64,000 nucleotides of DNA from Octopus vulgaris (lineage: Eukaryota): NCBI GenBank assembly GCA_951406725.2, contig OX597833.1:6324001-6388000 (forward strand), written 5' to 3'. The translations under genes and the position numbers were made by a program. The notes beneath the pieces were generated by a model. The model saw nothing but the letters and a program-made list of their open reading frames with translations, had not been told where the DNA came from and did not search any database. Below are positions 1 through 64,000 of the stretch, piece after piece; position 1 is the stretch's first letter, and each line of letters starts with the position of its first letter.

Positions 1-4
1 CCAT
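1..4 (+). CDS. Last bases of an upstream ABCG exon (...C CAT, His), followed by donor GTGAGT
   Basis: Window opens CCAT|GTGAGT. Phase 0 joins H to LYMLAEGQ, matching the ABCG1 pattern FD(Q/H)|LYVL. Confidence 0.55.
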
Positions 5-625
5 GTGAGTAACAACCCTTTGCTTCTTTTTCCTCTTTTCTACCCCCTAAATATGGTGGGATGGGTTTATAGGAGGACTCTCTTGTCAGTACATTGGTGA
101 AATGGCATCATCATTTGACATCTACTTTCCATGCTGGTATGGGTCAGAGTGGTTCTCACAGTCCAAGACAATTCTTGCTCTGAGTTGCTGCTTCCCTAGG
201 CAGACCAAAGGATCACATCTTGTTCCTACATTTCACCTGACTGGGCAATGCGCAGCATTGCTAATCAGCTGTTGTGGCACACCACAGCTAATTGTATATT
301 GCTCCCTGTTGCTAACAGGGCACTACATCCCATTACTAATAGAATACTGCATTTTTTTGTTCACTAACTGGCCACTTTGTCTTGTTGCTAACGAGCAACT
401 GTGCTTCATTACTAACAGAGCTATTTGTTTTGTTGCTAACTGGCCCTTCTTATCCTCCCTTTGTCTATCTGTATATGTAGCCCCACATCCAAATAGGGTT
501 TGCTTAAATAGAAAGATTTGTTTAAGAGGGGTTGAAAATGGTCAAACATTGAAGCCACAAAGAAATGTAATCTTTTATAAACACCATCTATTTTAGTTGA
601 ACTATTTGTCTGTTTGTCTTTTCAG

Positions 626-740
626 TTATACATGCTGGCTGAAGGTCAGTGTATCTACCGTGGATGTGTTTCCAATTTACTGCCATATTTCGAAAAACAA
701 GGAGTTGTCTGTCCACCATACCACAACCCTGCAGATTTTG
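626..740 (+). CDS. ABCG1: ABCG1/ABCG4-like transporter exon, end of NBD ([38 protein letters not shown])
   Basis: TTTTCAG acceptor, GTAAAT donor, ABCG-specific CPxxHNPADF motif; 115 nt ending in phase 1, which fits the next exon. Confidence 0.93.
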
Positions 741-959
741 GTAAATTTAACAGCTTTTCTTCTCGTCTCCTCACCATGTGACCCTCTCACTCTTTCTCAC
801 ATGCTTGCATAAACACACACACAGATACATGCTCACACATACACACCCAATAAGTTATGAACCACACACATATATGTGTACATACACACCCAAGTGAATT
901 GTGAACCCCACACACATACATGCATATACATACACACCCATGTAAGTTGTAGACTGCTT

Positions 960-1283
960 TCTTCTCCACTGGAGTTCATATAAGATTTTTGGGGTCCATG
1001 CAAAGCACATTAGTAAATTAAGGATTTACAGCAGTAAATTAAGGATCCATTGAAAAAAATTTAGTCGCAAAATGTATTTATTTGAAGAAACAGCTAAATT
1101 CCATTTTCTAACATTTTACATAAATTAATCTAAACAAGTGAATGTTTGAATAACAAAATAGGAATTTTCAAAGAAATTTCTATAAAACTAGTTTTAAACA
1201 TTGAACAGCTATGGGGGTCCACCAGAATAAACAAAATTGTAATCAAAGGGGTCAGTAGACAAAAAAATGGTTGAGAACCATGG
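960..1283. mobile_element. hAT-like MITE related to the 48472 element, opposite orientation
   Basis: Shares GGTGGACCCCCATAGC and following sequence; ends TGGTTGAGAACCATG. Left boundary uncertain. Confidence 0.55.
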
Positions 1284-1473
1284 GTCTACTCATTTATTCA
1301 TTCATACATGCATAACAATTACTTTCCTTTTTTGGTTTCCTGATGAAGGACAACTGTCTGAAACGTCAGGTCACTCTCTTTCTCCATTGAAACGTTAAAC
1401 TACCACCATATCAAACTTTATTGTTCTTGTGTTGTTATTTTAACACTGTGTTTGTGTTATTTCTTGGTTACAG

Positions 1474-1829
1474 CTATTGAAGTTGCCGTTGGAGAATATG
1501 GTATTGAGAAAGTGAACCAGTTGATTCTGGCTGTGAAGAATGGTCGCTGTGTCCGACCTCTTCCTTCTCCGGAGATTGTCATCAACGACCAGGAAAAAGC
1601 AGCGTTGATGCGGTGCGAGAAAGAAGCTATGATGGTTAATGGTACACAGACGGTGCACCACAACCAGCATGAGTATGACTGGAACCCGGAATTGGAGGAG
1701 AAGAAGAAATTAATGGAACCGGCGGCTTTGTCGAACCTATGTAATGGTTACACCAATAATCACATACCTGTGCAGGTGGACCACATTAAACCTCACATAA
1801 ACACTCCGACTATTGTCACCAAAGCAGAT
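1474..1829 (+). CDS. ABCG1: ABCG1/4-like exon, NBD-TMD linker (AIEVAVGEYG...IVTKAD)
   Basis: TTACAG acceptor, GTAAGT donor; EVAxGEYG matches ABCG1 EVASGEYG; lies within ORF 1452-1892. Confidence 0.88.
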
Positions 1830-2113
1830 GTAAGTATATGCCTTTATTGTTGCTGCTGTTGTTGTTGTTGGATGCTTGACTGGTGTTTTTAGTAGTGTTA
1901 GTCATGGTTGTACTCCTGTTCTTGTTAATGGTGGTGGTGGTGTAGTGAAAGAATTTCAGGGTAGGATCAGTTTTCTTAGTTGTAAGTAAGGTACCACAAA
2001 GTTGGATCTGTTCACTTAGTCAGAAGTGAAATACTATAAGAACAGTCCACTCAGCTGTTAATAGGTCCCTGTGTATAGGGATAGTAAGCCTAGCTACAAA
2101 TAAATCCTGCAAT

Positions 2114-2330
2114 AAGGCGGCAAGCTGGCAGAAATGTTAGCACGCTGGGTGAGATGCTTAGCGGTATCTAGTCTGTCTTTATGTTCTGAGTTCAAATTCC
2201 GCCGAGGTCGACTTTGCCTTTCATCCTTTCGGGGTCGATAAATTAAGTACCAGTTGTGTACTGGGATCGATCTAATCGACTGACCCCCTCCCCAAAAACT
2301 TGAGGCCTTGTGCCTAGAGTAAAAAAGAAA
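2114..2330 (+). mobile_element. SINE family A (head GGCGGCGAGCTGGCAGAA, central GCCTTTCATCCTTTCGGGGTCGATAAA domain); many further copies across the window
   Basis: B-box GAGTTCAAATTCC; 16-bp TSD AAATAAATCCTGCAAT. Other copies near 5648, 16112, 18885, 20266, 28737, 43082, 45442, 49437, 51282 and 55653. Confidence 0.9.
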
Positions 2331-2801
2331 TAAATCCTGCAATGTGAGAACAGTCCACCTACTTGTGAAAGGTACCATTGGGTAGGAACAATCCATTTAG
2401 CTTCATATGTGATGCTACAGGAACAGTCTACCTACCTGTAAACGAGGTACCACAGTATTGGAACAGCTGGCCACATGTAAATAGTTGGAGCACTGTAAAA
2501 TTAATGAATGTTCCATAAATTTGCTTTGTTGGGTGTAACTCATCTTTCTACTCATGTGAGTGTGGCTCAGGGATGGAGGCCAATTTCACATCTTGGTTAT
2601 TAATTAATTAATTGATTAATTAAGCAGGCTTAGTCACCCACTAATGGATTCTCTGAATTAGAAAGACCTGATTGTTTGACAACTGTTGTTAGGTGTCCGT
2701 TATAAATCTACCCCTTTCTCTTTTTCATATGTTATCTCTTCCCCCCCTCCCTGCTATATAATCTGTCTGTGTGTCACCATTCCAATGTTTCAATATTCCA
2801 G

Positions 2802-2897
2802 GAGAACGACTATGAATTCCACACATTTGCCACAAGTTGTTTCACTCAGTTCAGAATTCTCTTCATTCGAACCTTCATCACAATTCTTCGAGATACG
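2802..2897 (+). CDS. ABCG1: ABCG1/4-like exon (ENDYEFHTFATSCFTQFRILFIRTFITILRDT)
   Basis: TTCCAG/GTAAGA boundaries, 96 nt, resembles the ABCG1 connecting helix [20 protein letters not shown]. Confidence 0.93.
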
Positions 2898-4039
2898 GTA
2901 AGATTATCTAATTTTATTTCCACAGTTTTCATGAGGAGATGACGTGGTGGGGTGGGGTTGGGTGTGTCTTTCAGTTTCTGCCTACCAAATCCACTCACAA
3001 GACTTTGGTCAGCTCAAGGCTATAGTAGAAGACACTTGCCCAAGGTGCCACGCAGTGGGACTGAACCCGGAACCATGTGGTTGGTAAACAAGCTACTTAC
3101 CACACAGATGGTCTTCTTTCAGTTTCCGTCTACCATATCCACTCACAAGGCTTTGGTCAGCCCAAGGCTATAGTAGAAGACACTTGCCCAAGGTTCCACG
3201 CAGTGGGACTGAACCCGGAACCATGTGGTTGGGAAGCAAGCTACTTACCACACAGCCACTCCGATGATACATTTGTTATGTTTCTTTTTAACATCTTCCA
3301 AAGAAATCTCGTGTTTTTGATCCGAAATACTTTCATGTTTGAGGAAGATATATAAAATTATTTTACTAAATCTGTGATCCCAGGAAATATTATAAAAGGG
3401 TCTGTTGAAAGCACCAGCTGGGTATTCTACCTGAATCCTATTCCAAGAAACAAAATAATTATTCAAATGGTGTAGTGTTCAGCAATATGATTGAAGGATT
3501 AACAATTCTGTTGGCATTCCAGAAATCCCATATTCTATCACACTGTGTGGCACCTTGGTCATGGGGCTTGTAATGAATGCTGGCAAGATTCCCCCCATGT
3601 CTTGTGATTGCAAAGCAAACTCGTTAACCACACTTCATTACATGCACCTGTGTGTGTTTGTGTTAAAATATTGTCCCAGAACGTGGCCGATGCCAGCGCC
3701 GCCTCGACTGGCTTCTGTGCCGGTGGCACATAAAAAGCACCATCCGAACATGGGCGATGCCAGCGCCGCCTTGGCTGACTTCCGTGTCAGTGGCACGTTA
3801 AAAGCACCAACCGATCGCGGCCGACGCCAGACTCCCCTGGCACCTGTGCAGGTGGCACGTAAAAAACACCCACTACACTCATGGAGTGGTTAGCGTTAGG
3901 AAGGGCATCCAGCTGTAGAAACACTGCCAGATCAGACTGGAGCCTGGTGCAGCCCCTGGCTTTCCAGACCCCGGTTGAACCGTCCAACCCATGCTAGTGC
4001 GGAAAATGGACGTTAAACAATGATGATGATGATGATGAA

Positions 4040-4137
4040 ACATCTCCCCTATGTCTAATCATTATCCCAGTAATTAAACATGTCCCCTGTGTCTAATCAT
4101 TATCCCAGTAATTAAACACCTCCCCTATGTCTAATCC
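4040..4137. repeat. About 39-bp tandem repeat, 2.5 copies
   Basis: TCCCCTRTGTCTAATCATTATCCCAGTAATTAAACA repeated. Confidence 0.8.
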
Positions 4138-4179
4138 ATGTCTTTCTCATTCTCTCCTTGTTTCTCTTTCTCTCTCCAG

Positions 4180-4348
4180 ACACTGACCAGACTACGATTA
4201 CTCGCCCATGTATCTGTTGGCGTCCTCATTGGATTACTTTATTTGGGAATCGGTAATGAAGCTAGCAAAGTCTTCAACAACACAGGTTGTCTCTTCTTCT
4301 GTATGCTCTTCCTCATGTTTACAGCCCTCATGCCAACCATTTTGACAT
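4180..4348 (+). CDS. ABCG1: ABCG1/4-like exon, TM1-TM2 ([14 protein letters not shown]...ALMPTILT)
   Basis: Long pyrimidine tract plus CAG, GTAAGT donor, hydrophobic ABC2 membrane segment. Confidence 0.95.
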
Positions 4349-5381
4349 GTAAGTATTCTTAAGATTTACTAATTGTTGACTCTCGCACATGCACACACAA
4401 ACACACACACACAGAGATTTCCATGCAGTTTTTAATCTCTTAATTTCCCCTCACAAAGTATTACTTCACTGAAAGCTACAGAATGGCATGCTGTGTGATA
4501 GAACTCAAGACCATGTGGTTACTAAATGAATTTTATATCCTTGGATCGTAGGGTGACTTGCTGTGCTTGAGGAGACCTATTGAGTCAAGTACATCAAAAA
4601 ATCAAATGGAAATTGTAGTTGTGATATCTGTGTTGGTGGCATGTAAAAAGCACCATCCAAACGTGGCCGATGCCAGCTCTGCCTTAACTGGCTTTCTTGC
4701 CGGTGGCACGTACAAAGCCCCCACTACACTCACGAAGTGGTTGGCGTTAGGAAGGACATCCAGCTGTAGAAACACTGCCAGATCAGACTGGAGCCTGGTG
4801 CAGCCACCTGGCTTCCCAGACCCTGGGCAAACCGTCCAACCGATGCTAGCATGGAAAGCGGACGTCAAACAATGATGATGATAATGATGACAGTCACACT
4901 AGAGTCTAGATTGTGTGTGTGTGTGTGTGTGTACATCCTACTGGTCATAGAACAAGATTCGTTCTTGTGGTGTCACAAGATCTGCAAATCTTGAGGTGGT
5001 CTGAAGAAACATTTCAAGAGTCATTAAGATTAAACACCAGAGATGGTTCAGGCGGCACCAAAACTCCTGTGCAATTTATGTGGATGTCTTTTTAAAAGAA
5101 TGTCTAGGCTTAAAAATGCCACATAAGATCTGTTGTGGTGAGGGTCATTGACAGCCTCGTTGGATTGGAAGAATGGACTAGGCAAACTCTTATGAAAAGT
5201 AGCATATTGTTTGAGAGGAGAGAAGTCATAGGAAGTCATTGAGAGCCTTGTGAGTGGATTTGGTAGATGGAAACTGAAAGAAGCCCATTGTGTGTGTATA
5301 TATGTATCTATGTATAATTATATAGTTGTTGTCTAATGTCTGTCAAACTTTGTCTGCATCTTGTCCCTCTCTTTGTTCCAG

Positions 5382-5482
5382 TTCCCATGGAATTGTCAGT
5401 ATTTGTACGTGAACATTTGAATTACTGGTACAGCCTGAAAGCTTACTACCTTGCAAAAACAATGGCTGACATGCCTTTCCAG
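5382..5482 (+). CDS. ABCG1: ABCG1/4-like exon ([34 protein letters not shown])
   Basis: Near-identical to the ABCG1/G4 motif [21 protein letters not shown]; AG/GT boundaries, phases consistent. Confidence 0.96.
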
Positions 5483-5537
5483 GTAATTACCTCATTCTCA
5501 CCATTCTTAACCTTTCTGCAATTACACCACTACAACC

Positions 5538-5568
<31 letters not shown>

Positions 5569-5899
5569 CCATCTGCTATCATCATCCTCTCTTCAGTATC
5601 ATCATCATCATTAACACCATCATTAACAATATTGATATCATTATTTAAAGGCAGTGAGCTGGCAGAATCGTTAGCACACTGAGCGAAATGCTTAGCAGTA
5701 TTTCGCCTGTCTTTACGTTCTGAGTTCAAATTCCGCCAAGGTCGGCTTTGCCTTTCATCCTTACTGGGTTGATGAATTAAGTACCAGTTGCGTACTGGGG
5801 TCAATGCAATCGACTGGAATCCTCCTCTAAAATTTCAGGCCTTGTGCCTAGAGTAGAAAAGAATATTGATATCATTAGTAGCAGCATCACAATAGTCAT

Positions 5900-6295
5900 C
5901 CTTACATCTCTATCATTACTATGCTCCTTACATCTCTATCATTACTATGCTCCTTACATCTCTATCATTACTATGCTCCTTACATCTCTATCATTACTAT
6001 GCTCCTTACATCTCTATCATTACTACGCTCCTTACATCTCTATCATTACTATGCTCCTTACATCTCTATCATTACTATGCTCCTTACATCTCTATCATTA
6101 CTACGCTCCTTACATCTCTATCATTACTACGCTCCTTACATCTCTATCATTACTACGCTCCTTACATCTCTATCATTACTACGCTCCTTACATCTCTATC
6201 ATTACTATGCTCCTTACATCTCTATCATTACTACGCTCCTTACATCTCTATCATTACTATGCTCCTTACATCTCTATCATTACTATGCTCCTTAC
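5900..6295. repeat. 26-bp minisatellite CCTTACATCTCTATCATTACTAYGCT, about 15 copies
   Basis: Direct reading; units differ only at one T/C position. Confidence 0.95.
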
Positions 6296-6389
6296 TCTCA
6301 CCATCTTACATTTAATAACATGACTTTTTCCTTTCGTAGAATCTATGATTTTAGCTTATTTCTGTCTTATTGACTTAGGTTGTCTTAAC

Positions 6390-6885
6390 TTGTCTTCATC
6401 ATCATTGTTCGACCGTGGTCGAGACAATGGAATTTACCATGCTACGCCAGACTTCACGGTCCATCATGGCATTACGGAGGTCCTGTTGCTGGATGCCTGT
6501 ATCCCTGGAGATTACATCAGGGTAGGAGAGTGTGCACCCTCTGGTATTGCGAGTAAATGGTTTCCAGAGGAGAAGAGGAGAAATTACCTCTTTTTCAGCT
6601 CTACAACAATGTCCAGCAAACTGGACTCTCCTACCTTTCACAAGAGATGACACAGGTGGTAGTTTCCCATATATTTGCATTTTGGTTGGATGGCGCTTCC
6701 ACGAGAGATTTTGAGCTCTCATAAGGAGGCGAGTGTGGGTTCCATCCAACCACCTCTCAAGCTTCTTTGATAACGTCCAGGTTTCTGAGCCATATAGTAG
6801 AATTGGTTCGACTGTGGCTTTGAATATTTCAAGTTTGAAGTCTCTACTTAGATTTGATGACCAGATCTTATTCATGTCATTACAA
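6390..6885 (-). mobile_element. 5'-truncated RTE-clade LINE, 3' end of the RT ORF
   Basis: ORF 6402-6875 with LLYGSETW, RRVQFAGHCCR and DREVWR motifs typical of the RTE C-terminus; short (TGA)n tail. Confidence 0.88.
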
Positions 6886-7086
6886 GGTGTCTTAATGTCT
6901 CATCATACCAACCTCTGCATCACACCCTCTCTCATATCGTCTTGCCTGTCTGTTGATGTGTTCCTCACATGTCCAAAATCATTATATCCTTAAACAAGAC
7001 ACTCTATTACACCACATATATCAACCATGAAATATAACACCTCTCACTGTTTCTTTTCCTCTCCCTATCACCCTTTACTCCCACAG

Positions 7087-7242
7087 GTGATCCTGCCCCT
7101 TGTGTATGGCAGTATCGTGTACTGGATGACCTCACAGCCATGTGACTTTGTCCGCTTCTTCATGTTCATGACGTTAGCAACCCAGACATCTTTGGTGGCC
7201 CAATCCATGGGACTCTTAATTGGAGCAGCAACATCACTACAG
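7087..7242 (+). CDS. ABCG1: ABCG1/4-like exon ([18 protein letters not shown]...[11 protein letters not shown])
   Basis: CCACAG/GTAATA, 156 nt, [10 protein letters not shown] and AQSxGLLIGAA motifs. Confidence 0.95.
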
Positions 7243-7288
7243 GTAATATTATTTTATGTCACTCCACCTATCTCTCTTCCCCCTCTTT

Positions 7289-7320
<32 letters not shown>

Positions 7321-7622
7321 GTGGATGCGCAATGGCCCAGTGGTTAGGGTAGTGGACTCGCAGTCGTAGGATTGTGGTTTCGATTCCCAGACCGGGCGTT
7401 GTGAGTGTTTATTGAGCGAAAACACCTAAAGCTCCACGAGGCTCTGGCAGGGGATGGTGGTGATCCCTGCTGTACTCTTTCGCCACAACTTTCTCTCACT
7501 TTTTCTTCTGTTGGCCTGCTCGCTTAGCCAGCGGGGTGGCATCATTTGAAGGCTAAAACAATGCAAAGCGCATTGTGACCAGCGATGTGTAGCAACATCT
7601 GATAGCCTGGTCGGTCACGGTG
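7321..7622 (+). mobile_element. SINE family D (tRNA-like head GGCGCAATGGCCCAGTGGTTAGGG), tail type 1
   Basis: A-box, CTCGCAG anticodon-loop region, B-box GGTTTCGATTCC. Confidence 0.85.
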
Positions 7623-7635
7623 ATATATATATATA

Positions 7636-8290
7636 CAGTAATCCCTCGACTATCATGGTTATTATGTTCCAAAACCTCCACGATAGGTGAAAATCTGTGC
7701 GGTAGAAACAGTACTGTACTAGTAGAAAGATATTTTTTTTTAACGCATAAAATACTGATATAAACAGTATATATATGGGATAATAACCCTTACAGAGCAG
7801 AAAAATCTATCAGCAACCAGCCATGAGAATTGAACTCACGTCCCTTTGATTTCCAGTCAAGTGCTCTACCATTAAGGTAAACTGCTTTACTGACAAATTC
7901 TTCTGAAATTTAGAACTTAGCCATCCAGCGACGATAGACGTAATATATATTACATCATATGTAAACAAACTTAAGTTTGCTTTTGAAGCGCTGAAATGTA
8001 TTGTAGTACAAGAAGAGATATTTTTCAACGCATAAAATACCCATATAACAGTATATATGGGGCTGTATATTTTTTAAAAATTATTTTTATAATTTACTCT
8101 TTTACTTGTTTCAGTCATTTGACTGTGGCCATGCTGGAGCACCGCCTTTAGTTGAGCAAATCAACTCCCAGGACTTATTCTTTGGAAGCCTAGTACTTAT
8201 TCTATCGGTCTCTTTTGCCAAACCGCTAAGTTACGGGGACGTAAAAACACCAGCATCAGTTATCAAGCAATGTTGTGGGGACAAACACAT

Positions 8291-8323
<33 letters not shown>

Positions 8324-8523
8324 CGACAGGCTTCTTTCAGTTTCCATCTACCAAATCCACTCACAAGGCTTTGGTCGGCCCAAGGCTATAGTAGTAGGCA
8401 CTTGCCCAAGGTGCCACGCAGTGGAACTGAACCCGGAACCATGTGGTTTGTAAGCAAGCTACTTACCACACAGCCACTCCTACACCTGCGATAGGTGAAC
8501 CACAATATGGTGAGGGATTACTG
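7636..8523. mobile_element. pogo/Tigger-like non-autonomous DNA transposon carrying a nested SINE
   Basis: TA-CAGTAATCCCTC...GAGGGATTACTG-TA terminal inverted repeats with TA duplication. Confidence 0.75.
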
Positions 8524-9783
8524 TATGAGTCATTTACAACTGGTTGCTCTTCCTGTCTCAAACCTTTACCTGTTAACAAGTAAAACACATCTTTATCCCA
8601 CAGAGCACAGTGGTCTGTCATGTCAGTCTGAACGCCACTTGGCTCCAGCAGGGTCAGGGTTAGAAACACAGATGCACATTCATGTGTGCACATACACACA
8701 GCCTCCAGATATAGGCAAGGGGCTTTCTGCCATTTCCAGTTCTTGTTATTCCCTCACCTGGGGCTGGTCAGCTCTGTACTCTAGCAGAAGACACTTGCCC
8801 AAGGTACAACAAAATGGATCTGAACCCAGGCGTAAATACACCCAGTCAACTCACTGGGTCACAAATAAGACATTCTTTTTCCTTTTTTTTCCTGAAGAAT
8901 TCAGTGGAGAGCTGAATAGTATAGAGCCTGTGGACATTTTGACAGCACGTAAAAAGCACCAACCGATCATGGCCGTTTGCCAGCCTCGTCTGGCACCTGT
9001 GCCGGTGGCACGTAAAAAGCATCCACTATACTCACGGAGTGGTTGGCATTAGGAAGGGCATCCAGCTGTAGAAACACTGCCAGATCAGACTGGGCCTGGT
9101 GCAGCCTCCTGGCTTCCCAGACCCCAGTTGAACCATCCAACCCATGCTAGCATGGAAAACGGACGTTAAACGGTGATGATGATGTCAGAAAGTGTTACCT
9201 GTTGCTGCCCAACTACAAATGGTGATGTCACTGTTTGTAGCATCAACACACTCATCAGGCTTCTATCAGTTTCCATCGACCAAATTCCTTCACAAAGTAT
9301 TTGTCAGCCTGAGGTCATAGTAGATGTTTGTCTAAGGTGGAACTGAACCGAAAGACACAAGGTTGAGAAATGAACTTCTTCAATCAAATGGACATAACTT
9401 ATATTAAAACATGTTTTATTTTCTTTTTCTTTTTTTTTATAATTTTGTATGAGTTTCTGTTATTCTGTTCCTGGTTTTAATCTTTGAGTTGTGACCATGC
9501 TGGGGCATTGCTTGTGATTATTTCTTCAGAACAGTAAAGTTTATTCCTCCATTATCAGCGTTTCTTGACCTTCACAGGCTTGTCTTCAAGATTACTGCCT
9601 CTCCATTCATCGTAGGTGGGCCAATGTAATGGGATGTGGTGGATCAATTTGGAAGCTTCATTCTTCCAAACAAAAAAAAAAACAACACAATACGAGTGCT
9701 GCAGCATGGCCATGATCAAACGACTGAAAACCAACCTTTTATTATGAACAGACACTAACCTTAGTTCTCTATCTCTCCTCCAG

Positions 9784-9902
9784 GTGGCAGTGTTCCTTGG
9801 TCCTGTCATGACTATCCCAATTCTTCTGTTCAGTGGTTTCTTTGTCAACTTTGACACCATACCATCCTACCTCCAGTGGCTGTCTTACGTCTCATATACC
9901 AG
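9784..9902 (+). CDS. ABCG1: ABCG1/4-like exon ([40 protein letters not shown])
   Basis: [20 protein letters not shown] and IPxYLQWxSY motifs, ends in phase 2. Confidence 0.95.
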
Positions 9903-10191
9903 GTCAGTATACACACACACACACACACACAGTACAGTCGCTATTGACTCTTGTCAGCTCAATATTTCTCTCGTGACCAATTTCACATTGTAGCTGTTGA
10001 CTCATACACCAGTTGGTAGGTCCGGGGACATACATGGTGATGACATGGTAGAACTGTCTAACAGCATGTCAGCCACTCTTACACTAATTATCAGGATAGA
10101 CATCATTAAAAAATGGTAACGACATTCTAAGTCTGTTCGATGGTTGTCCACACCAGTCGATAGGACAGAGGGTGTTAACCATTTTGATACC

Positions 10192-10423
10192 TATTTCTTT
10201 ATTACCCACAAGGGGCTAAACACAGAGGGGACAAACAAGGACAGACATAGGTATTAAGTCGATTACATCGACCCCAGTGCGTAACTGGTATTTAATTTAT
10301 CGACCCCGAAAGGATGAAAGGCAAAGTCGACCTCGGCGGAATTTGAACTCACAACGTAACGACAGACGAAATACGGCTACGCATTTCGCCCGGTGTGCTA
10401 CCGATTCTGCCAGCTCGCCACCT
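10192..10423 (-). mobile_element. SINE family A, full length, inserted in a piggyBac-like MITE end
   Basis: Flanked by TTAACCATTTTGATACC at 10175-10191 and 10424-10440. Confidence 0.88.
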
Positions 10424-10599
10424 TTAACCATTTTGATACCAGTCTGCCTGGTTCTATGAGGCATCTAAAGTGATCAAAATGGAAACCTTTAATCTCAGTT
10501 TATGTTCCAAAAACCAGCTTCATTACAACAAAGATATTTGACTAAATTCTTCGTTTAATTTCAAAATTAAAACTAAAAGAAGCATCTATACTGGTGCCA

Positions 10600-11080
10600 C
10601 AAAAAGCATTTGGAGTGGTGCCGCATAAAAAGCACCCAGAGCGGCTAACCGGCTTCCGTGCCAGTGGCATATAAAAGGCACCTTTCGAGTGTGATCGTTA
10701 CCAGCGTCGCCTTACTGGCACTTGTGCCCGTGCTAGTAGGGTGCCAAGAGCACCATCTGAGTGTGATCGTTGCCGGAGGGCACCATTTGTGCGGGATCGT
10801 TACCAGCGTCGCCTTACTGGCACCTGTGCCGGTGGCATGTGTAAAAAGATTCAAACGAGGTCATTGCTAGTACCACCTGACTGGCCTCCATGCAGGTGGC
10901 ACGTAAAAAGCACCCACTACACTCTCGGAGTGGTTGGCATTAGGAAGGGCATCCAGCTGCAGAAACTCTGCCAGATCAAGACTGGAGCCTGGTGCAGCCA
11001 TCTGGTTCACCAGCCTTCGGTCAAATCGTCCAACCCATGCTAGCATGGAAAGCGGACATTAAACGACGATGATGATGATG
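10600..11080 (+). mobile_element. Repeat family C (TGGCRTTAGGAAGGGCATCCAGCTGTAGAAAC...GGACGTTAAA(TGA)n), probable RTE-related non-autonomous retroelement
   Basis: Internal GTGGCACGTAAAAAGCAC subrepeats and (GAT)n tail. Copies near 3680, 4555, 8945, 15915, 17477, 19960, 23550, 29668, 32498, 37420, 44200, 47635, 59780 and 63566. Confidence 0.8.
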
Positions 11081-11462
11081 GTGTCAAATAAAAAAAAACA
11101 CCTGTGCTGGTACCATGTAAAAAGCGCCCAGTGCACACTTGAGTGATTGGTGTTAGGAAGGGCATCCAGCTGTAGAAACCATGCCAAAACAGACAATTTG
11201 GTGCTTGGTGCAGAGTTCTCCAGCCATGCCAGCTCCTGTCAAACTGTTCAACCCATGCCTGCTGGAAAATGGACGTTAAATGATGATGAAGGGTCGTGAT
11301 GCAAAGCACTGTACTTCAAAAAATAGGGTAACGTAAAGGTTGAAAACTTAGGTGACATTAAAGACATTAAGCGGCAATTTGTACGACAGACATTAAAAAG
11401 ATGACGACGATGATGATGATATTTGTTGTGAGATATTTCAAAGATTCTTTTGTGTTTTCCAG

Positions 11463-11688
11463 GTATTCTTTCGAAGGAGTCTTACAAGCCATCTATGGAT
11501 TCGACCGTGGAGCGCTAGACTGTGAAAACAAAGCTTGTCTTTTCCAGAAGGCCACTGATGTTCTGGAGGAAATGGATGTCCAACATGCAAAATTTTACAT
11601 TGATTTCATCGTTCTCTGCATCTTTTTTGTCATAATTCGTATTGGCTGTTATTTTGTGCTGCGTTGGAGGGTCAAGGCCCAACGATAA
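11463..11688 (+). CDS. ABCG1: ABCG1/4-like terminal coding exon (YSFEGVLQAIYG...VLRWRVKAQR stop)
   Basis: TTCCAG acceptor in phase 2, extracellular Cys pair, final TM helix, TAA at 11686-11688. Confidence 0.95.
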
Positions 11689-12534
11689 AGCCACCACCAC
11701 TACTACTACTGCCACCACTGCAATCTTTCTAGGATCTCTTTTCTGAAGAAGGTTCTTATAATGGTTTAAAGTCTTTTTTTTTTTTCTCCTTTTTTATAAG
11801 ATTTCTTATTTCTGAAAAAAAAAAAAAAAATTGTTTTGGTTTTTTTAAAAATTTCAAAAACCAACAATTCTAAAACAACATCAAAGACACATTCTATAAA
11901 AGCACCAACATGATAATTTCAGATTGGTAATTGATCTGAGTAAATAATAATTCTTTCTCCCTGCTGTTGCAATGTATGATAGTGATGTAGAGAAAGAGAG
12001 AGCGAAAGGGGGGGGCGTGAGCAAGAGGTCAGGTTTGCCAGGCGCGACAACAGATACTCTCTTTCATCACAATAGCCAATAACACTTCAGCTAAGATAAT
12101 AACAACAATAATAATAATAATGGTATTTATGATAATATGACAACAATAGCTTGTCATCGAATTGCATCACCAAGCACAGTGTCTCCCTCTCCTGCAGACC
12201 CTGCGTTGGCACAGGTTCGGCGAGGAAGGAGAGGAGACGTTTATATTTCTGTTTAAAGAATTAAAAATTGGAAAATATTTGGTTTAAAAGAAAAAAAGTA
12301 AAAAAAACACAACATTTCTTGATAAATATTATTATGTTTATCAATAATTATAAGGGGGTGTGGGTGGAGAGAGTAGTGAGTATATTAGGCTATGGGCCTG
12401 TCTTAGTGTGTCTGTGTGTGTGTATACAAAGAGAGAAAGAGAGATTAAACCTACTCCACAGATCAGTAAACGCATAATTAACTCACATGCACACACACAC
12501 ACATACATATCCATGCTTATATACTCACACTGTC

Positions 12535-12594
<60 letters not shown>

Positions 12595-13044
12595 ACAAAC
12601 ACACCCAGATACATACACACATTCACAGATATATACTCACATTGTGTGTATATGTATCTATCTATTTAGCTATCTATCTTTGTGTGTGTGTGTATATATA
12701 TAAAAATATATATGTGTATACACACACGCTGGCATATGTACATTCAATGTGTTGCATGCAACTAAAAAAATTTTCTGTCAATTATTCAAATGTATTGTGT
12801 GCGCATGTGCGTGTGGCGTATGTGTGTACTTGCAAGAGAGTGTGTGTGCATGTGTGTGTGTGTGTGTGTGTGTGTACTCACAAGGGTGTGTGTGTACTTG
12901 CAAAAGAGTGTGTATATCTGTGTGTGTGTGTGTCTACTCGCAAGTGTGTGTATGAGAGACTAAAATTTGTAAATATATTATTTTCTGCATGTAAATAATT
13001 TATGCAAAATTTTTTTAAATTAAAAAACTTTAATCTTTCAGTCG

Positions 13045-13050
13045 AATAAA
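13045..13050 (+). terminator. Candidate polyadenylation signal of the ABCG gene (3' UTR about 1.36 kb)
   Basis: AATAAA followed about 20 nt later by a long T/GT-rich tract. Confidence 0.5.
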
Positions 13051-13855
13051 AAAAAAATTCCTCACATCTGTTTTATTTATTTTATTTTTTTTTTTTATGT
13101 TGTCATTAACACTTTCTTTCTTTTGTTCCTTGAACAATGCATTGTATATATATAAACTGTATGTATGTCGAATGATGAAAACGAGAGCTCAACACCACAT
13201 TGGTGTTATATATATATATATTTATATACATATATCACATATATATACATATATATATGTATATATATAGATAAGTTCAAGTTGACTAGGATATCAAATT
13301 CTTGTCATAATAAGCTCATTATATCACCCAATTAGTGGAATAGGATAATAAATGAAACTAGATCCTACTCAACTTGAATTTGACAATAAAATTATCCGGT
13401 CAGTCAATGTTCTGTTCTTCTTAAACTAGTTTTAAAATAATTCTTTCTTATTTCGACCCAAGGTCAGTAATTTTGAGAGGACAGATCTCCTCTATTACAT
13501 CGACTTCAGCTATTGACCGTTGTTAGGTAGCAAGGAACTGTCAAGAAAGCTAGACAGCAGAATGTCTTGAGAGAAGAACCCTTCCCAACTCAGGCAAGCG
13601 TTTCGACCCTTAACTTCTTACACTGTAAGGAGACCAGGCCACGTCCAGGTCAACACCCTTGGGTACCCTTCTACTCATATTTTTTAACCCCTTGGACATT
13701 GGAGACTTGTGCATTTAAACCATTTGGAGAGAACATCTAGTTGGAACCCGTCTCTCTTTTGGTTCAGCTTTCAAAGTCATAAACAACAAATAACATTGTA
13801 CATTATTTACATTATTTACATTTGACGGATATTTGTCCTCATCTTGGTTGTTGTT

Positions 13856-13901
13856 AACACAACGTTTCGGCTGATATACCCTCCAGCCTTCACCAGATGT
13901 C
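13856..13901 (-). ncRNA. Second copy of the hammerhead motif with a mutated core (CTGGTGA)
   Basis: Reverse complement reads GACAT-CTGGTGA-A-GGCTGG..TCAGCC-GAAA-CGTT-GTGTT. Confidence 0.5.
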
Positions 13902-14193
13902 TTGGGGAAATTTCGAACCTGGGTTCTCACTCCTAAGGTATTTTTTGATATTATTATTATTATTATTATTATTCAGGAATCGAACTCAGAATCTTGGGGT
14001 TAGTAGCCCGCGCTGTTAACCACTACACCATATGCCCGTGAGCATACTGGTGTAGTGCTTAAGAGCACTGACTACTAACCCCAAGATTCCGAGTTCGATT
14101 CCAGGCAGTGACCTGAATAATAATAATAATAATAATAACAACAACATTGAAAAATACCTTAGGAATGCGAACCCAGGTTCGAAATTTCCCCAA

Positions 14194-14239
14194 GACACCT
14201 GAAGAAGGCTGGAGGGTATATCAGCCGAAACGTTGTGTT
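14194..14239 (+). ncRNA. Minimal type I hammerhead ribozyme motif (Penelope-like)
   Basis: GACAC-CTGAAGA-A-GGCTGG..TCAGCC-GAAA-CGTT-GTGTT: core boxes, stem I, 6-bp stem II, palindromic AACGTT in place of stem III. Confidence 0.65.
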
Positions 14240-17200
14240 AACAACAAATAAGATGATGACAAATATCCGTCTAATGTAAATAATTCCTTATCTCCTAAAT
14301 ATAGAATTGTACCAAATAACATTGGTTGTCATGGTAACCTTTATCAGTCCCAAAAGGACGAAAGGCAAAGTTTATTTTGACAGGATTTGAACTGAGAATG
14401 TAAAGAGCTGTAAAAAATACTGCTCAGCATTGTGTCTGACCTGCTGACCATTGTCAGCTTGTTGCTTTAACTAGCTCTAATGTAATAGTTTCAAATTTCG
14501 GCACAGTGCCAGCAGTTTTTGAGGGGAGGGGGGAGTTGATCCTATTGAACCCAGCGCTTGATTGGTCCCCGTTTTATTGGTCCCTAAAGGATGAAAGGCA
14601 AAGTTGAGCTTAGAACATAAAAATTAATGAAATGCTGCTAAACATTTTGTCCAGCATACTAATAATTCTGCCAAATTGCCGCCTTAACTAGCTTTGAAAT
14701 AACAGCACTATTTTAACATTTACTCAAACACACACACTCACCTATACATACATACACACATATACATATACACACATATATATATACATGCATACAGCTT
14801 TATATGTGCGTATGTATGAAATAACTATTTTTATCAATTTACCATTTCCAGTATGGTGACATATTGCTATTTCTCTTCCCTGAGTCTCTAATTTCTGTAA
14901 AGAGAGACGCAGTAATCTCATACCTTAAACCTCTTCTCTCTTCACTAACCATTTGTTTGTTGGGATTTTTAACGATCTCACCTGAAACTAATTATGTTGT
15001 TAAATGTTTTCTTTTGATCTGTGTGTGTGTGGGTGTGCATATTTTATTTGTGCGAGATTACCGGCCACTCAGATTATTACTCTTTCACTTGTTTCAGTCA
15101 TTTGACTGCGGCCATGCTGGAGCACCACCTTTAGTCGAGCAAATCGACCCCGGGACTTATTCTTTGTAAGCCCAGTACTTATTCTATCGGTCTCTTTTGC
15201 CGAACCGCTAAGTGACGGGGACGTAAACACACCAGCATCGGTTGTCAAGCAATGCTAGGGGGACAAACACAGACAGACACACACACACACACATATATAC
15301 ATATATATATACATACATATATACGACAGGCTTCTTTCAGTTTCCGTCTACCAAATCCACTCACAAGGCATTGGTCGACCCGGGGCTATAGCGGAAGACA
15401 CTTGCCCAAGATGCCACGCAGTGGGACTGAACCCGGAACCATGTGGTTGGTTAGCAAGCTACTTACCACACAGCCACTCCTGATATATGTGTAGAATATA
15501 TTAGAAAAGATAAAATAGTAAATGAATCCTTCAATGAGTAAAATCTATACATTGTCGTATATATAAATGGTTGAGTATTCCACAGACATGTACATGCCCT
15601 TAGTGTAATTTTGAGGCAGGCTTAGTATACAACAAGGCTGGACATTTTAAATTTCTAGTACAATCCATATTATAGGCTTCCTCACAGTTTCTCTCTATAT
15701 AGAGGCATGGGTTGACTTGAGGCTATGATGAAACACCCTGGCCCAAAATACTGAGCAGACATGATGATCAAACAGTTGAAGTGTTTGCTTTACTATCACC
15801 AGGTGTCACATTTGATCCTGAAGTATGGATGCCTGTAATACATACTAACTTTGCAGCCTCATTTTGCCATCCATAAGATGAACCAAGTGTGTGTGTGTCC
15901 ATGTAAAAGGCACACAGTCCACTCTGCAAAGTGGTTGGCATTAGGAAGGGCATCCAGCTGTAGAAACCATGGCAAAATTGAAAATGGGGCCTGGTGCAGC
16001 TCTGTGGCTTGCCAGCTCCGGTCAGATTGTCGAACCCATGCCAGCATGGAAATCGGACGTTAAATGATGTTGACGATGAGATATATAGATAGATAGGTAG
16101 GTAGACAGACAGGCGGCGAGGTGGCAGAAACGTTAGCACGCCGGCCGAAATGCGTAGCCATATTTTGTCTGCTGTATAAGTACCAGTTACGCACTGGGGT
16201 CGATATAATCGACTTAATCTCTTTGTCTGTCCTTGTTTGTCCCCTCTGTGTTTAGCCCCTTGTGGGTAGTAAAGAAATAGGTAGACAGACAGACATGTAT
16301 GGCTTGTAAAACTGAACATGCTTAAGGCTATCAAGCACAAGTTTTGAAGTAACTGTTATGCCTTCCCTTCTCAAAACAAAATAGACCACACACACACACA
16401 CACACACACACAGAGCTTACACCACTGAAATTACATAGACGATGTGTTACATCAGAAAATCTTCTTTTTTTTTTTTTTTTCTCATTATTTGAATTTGGAC
16501 ATAAAAACTAATTTCTTTATAAACTTCAACAACAGACAGCAATAGGATTTATGATTCCTGCGAGGAATGCATGAGCTGCTGTTTTGACATTTCAATGTTA
16601 TATTAACAAAATCTCATCCCTGTCACCTCGCAGTTCCCTTCGTGTCAGTTATTACAGCAGCTGACATCTCTGTCTTGGCTTAAATATATTTGTCTAAATA
16701 ACACAGGCAACTGTTTTTCACTTGTTTCAGTCGTTGGACTGCGGCCATGCTGGGGCACCACCTTGAAGTATTTCTAGTTGAATGAATCAGACGCCAGCAC
16801 TTATTTCGTCTTTTAAAGCCTGGTACTATTTTGTCGGTTACTTTTTGCCAAACTGCTAAGTTACGGGGACATAACTACACCGACACCGGTTGTCAAAAGA
16901 TGGTGGGAGACAAACACACGCGTATATATATGATGGGCTTCTTTCAGTTTCCATCTAACAAATCTACTAACAAAGTTTTTGTCAGTCCGAGACTATAGTA
17001 GAAGACGCTTGCCCAAGGTGCCATGCAGTGGGACTGAACCCAGAACCACGTGGTTGCAAAGCCAACTTAACCACACAGCCATGAACCCCTTATTAGTTAA
17101 ATAGACAATATTTCTTTTATCATTGCCCCATGGTGGTAAAATATTTACCATTGGAATAGATCTGAGGGAAGGTTTTTAACCACCACCTCACAAACTCCAC

Positions 17201-20200
17201 CCTCTTTACTGCATGACCTGTTAAATATTTCTAAATATACTCAGACAATTCACTGAACTGTATTAACCTGGTATATTACCGGTATTTATTACAGGAATAT
17301 ATATACTGGTCCCAGAGTAGTGACTTGTATGTAGATCACTGAAGTACTTCAGTTCCTGGTTATTGGTTCCAATACCAAAATTCAGTCTTGTAATTCTTAT
17401 TGAAGCCAGTTCTTAGACAATTCTTAGACTATCTGGAATTGCTTATTCAATTCAGATCTCTAGTTGATTACTAGGCCTGCCTGACTGGCTCCTGTGCTGG
17501 TGGCACGTAAAAAGCACCCACTACACTCACGGAGTGGTTGGTGTTAGGAAGGGTATCCAGCTGTGGAAACCTTGCCAGATCAGATTGGAGCCTGGTGCAG
17601 CCTTCTGGCTTGCCAGACCTCAGTCGAACCGTCCAACCCACGCCAGCCTGGAAAACGGACGTTAAACGATGATGATGATTATTAGAAAGACAGTGAGCAA
17701 ACAGAATTGTTATTGCAGTGGACAAAATGCTTTGTGGCATTTCATCTGGTCGTTTACATTCTGAGTTCAAGTCCTGCTGAGGTGGTTTTTGCATTTTATC
17801 CTTTCATGGTTGATAAAACAAGTATCGGTTGACCCCTGGGGGTTGATGTAATCAATTAACCACTCCCCTAAAATTTCAGGCTTTGTGCTTACTGTAGAAA
17901 GAATTATTATTATTAGAAGTTAACGGATTAGCAGGATCAGTAGAGCATCAGGAAAAGCGCTTTGTGCTATTCCTTCTAGCTTTGTTCTGAGTTCAAATCC
18001 CACCAAGGTCAGCTTTAACTTTCATTCTTCTGGGGGTCAGACACTGAGACGAGTGTTATTGACTAACCCCCTTCCCTTTCAAATTGCTGACCTTGGGCCT
18101 AAATTAAAAACTGTATCATTACAAGAGAGAAGTGGTTAATGGTGAACCAAATGTTTTGCAGTATTTTGATAGTGAAAGTGAAATTAAACATCAGAGATGC
18201 TTTGCCCCTGGCAGAAACTGTTGGAACCACCCAGGTTTTGCAAATTCTTCTAAATCTATTGCAATGCTGGGAATGGTTCCTTATTGTCAGCATGTATCTC
18301 AGGGTCACAAGTGTTTCACCCTGTAGCTTGTTGTGGGGTCAATAAAATAAAGTTACCAGTCAAGTACGAAGGTTGATGGTATCAACTCGGCCCCTCCCCT
18401 CAAAGTGCTGGCCTTGTGTCTAAATGAGGATTATCATTATTTCTATGTTTATCTTCTTTTTAGGGGATATGGTATGTGGGGCTATGTTCTGAGAAAATGT
18501 GATACAAAGGGTCATGGATGCTAAAAACAAAAGTTCAATTCCTCATTCCCTTCTACCAAATTTTTGAAATATAAATATTACTGGAAGAAATTTATAATTA
18601 GCGACAAAAATTAAACAAGATTCTTGAAATTTCAATTAATATTAACCCATTGTTTCTCAAGCAATTTTTTTTTTGTGGGGGTGCTAGTGATGGTGGGAGC
18701 AACTCATTAAGTTTAATTAAAAATATTTGTCTTAATAAGGTGGTTAGCATTAGGAAGAGCATCTGGTCATAGAAACCATGCCAAAACAGACAGTTGGAAC
18801 CTGGTGCAGCTCTCCAACCATGCCAGCTCCTATCAAACCGTCCAACCCATACCAGCTTGGAAAATGGATGTGAAATGATAATCATCCTTTCTACTATAGA
18901 TACAAGGTCTGAAATTTTTGGAGAGGGGACTAGTCGATTACATCGACCCCAGTGTTTCACTGGCACTTAATTTATCGACCCCAAAAAGATGAAAGGCAAA
19001 GTCGACCTCGGTGGAATTAGAACTCAGATCGTAATGACAGGCGAAATAGCGCTAAGCATTTCGTCCAGTGTGCTAACGATTCTACCACCTTGCCGCCTTA
19101 TGTTAAATGATAATAATAATGACTTTGTAAGGGTTTGTAATTGTGGTTTATTTTTGAATGACCTTCACAACTTGGAATGGTGATTGATCGTAAGTAATTA
19201 CCATAACTACCACAAACCCTTCAAACCCACCCCCACCCAACACCACTAGCAATCTATCTACATGGTAGCACCCTAACTGATCTCATGAAAAAATGGTTTA
19301 ATACATCAACAAGTCTCACAGTTGGTAATGTGTTGACCCTAAAACTTCAGCTAGAAAGGTCACTTAACCTACAAAGTCTTGAAGCTTTTGTCTCAAACAA
19401 TAAACATGTCAGTCTTTGTACGTGAACGCACCAGCTGTGATAGACATGTCCAACTGTCATAACTTAACTTCATCTGCTGTGAATTTATTACTTATTCTAT
19501 TGTGACTGGCTACTAACCGCTTTGATACCACCCCATCCTTGGTTCTTTAATGCAGACTTTGTTTTTAAAGTGGTCTTAAAACCTTCCGTCAATGTTTCAT
19601 ATTTATTTATTGCTAACACCAGCTTTATGATGACAAAAGTTAATGACTAAATTCTTTGTTAATTTCAAAATTAATTAAAATAAAGGCAGTGTGTTTTAAC
19701 AGAAATAACAGAAATAAAAGGAGTTAAAGTGATTGAAATTAAAAGGTCCCATCAAAATTTCACGTTGATTTCTATTCCAAACACTAACTAAGTAATGACC
19801 AAGGGATTTCACTAAATTCTTCATTAAGCTCAAAATTAATTAAAACAAAAGCATGCAAAAGCACCTTTTGAGCGTTGGGCCTCACGGAGGCAAGAACTGA
19901 AACCATTTGCCATTATGCTGGGTTTTGAGCAGTGGGCCTCACAGAGGTTATGACCAAGTCCATTTGGCATTATACTGTGCTTGAGAAGACCCACCACAGA
20001 TGTGGCAGATACTGGTGTCACACAAATGGCACGTAAAAGCACCCACTACACACTTGGAGTGGTTGGCATTAGGAAGGGCATCCAGCTGTAGAAACACTGC
20101 CAAATCAGACTGGCGTCTAGTGCAGCTTGCCAGCCCTGGTCAAACCGTCCAACCCATGCCAGCATGGACAACGGATATTAATTGACGATGATGAAAGACA

Positions 20201-22384
20201 GTATATTACAAGAGAAATAGCCTAGACATGATTTCACTCCTAGACTTTTCTATTATATTTATCTTAAGGCACCGAGCTGACAGAAATGTTAGCACGCCGG
20301 GTGAAATGCTTAGCAGTATTTTGTCTGCCGCTACATTCTGAGTTCAAATTCCACCGAGGTTGACTTTGCCTTTAATCCTTTCGGGATCGATAAATTAAAG
20401 ACCAGTTACGCTCTGGCGTCGATATAATTGACTTAATCCGTTTGTCTGTCCTTGTTTGTCCTCTCTGTGTTTAGCCCCTTGTAGGTAGTAAAGAAATAGG
20501 TATCTTAACCTTTTTGATAACAACCCACCTGAAAGTGTCTTTGATTCAACTTTCTGTTTTTAAAATGGTCGAAATAAAAACCCTTCATTGAAATTTCATG
20601 TTCTATGTTCCAAATGCCAAATTAACCCTTTCAACCTACAAAGTATGCTGTAACAGATGTGAGGACATTTGATTCGGCATCCAGGAGATGCAAACACAAC
20701 CAGGAGGCCACATGGTTTTCTGTTTACAGCTTGCTCATTGGCAGAAACATTGTTATTAGCAGCTGCGAACCCCAAACCACATGGTCCCCTGCTTTAGCTT
20801 CTTTCAAGGACACTCTGATCAAATGAAACTGTATCTGATAAAGCATTCTCATAGATTCAAAAGGGTTAATAAGGACAGTGATTTTAATTATTTTCAAAAA
20901 TAATTTCAATAACGAAGGCTGTAAGGTATTTTCAGAGAAATATGGTGATGAGGATTAATCAGAAATATATGGTGACATGGGTTAATCACTTATGGTAATG
21001 AGGGTTAATCAGGTTGTTAATATGTGAGACAAAATAACTTGTGGCACTGATTTGAGTCTGACACCGGATATTCTGAGTTCAAGTCCTGTTGAGGTACAAT
21101 TTTGCCTTCAATCTTTGGGAGGAGTGCAATTGGGAGTGAGATGTCCCAGAAAGAACCAGTCTAAAGGGATGCACTGACAAGAATTGTTTGCATTATCAGA
21201 TGAGATGCCTTGTTGTATTTGTTCCAGCCCTTCAGATCCCACAACAACCAATTTAGGTGATAGACTTAACTTGTTCTCCAGTTTAACATCACCTCCACCA
21301 CTGCCATCTTGAGTACCTTTAGTAGGGTCCACATTTCCTGTCCCCATATTTTAGTGGGGTCCACTATCGTGTAAACATTCTGACCATGTCTCCTGCCCCC
21401 ATACTTTACGGGGTCCACTATCTTGTAAGCATTCTGACCACGTGTCCCGCCCCCTACTTCTCTCTCACCAGTCTCAGGGGCCCTAAAAAGTGTCACAAGC
21501 ACTGCCTTTTTCCCTAATTAAGAAATCAAAAATAAAATTACACAGGAATAAGGAGTATCACACAATGTAATTACTGGGATTAAATTAATCCCCTCTTTCT
21601 CCCTGTGTCCACTCTATTTAATTCTTCTCTTCTACATTTACCTGCCCCAGACTGGCCACAGGTCATTCAGTTTTGCTGTTAACTTTAATAACTTTCACTT
21701 ATCCACACAGATTTTTAGCCACTGCCCGATTCTTTTTTAATTTCACCCACATTGGGAAAATATTACCGTGACAACAGGTTTTTGCTGGTTCTCAAACAGC
21801 AATTATTTATGTCACAAAACCCTTGGGAGAGGCATGAATGTCATTGCATCACTTCTACTCTAAAAAGTAGAATTTTTGACAATGCAACAACAAAAACAAA
21901 AGAGTAAAAAAAAAAAATTCTAATTATGAGGCACATAAACCCAGTGGATTAATGAATTAAGACTAATTAATTTATTGGGTTCGTATCTTGCTAACAGCAG
22001 TGTATGTCTGTGCCCTTGGGCAAGAAACTCAATTCTTCTTGCCTTGCATAAATGATTAAAAGAATGGCTTCATGCCTGATTAATAATTCATAATTTATCT
22101 TTTTTGTACATTTTCTGAAATCTTGTAAATTTAAAACTGCTAAAATTTTATTTCTGTACAGAAATTAAAATGCTAATTAAAAGTTATTAAAAAAAGGAAA
22201 AAATTTCTTTTCTTTATTTTGTTCACATTTTTTTCCCTCAGTTTGTTTTGGTTGTCTTCAACAAGGAAGCCTCTACATGGATGCTAGAAATATCAGCTGT
22301 ATAATTTTCAAATCCCATTGCAGTCTTAAAATAACAACAACAGCAACAATAAAAAAGGAAGGAACATATTTTTAGCGTAGTCCT

Positions 22385-23152
22385 AGATAGATGCTGTCTG
22401 CAAAAACAAGCAGAATGGTCATAGCTGGAATGCCTTAGAATTACAGGCCAGTTCAAACAGGGCTGACTTAGGGAGAAACGATTACAACGCTTTAGAGTGT
22501 GGGCAATTAATAATCTTTTGCAGCCTGGTGATTCCTTTTACCAAAGTTTAATCAACCAGATGCTAATTCTTCACAAGTGGAGGCGCAATGGCCCAGTGGT
22601 TAGGGCAGCGGACTCGCGGTCATAGGATCGCGGTTTCGATTCCCAGACCGGGCGTTGTGAGTGTTTATTGAGCGAAAACACCTAAAAGCTCCACGAGGCT
22701 CCGGCAGGGGATGGTGGTGAACCCCGCTGTACTCTTTCACCACAACTTTCTCTCACTCTTACTTCCTATTTCTGTTGTACCTGTATTTCAAGGGGCCGGC
22801 CTTGTCACTCTCTGTGTCACGCTGAATATCCCCGAGAACTACGTTAAGGGTACATGTGTCTGTGGAGTGCTCAGCCACTTACACGTTAATTTCACGAGCA
22901 GGCTGTTCTGTTGATTCGGATCAACCGGAACCCTCGTCGTCGTAACCGACGGAGTGCTTCCAGATAGACACTGTCTGCAAAAACAAACAGAAGGGTCATA
23001 GCTGGAATGTCTTAGAATTACAGGCCAGTTCAAACAGGGTTGACTTAGGGAGAAATGATTACAACACTTTAGAATGTGGGTACTTAATAATCTTTTGCAA
23101 CCCAGTGATTCCTTTTACCAAAGTTTAATCAACCAGATGCTAATTCTTCACA
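22385..23152 (+). repeat. 191-bp direct repeats (22385-22575 and 22962-23152) flanking a SINE
   Basis: Colinear, gap-free copies with about 14 substitutions by hand count. Confidence 0.9.
22578..22961 (+). mobile_element. SINE family D, tail type 2
   Basis: Same 5' about 180 bp as the 7321 copy, different 3' about 200 bp. Confidence 0.85.
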
Positions 23153-24557
23153 GGGGTTAAATATTATCCATCAGTCTCCCAGTCACATGGTTCCAAGTTC
23201 AGTCCCACTGTGTGGAATCTTGGGTAAGTGTCTACCAAAGCCTCGTGAGTGGATTTGGTAGATGGAAACTGAAAGAAGCCTGTCATATGTATGTGTGTGT
23301 GTGTGTTTGTTCCCCCCCTCTCAAATGATGTTGGTGTGTTTACATCCCCATAACTTAGCAATTCAGCTAAAGGAATCGATAGAATAATTAGGTTTCACAA
23401 GTACTGGGGGAGTACCTTCAAGGAGGTACCCCAGCATGGCCACAGTCTAAAGACTGAAACAAGTGAAAGATGAACGATAACATGAGCCCTGTTTTAGAGT
23501 AGTGACCCCTATGTTAAAATTTAAGGAGAGGTGGCACTGAAATCGTAGTTGTAGCCAATGCTAGCGCCTCCTGAATGGCACCCGTGCCGCTGGCATGTCA
23601 GAAGCACTATCCGAGCATGGTAAATGCCAGTGTCACCTGACTGGCTCCTGTGCCAGTGGTATATTAAAAGCACCACCTACACTCTTGGAGTGGTCAGCGT
23701 TAGGAAGGGCATCCAGCTGTAGAAACCTTGCCAGGTCAGACTGGAGCCTGATGTAGCCTTCTGGTTTGCCAGTGGCCAGCCTCATAGTCAAATTGTCCAA
23801 CCCATGCCAGCATGGAAAGTGGACGTTAAACGATGATGATGATGATGATTACCAAAAGGAAAAAAAATAATAAGTTCTTGTATTTAGAAATTCTGTTGGA
23901 CCTTGCTACATCATCTGTCATGTTTCTAGTTCTCCTTCCTACACACAGACATTTGTGTCAACTCGGGCCCTGTCTTACATTACTAAAGAAAGTGAGGACT
24001 TCTAGAAGGAAATTATATTGGACCCTGGCACATCATTGGCTGTATTTCTGCTTGCTGACAACCCAAGGCCTGACTCATTTTAGCCCTAAATCTTTTTCTA
24101 GAAGTGTTTACAAAATACCATCACCAGTGCTTTCTAAGTGGCACCAGAAACTGTGCCTTTTATGAGGCACCAGCACGTTTTCATCTGGCACCGCAGTTTT
24201 AGGATCTCAATTCTGTTGTGGTGGTCAGGTTTTCTCAAGTACAGCAATGCACCACATATCTTGGTCTGCTGTCTTCGTCTTCGTAAGGTCCAAGACTTTG
24301 AGACCAGCCTTCAAAACTTCATCTGATGTCTTCCTGGGACCCCCTCTCCCACAACTTCCCCTCCACTAGAAATTATAAGCTGTGTCGAAGAGACACAATT
24401 AACAACTTAAATGGTTTCACTGATGAGGTTCGAAGAAACACCACAAGGTATTTTGTGTGATGTTCTAATGAATGAATATCTATTTCTTTACTGCCCACAA
24501 GGGGCTAAACACAGAGCGGACAAACAAGGACAGACAAACGGATGAGGAGGATGATGA

Positions 24558-24620
24558 TTATTATTATTATTATTATTACTGTTATTATTATTATAATTAT
24601 TATTATTATTATTATTATTA

Positions 24621-24658
<38 letters not shown>
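24558..24658. repeat. (TAT)n microsatellite; other (TA)n, (TG)n, (AAT)n and (CAT)n runs occur throughout
   Basis: Direct reading. Confidence 0.95.
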
Positions 24659-24660
<2 letters not shown>

Positions 24661-26699
24661 GGTGGTGGCAAGCTGGCATAATTGTTAGCACGCTGGGCAG
24701 AAATGCTTGGCGGCATTTTGTCAGTTCAATTTTGCCTTTCATCCTTTCAGGGTTGATAAAATAAGTACCAACTGAGCCCCAGGGGGTCAGGTAATGGACT
24801 TACACTTCCCTCCACCACCAACTCTTGCTGGCCTTGAGCCAAAATTTGGAACCAATTTAAATCTATTCAGTTTCAATCGGTCCTTTGTCTCCATCGTCTT
24901 TATCACTAAAATGTTTGGTATTTTAAAACCTTTTTTGTTTGCTTTAAAGTACACCAGTCTCCTTATCCAGTCTGCTTAGTTCCGTCATATATCGTGACAT
25001 CTGTCTTTTAACTATCCTGTGAGGTACCAAGTGTTGTTTCAGTCTAGTATTACCACTTAACGTCACAATTCCAAAAATGTATAACTTCCTGGATGTGAAA
25101 GAATTTTGGAGGAAACGTGTGTAAAGTAGGTTCTATGACACTCCGCCCTCTCTCAATTTAAGAGTCAACCAGTTCCTGTTAGGAATGGTTTTGTTGTGTT
25201 AGTTAACTAACAACTTTGCCAACCACTGAGAGTAATTAATTAATTAAGGCTGTGAATCGGTAGAGTTATTAGAGCACAGAGTCTGAATAAATATCTTGAA
25301 GGATACTGTCTAACACTCATGAGTTCAAATCCTGCCAAGGCCCACTTTGTGCCTTTCATTTTTTCAAGGGTTAAAAAGAAAGAAAGAAAAAACATCCCAC
25401 TTCAGGATGGTGTAAAACATCAGCCCAGATGCCTTGTGGTATTCATTCTGACACTGTGCATTCTGAGTTCAAATCCTGCCATAGTCTATTTGGGTGATGG
25501 ACTTAATCCTTCACCCAGTTTAATATCACCACCAGGCTCCTAATCACCTTTAGTGGGGGGAGGCCACTATGTTGCAAACATCTAGGCTGGATTTTCTGTA
25601 TTGGGATACTTTCCCCACTCCTTTCCTTCAGCCTCGGGCCCTATGAAGTTTTATGGGCCCTGCCCTTCACTTTCAGTTAAAAGACGCAAAAAAAAAACAA
25701 GTAATGTGACTCACCTAACAGACGTGGTTCTGGGGTTAGGAAGATTACTTCATAAGCATGTGGTCCTGGGTTCAATACCTTGGTAGATGGGGACTGGGAA
25801 AAGTCCATCACAGATATATATATATATATGTACTCTTTTCCTTGTTTCAGTCACTTGACTACGACCATGCTGGAGCACCGCCTTTAGTTGAACAAATCAA
25901 CCCCAGAACTTATTCTTTGTAAGCTTAGTACTTATTCCATTGGTGTCTTTTGCCGAACTGCTAAGTTACGGGGATGTAAACACACCAACGTCGGTTGTCA
26001 AGCGATGGTGGAGGGACACAAACACAAACATGGTTAAAAGATACAACAAAAAAAAAATAAAAAACAAGTAACAAGACTCACCTAACAAATACTCTCTCTC
26101 TCTTTTACTCTCTTTTACTTGTTTCAGTCATTTGACTGCGGCCATGCTGGAGCACCGCCTTTAGGCGAGCAACTCGACCCCAGCACTTATTCTTTGTAAG
26201 CCCAGTACTTATTCTATCGGCTTCTTTTGCTGAACCGCTAAGTGACAGGGACGTAAACACACCAGCATCGGTTGTCAAGCAATGCTAGGGGGACAAACAC
26301 AGATACACAAACATATACACACCCACATACATATATATACACATATATACGACAGGCCTCTTTCAGTTTCCGTCTACCAAATCCACTCACAAGGCATTGG
26401 TCGGCCCGGGGCTATAGCAGAAGACACTTGCCCAAGATGCCACGCAGTGGGACTGAACCCGGTACCATGTGGTTGGTTAGCAAGCTACTTACCACACAGC
26501 CACTCCTGCGACAAATATATTGATACAGCAGGTTTCTTTCGGTTTCCGTCTACCAAATCCATTCACAAGGCTTGGGTGGGTTAAGGGTTATAGTAGAAGA
26601 CACTTGCTCATGGTGCCACACAGTGGGACTGAACCCGGAACCATATGGTTGGGAAGCAAGCTTCTTACCACACAGCCACGCCTATATACACATACATGT

Positions 26700-28225
26700 A
26701 TATATATGTGAATGTGTGTGTGTGTACGAGTGTGCAACAGAGATGACAAGTATGAGTGTGTGCATGCGTGTGTATGAATGTGTGAGTGCGTTTGTGTGCA
26801 TGTGTACTCGTGTGTGAGCGCGTATGTGCATGTAAATGAGCATGAGTAAGTGTTCATGCATGTGTGTGCATGCATGTGTGTGTGTGTGTATGAGTGTGTG
26901 CATGCATGTGTGTGTGTGTGTGTATGAGTGTGTGAGCGCGTATGTGCATGTAAATGAGCATGAGTAAGTGTTCATGCATGTGTGTGTGTGTGTATGAGTG
27001 TGTGCATGCATGTGTGTGCGTGTGTGTATTAGTGTGTGCATGCATGTGTGTGTGTGTGTGTATGTATGAGTGTGTGCATGCATGTGTGTGCATGTGTGTA
27101 TTAGTGTGTGCATGCATGTGTGTGTGTGTGTGTATTAGTGTGTGCATGCATGTGTGTGTGTGTGTGTATTAGTGTGTGCATGCATGTGTGTGCGTGTGTG
27201 TATTAGTGTGTGCATGCATGTGTGTGCGTGTGTGTATGAGTGTGTGCATGCATGTGTGTGTGTGTGTGTATGAGTGTGTGCATGCATGTGTGTGTGTGTG
27301 TGTGTGTGTGTATTAGTGTGTGCATGCATGTGTGTGTGTGTGTGTGTATTAGTGTGTGCATGCATGTGTGTGTGTGTGTGTATGAGTGTGTGCATGCATG
27401 TGTGTGTGTGTGTGTATTAGTGTGTGCATGCATGTGTGTGTGTGTGTGTGTATTAGTGTGTGCATGCATGTGTGTGTGTGTGTGTATGAGTGTGTGCATG
27501 CATGTGTGTGTGTGTGTATTAGTGTGTGCATGCATGTGTGTGTGCGTGTATGTATTAGTGTGTGCATGCATGTGTGTGTGCGTGTGTGTATTAGTGTGTG
27601 CATGCATGTGTGTGTGTGTGTGTGTATGAGTGTGTGCATGCATGTGTGTGTGTGTGTATTAGTGTGTGCATGCATGTGTGTGTGTGTGTGTGTATTAGTG
27701 TGTGCATGCATGTGTGTGTGTGTGTGTATTAGTGTGTGCATGCATGTGTGTGTGTGTGTATGAGTGTGTGCATGCATGTGTGTGCGTGTGTGTATTAGTG
27801 TGTGCATGCATGTGTGTGCGTGTGTGTATTAGTGTGTGCATGCATGTGTGTGTGCGTGTGTGTATTAGTGTGTGCATGCATGTGTGTGTGTGTGTGTATG
27901 AGTGTGTGCATGCATGTGTGTGTGTGTATTAGTGTGTGCATGCATGTGTGTGTGTGTGTGTGTATTAGTGTGTGCATGCATGTGTGTGTGTGTGTGTATG
28001 AGTGTGTGCATGCATGTGTGTGTGTGTGTGTATTAGTGTGTGCATGCATGTGTGTGTGTGTGTATTAGTGTGTGCATGCATGTGTGTGTGTGTGTGTGTA
28101 TGAGTGTGTGCATGCATGTGTGTGTGTGTGTGTGTATTAGTGTGTGCATGCATGTGTGTGTGTGTGTGTGTATTAGTGTGTGCATGCATGTGTGTGTGTG
28201 TGTATGAGTGTGTGCAAGCATGTGT
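26700..28225. repeat. 1.5-kb compound satellite TAT(T/G)AGTGTGTGCATGCA(TG)n
   Basis: Roughly 40 units of about 28-38 bp with variable TG length. Confidence 0.95.
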
Positions 28226-29238
28226 GAATGTCTTGACATCATACACTAATTGTAAACAAACGTCACTCTCACACAAGTGGTATTGTTCCTTCACAAAGTT
28301 CCATGAAAACATGTCCGGCCACTGAGCAGCTTGTGGTCAATGAAGTGTGTGAGAGTGTGTGGTGGAGAATTACCTTACCTGGAAACAAGGTGAGGGTTAA
28401 ACAACAGGAAGTGAATCTGCCCATAGAAAATCTGCATCAATAAATTTCATCATTAATATGATGACGGCAGCAAGCTGACAGAATTGTTAGCATGACAGAC
28501 AAGACAAAACGCTGAGCAGCATTTTGTGGGTCTTTATGTTCCAAGTTCAAATTCCACTGAGGTCGACTTTACTTTTCATCCTTTTGGGGGTCAATAAAAC
28601 CAAGTACTTGTTGAACACTGGGAGTGATGTCATCAACTGGCGCCCTTCCCTGCAAATGCTGGCCTTGTGCTAAAAGTTGAAATCAATATGATGACGATGG
28701 GGATGATTGTTTCTTCCATGGTAGTCATGGCAAATAAGGCGGTGAGCTGCCAGAATCGTTAGCACGCCGGGTGAAATGCGTAGCCGTATTTCGTCTGCCG
28801 TTACGTTCTGAGTTCAAATTCCGGCAAGGTTGACTTTGCCTTTCATCCTTTCGGGGTCGCTAAATTAAGTACCAGTTATGCACTGGGGTCGATGTAATCA
28901 ACTTAATCCGTTTGTCTGTCCTTGTTTGTTCTCTCTGTGTTTAGCCCCTAGTGGGTAGTAAAGAAATAGGTAGTCATGGCAACTGATCTTTCCATTCCTG
29001 ATACTCTTCGTCAGTCATAAATGTTACACTTCCTTATTCTTGGACTCCCTGGTAACAGGAAGCAGAATTCGAACCGAAAACACACAGAACTGGAATAGAC
29101 ACCACAAAGCATCAAGTCCGACACTCTACCATTTTTACTAATCCACCATCCTGGACTAGTTACTAGATTTTATCGACCCCTGATAGAATAAATAACAATG
29201 TTGATCTTGGCAGAATTTGAACCCAGAATACAGAAAGG

Positions 29239-29545
29239 TAGAGGCGCAATGACTCAGTGGTTAGGGCAGTGGACTCACAGTTAGGGGATCGTGGTTTTGA
29301 TTCCCAGACCGGGCGTTGTGTGTGTTTATTGAGCGAAAACACCTAAAGTTCCACGAGGCTCTGGCAGGGGGTGGTGGCGACCCCTGTTGTACTCTTTCGC
29401 CCCAACTTTCTCTCACTCTTTCTTCCTGTTTCTTGAGTAACACTGTGATGGACTGGCGTCCCTTCCAGCTGGGGGGAACACATATGCTACAGAAACCGGG
29501 CCCATGAGCCTAGCTAGGCTTGAAAAGGGGCGCATAAATAAAAAT
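29239..29545 (+). mobile_element. SINE family D, tail type 3 (second copy at about 35165-35480 on -)
   Basis: Same head; tail contains GATGGACTGGCGTCCC...CTACAGAAACCGG. Confidence 0.85.
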
Positions 29546-31098
29546 GCAGAAAGTCACAACAAATACTGCATGGTTCTTTGGCCAAATGTCTTCTTTCGTA
29601 AAACTTGGTTCCATCAATGTCTTGTATGTAGAATTAGTATTTGGAAATTATATAGAAGTCCATTGTCATCATCATCATCATCATCATTTAGTGTCTGCTT
29701 TCCATGCTGGCATGGGTTGGACGGTTTGACAGAAGCTGGCCAGCTGGCTCCAATTATCTGTTTTGGGATGGTTTCTCCAGCTGGATGTCTTTCCTAATGC
29801 CAGCCACTTACAGAGTTTCCTGGGTGCTTTTTACATGGTGCATATGTGTGTGTGTGTGTTGTGTGCGTATCCTTGAAAATGTTCACATTTTGTGACTTCA
29901 TACAAAAAATCTTGAGCAGAAAAAAAAAAAAAGCAACTTTTTGACATTCCTTGCAAATGAATTGTCCTGCAGCTCAGCACTTTGGCAGACAAGTGGAATC
30001 ATAAAACCGTCCGTTGCATGAGAAACAACTAAGGTTTAGTGACTGGAAGAGCATCCAGCTGTGCAATAATGTCTCAACATACATTTGTCTAACTCATGCC
30101 AGCATGGAAAAAAAAAAGTGAAAAAGAAAAAAATGAATGTAGAATGAATCATCATCATTTAACGTCCATTTTCCATGCTGGCATGGGTTGGACAAACCAG
30201 AGACCTGCATCAGGCTCCAATTGTCCATTTTAGTATCGTTTCTACAGCTGGATGCCCTTCCTAATGCCAACCACTTTACAGAGTGAACCAAGACTACCAG
30301 GTCCTCCTGATGTGGCACCTTTTTACATGGTTCCTTTTATGTGGCGCCAATGAAAGATATTGTCTAAAATTCTGCTAATTCAATGTGGACTGTCCTGTAG
30401 TGGTCAGTGTTAACAACCAGTACATAACTAACACCTAACATGAAGCGTCATTTCTGCTACAGTCAACATTTTACTGTGGGCCGTCCAATAGGGTTAATGT
30501 CCTGTATTGTGGTGGTCAGTGTTAATAACTTGTACAAAACACCAACAAATTTGGGACATACCGTTTCCACTAAGGTCAAGTTTACTGTCGACTGGACAGA
30601 AGGGGTCAGAATCTTTTGTTTTGTTTTGTTTTACTCATTTCAGTCATGAAACTGCGGTCATGCTGGGGCATTTCCTTCAGGAATTTTAGTCAAATGAATT
30701 AACCTCAGTACTAACTTTGCTTTAAGCCTGATACTTATTCTATCGGTTTCTTTTGCTGAACCTCTGAGTCATGGGGATGTAAACACACCGACACTGGTTG
30801 TTAAGCAGTGGTACAGGACAAACAAACACTCATATATATGTACAATGGGCTTCTTTCAGTTTCCATCTACCAAACCCACTCACACAGCTTTGGTTGGCCC
30901 AAGGCTATAGAAGAAGACACTAGCCAAAGGTGCCACACAGTGGGACTGAACCCAGAACCGCGTGGTTGAGAAGCAAACTTCTTACCACACAGGAGACACA
31001 CTGCTTCTGCTGTAGCCTGTACCATAATGGTCAGTGTTAATATCCTGTACAGCAACACCTAACATAACGATACAAGCTTTTCCAGTGATGGTCAGCAG

Positions 31099-31104
31099 TT
31101 TATT
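31099..31104 (-). terminator. Candidate GPR89 polyadenylation signal
   Basis: AATAAA on the minus strand about 420 nt after the stop codon. Confidence 0.55.
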
Positions 31105-31523
31105 GCGGACAATACAAAAGAGACGGAACAGGAAATGTCCCTTGTTTCAAGTAACAACGATCAGAGATGAAGAGAAAAGATTTTTATACAAATGACTTTT
31201 AACAAGGAATGGACATGGGTCGGTCCAAGAGAATTCATGCACCGTTAATGGTGATGGTTGATGCAGCATCGGAAGAAGCGGAGGAGGAAACAGACTTTTA
31301 ATTTCTAAATAAAAACAGCCTTGAATATTTACATAACAAAACAGGGATAAAAGGGCGCAGGAAATTGGGAAGGGCGAGCATGTGATGTTAGACGTTTGTC
31401 AAATGCTAAGGGAAACAACTCAATGTCTGTAGCATCTGAAAGAAAGAAAATATAGGAATCTTTCTTGTGTTAAAAAAAAAAAAAAGGTGAGATGTTGTTT
31501 TTAAATAGTTTATGAACGAAAAA

Positions 31524-31668
31524 TCATAAAAGGTTCTTTTCTGGTGCCTGTTGGTGAGCAATGTAGAGAAAACCAATACTGGACAGGGCACTCACTAGAA
31601 AGATAAATTCGAACCAGCGATGATAAAAACTGAACTGTAATTCTCCAAGAACTTGCGTTATAATTGAT
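31524..31668 (-). CDS. GPR89: GPR89 exon 15, terminal (SIITQVLGELQFSFYHRWFEFIFLVSALSSIGFLYIAHQQAPEKNLL stop)
   Basis: TTTCAG acceptor, FYHRWF motif, TGA; summed CDS is 1374 nt = 457 aa plus stop. Confidence 0.96.
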
Positions 31669-31884
31669 CTGAAATTAAAGAAACGGAAACTAAATTATAA
31701 AAACAATCATTTCTAAAATCTGACATAAAAAGGGTGGAGGGTGGTGGGGCCAGAGTTGATTATAGTTACCCCAGTACATGACTGGTATCTAATAATTTCA
31801 GACAACAATTGATCTCGGTAGAATTTGAACACAGAACAGAGAGAACTAAGCAGGATTCTAATCCTCCCACTTTACTAATCTGGC

Positions 31885-32030
31885 TACCCCTAATTCACAG
31901 ATCTGATTACTTTACCCATCTGGGTACCCCTAATTCACAGATCTGATTACTTTACTCATCTGGGTACCCCTAATTCACAGATCTGATCACTTTACTCATT
32001 TGGCTAACCTTAATTCAGGGATCTGATTAC
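31885..32030. repeat. 40-bp tandem repeat, about 4 copies
   Basis: CCCTAATTCACAGATCTGATTACTTTAC unit repeated. Confidence 0.85.
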
Positions 32031-32965
32031 TCCCACTTTACAGACTTTGTTTCTCTCACATTTCTCTTCTTGCCAATCCCACATTCCTAATAAGGAACAA
32101 AAAAAGAAAATCTTCTACAATAGGCACAAAGTCTAAAATTTCAAGGGAAGAGGGCGCTAGTCAGTTGCATCAGCCCCAGTTACTTGACTGGTATATATTC
32201 TATTGGCACCGGAAGGAAGGAAGGTAAAGCCAACCTTGGTGGAATCTAAACTCAGAACTTCAAGGCAGACAAAACGCTGCTAAGCATTTTCTCTGGTGTG
32301 TTAACGACCCTGCCAGCTTGATTACCTTAATAAACAATGAAATAATAATAACACTATAAATACAACAAACATCAAACAGAGACTAGAATAAGATGGATGA
32401 CCAAAAGGTTTCCTTAAAACGTGGAGTGAATGTCACTTCCCTTCTCAGCAACATTGCTACAACTTAAAAGTCATGAAGAATCCACTAAGAAACAATTATC
32501 ATCATCATCATCATTTAACGTCTGTTTTCCATGCTGGCATGGGTTGGAAAATTTAACAGGAGCTAGTAAAGCCGGCAGCCATACCAGGCTATTGTTTTGA
32601 CACAATTTCTATGGCTGGATGCCCTTCCTAATGCCAACCACTTCACATCGTACTGGGTGCTTTATACATGGCACCAGTACTGGCGCCTTTCATGTGGTAC
32701 CAGCACCAGTGCTTTTGGCATGGTATCAGGATTGGTGCTATGTGGCACCAGCATTGGAGCTATGTGGCACCAGCATTGGTGCTTTCTATGTGGCACCAAC
32801 ACCAACAGGGTGACCAAGTTTATTGCAATACAAAAACCGCTTCAGCTGGGAGTTCCCTATGCAAGTTCCCATGCTTGCAGAACCAACATTTGCAAACAGA
32901 GCAAAGAGAAGTTAACCTCAAAGGATCAAAAGGAAAGAATAAAGTCTGCTTTCCCAAGAACTTAC

Positions 32966-33024
32966 CGATATTCTACTGGCATATTCATTCTCATTAGAAG
33001 CACTGAAGACACAAAATACATTCC
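32966..33024 (-). CDS. GPR89: GPR89 exon 14 (GMYFVSSVLLMRMNMPVEYR)
   Basis: TTCTAG/GTAAGT, 59 nt, GMYFVSSVLL motif. Confidence 0.95.
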
Positions 33025-33364
33025 CTAGAATGAAGCAAAACATACAACATCATTATGAAATTATTGAAAAGAGTGGTAGTCCGTATATTATTTGGGCTGT
33101 CTTTGTAGTTGTATAGCTTCAAAGACATTCCACTCATGACCATTTAGTCATTTTTTGCAAAACTACTTTTATTTACGACTACATCATCTAAGGTGTATTT
33201 TGTACATCTTTTGTACGATGTTGGGATGTGATTTGAGTGGGAATTGGCTGCTATTTCTAGCAAGCTTAGTAGACATTTGAGTGCTCTCTTGTTGGTTTGT
33301 ACATTCTGTCACATTAAGTCAGTCTCCAAAGATATTAAGAGATTAAAAACAAAATAAAACAAAT

Positions 33365-33770
33365 AGGCGCAGGAGTGGCTGTGTGGTAAGTAGCTTGCTT
33401 CCCAACCACATGGTTCCGGGTTCAGTCCAACTGCGTGGCACCTTGGGCAAGTGTCTTCTACTATATAGCCTTGGGCCGACCAAAGTCTTGTGAGTGGGTT
33501 TGGTAGACGGAAACTGAAAGAAGCCCGTCGTATATATGTATATATATGTGTATGTGTTTGTGTGTGTCGGTGTTTGTCCCCCTAGCATTGCTTGACAACC
33601 GATGCTGGTGTGTTTATGTCCCCGTTACTTAGCGGTTCGGTAAAAGAGACCAATAGAATAAGTACTGGAATTAGAAAAGAATAAGTCCTGGGGTCGATTT
33701 GCTCGACTAAAGGCGGTGCTCCAGCATGGCCGCAGTCAAATGACTGAAACAAGTAAAAGAGTAAAAGAGT
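33365..33770 (+). mobile_element. SINE family B (GGCGCAGGAGTGGCTGTGTGGTAAG...GAAACAAGTAAAAGAGT), full length
   Basis: tRNA-like head, internal (TA/TG)n, (GTAAAAGA)n tail. Other copies near 2968, 8095, 15078, 16718, 23165, 25830-26680, 30630, 38628 and 46835. Confidence 0.9.
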
Positions 33771-33989
33771 AAACCCTACCAGCTGCCACAAGTCATGGGT
33801 GTGAGCACGCATTTGTGGTTAAGAAATCCGGTTCCCCAACCAGATGGTTTCAGGTTCAATTATGTCCCAGACAAGCAAGCGTCTTGTACTGAATAGCAGG
33901 GCTGACAAGGGCTTGGGAGTGGATTTGGTAAACAGAAACTGAACGAAAAGCCTGCTGGTGGTGGTTGTGTGTGTGTGTGATGGGTCTAC

Positions 33990-34378
33990 ACTTTTTACTC
34001 TTTTACTTGTTTCAGTCATTTTGACTGTGGCCATGCTGGAGCACCGCCTGTAGTTGAGCAAATTAACCCCAGGACTTATTCTTTGTAAGCCTAGTACTTA
34101 TTCTATCGGTCTCTTTTGCCGGCAATGTAAACACACCAGCATCGGTTGTCAAGCTATGTTGGGGTGACAAACACAGACACACAAACGTATACACACACAC
34201 ATATATATATACATATATATGACGGGCTTCTTTCAGTTTCCATCTACCAAATCCACTCACAAGGCTTTGGTCGGCCCAAGGCTATAGTAGAAGACACTTG
34301 CCCAAGGTACCACGTAGTAGGAATGAACCCGGAACCATATGGTTGGTAAGCAAGCTACTTACCGCACAGCCACTCCTA
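33990..34378 (-). mobile_element. SINE family B, inverted relative to the 33365 copy
   Basis: Reverse-complement match along most of its length. Confidence 0.88.
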
Positions 34379-34468
34379 TGACTATATAATGTGAGTTGAA
34401 AACTGTTGTGAGTGTATGCATGTGTGGGTGTGTATGTGTGTATAAAGACAACATGAAAACGGACTTAC

Positions 34469-34534
34469 CATTATTTGAGCCAAACACAGGACTATTATAT
34501 TGGAAGACTTGCTGCTGGCAATCGCATAGAAAAA
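34469..34534 (-). CDS. GPR89: GPR89 exon 13 (FFYAIASSKSSNIIVLCLAQIM)
   Basis: GTACAG/GTAAGT, 66 nt, SSKSSN and AQIM motifs. Confidence 0.96.
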
Positions 34535-35753
34535 CTGTACAAGAGAAGCAAGAACAACAAGAATAACAACAACAATAATAAGAAGAATAATAATCCTTTC
34601 TACTCTAGGCACATGGCCCCAAATTTTAGAGACAGTGTTACTCAATTACCTCACCCCTGTACGTAACTGGTATTAATTTTATCAATCCTGAAAGGATGGA
34701 CAAAGAGGGCAAAGATGGACAAATTGCCACTAAGCATTTTGTCTTGTATACTAAGAATTCTGCCAGCATGGCACATTTGGAAAGGTTTCTGATGTCGGCA
34801 CAAGGCCAGCAATTTTGAGGTAAAGGGTGGGAGTTGGGGCGAATCAGTTACATCAACACCCCAGTATTTGACTGGTATTATATTTAATTGCCCTCAGAAC
34901 AATGAAAAAACAAAATTGACGCTAGCAGGATTTGAACTCAGAACGTAAATTGCTGGAACAAATACCCAAAGGCATTGCGGTGTGGTTAAATATACCCACA
35001 AATACAGGTACAGGTTGACAGTAAGAATTAGGAAAAGGTACTTGTGTTTGGTACATCAGAGTATTCTAGAGTCATATGTATGTGGTACCCAAAATCCTTT
35101 GACTTTCTTTTGTGGACCCAACGCTTGTGTCAGTCTACCATCCTAACAATAATCATTTATCATTTAATTTTTTTATGTGCCCTTTTCAAGCCTAGCCTAT
35201 CTCATGGGCCCGGTTTCCCAGTTTCTATGGTGTATGAGTTCCCCCCAGCTGGACGGGATGCCAGGCCATTGCAGTGTTACTCAAGAAACAGGAAGAGAGA
35301 GTGAGAGAAAGTTGAGGTAAAAGAGTACAAGAGGGGTCGCCACCATCCCCTGCCGGAGCCTTGTGGAGCTTTTAGGTGTCTTCGCTCAATAAACAAACAC
35401 AACGCCCGTTCTGGGAATCGAAACCGTGATCCTCCGACCACGAGTCCGCTGCCCTAACCACTGGGCCATTGCACCTCCACAACAATAATCATAGTAATTT
35501 ATTTTATTTGTGACAAGGGCCCAAAATGCTGGGCAAACAGAAGGAGTCAAAATACAATAGTGTTGGGGTTTTACATCAAGTAAAATGGTGAAATCAATAA
35601 TAAAAAATAATGGAAGGTAAAAAAAAGTCAAAAAATGAAGTCAAACACAAGGGGATTTGGGGTACTCTAAACAAAACCTTAGATTATGCTGACAGGGTGG
35701 CCCAAAAGCAGGTTTACAGTAATTCAACTATCTCTTACGCATTCATATATTAA

Positions 35754-35943
35754 CCCTTTCGTTACTGTATTTATTTTGAGATGCTCCAAATTTCTTTCAA
35801 TTACTTTAAATATAACAAAGAATTTAGTAAAATAACTTCATTATCATTAAGCTAGTGTTAGGAACATAAATTGCGACTTATGGAAACAAGACATTTGTAC
35901 TACCGAGCCAGAGGCAGTTTCAGGTGGGTTAGTAATGAAAGGG
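35754..35943. mobile_element. piggyBac-like MITE
   Basis: TTAA-CCCTTTCGTTAC...GTAATGAAAGGG-TTAA. Confidence 0.8.
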
Positions 35944-36288
35944 TTAACAGTTTAGGTCTTAATTATAAAAATATATGAAAACATTATTCTATGCTAATTT
36001 TAATTAATTTTGTCAAGCTCCCTTTTCAGTTTGTAAGATAGAAATTTAAATGTCATAAAATGTTTTAAAAGAAAATATAAAGTATCTATGTGATAACTGT
36101 GAACCTACTTTTGGGTTACCCTGTATATATATATATGTGTGTGTATACATGCATATACACACATGAAGAGAGAAAGGGAGAGAGAGAGAGAGGGGGGGGC
36201 AACATAACTATAACCAGAGAGACATTTTCTGTAGCATCAATGATGCCATCAAACACTCCAGCCACGATACACACACACACATTTTATG

Positions 36289-36338
<50 letters not shown>

Positions 36339-36444
36339 TGTGTGAGTAATGGCTTCCTAGAAAACAACCCATTCATTTGATGAATCATCAATAAAGAATC
36401 CTATTGATTAGTTGAAGTGATTGACTCAGCTGATGTGAAACAGG

Positions 36445-36475
<31 letters not shown>

Positions 36476-36517
36476 GGGACAAAGGCTGGGCTTGAACACA
36501 CCCTGACAACAACTTAC

Positions 36518-36607
36518 CCTGGTGAGTGTGATTAGGAGTCCTCTGATGGATGTGATGATAATTATTCCAATGAGCCAAAACGATATTTGCTGAGACCAGA
36601 ATTTTAC
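36518..36607 (-). CDS. GPR89: GPR89 exon 12 (VKFWSQQISFWLIGIIIITSIRGLLITLTR)
   Basis: TTGCAG/GTAAGT, 90 nt, TSIRGLLITLT motif. Confidence 0.97.
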
Positions 36608-36671
36608 CTGCAAACAACAACAACAACAACACCAATTACATTTGCAGTTTTAAGAATTTCCTCAACCAATA

Positions 36672-37147
36672 ATACCTATTTCTTTACTACCCACGAGGGG
36701 CTAAACACAGAGGAGACAAACATGGACAGACAGACAGATTAAGTCGATTATATCGACCCCAGTGCGTAACTGGTACTTAATTTATCGACACCGAAAGGCA
36801 AAGTCGACCTCGGCGGAATTTGAACTCAGAACGTAACGGCAAACGAAATACCGCTGAGCATTTCGCCCGGCGTGCTAACGTTTCTGCCAGCTCGCCGCCT
36901 ATATAATCATACCTATTTCTTTACTACCCACAAGGGGCTAAACACAGAGGAGACAAACATGGACAGACAGACAGATTAAGTCGATTATATCGACCCCAGT
37001 GCGTAACTGGTACTTAATTTATCGACCCCCGAAAGGATGAAAGGCAAAGTCGACCTCAGCGGAATTTGAACTCAGAACGTAACAGCAGACGAAATACCGC
37101 TAAGCATTTCGCCTGGCATGCTAACGTTTCTGCCAGCTCGCTGCCTT
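36672..37147 (-). mobile_element. Tandem dimer of SINE family A
   Basis: Two consecutive copies of about 235 bp; AACCAATAATA flanks the pair. Confidence 0.88.
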
Positions 37148-38089
37148 CTTAACCAATAATATCTTCATCATTATTGCTTTAACATCCACTTTTCCATAGA
37201 CGCAGGGCTTGGACAGAATTTATTGTGGCCGGTTTCCTTTAACTGGACGCCCTTCCTATTGCCAACCTCACCAAGTTTCCAAGCAAGGTAATATTTCCAC
37301 ATGGCCAGATGGCTTCACAGAAGACTAGAAACAAAGGATGCTGCTTATATGATGCTCATTTATAACTATCACGCAATGTCACAGCAAGGAGACACAACAC
37401 ACACACATACATACATAGACATCATCATCATCATTATTTAATGTTCTCCTTCCATGCTGGCATGGGTTGGACGGTTTGACAGGTGTTGGTCAGACAGAAG
37501 CCTGCACCATACTTCTGTCCGGTTTGGCAGGGTTTCTATGGCTGGATGCCCTTCCTGACACCAACCACTCGGAAGAGTGACCAAGTGCTTTTTATGTGGC
37601 ACCAGCACAGGTGAGGTCAGTTTTGGCAGGGTTTTTACAGCTGGATGCCCTTCCAAATGTCAACCACTTCATGATGTGGACTGGATGCTTTTTAAATCTA
37701 TACGATGGACTTCTTTCAGTTTTTGTCAACCAGATCTGCTCACAAGGCTTTCTTTAGTTGGCCCAGGGCGAGAGCGAAAAACATTTGCATGAGATGCCAC
37801 GCAGTAGGATTGAACCAGAAACCATAGAGTTGGAAAGCAAGCTTCTTAACCACACAGCCCCAACAATAAAAAAAAACTTGCTGAGACCAGAACTTTACTT
37901 GTGATTAACGAACAAGAACAAAGTCATTACAGAATCAGACAGATAGTCCTTCTGGTATTTCTTACATCGACCCCAGTATGCAACTGGTACTTCATCAAGC
38001 CAGCAAAATTTGACCTCAAAATGTAACAATGGATGAAATGTTGCTAAACATTTAGAACTACATGCTAATGATCTTGCCAGGTTGCTGTC

Positions 38090-38136
<47 letters not shown>

Positions 38137-39711
38137 CCTTTCTATTACAGGCACAAGGCATGAAATTTGTGGAGGAGGGAGGGTCGATTACATCGACCCC
38201 AGTACTCAACTGGTACTTAATTTATCGACTCTGAAAGGATGAAAGGTAAAGATGACCTCAGCAGAATTTGAAGTCAGAACATAGCAACAGGCGAAATACT
38301 GCTAAGCAAATAAAAAGCAGAAAAAGGGAAGAAAGTAGAAGAAAAAGAAAAAAAGAAGAAATAAATACAAACAGGCAAAACAACCAAAACAAATAAAGAT
38401 GTTTTTAATTTAAAACGAACAGGATTTGAGTTTTAAATGATGGGGGAAATATTTTACACTACCACAGTATTACCTCCCTTTGATATTATATAAAAACTGA
38501 AATTTATTCTAATGTCGTTAAAAGAATTAAAAACAAACTAAAAATTTTTATTGTGTCTGGGGAGAGTTATTCTCCTTTAGAGCCTTATTATTTAACACAC
38601 GCCCTGGTTCGATTTCCACTCATTTACTTACTCTCTTTTACTTGTTTGAGTCATTTGACTGCGGCCATGCTGGAGCACCACCTTTAGTCGAGCAAATCGG
38701 CCCCAGGACTTATTCTATCGGTCTCTTTGACCGAACCGCTAGGTGACGGGGACGTAAACAAACCAGCATCGATTGTCAAGTGATGTTGGGGGGACAAACA
38801 CAGACACACAAACATATACATATATACGACGGGCTTCTTTCAGTTTCCGTCTACCAAATCCACTCACAAGGCTTTGGTCGGCCCAAGGCTATAGTAGAAG
38901 GTGCCACACAGTGAGACTGAACCCAGAACCATGTGGTTGGTAAGCAAGCTACTTACCACACAGCCACTCCTGTGTCTTATTTATTTTTTCTAAAATTTTC
39001 ATTGCATCTGGCAACCTGTTCAATACACTAAAAACGTTTCCTCATAGTTCCACTTGAGACTTAACTCCACTAAATTCTGGATTTATCCAGCAAAATTCTT
39101 ACAGAAAGTTGTATAGGATCAGGACTGAAAGAACTTCTGTCCGATGGGCCTCAAACGATGCATAGGCTTCTAGCAATAGGGTTTAGCAGAGAGCACAGAA
39201 ACACACCTGCCTTGTCTTGCCCCCCATAAAAAAACCCAAAAAAACTACCAACTCCTGGCAGAGTTGTGATGGTGCTGCCATGACATCCTGTCCTGTCTTG
39301 GGAAAATTTTTAGACCAGGCAGATTCTATCCCTCTCTGGGTCTTATCACAGCTGACTTCTTCCAATAAAGAGAGACAGAAGAAAAAAAAATGAATATACC
39401 CCAGTAGAGCACTGGTACTTTATTTATGGACCTCACAAAGACGAAAGGCAAAGTTGACTTTAACAGTGTCGGAACTTAGAGTATAGAGAGTGAGAAAAAA
39501 ATACAAGAGGGCAACCTATATTATGCGCTAATGTCTTGGCCCATTTAGCATCTTGTGAATAAATTAAGAGATATTGATTAGCTACAGGATTCGTTAGAAT
39601 CTAGGCATATCAACAAGTAGGAATGACTGGGTACCATAACACTGAGTTATCAGTAGGGAAAAACAAACATTGTCATTTGTTGGTAGTATACAGCAGGTAT
39701 GTATTTGTAAT

Positions 39712-39789
39712 TTTACCTGAGGATGGTAGATTTATATGATGTAATCTTTGAATACATCAGTAAAATGCTACCGAAACAGCTGTAGGAAA
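39712..39789 (+). ncRNA. Minimal hammerhead ribozyme motif with extended stem II, antisense in GPR89 intron 11
   Basis: TTTAC-CTGAGGA-T-GGTAG..TGATGTA..TACATCA..CTACC-GAAA-C-AGCT-GTA-GGAAA. Confidence 0.6.
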
Positions 39790-40175
39790 TTCTAAACTTC
39801 ACTTGTATTCTTTCAAATAAATATAGGTCGTTCTTATACAAGGCATAGCAAGCAACAGCTATCTGGCTTAGGGTCATGGGTTAAACCATAGGAATTAGAA
39901 TGGTGGGTAAGCATTCTTAGTGATAATTTTAGGCAGAGGAACCTGTATAGGGTCCATGGCTAGGATCGGCCAAGTTACTCAAGTGTGTTACTGCTGACAC
40001 CTGTGGACTCAGTGACTGCGGATGTTATTAACCAGTGAAAGACTTCTTAATTCAAAACACCTGAGCAAACCAGACCAGATGACAATGAGGACGATTATTT
40101 GAGTGGTTGTCTGTGAGTGAGAAAGAGGGGGGAGTGGGTTGTTATATTTCAGGTCACAACAACAACAATACTCAC

Positions 40176-40271
40176 ATCAAATTGTATTCCAAGATAATTG
40201 ACTGCAATCTCTGTCCCTCGAGTGACCGGGTCGACTTTACCCACTCGGTCAAAGATGATGTTGATGGCCGA
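40176..40271 (-). CDS. GPR89: GPR89 exon 11 (SAINIIFDRVGKVDPVTRGTEIAVNYLGIQFD)
   Basis: TTACAG/GTGAGT, 96 nt, FDRVGKxDPVTRG motif. Confidence 0.97.
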
Positions 40272-40784
40272 CTGTAAATAAGAGAGGAACAATAAAAGCA
40301 TTAAACAAGGGGGCCCCAAACATGGATATTCTATTGACTTCAACAATAACCATAGCAACAACGTGTGTGTGTGTGTGTGAGAGTCAGGGAGAGTGGTGAT
40401 TTATACATGGTACATCACCTTTTTACAAATCTATCAAAAAGAATGTATAAACCACAAGATGAGTGTATAAATTGAAATCTCATCATTGTTTAACCCTTTA
40501 GTGTTTAAACCGGCCACATCTGGCCCAATATATTCTACATGTTTTATATTTGAACTAGCCATATCTAGCCTCTCACACCTAACCTACATTGACATTCTAA
40601 AAATAAATATTCACATCATTGAAACCTCAAAGCTGTAAGATAATGCATGATTAATTCAAAACAGTTTGAGTGAAAAAAGTATTACATTTAACAGAGTAAT
40701 CTGAAGAGAGAGGGTTTAAATGTTCATTTTTTTTTCATGCTGGCATTGGCTGGATGGTTCCACAGAATACGACAAACCAGTCTT

Positions 40785-40985
40785 GGCTGGGTGAAGTTCA
40801 GGGAATGTGGAGCGTTACTACATGGGAAAAGGTTCTCCTTGAAGATGAAAGTAAGGGCTTATCGGAGTTGCAGGAAATCCACAATGCTGTATGGGAATTA
40901 GACATAGTGTCTGAGGGAAAGTGAAATGGCAATTTTGCGAAGGACCGAGAGAGAGCAATGGTGAGAGGACTGTGTGGTGTGAAAC
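40785..40985 (+). mobile_element. Decayed RTE-like LINE fragment
   Basis: Reads GWVKFRECGALLHGKRFSLKMKVRAYRSCRKSTMLYGN*T*CLRESEMAILRRTER, then AMVRGLCGVK after a frameshift. Confidence 0.7.
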
Positions 40986-41049
40986 ACGTGTGGTGTAAAT
41001 GCAAGCTTAAAAGGTACCAATGCATGTTGGCCACCCTTAAATGTCTTAC

Positions 41050-41142
41050 CATGAAAATTTTCCAAACACAATAAATTGAGAAAAAATATCCAAGAAAATT
41101 GAAGTATTTTCCTTTCAGAGTTTTGGATTCTTCGATTCGTTC
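41050..41142 (-). CDS. GPR89: GPR89 exon 10 (ERIEESKTLKGKYFNFLGYFFSIYCVWKIFM)
   Basis: TTTCAG/GTAAGA, 93 nt, nearly identical to the vertebrate segment. Confidence 0.97.
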
Positions 41143-41331
41143 CTGAAAAATATTACAAAGAAAATATATGGATTTTAAAAGACAAAAGACTACAGATTTT
41201 ATCTTTTCTATCACCACCACCACCACCTCCACACCATTACGATCTTTGTCATCACCACTGTAGCTGTCATCATCATCGCTGCTGTTATCAATGTCATCTT
41301 TAGAAAAACCAAAAATCTCTCTTATTGACAA

Positions 41332-41720
41332 TCATTCTTCATATAAAGCTGAAGTTGTCTGTGTATGGCAGGTTTGGTAGCCTTCAACTAACACTATCTC
41401 CTCTGAGACCCTGTGGCGTGAGTTGACCAAAATTGAGAGTATGATAGAAGAAGGCTTGCTCTTCCTTCCGTAGAAGAAAAATTAAATCGGACCATGTTAA
41501 CACCAAAAATTATTTACATCAAAAAGGTTTTTTTTTCTATGAAAATCCCTATTTTTTACGATTTTTTGACTGCTGTGTCGCCATTTTTCGGTGCATTTCA
41601 ACCAGAAAAATGTTCACTTAAAGAGAATAACAAGCTACAGAATGCAAAATTTTTACTTTTCGAAAATTCCAATTCTAAAGGGTCGAAACAAACCCAAGCA
41701 ACACCGGGCGATACTGCTAG
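41332..41720 (+). mobile_element. Non-autonomous Helitron-like element
   Basis: Starts A|TC..ATATAAAG, ends with a GC hairpin CCCAAGCAACACCGGG then CTAG|T; no TSD seen. Confidence 0.65.
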
Positions 41721-42020
41721 TTATTATAATTTGGTAGAATCTCTAGCAAGACATTAGGAACCATAGATTGCCAGAAAACCAGAACTGGATGGAAGTGGTA
41801 GGAACCCTTTTAAGGTGCCGCCAAATCAACCCTGCTGACCAACTCAACAGTTGTTTCTAAGCACGAGACTACCAATAACTGCCATTGTATAACTGGCAAT
41901 TCAATTATACGCAGAAGACGACTAGAAATGACCACAGGGTATAACTGGTATTTGTGATATAGACACCACTTGGAACAACAATAAAAACAAAATAAAAATG
42001 GAGAATTTTAAATGGTAAAC

Positions 42021-42439
42021 TGGGATCTTTTCGGTTTGAACGGCAGTTTTTTAAAAATAATTTCCACGTAACTAAACACTTTTAAACTTCGTATACTGGT
42101 AGAATGTGTTTATAAAACATCTTTTTCTCTTGGCTTTATTGAGAAAATTCTATAGTTTGTGAGATATTTGTTGTTTTGTTTTCTTCAATTTCTGCAATTT
42201 CAACCAATCACTGACATCTATTGAGGTAAAAAAACATTATGTGCCGTATGAATATGTCCCTCGTTTAAGAAACAGATTGGGTTTATTTACATTTCTGAAG
42301 AAAAAAATGATACCCTTCCCCCCACCCTTAACCCTAAAACAGATTGAAATGCAATAGATCGATACTAGGGTCATAATTATGAGTGAAAATTTCATATGAC
42401 ACCGCTAGAAAAAACTGCCGTTCAAACCGAAGAGATCCG
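42021..42439. mobile_element. Unclassified MITE with about 30-bp TIRs
   Basis: GGATCTTTTCGGTTTGAACGGCAGTTTTT / AAAAACTGCCGTTCAAACCGAAGAGATCC; flanks TAAACT and GAAACT; internal TAACCCTAA. Confidence 0.8.
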
Positions 42440-42455
42440 GAAACTGAAATCCTAC

Positions 42456-42544
42456 CTGAGTATTGTGTAAATCAACCGATTCCAGGAACAGTTGTCGACT
42501 AAGTTCTTCAAGGGCGTAAGTCTCATCTTTTAACTGTGACACGT
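42456..42544 (-). CDS. GPR89: GPR89 exon 9 (NVSQLKDETYALEELSRQLFLESVDLHNTQ)
   Basis: 89 nt, ALEELSRQLFLE motif, GTAGGA donor. Confidence 0.95.
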
Positions 42545-43503
42545 CTGACATATTGTTAAAGACCATCATCATCATCATCAACAACAACATTGTAAGCATG
42601 ATTCAACAGGTCACATGACACTTCACAAGAGACAATCATTCATCCGCTCGCTTGTTTATTTAACAAACTGTTTCTCCATGCTAGCATGGGTTGGATGGGA
42701 ATCGATTTTGAGACAAGGTTTTATGGCTGAATGCTCTTCTAGTCATCAGCCCTTAGCAGTGCTTGTCTAATGATAACTCCTGGAGGTAGGTAAAATATGA
42801 TGTTTGTGGAAGCTATGGTTCTGCAAAGGGAGATAAATTGGATGTAATGGTTTATAATTTAGGCCAGTGATTCTTAATTGTGGCTCCCAGGGCCTTATGT
42901 GGCCCTCCAGCATTCTTCTAGTGGCCCCTGATGCTCTTCCTTATATAAATAGAATTTTTTTCTTTAATTGATTTGTGTTTTCCTTTTTTAGGTGAGGAAC
43001 CCTGAAGAGTCCAGGTTTTGGATCTGACCAGAGTATTAAAAAGTTTGAGAAGTACTGACTTAGAGACAAGGGTGTAATCAATACCCATTTCTTTACAACC
43101 CACAAGGGGCTAAACACAGAGGGGACAAACAAGGACAGACAAACGGATTAAGTCGATTATATCGACCCCAGTGCGTAACTGGTACTTATTTAATCGACCC
43201 CGAAACGATGAAAGGCAAAGTCGACCTCGGCTGAATTTGAACTCAGAACATAATGGCAGACGAAATATGGCTACGCATTTCGCCCGGTGTGCTAACAAGT
43301 CTGCCAGCTGCCAGCTTGGGTGTAATCAATACCAATAACCTCAGTACTTGACTGCTACTATACTTTATGAACCCCAAGAGGAATGAGAGGTAAACCGGGA
43401 CAAAATACAGCAAGGAATTTTGTCCAATGCTGTAATAAGTCTACCAATCTACCAGCCTGACAAATTTACAAAAGAAGAAGAATTATTATTGGTAAAAGGA
43501 TAC
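42545..43503 (-). other. GPR89: U12-type (minor spliceosome) GT-AG intron, GPR89 intron 8
   Basis: 5' splice site GTATCCTTT; branch site TCTTTAAC (42562-42555) ending 10 nt before the intron end; no polypyrimidine tract. Confidence 0.88.
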
Positions 43504-43610
43504 TTTCGGTGGTAGCTTTAGATGTAGTGGCACGGAACATTCCAAACAAACCTCTTTGATTCTTGTTCAAAGCAGCTTGTCGGAGGTTATCTCTGTGGGC
43601 TAACGCAATC
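43504..43610 (-). CDS. GPR89: GPR89 exon 8 (IALAHRDNLRQAALNKNQRGLFGMFRATTSKATTE)
   Basis: TCCTAG acceptor; ends at a GTATCCTTT donor; phases 2/1 bridge exons 7 and 9 exactly. Confidence 0.88.
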
Positions 43611-44751
43611 CTAGGAGAGACCAAGAGAAACAATTATAATACATATCAGCTTTACAGGTGTTTTAAGACATTATTTATTTGTATATAAACAGGTGTGGGT
43701 CTTGGAGGAATAAACAAGGACTGAGAGCCTGTAGTCAGATAGATTACCATTTATTTAGCAGATATCATTCCGAGATACTGAGGGCAACATTGAAATAATG
43801 ACCTATTAGGTCCAGGAATTCTATGTGTACAAACATGTGCATAGAAGGAGTTTTGAAGATTTCTAGAATTTACAGCTCCAAATTATCTATACTCTTCTGT
43901 TAGCACCAGTTCCCTATTTCTCTGAGTTTGGTTTGAATTTGTGATAGTTTTTCCATATGTTTTGATTGTAGGTCATATTCATGTGTTGTCCAAACCATTC
44001 GCTTTCTGTCAATGAATCAGCTGATTCCATCGGTGTTGTCATCAAACCAATACTGATCCTTCTTTTTGGTGAAATCAGTGAGACTTATGACTGTCTCAGT
44101 GACTGGGCTTCTCAATAACTACAGATGAATGTACAACTAAAAATATGGGTTTTAGAATATGTGTTATGAAGTAATGATGAAAGACCGAGATTTCTGGAGG
44201 TATGCTGTGATTGAGAAGACCCAGCAAGTAAAGTGAGATCACAGCCGTAGCCTACACCAGTGTCACATAACCAATCCATTTAAAAAGTACCTTTGAATCG
44301 TCAGGTGACATGCCATGCTTGGGGAGACCTACTGAGTCAAGTAAATGGAAAACAAATCAAATGGAATTTGTAGTTGTGGCCGATACCAGTGTTGGTGGCA
44401 CACGATAAGTACCATTCATGCATGGGTCACTGCCAGAGCTGCCTGACTGGCTCCCCGTGCCAGTGGCACGCAAAATGCACCATTTGAACATGGTCGATGC
44501 CCCATGCTGATGGCAAGTAAAAAACACCATCCAAACATGGCTGATGCCAGTGTTGCCTGACTGCTAGTGGTTGGCATTGGGAAGGGCATCCAGCTGTAGA
44601 AACATTGCCAGATCAGATTGGAGCCTGGTGCAGCCACTGGCTTTCCAGACCTCAGTGAAACCATCCAACCCATGGCAGCATGGAAAACGGATGTTAAACG
44701 ATGATGATGATGTGTTATGAAAGTTGGCTTGATAAAAAAAAGCTGCCTTAC

Positions 44752-44832
44752 CGTTTTTTCTTCATCACAATCATGTCCATAGTTTGGATGAGTCTTTTCT
44801 CAATACTCTGTATATCCGAATCTGTGATGTGC
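44752..44832 (-). CDS. GPR89: GPR89 exon 7 (HITDSDIQSIEKRLIQTMDMIVMKKKR)
   Basis: AAATAG/GTAAGG, 81 nt, QTMDMIxxKKKR motif. Confidence 0.95.
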
Positions 44833-46208
44833 CTATTTGAATGACGAGCAGGGTTAACAACAAGGTTAGCAATGTACATGACAATAGCAGGGCTAATTAT
44901 GGAATTAGGTGGAGCTGAATTAGGTAGGATTAACAGCAGAGTTATCAGACAAACTAACAGCAACCTCTTCCATATATATATGTTGTCCGTCTCTGGTGAA
45001 AAAATCAGGTCATTTGTACAGTTGACACACACACACACACACATACATGTTTAACCCTTCAGCATCTGATTATTCTGACAAATGTAATTCATCCCTTCGA
45101 AGAGGAATGAAAGAAGAGATCCTTACTCAAAAAGGGATAACAACAGAAAGGGCACCTGGCTGTAATACAAGGCCTCAGCTGTAATACAGCATGGGAAAAC
45201 AAGACATAAAATGAATAGTTGATAATTTCCTTAAAAAAGAAATGATTTTATTTCCTCTAAAAAGGGATATGCTTGAATTCTTTCCCTTCCTCCAACTAAA
45301 TCTTCTACCGTAATTTCATCTCTTGAATGAAGGACATATAACTTATTTTTTATATATTATGGAAGATATCTCTCATGTCCACCTTTTTTGATCTGTTGTT
45401 ATGGCGGGAGTTGTGCACATCAGGTGTAAGAATAGGAAAATAAGCACTGAGCTGGCAGAATTGTTAGCACGCTGGGCGAAATGTTTAGCAGTATTTCGTC
45501 TGCCGCTATGTTCTGAATTCAAATTCTGCCAAGGTCAACTTTGCCTTTCATCCTTTCAAGGTCGATTAAATAAGTACCAGTTATGCACTGGGGTCGATGT
45601 AATCAACTTAATCCGCTTGTCTGTCTTTGTTTGTCTCCTCTATGTGTAGCCCCTTGTGGGCAGTAAAGAAATCAGGTGTAAGAACAGGATTACCCAAATA
45701 AATATTTGGATGTGGTTATCAAGAACAGCCTTTCACAGAACTAATATGTTCACACAGAATACACTCTGTACTACTCAAAAAGTAATTAAGATAACCAATA
45801 TGGACAATCAGCAGTTCTCACAGTTTATTTAAATAAAATGCGTCAGTCCACTTTCGGTCACACGGGGATGGTCAGTTATCCTTCCACAACATCTATTATC
45901 AGCAGAGTTATGATGCATTGTTCATGGAGGCTGATTTTATCCATCCAACTAAGAAAGCTTGTTTTGTTTCTTATGAGCCACAGCCTGTATCCTCTATATT
46001 CAACAGTCATGTTTTATTATCAATGTACACACACACTGATGTGAAGTGATGGTGTTTCTACTGTTATGAAGGAAAGACTGACATTTTAAATTTCTCAGTT
46101 GAAATTACTAATGTTTCTCACAGTAATAACAAAGGACAAGAGAGAGGAAGAAAGAGAGAGAGAGAAGTGTAGTGGGGTGAAGTGTTCACTAGCAGATATT
46201 TCAGATGT

Positions 46209-46631
46209 GGGTACTACTAGCGAACAGTGGTCCTGGTGCACGCACTCGCGCTAGCTAGTTGTAAGCAGTCAATCCTACAACAACTTTTTAACCCTAACCT
46301 TAACCTTAGTTTGTTTATAAAAATAATTTATTTACTTAGTCTAAAAAATTATTTACTTTGCATTTTATTTACTTTGTTTGAAAAATATTTAATTTGTGTA
46401 AAAAAACTATATACATTGTTTTAAAAAATAATTTATTCACTTAGTTTAAAAAATTATTTATTTTGAGTTTTATTTACTTTGTTTGAAAAATATTATTTAA
46501 ATTTTCTTTGATATGTATTCAGCCTTGAAATACAAACATACGCGCAAGTCGTTGTAGGATCGACTACTTACGACTATCTAGCGCAGATGTGTGAGAGCAC
46601 GCACCGGGACCACTGTTCGCCAGTAGTACCC
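46209..46631. mobile_element. Unclassified MITE with about 80-bp imperfect TIRs and a 6-bp TSD
   Basis: AGATGT-GGGTACTACTAGCGAACAGTGGTCC...GGACCACTGTTCGCCAGTAGTACCC-AGATGT; internal TAACCCTAACC. Confidence 0.85.
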
Positions 46632-46645
46632 AGATGTGTACTTAC

Positions 46646-46766
46646 CTGACAAAGTAAGACATGTACGTGTAGGGGCAGTTGACAGCACCAAACCCTGACA
46701 AAAGGGCCATTATGGTCACACCAATGACACCAACCCGTCCGATACACTGCTCTATGGAGAAGATTC
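46646..46766 (-). CDS. GPR89: GPR89 exon 6 ([39 protein letters not shown])
   Basis: CAACAG/GTAAGT, 121 nt, hallmark GPHR motif [23 protein letters not shown]. Confidence 0.97.
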
Positions 46767-48142
46767 CTGTTGGAGAAGAAAAGGACAGAAAGAGACATTA
46801 AGGAGAGGAGAGGTGGGAGGGTTCATTGTTACCTTTTATTCTTTTCCTTGTTTCAGACAACCGACAGTGGCCATGCTGGGGCACTGCCTTTAAGGATCTT
46901 AGTCAAATGAATCAACCCCAAAACTTATTCCAATTAAACTTCGTACTTTTTCTGTCAGTCTCTTTTGCAGAGCTGCTAGTGATGGGGATATAAACAAACC
47001 AACACCGGTTGTCAAGCAGTGGAGGGGTGGGGACAAACAAGACCCAAAGATACACACACACACACACATATAATGGGCTTCTTGCAGTTTCCATCTACCA
47101 AATCCACTCAAGGTTCTGGTCAGCTTGAGACTATAGTAGAAGACATTTGCCCAAGGTGCCATGCTGTGGGACTGAACTCATAATCATGTGGTTGGGAAGC
47201 AACCTTCTTAACCACACAGCCATGCTAGCACCTGTCGATTAGTTATTAATGAAGAGCACCACTTATTTTGTTGTTGTTCTTTGGCCCCATGTTGAACCTG
47301 ACCTAACAGACCTTTAATTAAAGACGTTCTAACCATGACCATCTCATTTAGTTTTTTGGTATCTGTATACTACAAACTACTTTATCTTGTGATTTTTTTA
47401 AAGACATTAAGATGTGGTTTGAGGACGGTTTGGTTGCTATTACTAGCTGGCTGAGTAGCCACAAATAGGCTCCCTTCTCATTAATGGGAATCCCCAAAAA
47501 GCAGTGTAACCATAAAGATAATGAATGACTTTATGCCATTTATTTAGGCGGCCTTTCTTTGGCTGTGAAATCTGGGAAGTCTGGCCAGCAGCAACAGCAT
47601 CCAAGATAAGGAACAATATTTCACTGTGAGCCTCATCGTCATCATTTAACATCCATTTTCCATGCTGGCATGGGTTGGACAGCTTGACAGGAGCTGGCAA
47701 GCCAGAGAGCTGCACCAGACCCCAGTTGTCTGTTTTGGCATGGTTTCTATGGCTGGATTCCTTTCTTAAAATTGGACAGCCTGACAGGAGGTGGCAAATG
47801 AGGGAGCCACGTCAGACTTCAGTTTTGGCATGGTTTCTACAACTGGACGCCCTTCCTAACCATAACCACCCAACTGAGTGTACTGGGTATTTTTCACAGG
47901 GTACCAAAACCAGCGCTTTATATGTGGTACCAGCACTGGTGCTTTGCATTTTACATGACGCCAACCCATGCTTGCATGGAAGACAAATGTTAAATGATGT
48001 TGATGATGTATATACAGACACAGTGGGCTTCCACCCAATTTCTGTGTCTTCCAATAATCTAATGGTTAAGGTTTTGTCTGTTTCCTACCTTTCGACCTGT
48101 CTGGAAAATAAAAATAAAAATAAAAAAACAAACAACACTCAC

Positions 48143-48253
48143 CATGTTTAGGGCTAAGAATAGGAAATGGATCACCAATTTTCCAGAAGAAATAGAGAAA
48201 TATCCACCACGTCACTCCTGTTAAGATCATCTGTACATGTTTCTTCTGAGGAA
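48143..48253 (-). CDS. GPR89: GPR89 exon 5 (VPQKKHVQ...YFFWKIGDPFPILSPKH)
   Basis: TGCTAG/GTGAGT, FWKxGDPFPILSPKHG motif, phase 1/1. Confidence 0.93.
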
Positions 48254-48471
48254 CTAGCAGGAAGAGGAATGAAGAGAAAAAGACACGGTAAGGAATACAA
48301 GAGGAACTTCTAGGCCATAGGAGATACAGAATAGCAATCTTCCAGGGTCAACAAAGTGTCATTCCAAGGTCATTGGGAGAACACTAAGTACACTGAAGTA
48401 CATAATTTTTGGTCTGAATTTGAATCCTACCATGGCCTACTCTGACGATAGATTTAATCCACCATCTAGCT

Positions 48472-48788
48472 CAATGGTTGCGAACCCTTTTTTTGCCGAC
48501 GGACCCCTTGAATTCCTATTTTACTCAGGTGGACCCCCATAGCCACTCCATGTTTAAAAAATCCAATTATATTTTTAGAATGAGATCATCATCATCATCG
48601 TTTAACATCCGCTTTCCATACTAGCATGGGTTGGACGATTTTGACTGAGGGCTGGCGAACCAGGTGGCTGCACCAGGCTCCAGGAGCTATTAGAATATTT
48701 TGCCTATTGTACAAGCATAACCAATTCATTGCACATAAATTCTAACAACAAAATCTCCTGGGTCTGTGGACCCAGCTGAGGGTCACTA
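48472..48788. mobile_element. hAT (Charlie-like) MITE with a nested SINE fragment
   Basis: 8-bp duplication ATCTAGCT at 48464-48471 and 48789-48796; CAATGGTTGCGAACC terminus. Confidence 0.7.
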
Positions 48789-48799
48789 ATCTAGCTTAA

Positions 48800-49020
48800 C
48801 CCTTTCATTACCAATCCGGCTAAAACCGGCTCTGGCTCTGAGTACAGATGTCATGTTTTCATAAGTTTTTAATTAAAATTTTCCACCAAACCTTAGTCAC
48901 AATTTATATTCCTAACACTAACTGAATGATAACTAAGTTATTTTACTAAATTCTTTGTTATATTGAAAGTAATTGAAAGAAACACAGAGCATCTCAAAAA
49001 AAAATACAGTAACGAAAGGG
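48800..49020. mobile_element. piggyBac-like MITE, same family as 35754 in opposite orientation
   Basis: TTAA-CCCTTTCATTAC...GTAACGAAAGGG-TTAA; shared internal sequence. Degenerate relatives near 10.4-10.6, 19.5-19.9 and 20.5-20.9 kb. Confidence 0.8.
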
Positions 49021-49253
49021 TTAACATCATCTGGGTATCTTTAGTTGAGTCTATTCCACTGTAAGTGTACAAGCCAGATCTCTGATTTGAGGATATTTTC
49101 CCCCTTCCCTCGCACCTATTCCAGGGGCAGGAGTATGCCTTTCCCTTCTGACTGAAAGATTTGAAAAAGAAACCAACACCATACGTGTACATTGAATCAT
49201 GTATGCGTGAGTGTGTGTGTTTATAGATAAATGAAGAATGGGACTATACGTAC

Positions 49254-49360
49254 CTAATCGTATCGTACTGACAACATAGTAGGCTATGTGCATAGGGAGG
49301 ACAGCAATAAGGACAAATAAAATTGCATAAAGGCCCAGCTTCCAATGGAAATATCTGGAA
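49254..49360 (-). CDS. GPR89: GPR89 exon 4 (SRYFHWKLGLYAILFVLIAVLPMHIAYYVVSTIRL)
   Basis: ACACAG/GTACGT, 107 nt, SRYFHWK motif. Confidence 0.95.
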
Positions 49361-50133
49361 CTGTGTAAAATCAGAAATAATATACGATTAGACAATTGTA
49401 CAGACTAGGAGTGCAAACAGAACATACATAACTATATATTTCTTTATTGCCCAGAAGGGGCTAAACATAGAGGGGACAAACAAGGACAGACAAAGGGATT
49501 AAGTCGATTACATCGACCCCAGTGCGAAACTGGTACTTAATTTATTGACACCGAAAGGATGAAAGGCTAAGTCAACCTCGGCGGAATTTGAACTCAGAAC
49601 GTAACGACAGACGAAATACCACTAAGCATTTCGCCCGGTGCGCTAACGTGTCTGCCAGCTCGCCGCCTTGAACATACATAACTATATATAAGCATCATCA
49701 TCATCATCACCATAGATTAACATCTATCTTTCAAGATGGCAAGAATTGGACAATCCAACAGGATCTGACAAGTTGAAGGACTGTGGTGGGATCCAATGGT
49801 TTTTTTTGGGTTTTTTTTTGCCATGTCTGAATGACCTTTCTAATGCCGGCCAGTTTACAGAGTGTACCAAGTGCTTTTGCTGCGTTAACAGTACTAATGA
49901 GGTCACCAAGGAACTCATAATGGCTAAAGTATGATGGAGGGGCAGAAACAAGTGTCTTGCAGAAGAGATCCATGGCTATCGCAGCTGGAAAAAGGAGAGA
50001 AGACAGTGGTGAAGGGTTCTTAAGAATGTCTTCTCAACTTACAGGATGATGAATGAATATAAGAGAAATGGTGAAGAGGATTAGGAGGACAGACAGGTTT
50101 TTATATTAAGTACAAGATGAAGAAGATACTAAC

Positions 50134-50237
50134 CTTGCATCTAAAACTCCGAGTATTTCGAAAATAATTAATTCAAACATTGTACAGCATAAAGAAAATG
50201 TGATGGAGAAAACCAGAAGGATGGCTGACCGATGAAC
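50134..50237 (-). CDS. GPR89: GPR89 exon 3 (VHRSAILLVFSITFSLCCTMFELIIFEILGVLDA)
   Basis: CCAG/GTTAGT, 104 nt, CTMFELIIFEILGVL motif. Confidence 0.95.
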
Positions 50238-50522
50238 CTGGCAAAAAGAGACAAAAAAAAAGAAAGACATAGCAGTGAGGGTTAGAAGGTTTTAGAAATA
50301 GCATTCACGTCTGACTTGAACCCACAAACTCATTAGGAAGGAGTTTAACTCAATTTCTGAGGCATTGAAGTGACTCAGAGTACAAAACTTGCCGCTTGAG
50401 TGGGACAGAAGTTCATCACATAGTGAACCCCCAGTTGCAACTGGTATTCATTTTCAGTTGAGTGGACAGCAACAAAGAGAAATGAAGCACCTTGCTCAAG
50501 GATATAAAGTGTCCTCCACCCA

Positions 50523-50891
50523 GATAATGCTCAGCCACACACAGCAAGGATGACATTCCAAAGGCTGGAGCAGTTTGAATGGGAAACAATGGCCAACCCA
50601 CCATTTTCGTTGGACATTTCCCCATCTGATTATCATTTATTCCATAGTCTTCAAAATCATTTGGATGGAAAAGATATGAATTCTGTAGATGAAGTCAGAA
50701 CAGTATGGGAAGAGTATTTTTCATCACGGACAAGTGAATTTTGGAAGAGGGGCCTTGCAAGTCTACCAGATAGATGGAAGAGCATCGCAGAAAATGAAGG
50801 ACAGTATATTTTAGATTGAAAAAGAACTTTATCTTAATTTTGAAAAATAAAAGAAATATAAAAACTGCATTATTTATGGGATGACCCAATA
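50523..50891 (+). mobile_element. Mariner transposase 3' remnant with right TIR
   Basis: DNAQPHTAR...PPFSLDISPSDYHLF...LPDRWKSIAENEGQY (HDNARPH and YSPDLAPSDY motifs); ends ATTATTTATGGGATGACCCAA-TA. Confidence 0.9.
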
Positions 50892-52706
50892 ATTCCTGAC
50901 AAAATAATACACTTCCACTGTGACCTTGACTTTTGCAGGGTCTCTAAGACACAGGATGTCTACTGTGACCTTGACCTGGCCTTTCATAGATTGTCTGAGC
51001 AAAATGAAATCCACTCTGTCCACAGCAATCAGAGATCTGTTGCTGTGGTCCTTGACCTTTATTTTGTAATGCTCCCTTTTTAAAGTAGCACCCATTTAAG
51101 TGGTGAGGTATCATGACTAAACTAACTTAACATGAATGTTATTTATAAATTTTACTCTAAAAAGAGATTAACTAATGTTTTAAAAAGTGAAATGATAAAA
51201 ATTTAATAAAGACAAATGTGAATTTACTTTATTCATTGCAAGTTAATGACTGACCTCTGCCTGGTGAGATCTCATTTTAATTACCTATTTCTTTACTACC
51301 CACAAGGGGCTAAACACAGAGAGGACAAACAAGGACAAACAAACGGATTGAGTCGATTATATCCACCCCAGTGCGTAACTGGTACTTATGTAATTGACCC
51401 CGAAAGGATGAAAGGCAAAGTCGACATCGGTGGAATTTGAACTCAGAACGTAGTGGCAGACGAAATACCACTAGGCATTTCACCCGGCGTGCTAATGATT
51501 CTGCCAGCTTGCCGCCTATCTCATTTTAATTACCATTAAGAATTTAATTATGTATAATTACTAATATAGGTTAAATTTAGTATGTTAATTATGTTACCAG
51601 CAACTGTCCCCTTGCCGGTCCCATTGATGTGCCCAGCACCCCACCTGGGGGCAGAATCAAGATCTACTGTGAGAGGTATGACCCATTGTGTTTTTGAGCT
51701 TTGTGCACCCAACCATGAAAAGGAATTCTAGTATGACCTTGAAAATACACTCACAGCCCCTCTCAGACAATTGAGATTCAGTGTGTCCAAGACTTTCGGA
51801 GCCATCCTTGATGGGTGAGAATCAATGACCTTGACTTTCATGGACAGGTGACCTTTAGTATCTCCAAAATGTAAGATCCTTTGAGACCTGGACATTTCAG
51901 ACAAAAAGAGATCCTTTGTGACCTTTGCAGCAGCTTTAGGACAAACGAAATCTTCTGTGACCTTGACCATTATAGGATCTCTTAGACCAATAAGATCAAC
52001 ACAGCTGATGTTCAGCTTGAACAGTTACGGGTCAATCACTGTTGGAATATTGTGGCCTTGTGCCAAAATTTGAAGCCAATATTAATTGCAGGGGTAGGCT
52101 GAGCTAGTCATGGCTATTGTTGTTTAGAAGGATAGCTAATAACCCGTGGAGTCGATGTAGGGGAAGGAGATGAGGGAGGTTAGCATGATTAATAAGGAAC
52201 ATGTATTTTTATACTTTATAATAGAAACATTTGGGAAAAGAGGCAGCTTCCCAAAGATGTCCCATTCTTGTAAACGGTGTTGGCATGCAATATTTTTACC
52301 AAATCAGCTAGATAGGTTGGATAGGCCTGGAAATTTTGATATATTTTATAATATTCTGTGCTGTAAAGTTAGAATCGTACCTCATTTTTTCAGTTATGTA
52401 GATCAAGATAGCTAAGGTATATCATACCAGTCCAACAGTCATCAAAACAGCAGTCAGGTTTGAACCCATACCCCATTCATGTGGTAGTTTAGAGCAGTTG
52501 GTGTATTATCTAAGATAAGATCAATAATTTTGGCCATTCCTTGTAATCTCTGTGGAACTGTCCGAGATCTAAAGCAGAGGACATAAGGTAAAACAGAGGT
52601 AGAATAATCAATAATCATAACTAAGTTTTGTATATTGATGACCTCGACTGGGTTTTGATGAGGAGGAAAGAGAGGGGAAACAAGTTAGGCTTCGCAGAAT
52701 ACTTAC

Positions 52707-52766
52707 TTCATAATCTTTAAATAACTGTTTTAAGAAGAATACCCAGCCTCCAGCAAAAAACAGCAC
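52707..52766 (-). CDS. GPR89: GPR89 exon 2 (VLFFAGGWVFFLKQLFKDYE)
   Basis: TTTCAG/GTAAGT, 60 nt, QLFKDYE motif. Confidence 0.95.
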
Positions 52767-53789
52767 CTGAAAATAGTAAATAAAAGTACACAAAATACAT
52801 CAGTATTATTGTATTTGTCATTGATTCTCATCATTCCATTGTTTTTAAGCAAACTTTTCCCCTGTTGGTATGGGTTGGGTGAAGACGTATAACTTCATAA
52901 CTTAAATAGGCCGAATTAAAAAACAAGCAAAATATAAGACCCTAAAAATTCAACCAATTATTTCATATGGATAGACAACACAATAAGGTGAAGAAGTATT
53001 AATGCGATGTTCTACAGCCAGCGACTTTGCACTGGGGTCGATCTAATCGATTTAATCCCTTTGTCTGTCCTTGTTTGTCCCCTCTATGTTTAGCCCCCTG
53101 TGGGCAATAAAGAAATAAGAAGCAAACTAGATAATTTATAGTAGCTTTTTATTTTCTTCTCCTACCCCAATCCTTCGTCTCACCACTCTCTCATTTACCC
53201 CCAGACCTTACTTTTCACTCTCTTTCCTACAACTGCCTCACTAACACCATCTCTTCACAGTAAACTAGTATAACTCCATTAAGAACTGTCTTGAAGCCTG
53301 ATGAATGGTCCAACCCATGCTGGTATGGCAGACACACTAACCCATCTACTCACACTATCACCATTTCCACACCGTGCCTCCTCACTAATCCCTCACATTA
53401 CACTTCCCCTTCTCCTCTACTCTCAAACCCAAAACTGTCCCTTCTGTTCTCCCCTCCATTACTATTTTCTCACACGTGAGCCACAAGGGGAACTAACAGT
53501 GCTGGTCCCACAAAAAACACCCAATCCACCATGTAAGGGATTGGTAATTGATTCAAACAGCAACAACGCAGGCCTTGAAAGGACTCTTTAGACTCATTGA
53601 CGACAAGGCAACTTAACCAGTGATGATGCTGTGAAAAATTGTACCCAGCGCATTCTTATAGGGTAGTTGAGGTTAGGGATGGCATCAAAAATGAGACGAT
53701 TGGAGCGAAAGGTGATCTTCAAATCCATTGAAACCTATTGACCCTTTCTACCCAAGCCAGCAGGGAAATGGACATAAAATGACAATAAT

Positions 53790-54365
53790 AATAAATTGCC
53801 CTGATGCAGTACCAGGCAGTGGCTCCCATGGCTTCTCATCTTAACTGATTGGAAGTTTTATCATGTACATTGTTTTGTCTTGGTATAAAAAGATGGGCTA
53901 CAGCAAATATTCTGCTTGTCAGATTTGCTTGTCAGTTGTTTGACCTTAACCAGTTGAGCATGTCCCTTAGTGGCTCATGATATATGCATCTCTGATCACA
54001 AGCAGAAGTTGGGGAGCATCATAGCCATGTGTTGAGAGGGATTGTTTGGGGTTTGAATAATTCACCATTGGAAACATGGGGTGGTTTGTTCAACATCCTT
54101 AAACAATCCTTATTCAGGGACCTTTTGAGCAGGATGGGTTACTCGACCAGAAGAAAATTCTAACTGGGCCCCACCTGCAAGGTCATGTGCTGTTTATCTT
54201 AATATGAGATCACCATGTCGCACACACGTGGTTGTGATGCATGTGCCTGGTGGACCCTTATCAGACGGGTAGTCATGATGGGTATACTGGGCTTTGTATA
54301 TTTTACCCCAGTGTCACTTTGAAGACATGCGCTGCTCTCTCACTCAATAATAATAATAATAGTAA
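53790..54365 (+). mobile_element. Probable interspersed repeat ending in an (AAT)n tail, unclassified
   Basis: GC-elevated block of about 570 bp bounded by AAT runs; only one copy in the window. Confidence 0.4.
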
Positions 54366-55294
54366 TTATTATTACTATTATCAATGAATCTGTACTGGTG
54401 CCAGTATCTATGACCTTCGTGGGTCATCTTATATAGGTGAGGTCAAAATGGTTACTATAGAAAAAGCATTTTATGTGATTAAGAGGGGTGAGACATATTA
54501 GGATTGTTGAGAGAGGAGACTGATGCAGCACTTAATGAATAGAGATGGTTTGAACATGTAGAAGCCGTAGTAGTAGTAGTAGTAGTAGCAGAGAAAAAGA
54601 GAGGAAATGGTACGTTGATGGGCAAATGGCTGTTGTGTATTTATTGACTATTTGCCAATCAGCTTGATAGAATTTTCTTTAAATGTAGTCATAAAGGTTT
54701 GTGTGTTTAGCAGCAGCAGCAGCGGAACCAACCAGGATATTTGATCAATACACTGATATGAGTCACACATGAGCTTTGTAGATGAGTTACCAATTAATGA
54801 GAATTGAAGAATTTTCTGGTTCCTGAGAGAAATTGCAATATTTAGAATGTAATTTTGGCAACAGTTCTCTCGTTCTCTGATGAAAGTGGATGCGGCTAAA
54901 ATGGGTGATTCTTCGTTTCTCAATGGAAATGAACTTGCCAAACACTCTTCCATGGCACTGTTTGTTTTGGTCTGAGTATTTATCGAAGTTTGGCAACTTT
55001 CAGAAGCAACCCATGAAAATACCCAGCCCCTGATTAAAGAATGGGCCCACTGGGACATTCCTAATTATTAATAATTTAAAAACCAAACAATAAATTAATT
55101 ATACATTCACCCAACATAACTTTCAACAAATTGAATTGGTTGAAGAATAAGGAACTTGTCTTTCGCTTTTCTTTTGGCAGTTTGACAACTTTTCTATTAT
55201 GGTTTTGCTTAATCCAGTAATTCGGTTAAAAATGAAAATAAAGTTACTGTCAAAATTCTAATGGAAAGTTATGCATAGTTTTAATTTAGAACTT

Positions 55295-55430
55295 TAAAAG
55301 CAAGGGTGACCCTTACTTTTAGAGTCCTAAAAGCAAGGATTACCTTACTTTTAGAGTCCTAAAAGCAAGGATGACCCCTTACTGTTAGAGTCCTAAAAGC
55401 AAGGACGATCCTTACTTTTAGAGCCCTAAA
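55295..55430. repeat. About 32-bp tandem repeat, 4 copies
   Basis: CTTACTTTTAGAGTCCTAAAAGCAAGGA unit repeated. Confidence 0.85.
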
Positions 55431-56106
55431 TTCAATCTGATATTTTGACTGTGCATTTACGCGTTAAATTAAGAATAACATAGGAAAAATAAATTCGTCT
55501 ATACCTAGTTTGAGCGTAAACATTATTTTTCTCTTTAATACACACATATGCACACGACACACGTATATACGTGTACACATACCCCTATATATATTACAAA
55601 GACAGTCAAATGAGCAATTTGAATTTAGGACACCGGACGATACCCAATGGTCAAGGCGAGCTGGCAGAAACGTTAGCACGCCGGGCGAAATGCGTAGCCG
55701 TATTTCGTGTCATTACGTTCTGATTTCAAATTCCGCCGAGGTCGACTTTGCCTCTCATCCTTTCGGGGTCGATTGAATAAGTACCAGTTACGCACTGGGG
55801 TCAATATAATCGACTTAATCCGTTTGTCTGTCCTTGTTTGTCCCCTCTGTGTTTAGCCCCTTGTGGGTAGTAAAGAAATAGGTATTTATTAATTTCCTTG
55901 ACCGCGGACGGAGTTGAGGAATGAAAGGGTTCTGGTGGAGTTTGAACCCAGAAGGAGGTATTTGGTTTTGTGACGCTCTACCGCCCGTGCCATTTGTAAC
56001 TATATCTCTCGTACCTGTCCACCCGTGTGTGAAAAGCCCGAGGAGGAGAGAGAAGCGGAAGAACACGAAGAAGAAGTCGAGGTGGAATGAAAAGACTGAG
56101 ACCTAC

Positions 56107-56151
56107 TTGAGAGAAAAGCATGACCAGGGAGTCAACGAGGAAGGAAGACAT
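56107..56151 (-). CDS. GPR89: GPR89/GPHR exon 1 (MSSFLVDSLVMLFSQ)
   Basis: CAGACCATG start context, GTAGGT donor, resembles the human N-terminus MSFLIDSSIMITSQ. Confidence 0.92.
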
Positions 56152-56881
56152 GGTCTGGCCGTGAAGAAAATAGGGGATTCTTCACAAATACGGTTGGCAG
56201 CGACGACGGTTTTGTTCCTGCGATCTATTTTATGTCGTCTTCTGGGACATAAATGGTGTTCCGGGGGTGGCGATTGCTCGAAGCTGGGACACGTAGGAGA
56301 CGGGCAAAATTAAAGAGAAGACGTTGGCCATCACGTTGCTAACAACCGGTGTCACACCGAATATGTAACACCACTAACCATTGGCCAGCGCCCTTCACCA
56401 ACTTTCTCTACTTGTTTGATTCCGTCACAGATTTATTCCCACCACAGATCGAATTTAACAATTTCTATGTCCGTCTTTGCCTCACCGATGGGTAATTAAT
56501 AAAATAGAAATAAATTCGGTAAAAGTCCATACGTCTGTTTATTTACAAGATTGCAAAGGGGATTCCAATAAGGGATTCCCGGTCTGAACCAATGATATTT
56601 CTGCTTACATCGCAACGTAGTGGGAATCCCTGGCTGTTCCATTAAATAGCTTTACACCAACGTACAAGTGTCATTCTCGCGTCCTTTTCAAAGCAATAGC
56701 CGATACAGAAGCCGTCTCTTGTCGGAGAAAGAAATTCCCAATTCTACAAAGGACATTGAAAGTCGCTAAAAACACACCAAAAGCGAGATATAATGCGAGT
56801 TTACCGAGTTGAAGAGTGTTAAGTGTATTAGTCAGAGCACATGTTCGACGAGGAGGACGCCATATTCTGTCGGCTGTAAAA
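56152..56881. promoter_or_regulatory. CpG-rich, repeat-free putative bidirectional promoter and 5' UTRs
   Basis: Visibly higher CpG density than the flanks, no SINEs, CCAAT motifs on both strands; lies between the GPR89 ATG (-) and a divergent ATG plus donor (+). Confidence 0.6.
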
Positions 56882-56923
56882 ATGACAGTGGAACAGTCTT
56901 CTCTACAGCAACAAATTACCCAG
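56882..56923 (+). CDS. Putative first coding exon of an unidentified divergent gene (MTVEQSSLQQQITQ)
   Basis: AAAAATGA start context, 14 codons ending CAG|GTACTG, at the edge of the CpG-rich region; no second exon recognised in the window. Confidence 0.4.
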
Positions 56924-57169
56924 GTACTGTCTTCTTCGATAACCCACCCTATTAACACACCGACTTCACGGTCTACTCAGCCATTACCTATCTACGTTTT
57001 TCAATGAATTCTTTGGTCTATTTCTAAGGCGTAATAGAACCACAACACTAATACCCCCTGCACCAGTGAAACCTTCATGTCTCTCTGCCTCCCCTCCCTC
57101 TCTCTAAAGCCGTGTCCATCACTATTGCTACCACCTCACTATTTACCTACTCACACTTCCCCTCAAGCT

Positions 57170-57539
57170 CTATTTAAACTCTATATTTATATATATAATA
57201 ATATCCATATATATCACATATACTCTATATATACATTTAATATACACGCATATAACGTATATATATGTTTATGTATACAGATGTACGCATAAACACGTAT
57301 GTATGTATATATTTATGTGTATATATGTATATAAACTGTATGTATACATAAATACGCAAATATATTTATATACACACGATATATACAAGTCGTATATGCA
57401 AATTCACTTTCTATATATATGTATGTTTGTATGTATCTTCTATATATGTATATATGTTTATAGATGTCTATATATGCATCAGTATGTGTATATAAACTAT
57501 ACCTTCAAAAACTACGTGTTTGTGTGTGTATATATATAC

Positions 57540-57570
<31 letters not shown>

Positions 57571-58225
57571 AATATATGTAGACATTATACGTATAAATAG
57601 TATACGCAAATTCACTTTCTATATATATGTATGTTTGTATATATCTTCTATATATGTATATATGTTTATAGATGTGTATATAAACTATACCTTCAAAAAC
57701 TACGTGTTTGTGTGTGTATATATCTACATATATCTACACACATACACACAAATATATGCAGACATTATACATATAAATAGTATACGCAGATTCACAGTGT
57801 ATACTATAAATATTATATATATATATGTATATATGAGTGTATATGTATATTTCATGGTGTATATGTATATTTCATGATGTATATGTATATATCATGGTGT
57901 ATATGTATATTTCATGTTGTATATGTATATTTCATGGTGTATTTGTATATTTCATGGTATTTGAGGAGAGGGTCTGAGGGAAATGGTGGTGGATTTTGTT
58001 GTTATTGAAGTTTTTGCTATTTGATGTCTGTGTTTCTTTGGTGTTTATTAGATTCTATGTGAGTTGATGATGTCTTCGAGTCTTTGAGACATCTTCTTTT
58101 GGCCGATCACTTTTTCTTACACCTCTGGCTCTGTGTGTGTATGTGTATATATATTTATATGAGTAATGTAGGTTTGTGTGTGTATGTGTTTATATATATA
58201 TATATAAAAGTACTGTGTGTGTGTA

Positions 58226-58256
<31 letters not shown>

Positions 58257-58305
58257 GACATTGGTTTGAGTGTATATGTGTATAAATATTTAGACATTGG
58301 TTTGA

Positions 58306-58343
<38 letters not shown>

Positions 58344-58399
58344 GGACATTGGTTTGATTGTATATGTGTGTGTGTGTATATATTTGGACATTGGTTTGA

Positions 58400-58442
<43 letters not shown>

Positions 58443-58680
58443 GACATTGGTTTGAGTGTATATGTATGTGTGTATATATATATATTTGGACATTGGTTTG
58501 AGTGTATATGTATATGTGTGTATATATATATATTTGGTCATTGGTTTGAGTGTATATGTGTGTGTATATATATATTTGGACATTGGTTTGAGTGTATATG
58601 TGTGTATATATATTTGGACATTGGTTTGAGTGTATATGCGTGTATAAATATTTAGACATTGGTGTGAGTGAGTGTGTATA
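57170..58680. repeat. (TA)/(TG)-rich block with an about 200-bp duplication, a 20-bp tandem (57830-57960) and an about 40-bp GGACATTGGTTTGAGTG tandem (58255-58670)
   Basis: Direct reading. Confidence 0.85.
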
Positions 58681-58887
58681 TATCTAGACTTAGGTGTGTA
58701 TATGTGCTTGTGTGTATTGAAATCGTTCTTAAAAAAGTAAATATTGAGCATACGTATATATTATGTAATGAATATATACCTTGTTGGTTGGAGTGTGTGT
58801 ATATATACATATATATATATGTGTTAATCCTTGGATAAGCGTGTGTAAACGCAGCTGATTTTAATTTTGTTCATTTTTTTATTTTCA

Positions 58888-58926
<39 letters not shown>

Positions 58927-61249
58927 TACGTGTGCGTATAATGTGCATGGACAGGTGAATGTAAGTATAGTGTCTATACTTTAAAGTGAAAACGGAAGCT
59001 TCTTGAATCGTTTCTCGAGTTCCATGGTTCCACATGTTCAAACGATTTGATAATTCGAAACGTAAAACTCGTAGTCACGATTCAAGAAGCTTTAGAATTT
59101 ATCTAAACGTTGTGTGTGTGTTTGTGTGTTTGTGCAAAACCTTGTATAACCTAGTATAAAATAAGTTGTGCCTTAGTTCATGTTGTTGTTAAATTTATTT
59201 CCTGTATCTGATTCATCTGGTGTATTCATTCGAAAAGACATGTTATCTCGCCACTGATATCCACTTTTTACATCGTAATTCACACTTTATCCTTTATCTG
59301 TGTGTGTGATAGCATCTGGGGCCTTGTGTTTGTGTGTGTGTGTATATATGCATGTGTACGCATCAGCGTGGGTGTGTCTGTGTTGACAGATGTATGCCTG
59401 CTTGTATAGGAATGTATGTATATGCCTGCCTGGTTCGTTTTTTTGTGTGTTTGTGTGTGTGTATGGCGTGCCTGTGCATGAGGGTAAATGCACTTCTGTG
59501 TGTGAGGGGCAGGTGGTGGGTGGATTCATTCATGTGTACTTGTGGGTCAGTGGGTGTGTCTGCTTGTGTGTGTGTGGAGGGTTGTCTGTTGTATGGGGGT
59601 AGATGTATGTAGGTATCAGCTAATGTGTGTTTTGGTGTGTTTGTACCCTGAGTATGCTTGTGTTATATACAGCATAATACACAACTTTCAAATATTGGTC
59701 TGTATCTGTCCATATTACACATTAAGAAGTTCACTACATTTTTTGATGACTGGCATCCCTACTAGCGGGGTGCAAAGAGCAACATACAAGTGTGATCGTT
59801 GACAGAGCAGCTGACTGGCTTCTGTGCCAGTGGCACATAAAAGGGCACCATTCGAGTGTGATCGTTACCAGCGTTACCTTACTGGCACTTGTGCCCCTGC
59901 TAGTAGGGTACCAAGAGCACCATCCGAGCGTGATCGTTGCCAGAGCAACCAACTGGCTTCCGTGTCAGTGGCACGTAAAAGGGCACCATTCGAGCGTGAT
60001 CGTTACCAACGTCGCCTTACTGGCACCTGTGCCGGTGGCATGTGTAAAAAGATTCGAGCGAGGTCATTGCCGGTGGCACGTAAAAAGCACCCACTATAGT
60101 CTCGGAGTGGTTGTCGTTAGGAAGGGCATCCAGCCATAGAAACTCTGCCAGATCAAGATTGGAGCCTGGTGCAGCCATCTGGTTCGCCAGCCCTCAGTCA
60201 AAATTGTCCAACCCATTCTAGCATGGAAACGATGATGATGATTATACACACAAATTGTGTGTGTACTCTACATAGCTTCAGTGTCTTTTTATCCTGTTTT
60301 TTATTGATCATCAAAATATTTTTGAGATTTTCTAATGGTACAATGAAACTACCATTCCTATATCAACATTGTCATCTGTCTCTACCACTTCCATTCTCTA
60401 CCTCTCTGTAAGTAATCACTTGTGCTTCTGAATATGTGCAGGATAAAATCTGACGTTAACTTAGTGTAGACCAGTTTTGCTTCATGATCGGTTGAGCTTC
60501 CATCTACCTAACTCTATAGAAATAAGTACTAAGTACTAAGCATTGTTCTTTAAGGTTGCTGAGAGCTTCGGTCCTTGAATTTGTTGTTCAAGAGAATTTG
60601 GTAATAAATCTCACCTACATTTAGATAAACAACACAACTTCAAAATGATGGAGCATCTCGGAATATGCTAGATTTCATGCCACTAATAATTTTTACCTGG
60701 TGTGCTGACAATTGTCAGCTTGCTGCCTTCAGAGCCAGAAAATATCAACTTTACAAAAATCAAGTAAGGCCCATAATGGAATACTGCTCCTACAGTTAGA
60801 TGTTGCTCCAATCTATTTAACTGTAAATGAGTAACCCAATGACCGGCTGGCATCCGTTCAGAAAGAATGTTGGAATCTCGGTCGCCTATATAGTATGTTA
60901 GTATGTAAACCAGGTAACTGGCTCTAGGAGTCCTAAAGTGGAGACAATATTTACTCCACTTCTTTCATTCACCTCTGGAATTACTTCTTTGCAAATGGTT
61001 TTGTTTTAGCTAATACCACTTGTAACTGTTCAAGAACAACATTAACAGCATCCATCTTTCAGGTATTAGAGAGCCTGCCAAGACAATGGGCACAGTTCCT
61101 TTATCTTGACCAACCCAATAAATAAAAATGGTCAAGTCATTCAGTTGTTGAAGGCTTAGTGCTCCCGGCTGTACAAGGGGTACCATTGTATCACATAATT
61201 CATGACTAAGTAGTTGACAAGTAGTTGTTTAATTTGCACTGCTGTTTAA

Positions 61250-61660
61250 TTTGCACCCACAGATCCCACCTATATATACACACACGAGCAAAAGGACCCC
61301 ACCCCCGTCCAATGGATGGTGCTGAGTTGTCAAACATTTAAACCAAATTTTCTCAAAACAACTTTTCCGACCATCCCATAGGCCTCCCCTTTGAGAAACA
61401 CAGAATTAACTTAAATTTGAGACACCAGCAAAAGAAGAAATAAAGATAGACTTTTTTTTCTATTCCAAAGAAAAACGATTTCCCACGGCTTTATTGATTG
61501 CATTCTCACCTGGAATTGATTTTTGTAATTTTTTCAAAACTTATACACACCCTGATACCGTCAGAATCTACATATCAAATTTGAGCACAATCGGATGGAG
61601 GATGCCCGAGATCCTAGAAGCCACACACACACACACACAAAACAGATTTTATATAAGAGA
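61250..61660 (-). mobile_element. Possible Helitron-like 5' portion
   Basis: Minus strand begins A|TCTCTTATATAAAATCTGTTTTG(TG)n; 3' CTAG end not clearly found. Confidence 0.35.
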
Positions 61661-62382
61661 TAACTACGATTACAATAGCTTTGCTCTCTGACATTGTTAC
61701 ATTTCTGAGCTGGAAAGAAAACATGTCTGGAAATGGTACTTAAAAGTCCTTTATTTTGATTTGTATAAAACTGGTGTGTGTCTGTTTTAAGGGTTAAGTT
61801 GAAAGGTGACAAAGGATGGAAATGACTCCCTCTGTTGATAAAAAGTTTCTTAGTACAAACTGTGAACTGCTTGAGATGTTTGTAAGAAATGTCACAGTGC
61901 ATGACAAATATCCACAATAAATTTAGGGAACCTATGACAATTAGGAATTAACGAGTGATCTATTGGACGTATGTTGTGAGAGAAGAGGAGTGAAAAGTTG
62001 TTGGATTTGTGTACATTGCAGATACAACCACACAGATATGGACATGTGGATGGATAATACAGAGGAGGGAAAGTTTTTTTGTGTTTGGGGGAGATGAAAG
62101 GGGACTTAAGCATAAATAGGTTAGAACATTGTGAAAGAAGACGTGCACCCAACACCAGAGCTGAAGACACTTCCGAAAGGTGGGGCCCCGCCATGTCAAA
62201 ACGGTAGAGGAGTAGGGGCCGAAACTGGACGTGGTTCTTCCTGATGATGTCTTGAGCTAACTGGATCCTATAAAGGAGCTGTTGTGGTAGCAGACCACGA
62301 AACACGGTTGTAATTCCTCAGAGAGATGCTATGGTCTACACTTATCCAATTGCTGATGCCAATCAAATTTGTTCATTAACAG

Positions 62383-63960
62383 ATTGGGTTTGCAGAAATT
62401 CTGGGGTTTTTTTTCATTTATTTTAATCCTTTTTCTCATCAACAATTTCAATAAATCAAGAAATAATATATTCTCCTTCATAGTCCACAACTTCTTGCCA
62501 ACATTCCATTAGCTTGTCAATACACCAAGTCTTGCCTTGAAGAATTTGAGCCATATTTTCACTTCCATATAATCATTGAATGAAAAGCCTTGCAGACTGT
62601 TGCAGTGACTGAGAACGGTTGATAATCTGATGGTGCTGTATCAGAGGAATAAGTTGGGTGTGGTAGAACTTTCCAAGTGAACCCTTAAATTGCATTTTTG
62701 GTCAAATTAGCAATGTGGGTGCAAGCAGTTATATTGAAGAAGCAATGCCATGTTGCTGGTCGGGTTGCTCCAGCTGGAATCCCTCCTCAGCCGACTGCAT
62801 TTACTGAACATAAAACTCTACACTGACCACATAGTTGTTTTCAAGCATTTTATAGTGCTAGTGCATGCATATACAGCTGCGTGCGTGCGCACATACATGC
62901 TAATACTGTCCAAATCTCCAACCAATCACATACAGCTAGCTGGCATTCAATTGACGTATCAAGTTTCGGGCATTTTGATTGGGTTTTGGATATAAAATTC
63001 ACAAAAAAAGTCACTTCTATTGATTTTTTAATGGCTTTGCTGGGTGACTGGGAAAATGTAAAGATGTGCACGACCACCCTTGGGCGGTTTTGAATGACCA
63101 TAGAAAGTGTGAGCCCTCTAACTGAAAAATCGTGAATTTGTATAAAGGACACACACACACACACACACACAGCCAGGCATTTTGCTGTTTATATACATAG
63201 AGATTAGCTCTTTCTAACCTCATCAAATGCAGTTCTGGCTTAGTTGAAGATATTACTTACTTGTCAGGATTTTGTCATTCTGTCTTCAGCTTCATATTTA
63301 TGTAAAAGCACCATTTTTCATTGCCCTAAAGGAATCTCTATATCCATGAGCACACCCTGGTGTCAAGCAAGCAAACTGATGGTGATAGAGGATTGCTGGA
63401 GTTTGTGTCTTCTGTTCAGAGCATGTGGCACCCATGTACTGAGTTTTTGGACCTTATCCATTGAGTGATGGTTACCGGCAACAGTACCATGAAAGCAACC
63501 TATCTGCTGGGCCTGCCAGTACCACTTCCCTGCTGGATTCGCACAGACCCTCATGGATGAATTCATTCATCATCATCATCGTTTAATGTCTGCTTTCCAT
63601 GCTAGCATGGGTTGGACGATTTTGACTCAGGGCTGGCGAACCAGATGGCTGCACCAGGCTCCAATCTTGTTTTGGCAGAGTTTCTACAGCTGGATGCCCT
63701 TCCTAACGCCAGGGACCCTTCAGTTGGTCCTTATTGAAATGAACACATCAGCTGGAATGCAGAGACTTGTGAAGTCGAATTTCCCCTCCTTGAAGCAGAA
63801 AAAACCCATTTCTCTGCAGTTCTTTCAGTAATAGCGCCTTCTCCATACATTGCACAAAAATCTTTCAGGCAGTTTTGGGAATTGGCATCTTGATTGAAAG
63901 TGAAACAGGAATCAGAAATGCTCCTTTTTTCTGTTTGGAGCTCTGACATCATACATTTGA
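62383..63960 (-). mobile_element. Fragmented mariner element interrupted by later insertions
   Basis: In order on -: HTH-like CAMYGEGAITERTAEKW (63731-63952), WVPHAL (about 63430), GNEKWCFY and KPELH (63230-63335), WKVLPHPTYSSDTAPSDY (62620-62680). A SINE sits at about 63566-63710 and an unrelated insert at about 62780-63225. Confidence 0.8.
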
Positions 63961-64000
63961 AATGAGGTAAAATTAAGAAAAAAAGAGATATTAGTGATTA

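What the first reader, a model, noticed from the sequence alone, without database searches (positions are those of the whole stretch)
13787..14324. Palindromic tRNA-promoter/hammerhead-ribozyme retroelement inserted as one unit
Seen: an inverted repeat with arms of about 240 bp around an axis at 14038-14039. Reading outward, each arm has a tRNA-like head (A-box TGGTGTAGTG, B-box GAGTTCGATTCC), an (AAT)n spacer and a minimal hammerhead motif (CTGANGA-A, stem GGCTGG/TCAGCC, GAAA, palindromic AACGTT, closing GACAC/GTGTT). The right arm has an extra unpaired tail of about 30 nt. A perfect 12-bp duplication (CAAATAACATTG) brackets the whole palindrome, so it arrived in one event. Known: Penelope-like elements carry minimal hammerheads with palindromic stem III thought to act as dimers, and often insert with inverted ends and a short tail; Schistosoma Sm-alpha repeats combine a Pol III promoter with a hammerhead. 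Inference: a non-coding, Pol III-driven, self-processing SINE/retrozyme that borrows Penelope machinery, with two back-to-back promoters. No T4 terminator precedes the ribozyme in the right arm, so self-cleavage could set the RNA 3' end. I do not know of a description of this architecture in cephalopods, but cannot check.
Basis: partly seen in the sequence, partly recalled or inferred. Interest (0 to 1): 0.85.

Follow-up and report, generated by a model that had tools for sequence, protein, structure and literature searches.

The report
Penelope retrotransposon headed by tRNA promoter
The palindrome is two back-to-back copies of the front end of a protein-coding Penelope-like jumping gene; that front end begins with a tRNA-like sequence, which likely lets the enzyme that normally makes only short non-coding RNAs (Pol III) transcribe the whole coding element.

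Summary
The palindrome, its 12-bp target-site duplication (TSD), the tRNA-like heads and the one-sided tail are real. The left hammerhead core is mutated. It is not a separate SINE. Each arm is the terminal repeat (pLTR) of an autonomous Penelope/Poseidon element in the same genome: it follows the GIY-YIG stop in 29 of 30 loci, and its 3' 150 nt (hammerhead and tail) encode the first ~50 codons of the RT-endonuclease ORF. There are roughly 14,000 insertions; 62 of 90 sampled are inverted pairs. Inverted pLTRs, tails and minimal hammerheads are known Penelope traits. The unusual part is the promoter end. The pLTR opens with tRNA-derived A/B boxes, 44 of 61 arms reaching that edge stop there, and genome-wide counts fall five-fold across it. 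No TTTT terminator is shared along the 2.6-kb sense strand (at most 4 of 42 copies at any site), whereas all 71 related ORFs from other hosts carry TTTT. A Pol III-transcribed coding retrotransposon is therefore plausible (~50%) but untested; a TATA-like word at -34 keeps Pol II alive. Novelty: new variant of a known kind.

The parts
13787..13798 (.). left target-site duplication (12 bp)
   Evidence: TSD >=10 bp in 33 of 51 two-arm loci vs 3 of 51 mismatched controls
13799..14037 (-). tail-less arm: inverted pLTR copy ending at the inner 3' end of the family
13856..13901 (-). minimal type-I hammerhead with mutated core (CTGGTGA)
13976..14037 (-). tRNA-like head of the left arm (A-box 14030-14021, B-box 13987-13976; 11 nt after the B-box missing)
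14038..14039 (.). 2-nt centre of the head-to-head junction (CCC-GT-GAG here; CCC-RY-GGG in the family)
14040..14114 (+). tRNA-like head of the right arm (A-box 14048, B-box 14091); 5' edge of the pLTR and likely RNA start
14115..14147 (+). (AAT)n/(AAC)n spacer, length variable among copies
14165..14312 (+). first ~49 codons of the RT-endonuclease ORF (one in-frame stop in this copy); contains hammerhead and tail
14194..14239 (+). minimal type-I hammerhead with intact core; predicted cut after 14234
14282..14312 (+). one-sided Penelope tail; in full-length copies it runs on into the ORF
14313..14324 (.). right target-site duplication

Best explanation
The palindrome is one insertion of two head-to-head copies of the terminal repeat (pLTR) of an autonomous Penelope/Poseidon retrotransposon, and that repeat begins with tRNA-derived A/B boxes that likely start the element's RNA, possibly through Pol III. 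Shown: the ~2.6-kb unit runs head, (AAT)n, ATG, hammerhead, tail, rest of the RT-GIY-YIG ORF, then the next head; short copies pile up at the head's 5' edge; insertions carry ~12-bp TSDs and one tail. Inferred: (1) the RNA starts at about -6 to +4 of the head; (2) as shown in vitro for the Anolis element PAc, the protein nicks both target strands and starts reverse transcription internally at two sites that bracket the tail, so starting in the 5' pLTR copies only the 240-275-nt leader; (3) two cDNAs from the same source join at their 3' ends, and when both are complete they would anneal through the near-palindrome GCCC-AC-GGGC, giving the full hairpin with a random centre; (4) the short copies are mostly dead-end by-products; (5) the polymerase is Pol III (about 50%).
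For: Head directly after the endonuclease 3' end in 29 of 30 loci, 1 of them partial. Arm joined to the ORF start in 9 of 30 loci picked by an N-terminal ORF segment, none of the other 21 showing a direct arm there; the frame reads through hammerhead and tail and matches the N-terminus of another PLE protein, P0008, at 39% over 198 aa, E 6e-36. RT: RVT_1 E 1e-9; 37% over 569 aa to an Anolis PLE protein. 44 of 61 arms reaching the head start end within 28 nt: 0.026 stops/nt vs 0.004 inside the head and 0.002 upstream. Exact 21-mers: 4006 in the head vs 806 and 842 upstream. L192 and L200 begin at +4 and -2. TSD in 33 of 51 vs 3 of 51. Centre towards the tail GT 12, AC 9, AT 10, other 1. Arms share subfamily letters: 6 discordant of 58 vs 22 expected. 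No subfamily difference between 73 ORF-attached and 68 short arms. For Pol III: no TTTT site in more than 4 of 42 copies; 0.40 TTTT/kb in 14 copies vs median 3.2/kb in 50 T-matched relatives, and 0 of 71 relatives free of TTTT.
Against: No RNA start or polymerase data: all runs were contigs. Within-element TTTT tests are weak: P 0.03 for L207 but 0.16, 0.63 and 0.93 for three other copies, and some other long ORFs in the same loci are also low at 0-1.4/kb. The 71 relatives are not independent. A TATA-like ATTTATAAG lies ~34 nt before the head in 54 of 82 copies, so Pol II would give the same 5' edge. L183 and L185 carry endonuclease sequence upstream of the leader, so some templates were read-through or tandem. 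17 of 61 arms continue upstream. Summed contig depth showed no clear step at the head (the tool says depth is no copy number). No intact ORF was found. The hairpin at the edge could itself stop RT.
Confidence: 0.8

Rival explanations
1. Promoter rival: the element kept a Pol II TATA promoter in the upstream copy's 3' end, and the tRNA-like piece is a passenger (an old SINE head) sitting at the start site.
For: ATTTATAAG ~34 nt upstream of the head in 54 of 82 copies. Relatives L349 and L358 show TATAAATA ~30 nt before an Inr-like word ahead of their hammerheads (read by eye; Inr motif recalled). PMC10886601 (passages) states that non-LTR elements use Pol II and that Pol III limits RNA length. 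Capped mRNA is the normal route to translation.
Against: The TATA-like word contains the ORF stop codon and may be incidental. It does not explain the lack of TTTT relative to 71 relatives. The A/B boxes show no subfamily-level change other than CpG decay.
Confidence: 0.35
2. The pile-up at the head edge is an RT stop or fold-back at the GCCC-AC-GGGC hairpin in longer read-through RNA, not an RNA start.
For: The element's own sequence is an imperfect hairpin at this point. Several arms run 6-26 nt past the axis in palindromic form.
Against: The natural stem is short. Fold-back from a tail-started cDNA would fix the centre as AC towards the tail, but GT is as common (12 vs 9).
Confidence: 0.15
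3. One reading: an independent non-coding palindromic SINE/retrozyme with two Pol III promoters that borrows a Penelope partner and is trimmed by its hammerhead.
For: Short copies outnumber ORF-linked ones about 7-fold. 308 exact full junctions. Schistosoma Pol III hammerhead SINEs exist (PMC6765202, passages). Some short copies could be re-transcribed.
Against: The whole arm lies inside the autonomous element. No separate variants, no fixed centre polarity, variable arm truncation, and inserts extend past the cut.
Confidence: 0.07
4. A MITE or fold-back DNA transposon with terminal inverted repeats.
For: Long inverted repeat flanked by a TSD.
Against: One-sided tail, variable TSD length (about 9-17 bp), 5' truncations and continuity with an RT ORF.
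Confidence: 0.01

Closest known systems
Penelope/Poseidon PLEs, especially PAc of Anolis carolinensis (PMC11167929; PMC8557442)
   Same: RT followed by C-terminal GIY-YIG; pLTRs; inverted 5'-truncated copy; 30-40-nt one-sided tail that belongs to the ORF start; hammerhead overlapping the first codons; 37% identity to an 836-aa Anolis PLE protein (identity with PAc itself not verified).
   Different: The pLTR starts with tRNA-derived A/B boxes and an (AAT)n spacer, and the sense strand lacks shared TTTT. No A+B box was found after 44 related ORFs (the test found only 4 of 12 own copies, so it is weak).
Minimal type-I hammerheads of metazoan PLEs (PMC4209133)
   Same: 5-bp stem I, 6-bp stem II, unpaired base after A9, G10.1-C11.1 pair, palindromic 15.2-16.2. 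That paper notes motif pairs 100-700 bp apart on opposite strands in Schistosoma.
   Different: No structural difference. Cleavage was not tested here.
Schistosoma Sm-alpha / Sj-alpha SINE-like repeats (PMC6765202, passages)
   Same: Pol III-type promoter next to a hammerhead.
   Different: Those are non-coding tandem repeats processed by the ribozyme. Here the promoter-like head fronts a coding element, and the inserts are uncut at the hammerhead.
TRIMp3: Cassandra, Helenus, Ajax (PMC10886601, passages)
   Same: Small-RNA-derived Pol III promoter inside a terminal repeat.
   Different: Those are non-autonomous LTR elements of up to 1.3 kb. This is an autonomous ~2.6-kb Penelope-like element.
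Non-LTR retrozymes (10.64898/2026.07.22.740005, first fifth read)
   Same: Hammerhead-bearing non-coding derivatives of pLTRs.
   Different: They are head-to-tail tandem arrays. These are head-to-head pairs with TSDs.
Octopus SINE 'Twin' (Albertin et al. 2015; recalled, paper not held)
   Same: Possibly the same repeat under a SINE label, going by name and host only.
   Different: Could not be compared. Repbase/Dfam and the octopus repeat libraries were not available.

Membership tests
EN+ Penelope-like element, Penelope/Poseidon clade | single ORF with RT then C-terminal GIY-YIG endonuclease | tested here: met
   RVT_1 E 1e-9; 37% over 569 aa to an Anolis PLE protein through the endonuclease. 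Pfam gave no GIY-YIG hit on the decayed piece.
EN+ Penelope-like element, Penelope/Poseidon clade | pLTRs flanking the ORF, direct or inverted | tested here: met
EN+ Penelope-like element, Penelope/Poseidon clade | 30-40-nt tail at one end, derived from the ORF start | tested here: met
EN+ Penelope-like element, Penelope/Poseidon clade | hammerhead in the pLTR | tested here: met
   core intact in 150 of 249 instances; motif only, activity untested
EN+ Penelope-like element, Penelope/Poseidon clade | no Zn-finger-like linker (unlike Neptune/Nematis); EN not N-terminal (unlike Naiad) | tested here: met
   read by eye; no tree with labelled clade references was built
tRNA-derived SINE | tRNA-derived head with A and B boxes | tested here: met
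   ARAGORN at -ps80 called 14 of 104 heads vs 0 of 104 shuffled; best match tRNA-Arg(TCG), z 8.6, among 25 distinct host tRNA sequences from few isotypes; no Rfam hit
tRNA-derived SINE | non-coding lineage separate from its autonomous partner, sharing only a 3' tail | tested here: not met
   whole arm lies inside the autonomous element; same variants in both groups
tRNA-derived SINE | transcribed by Pol III | not testable with these tools
   only indirect: 5'-edge pile-up and TTTT depletion
Non-LTR retrozyme | head-to-tail tandem monomers, each with a hammerhead | tested here: not met
   62 of 90 tail-picked loci are inverted pairs; direct tandems are rare
Non-LTR retrozyme | self-cleavage and circular RNA | not testable with these tools
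   no raw RNA reads were offered

The most novel reading that the evidence does not exclude
An autonomous, protein-coding retrotransposon that captured a tRNA-derived internal promoter and is transcribed end to end (~2.6 kb) by RNA polymerase III, having purged TTTT terminators from its ORF. Its uncapped RNA is translated, and its 5' leader is pasted pairwise as thousands of long hairpins that look like a SINE family.
Probability: 0.45. Interest if true: 0.87.

Novelty: new variant of a known kind. Interest (0 to 1): 0.62.

Why it matters
Pol III is held to serve only short non-coding retroelements (PMC10886601). A Pol III-made RT/endonuclease mRNA would be an exception and a natural test of cap-independent translation. 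An internal promoter would also free a PLE from needing tandem copies to be expressed. The ~14,000 short insertions keep both cDNA ends, so they test the still-open PLE integration mechanism in vivo: two start sites, ~12-bp stagger, same-source arms, random centre. Thousands of long hairpins could feed A-to-I hyper-editing; PMC5625713 links frog hyper-editing to a palindromic repeat and reports octopus as equally rich in dsRNA-forming loci. That link was not tested here. Annotation pipelines would likely file these copies as tRNA SINEs.

Tried and rejected
Rfam gave no tRNA or hammerhead hit. My idea that the two arms come from independent RNAs in a mixed pool was rejected: arms are concordant at 5 of 5 sites. 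Same RNA, same source locus, same time wave or later gene conversion all remain possible. Evidence for in vivo hammerhead cleavage was inconclusive: 6 arm starts at r188-193 around the predicted cut (r190/191) vs ~1.4 expected, but two are doubtful calls and the site is a self-complementary GTTAAC. No in-genome control PLE family was found: all 30 loci taken from the top of 58 matches were this family. The first metagenome scan found nothing; the alignment scan gave 80 loci, of which 71 were used for the TTTT count and 9 left out by hand (short, interrupted or near-duplicate matches). The A/B-box pattern was faulty and was redone. RNA-guess runs hold the element as contigs, which shows neither starts, strand nor expression level. 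Three look-ups of earlier scan findings returned nothing. Nine literature searches listed no paper whose title or abstract start describes a tRNA-headed or Pol III PLE; subscription papers, Repbase and Albertin 2015 with its supplement could not be seen.

Full report
OBSERVATION. The window holds an inverted repeat centred on 14038/14039, with arms 85.6% identical over 243 nt. It is flanked by a perfect 12-bp duplication and has a ~31-nt tail on the right only. Each arm has A- and B-box words, an (AAT)n run and a hammerhead-shaped segment. Only the right core is intact; the left reads CTGGTGA. Contigs from two other DNA runs span the junctions, and a second species (organism B) holds the family.

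FAMILY. Exact words in G000 number 308 for the 26-nt junction, 4006 for a head 21-mer, 4734 for a hammerhead 27-mer and 5159 for a tail 26-mer, with all reversed controls at 0. Dividing by the exact-match rate in copies picked by other words gives roughly 14,000 tails, 24,000-30,000 hammerheads and 15,000-19,000 heads. Of 90 tail-picked loci (the first 30 listed plus 60 of the next 62, all on contig C1), 62 have an inverted second arm, and the arms are truncated independently at their 5' ends. Of those, 51 had a second arm complete at its 3' end; 33 of them show a TSD of 10 bp or more, mostly 11-13, versus 3 of 51 mismatched controls. The full palindrome is the case where both arms are complete.

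THE PARTNER IS THE ELEMENT ITSELF. Some arms continue upstream of the head into coding sequence. In 30 loci picked by that segment, the head follows in 29 (one partial; three loci are near-identical duplicates including the query). Further upstream lies an RT (RVT_1, E 1e-9), and a 569-aa open frame is 37% identical to an Anolis PLE protein through the endonuclease. At the ORF's other end, 9 of 30 loci show the same arm running into the ORF. The frame starts after the (AAT)n run and reads through hammerhead and tail. It aligns with the N-terminus of another PLE protein, P0008 (39%, 198 aa, E 6e-36), including the hammerhead-encoded residues. Near-full copies give a unit of about 2.6 kb. No intact ORF was seen. 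PAc of Anolis is built the same way: the hammerhead overlaps the first codons, the tail lies between two internal RT start sites, both strands are nicked and extended, and cleavage is not needed for insertion (PMC11167929, first half of text read). Inverted truncated copies and one-sided tails are standard for PLEs (PMC8557442 passages; PMC8969392 passages). The ribozyme fits the minimal type-I form (PMC4209133, first half read); its core is intact in 150 of 249 instances, and the only non-CpG core variant at subfamily level is at the free position N7.

NOT A SEPARATE SINE. Seventy-three ORF-attached and 68 short arms do not differ at the subfamily sites (P 0.1-0.4); a few columns differed at P<0.02 through extra gaps or changes in the ORF-attached group, none fixed. 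The junction centre, read towards the tail, is GT in 12, AC in 9, AT in 10 and other in 1; 38 junctions had no tail within reach. A master palindrome would fix it. The two arms of one insertion mostly share subfamily letters (6 discordant of 58 vs 22 expected at N7; same trend at four more sites), so both come from one source. The window's own arms differ at N7.

THE 5' EDGE. Of 61 arms that reach the head's start, 44 end within -19..+8: 0.026 per nt, against 0.004 inside the head and 0.002 upstream. This is an automated tally: ends inside palindromic junctions are imprecise, and a few arms split by long insertions were scored at the AAT run. Genome-wide, 21-mer counts fall from 4006 in the head to 806 just upstream and stay at 842 about 160 nt further up, about 7-fold after calibration. 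Two copies with the whole leader start at +4 and -2 after unrelated DNA; two others have endonuclease sequence upstream, joined across a deletion. The head is tRNA-like: 14 of 104 are called at a lowered ARAGORN threshold vs 0 of 104 shuffled, and the best host match is Arg(TCG) at z 8.6 in a small set of tRNAs. The isotype is uncertain, and Rfam does not call it.

POL III? A Pol III transcript must lack TTTT runs (established knowledge). In 42 copies no TTTT site is shared by more than 4, while 13 TTT sites are shared (one of these covered by a single copy). Against synonymous shuffles this is weak (P 0.03 for one copy; 0.16-0.93 for three others), and some other long ORFs in these loci are also low. 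Against kin it is stronger: 14 copies give 0.40 per kb (12 observed vs 60.6 expected from composition), whereas 71 related ORFs from other hosts all contain TTTT, with median 3.75 per kb, or 3.2 in the 50 with matching T content; the lowest was 0.43 (relatives not independent, 9 of 80 left out). No A+B box follows 44 related ORFs, but that test found only 4 of 12 own copies. Against Pol III: ATTTATAAG, which contains the stop codon, lies ~34 nt before the head in 54 of 82 copies, and two relatives show TATA boxes at the matching place. No RNA data could decide. I put Pol III at about one half.

MECHANISM. Shown: anatomy, TSDs, 5'-edge pile-up, same-source arms, random centre. Inferred: the RNA starts at the head; the protein nicks both strands ~12 bp apart and primes at two internal sites; copying from the 5' pLTR yields only the leader; two cDNAs join at their 3' ends, complete ones through GCCC-AC-GGGC with two G.T mismatches that resolve either way. 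The short copies lack the ORF sequence beyond the tail that PAc needs, so they are likely dead ends.

LITERATURE. Nine searches listed no description of a tRNA-headed PLE. PMC10886601 (passages) describes Pol III promoters only in non-autonomous elements and says autonomous partners must use Pol II. PMC6765202 (passages) covers the Schistosoma hammerhead SINEs. PMC13282606 (first third, plus a term search of its supplement) reports many Penelope-like and unclassified SINE families in O. vulgaris; its supplement had no hit for hammerhead, palindrome or Twin. Passages of PMC8967140, PMC3531059, PMC9115989, PMC6962438 and PMC5625713 and the first fifth of bioRxiv 2026.07.22.740005 did not describe it. 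The octopus SINE 'Twin' is recalled only; that paper and its supplement were not held, so the repeat may already be named.

VERDICT. A real, very abundant feature whose palindrome, tail and ribozyme are known Penelope behaviour. The new element is the tRNA-derived 5' end of an autonomous PLE, with a fair chance of Pol III transcription of a coding RNA. New variant of a known kind; interest 0.62.

Noticed in passing
window 15072-15200: A different repeat with summed contig depth of about 50 million vs 54 for single-copy flank in run X1; likely the dominant SINE of this genome.
   Followed up: no
window 14340-14372 and 14573-14605: Two 33-nt copies (88%) within another repeat family right of the insertion.
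   Followed up: no
window 13575-13640 (- strand): Segment ending in TAAGGGTCGAAACG that resembles a decayed hammerhead of another family; it failed my descriptor.
   Followed up: partly
window 6405-6899 (-): 165-aa open frame resembling the C-terminal part of a LINE reverse transcriptase, judged by eye.
   Followed up: no
window 1362-1889 (+): 176-aa open frame whose later part may include a host exon.
   Followed up: no
L125/L136, L137, L138 (G000 C1, 7.9-9.1 Mb): Three 95-99% identical copies including flanks: a recent segmental duplication or assembly duplicate.
   Followed up: no
L342, L338, L352, L373: Related PLE ORFs from other hosts with few TTTT (0.4-0.8 per kb). No A/B box after L342, whose pLTR is T-rich; the other three lack downstream sequence.
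   Followed up: partly
L023 1350-1470: The (AAT)n spacer is replaced by a long (AAG)n run in one arm; spacer length and unit vary widely among copies.
   Followed up: no
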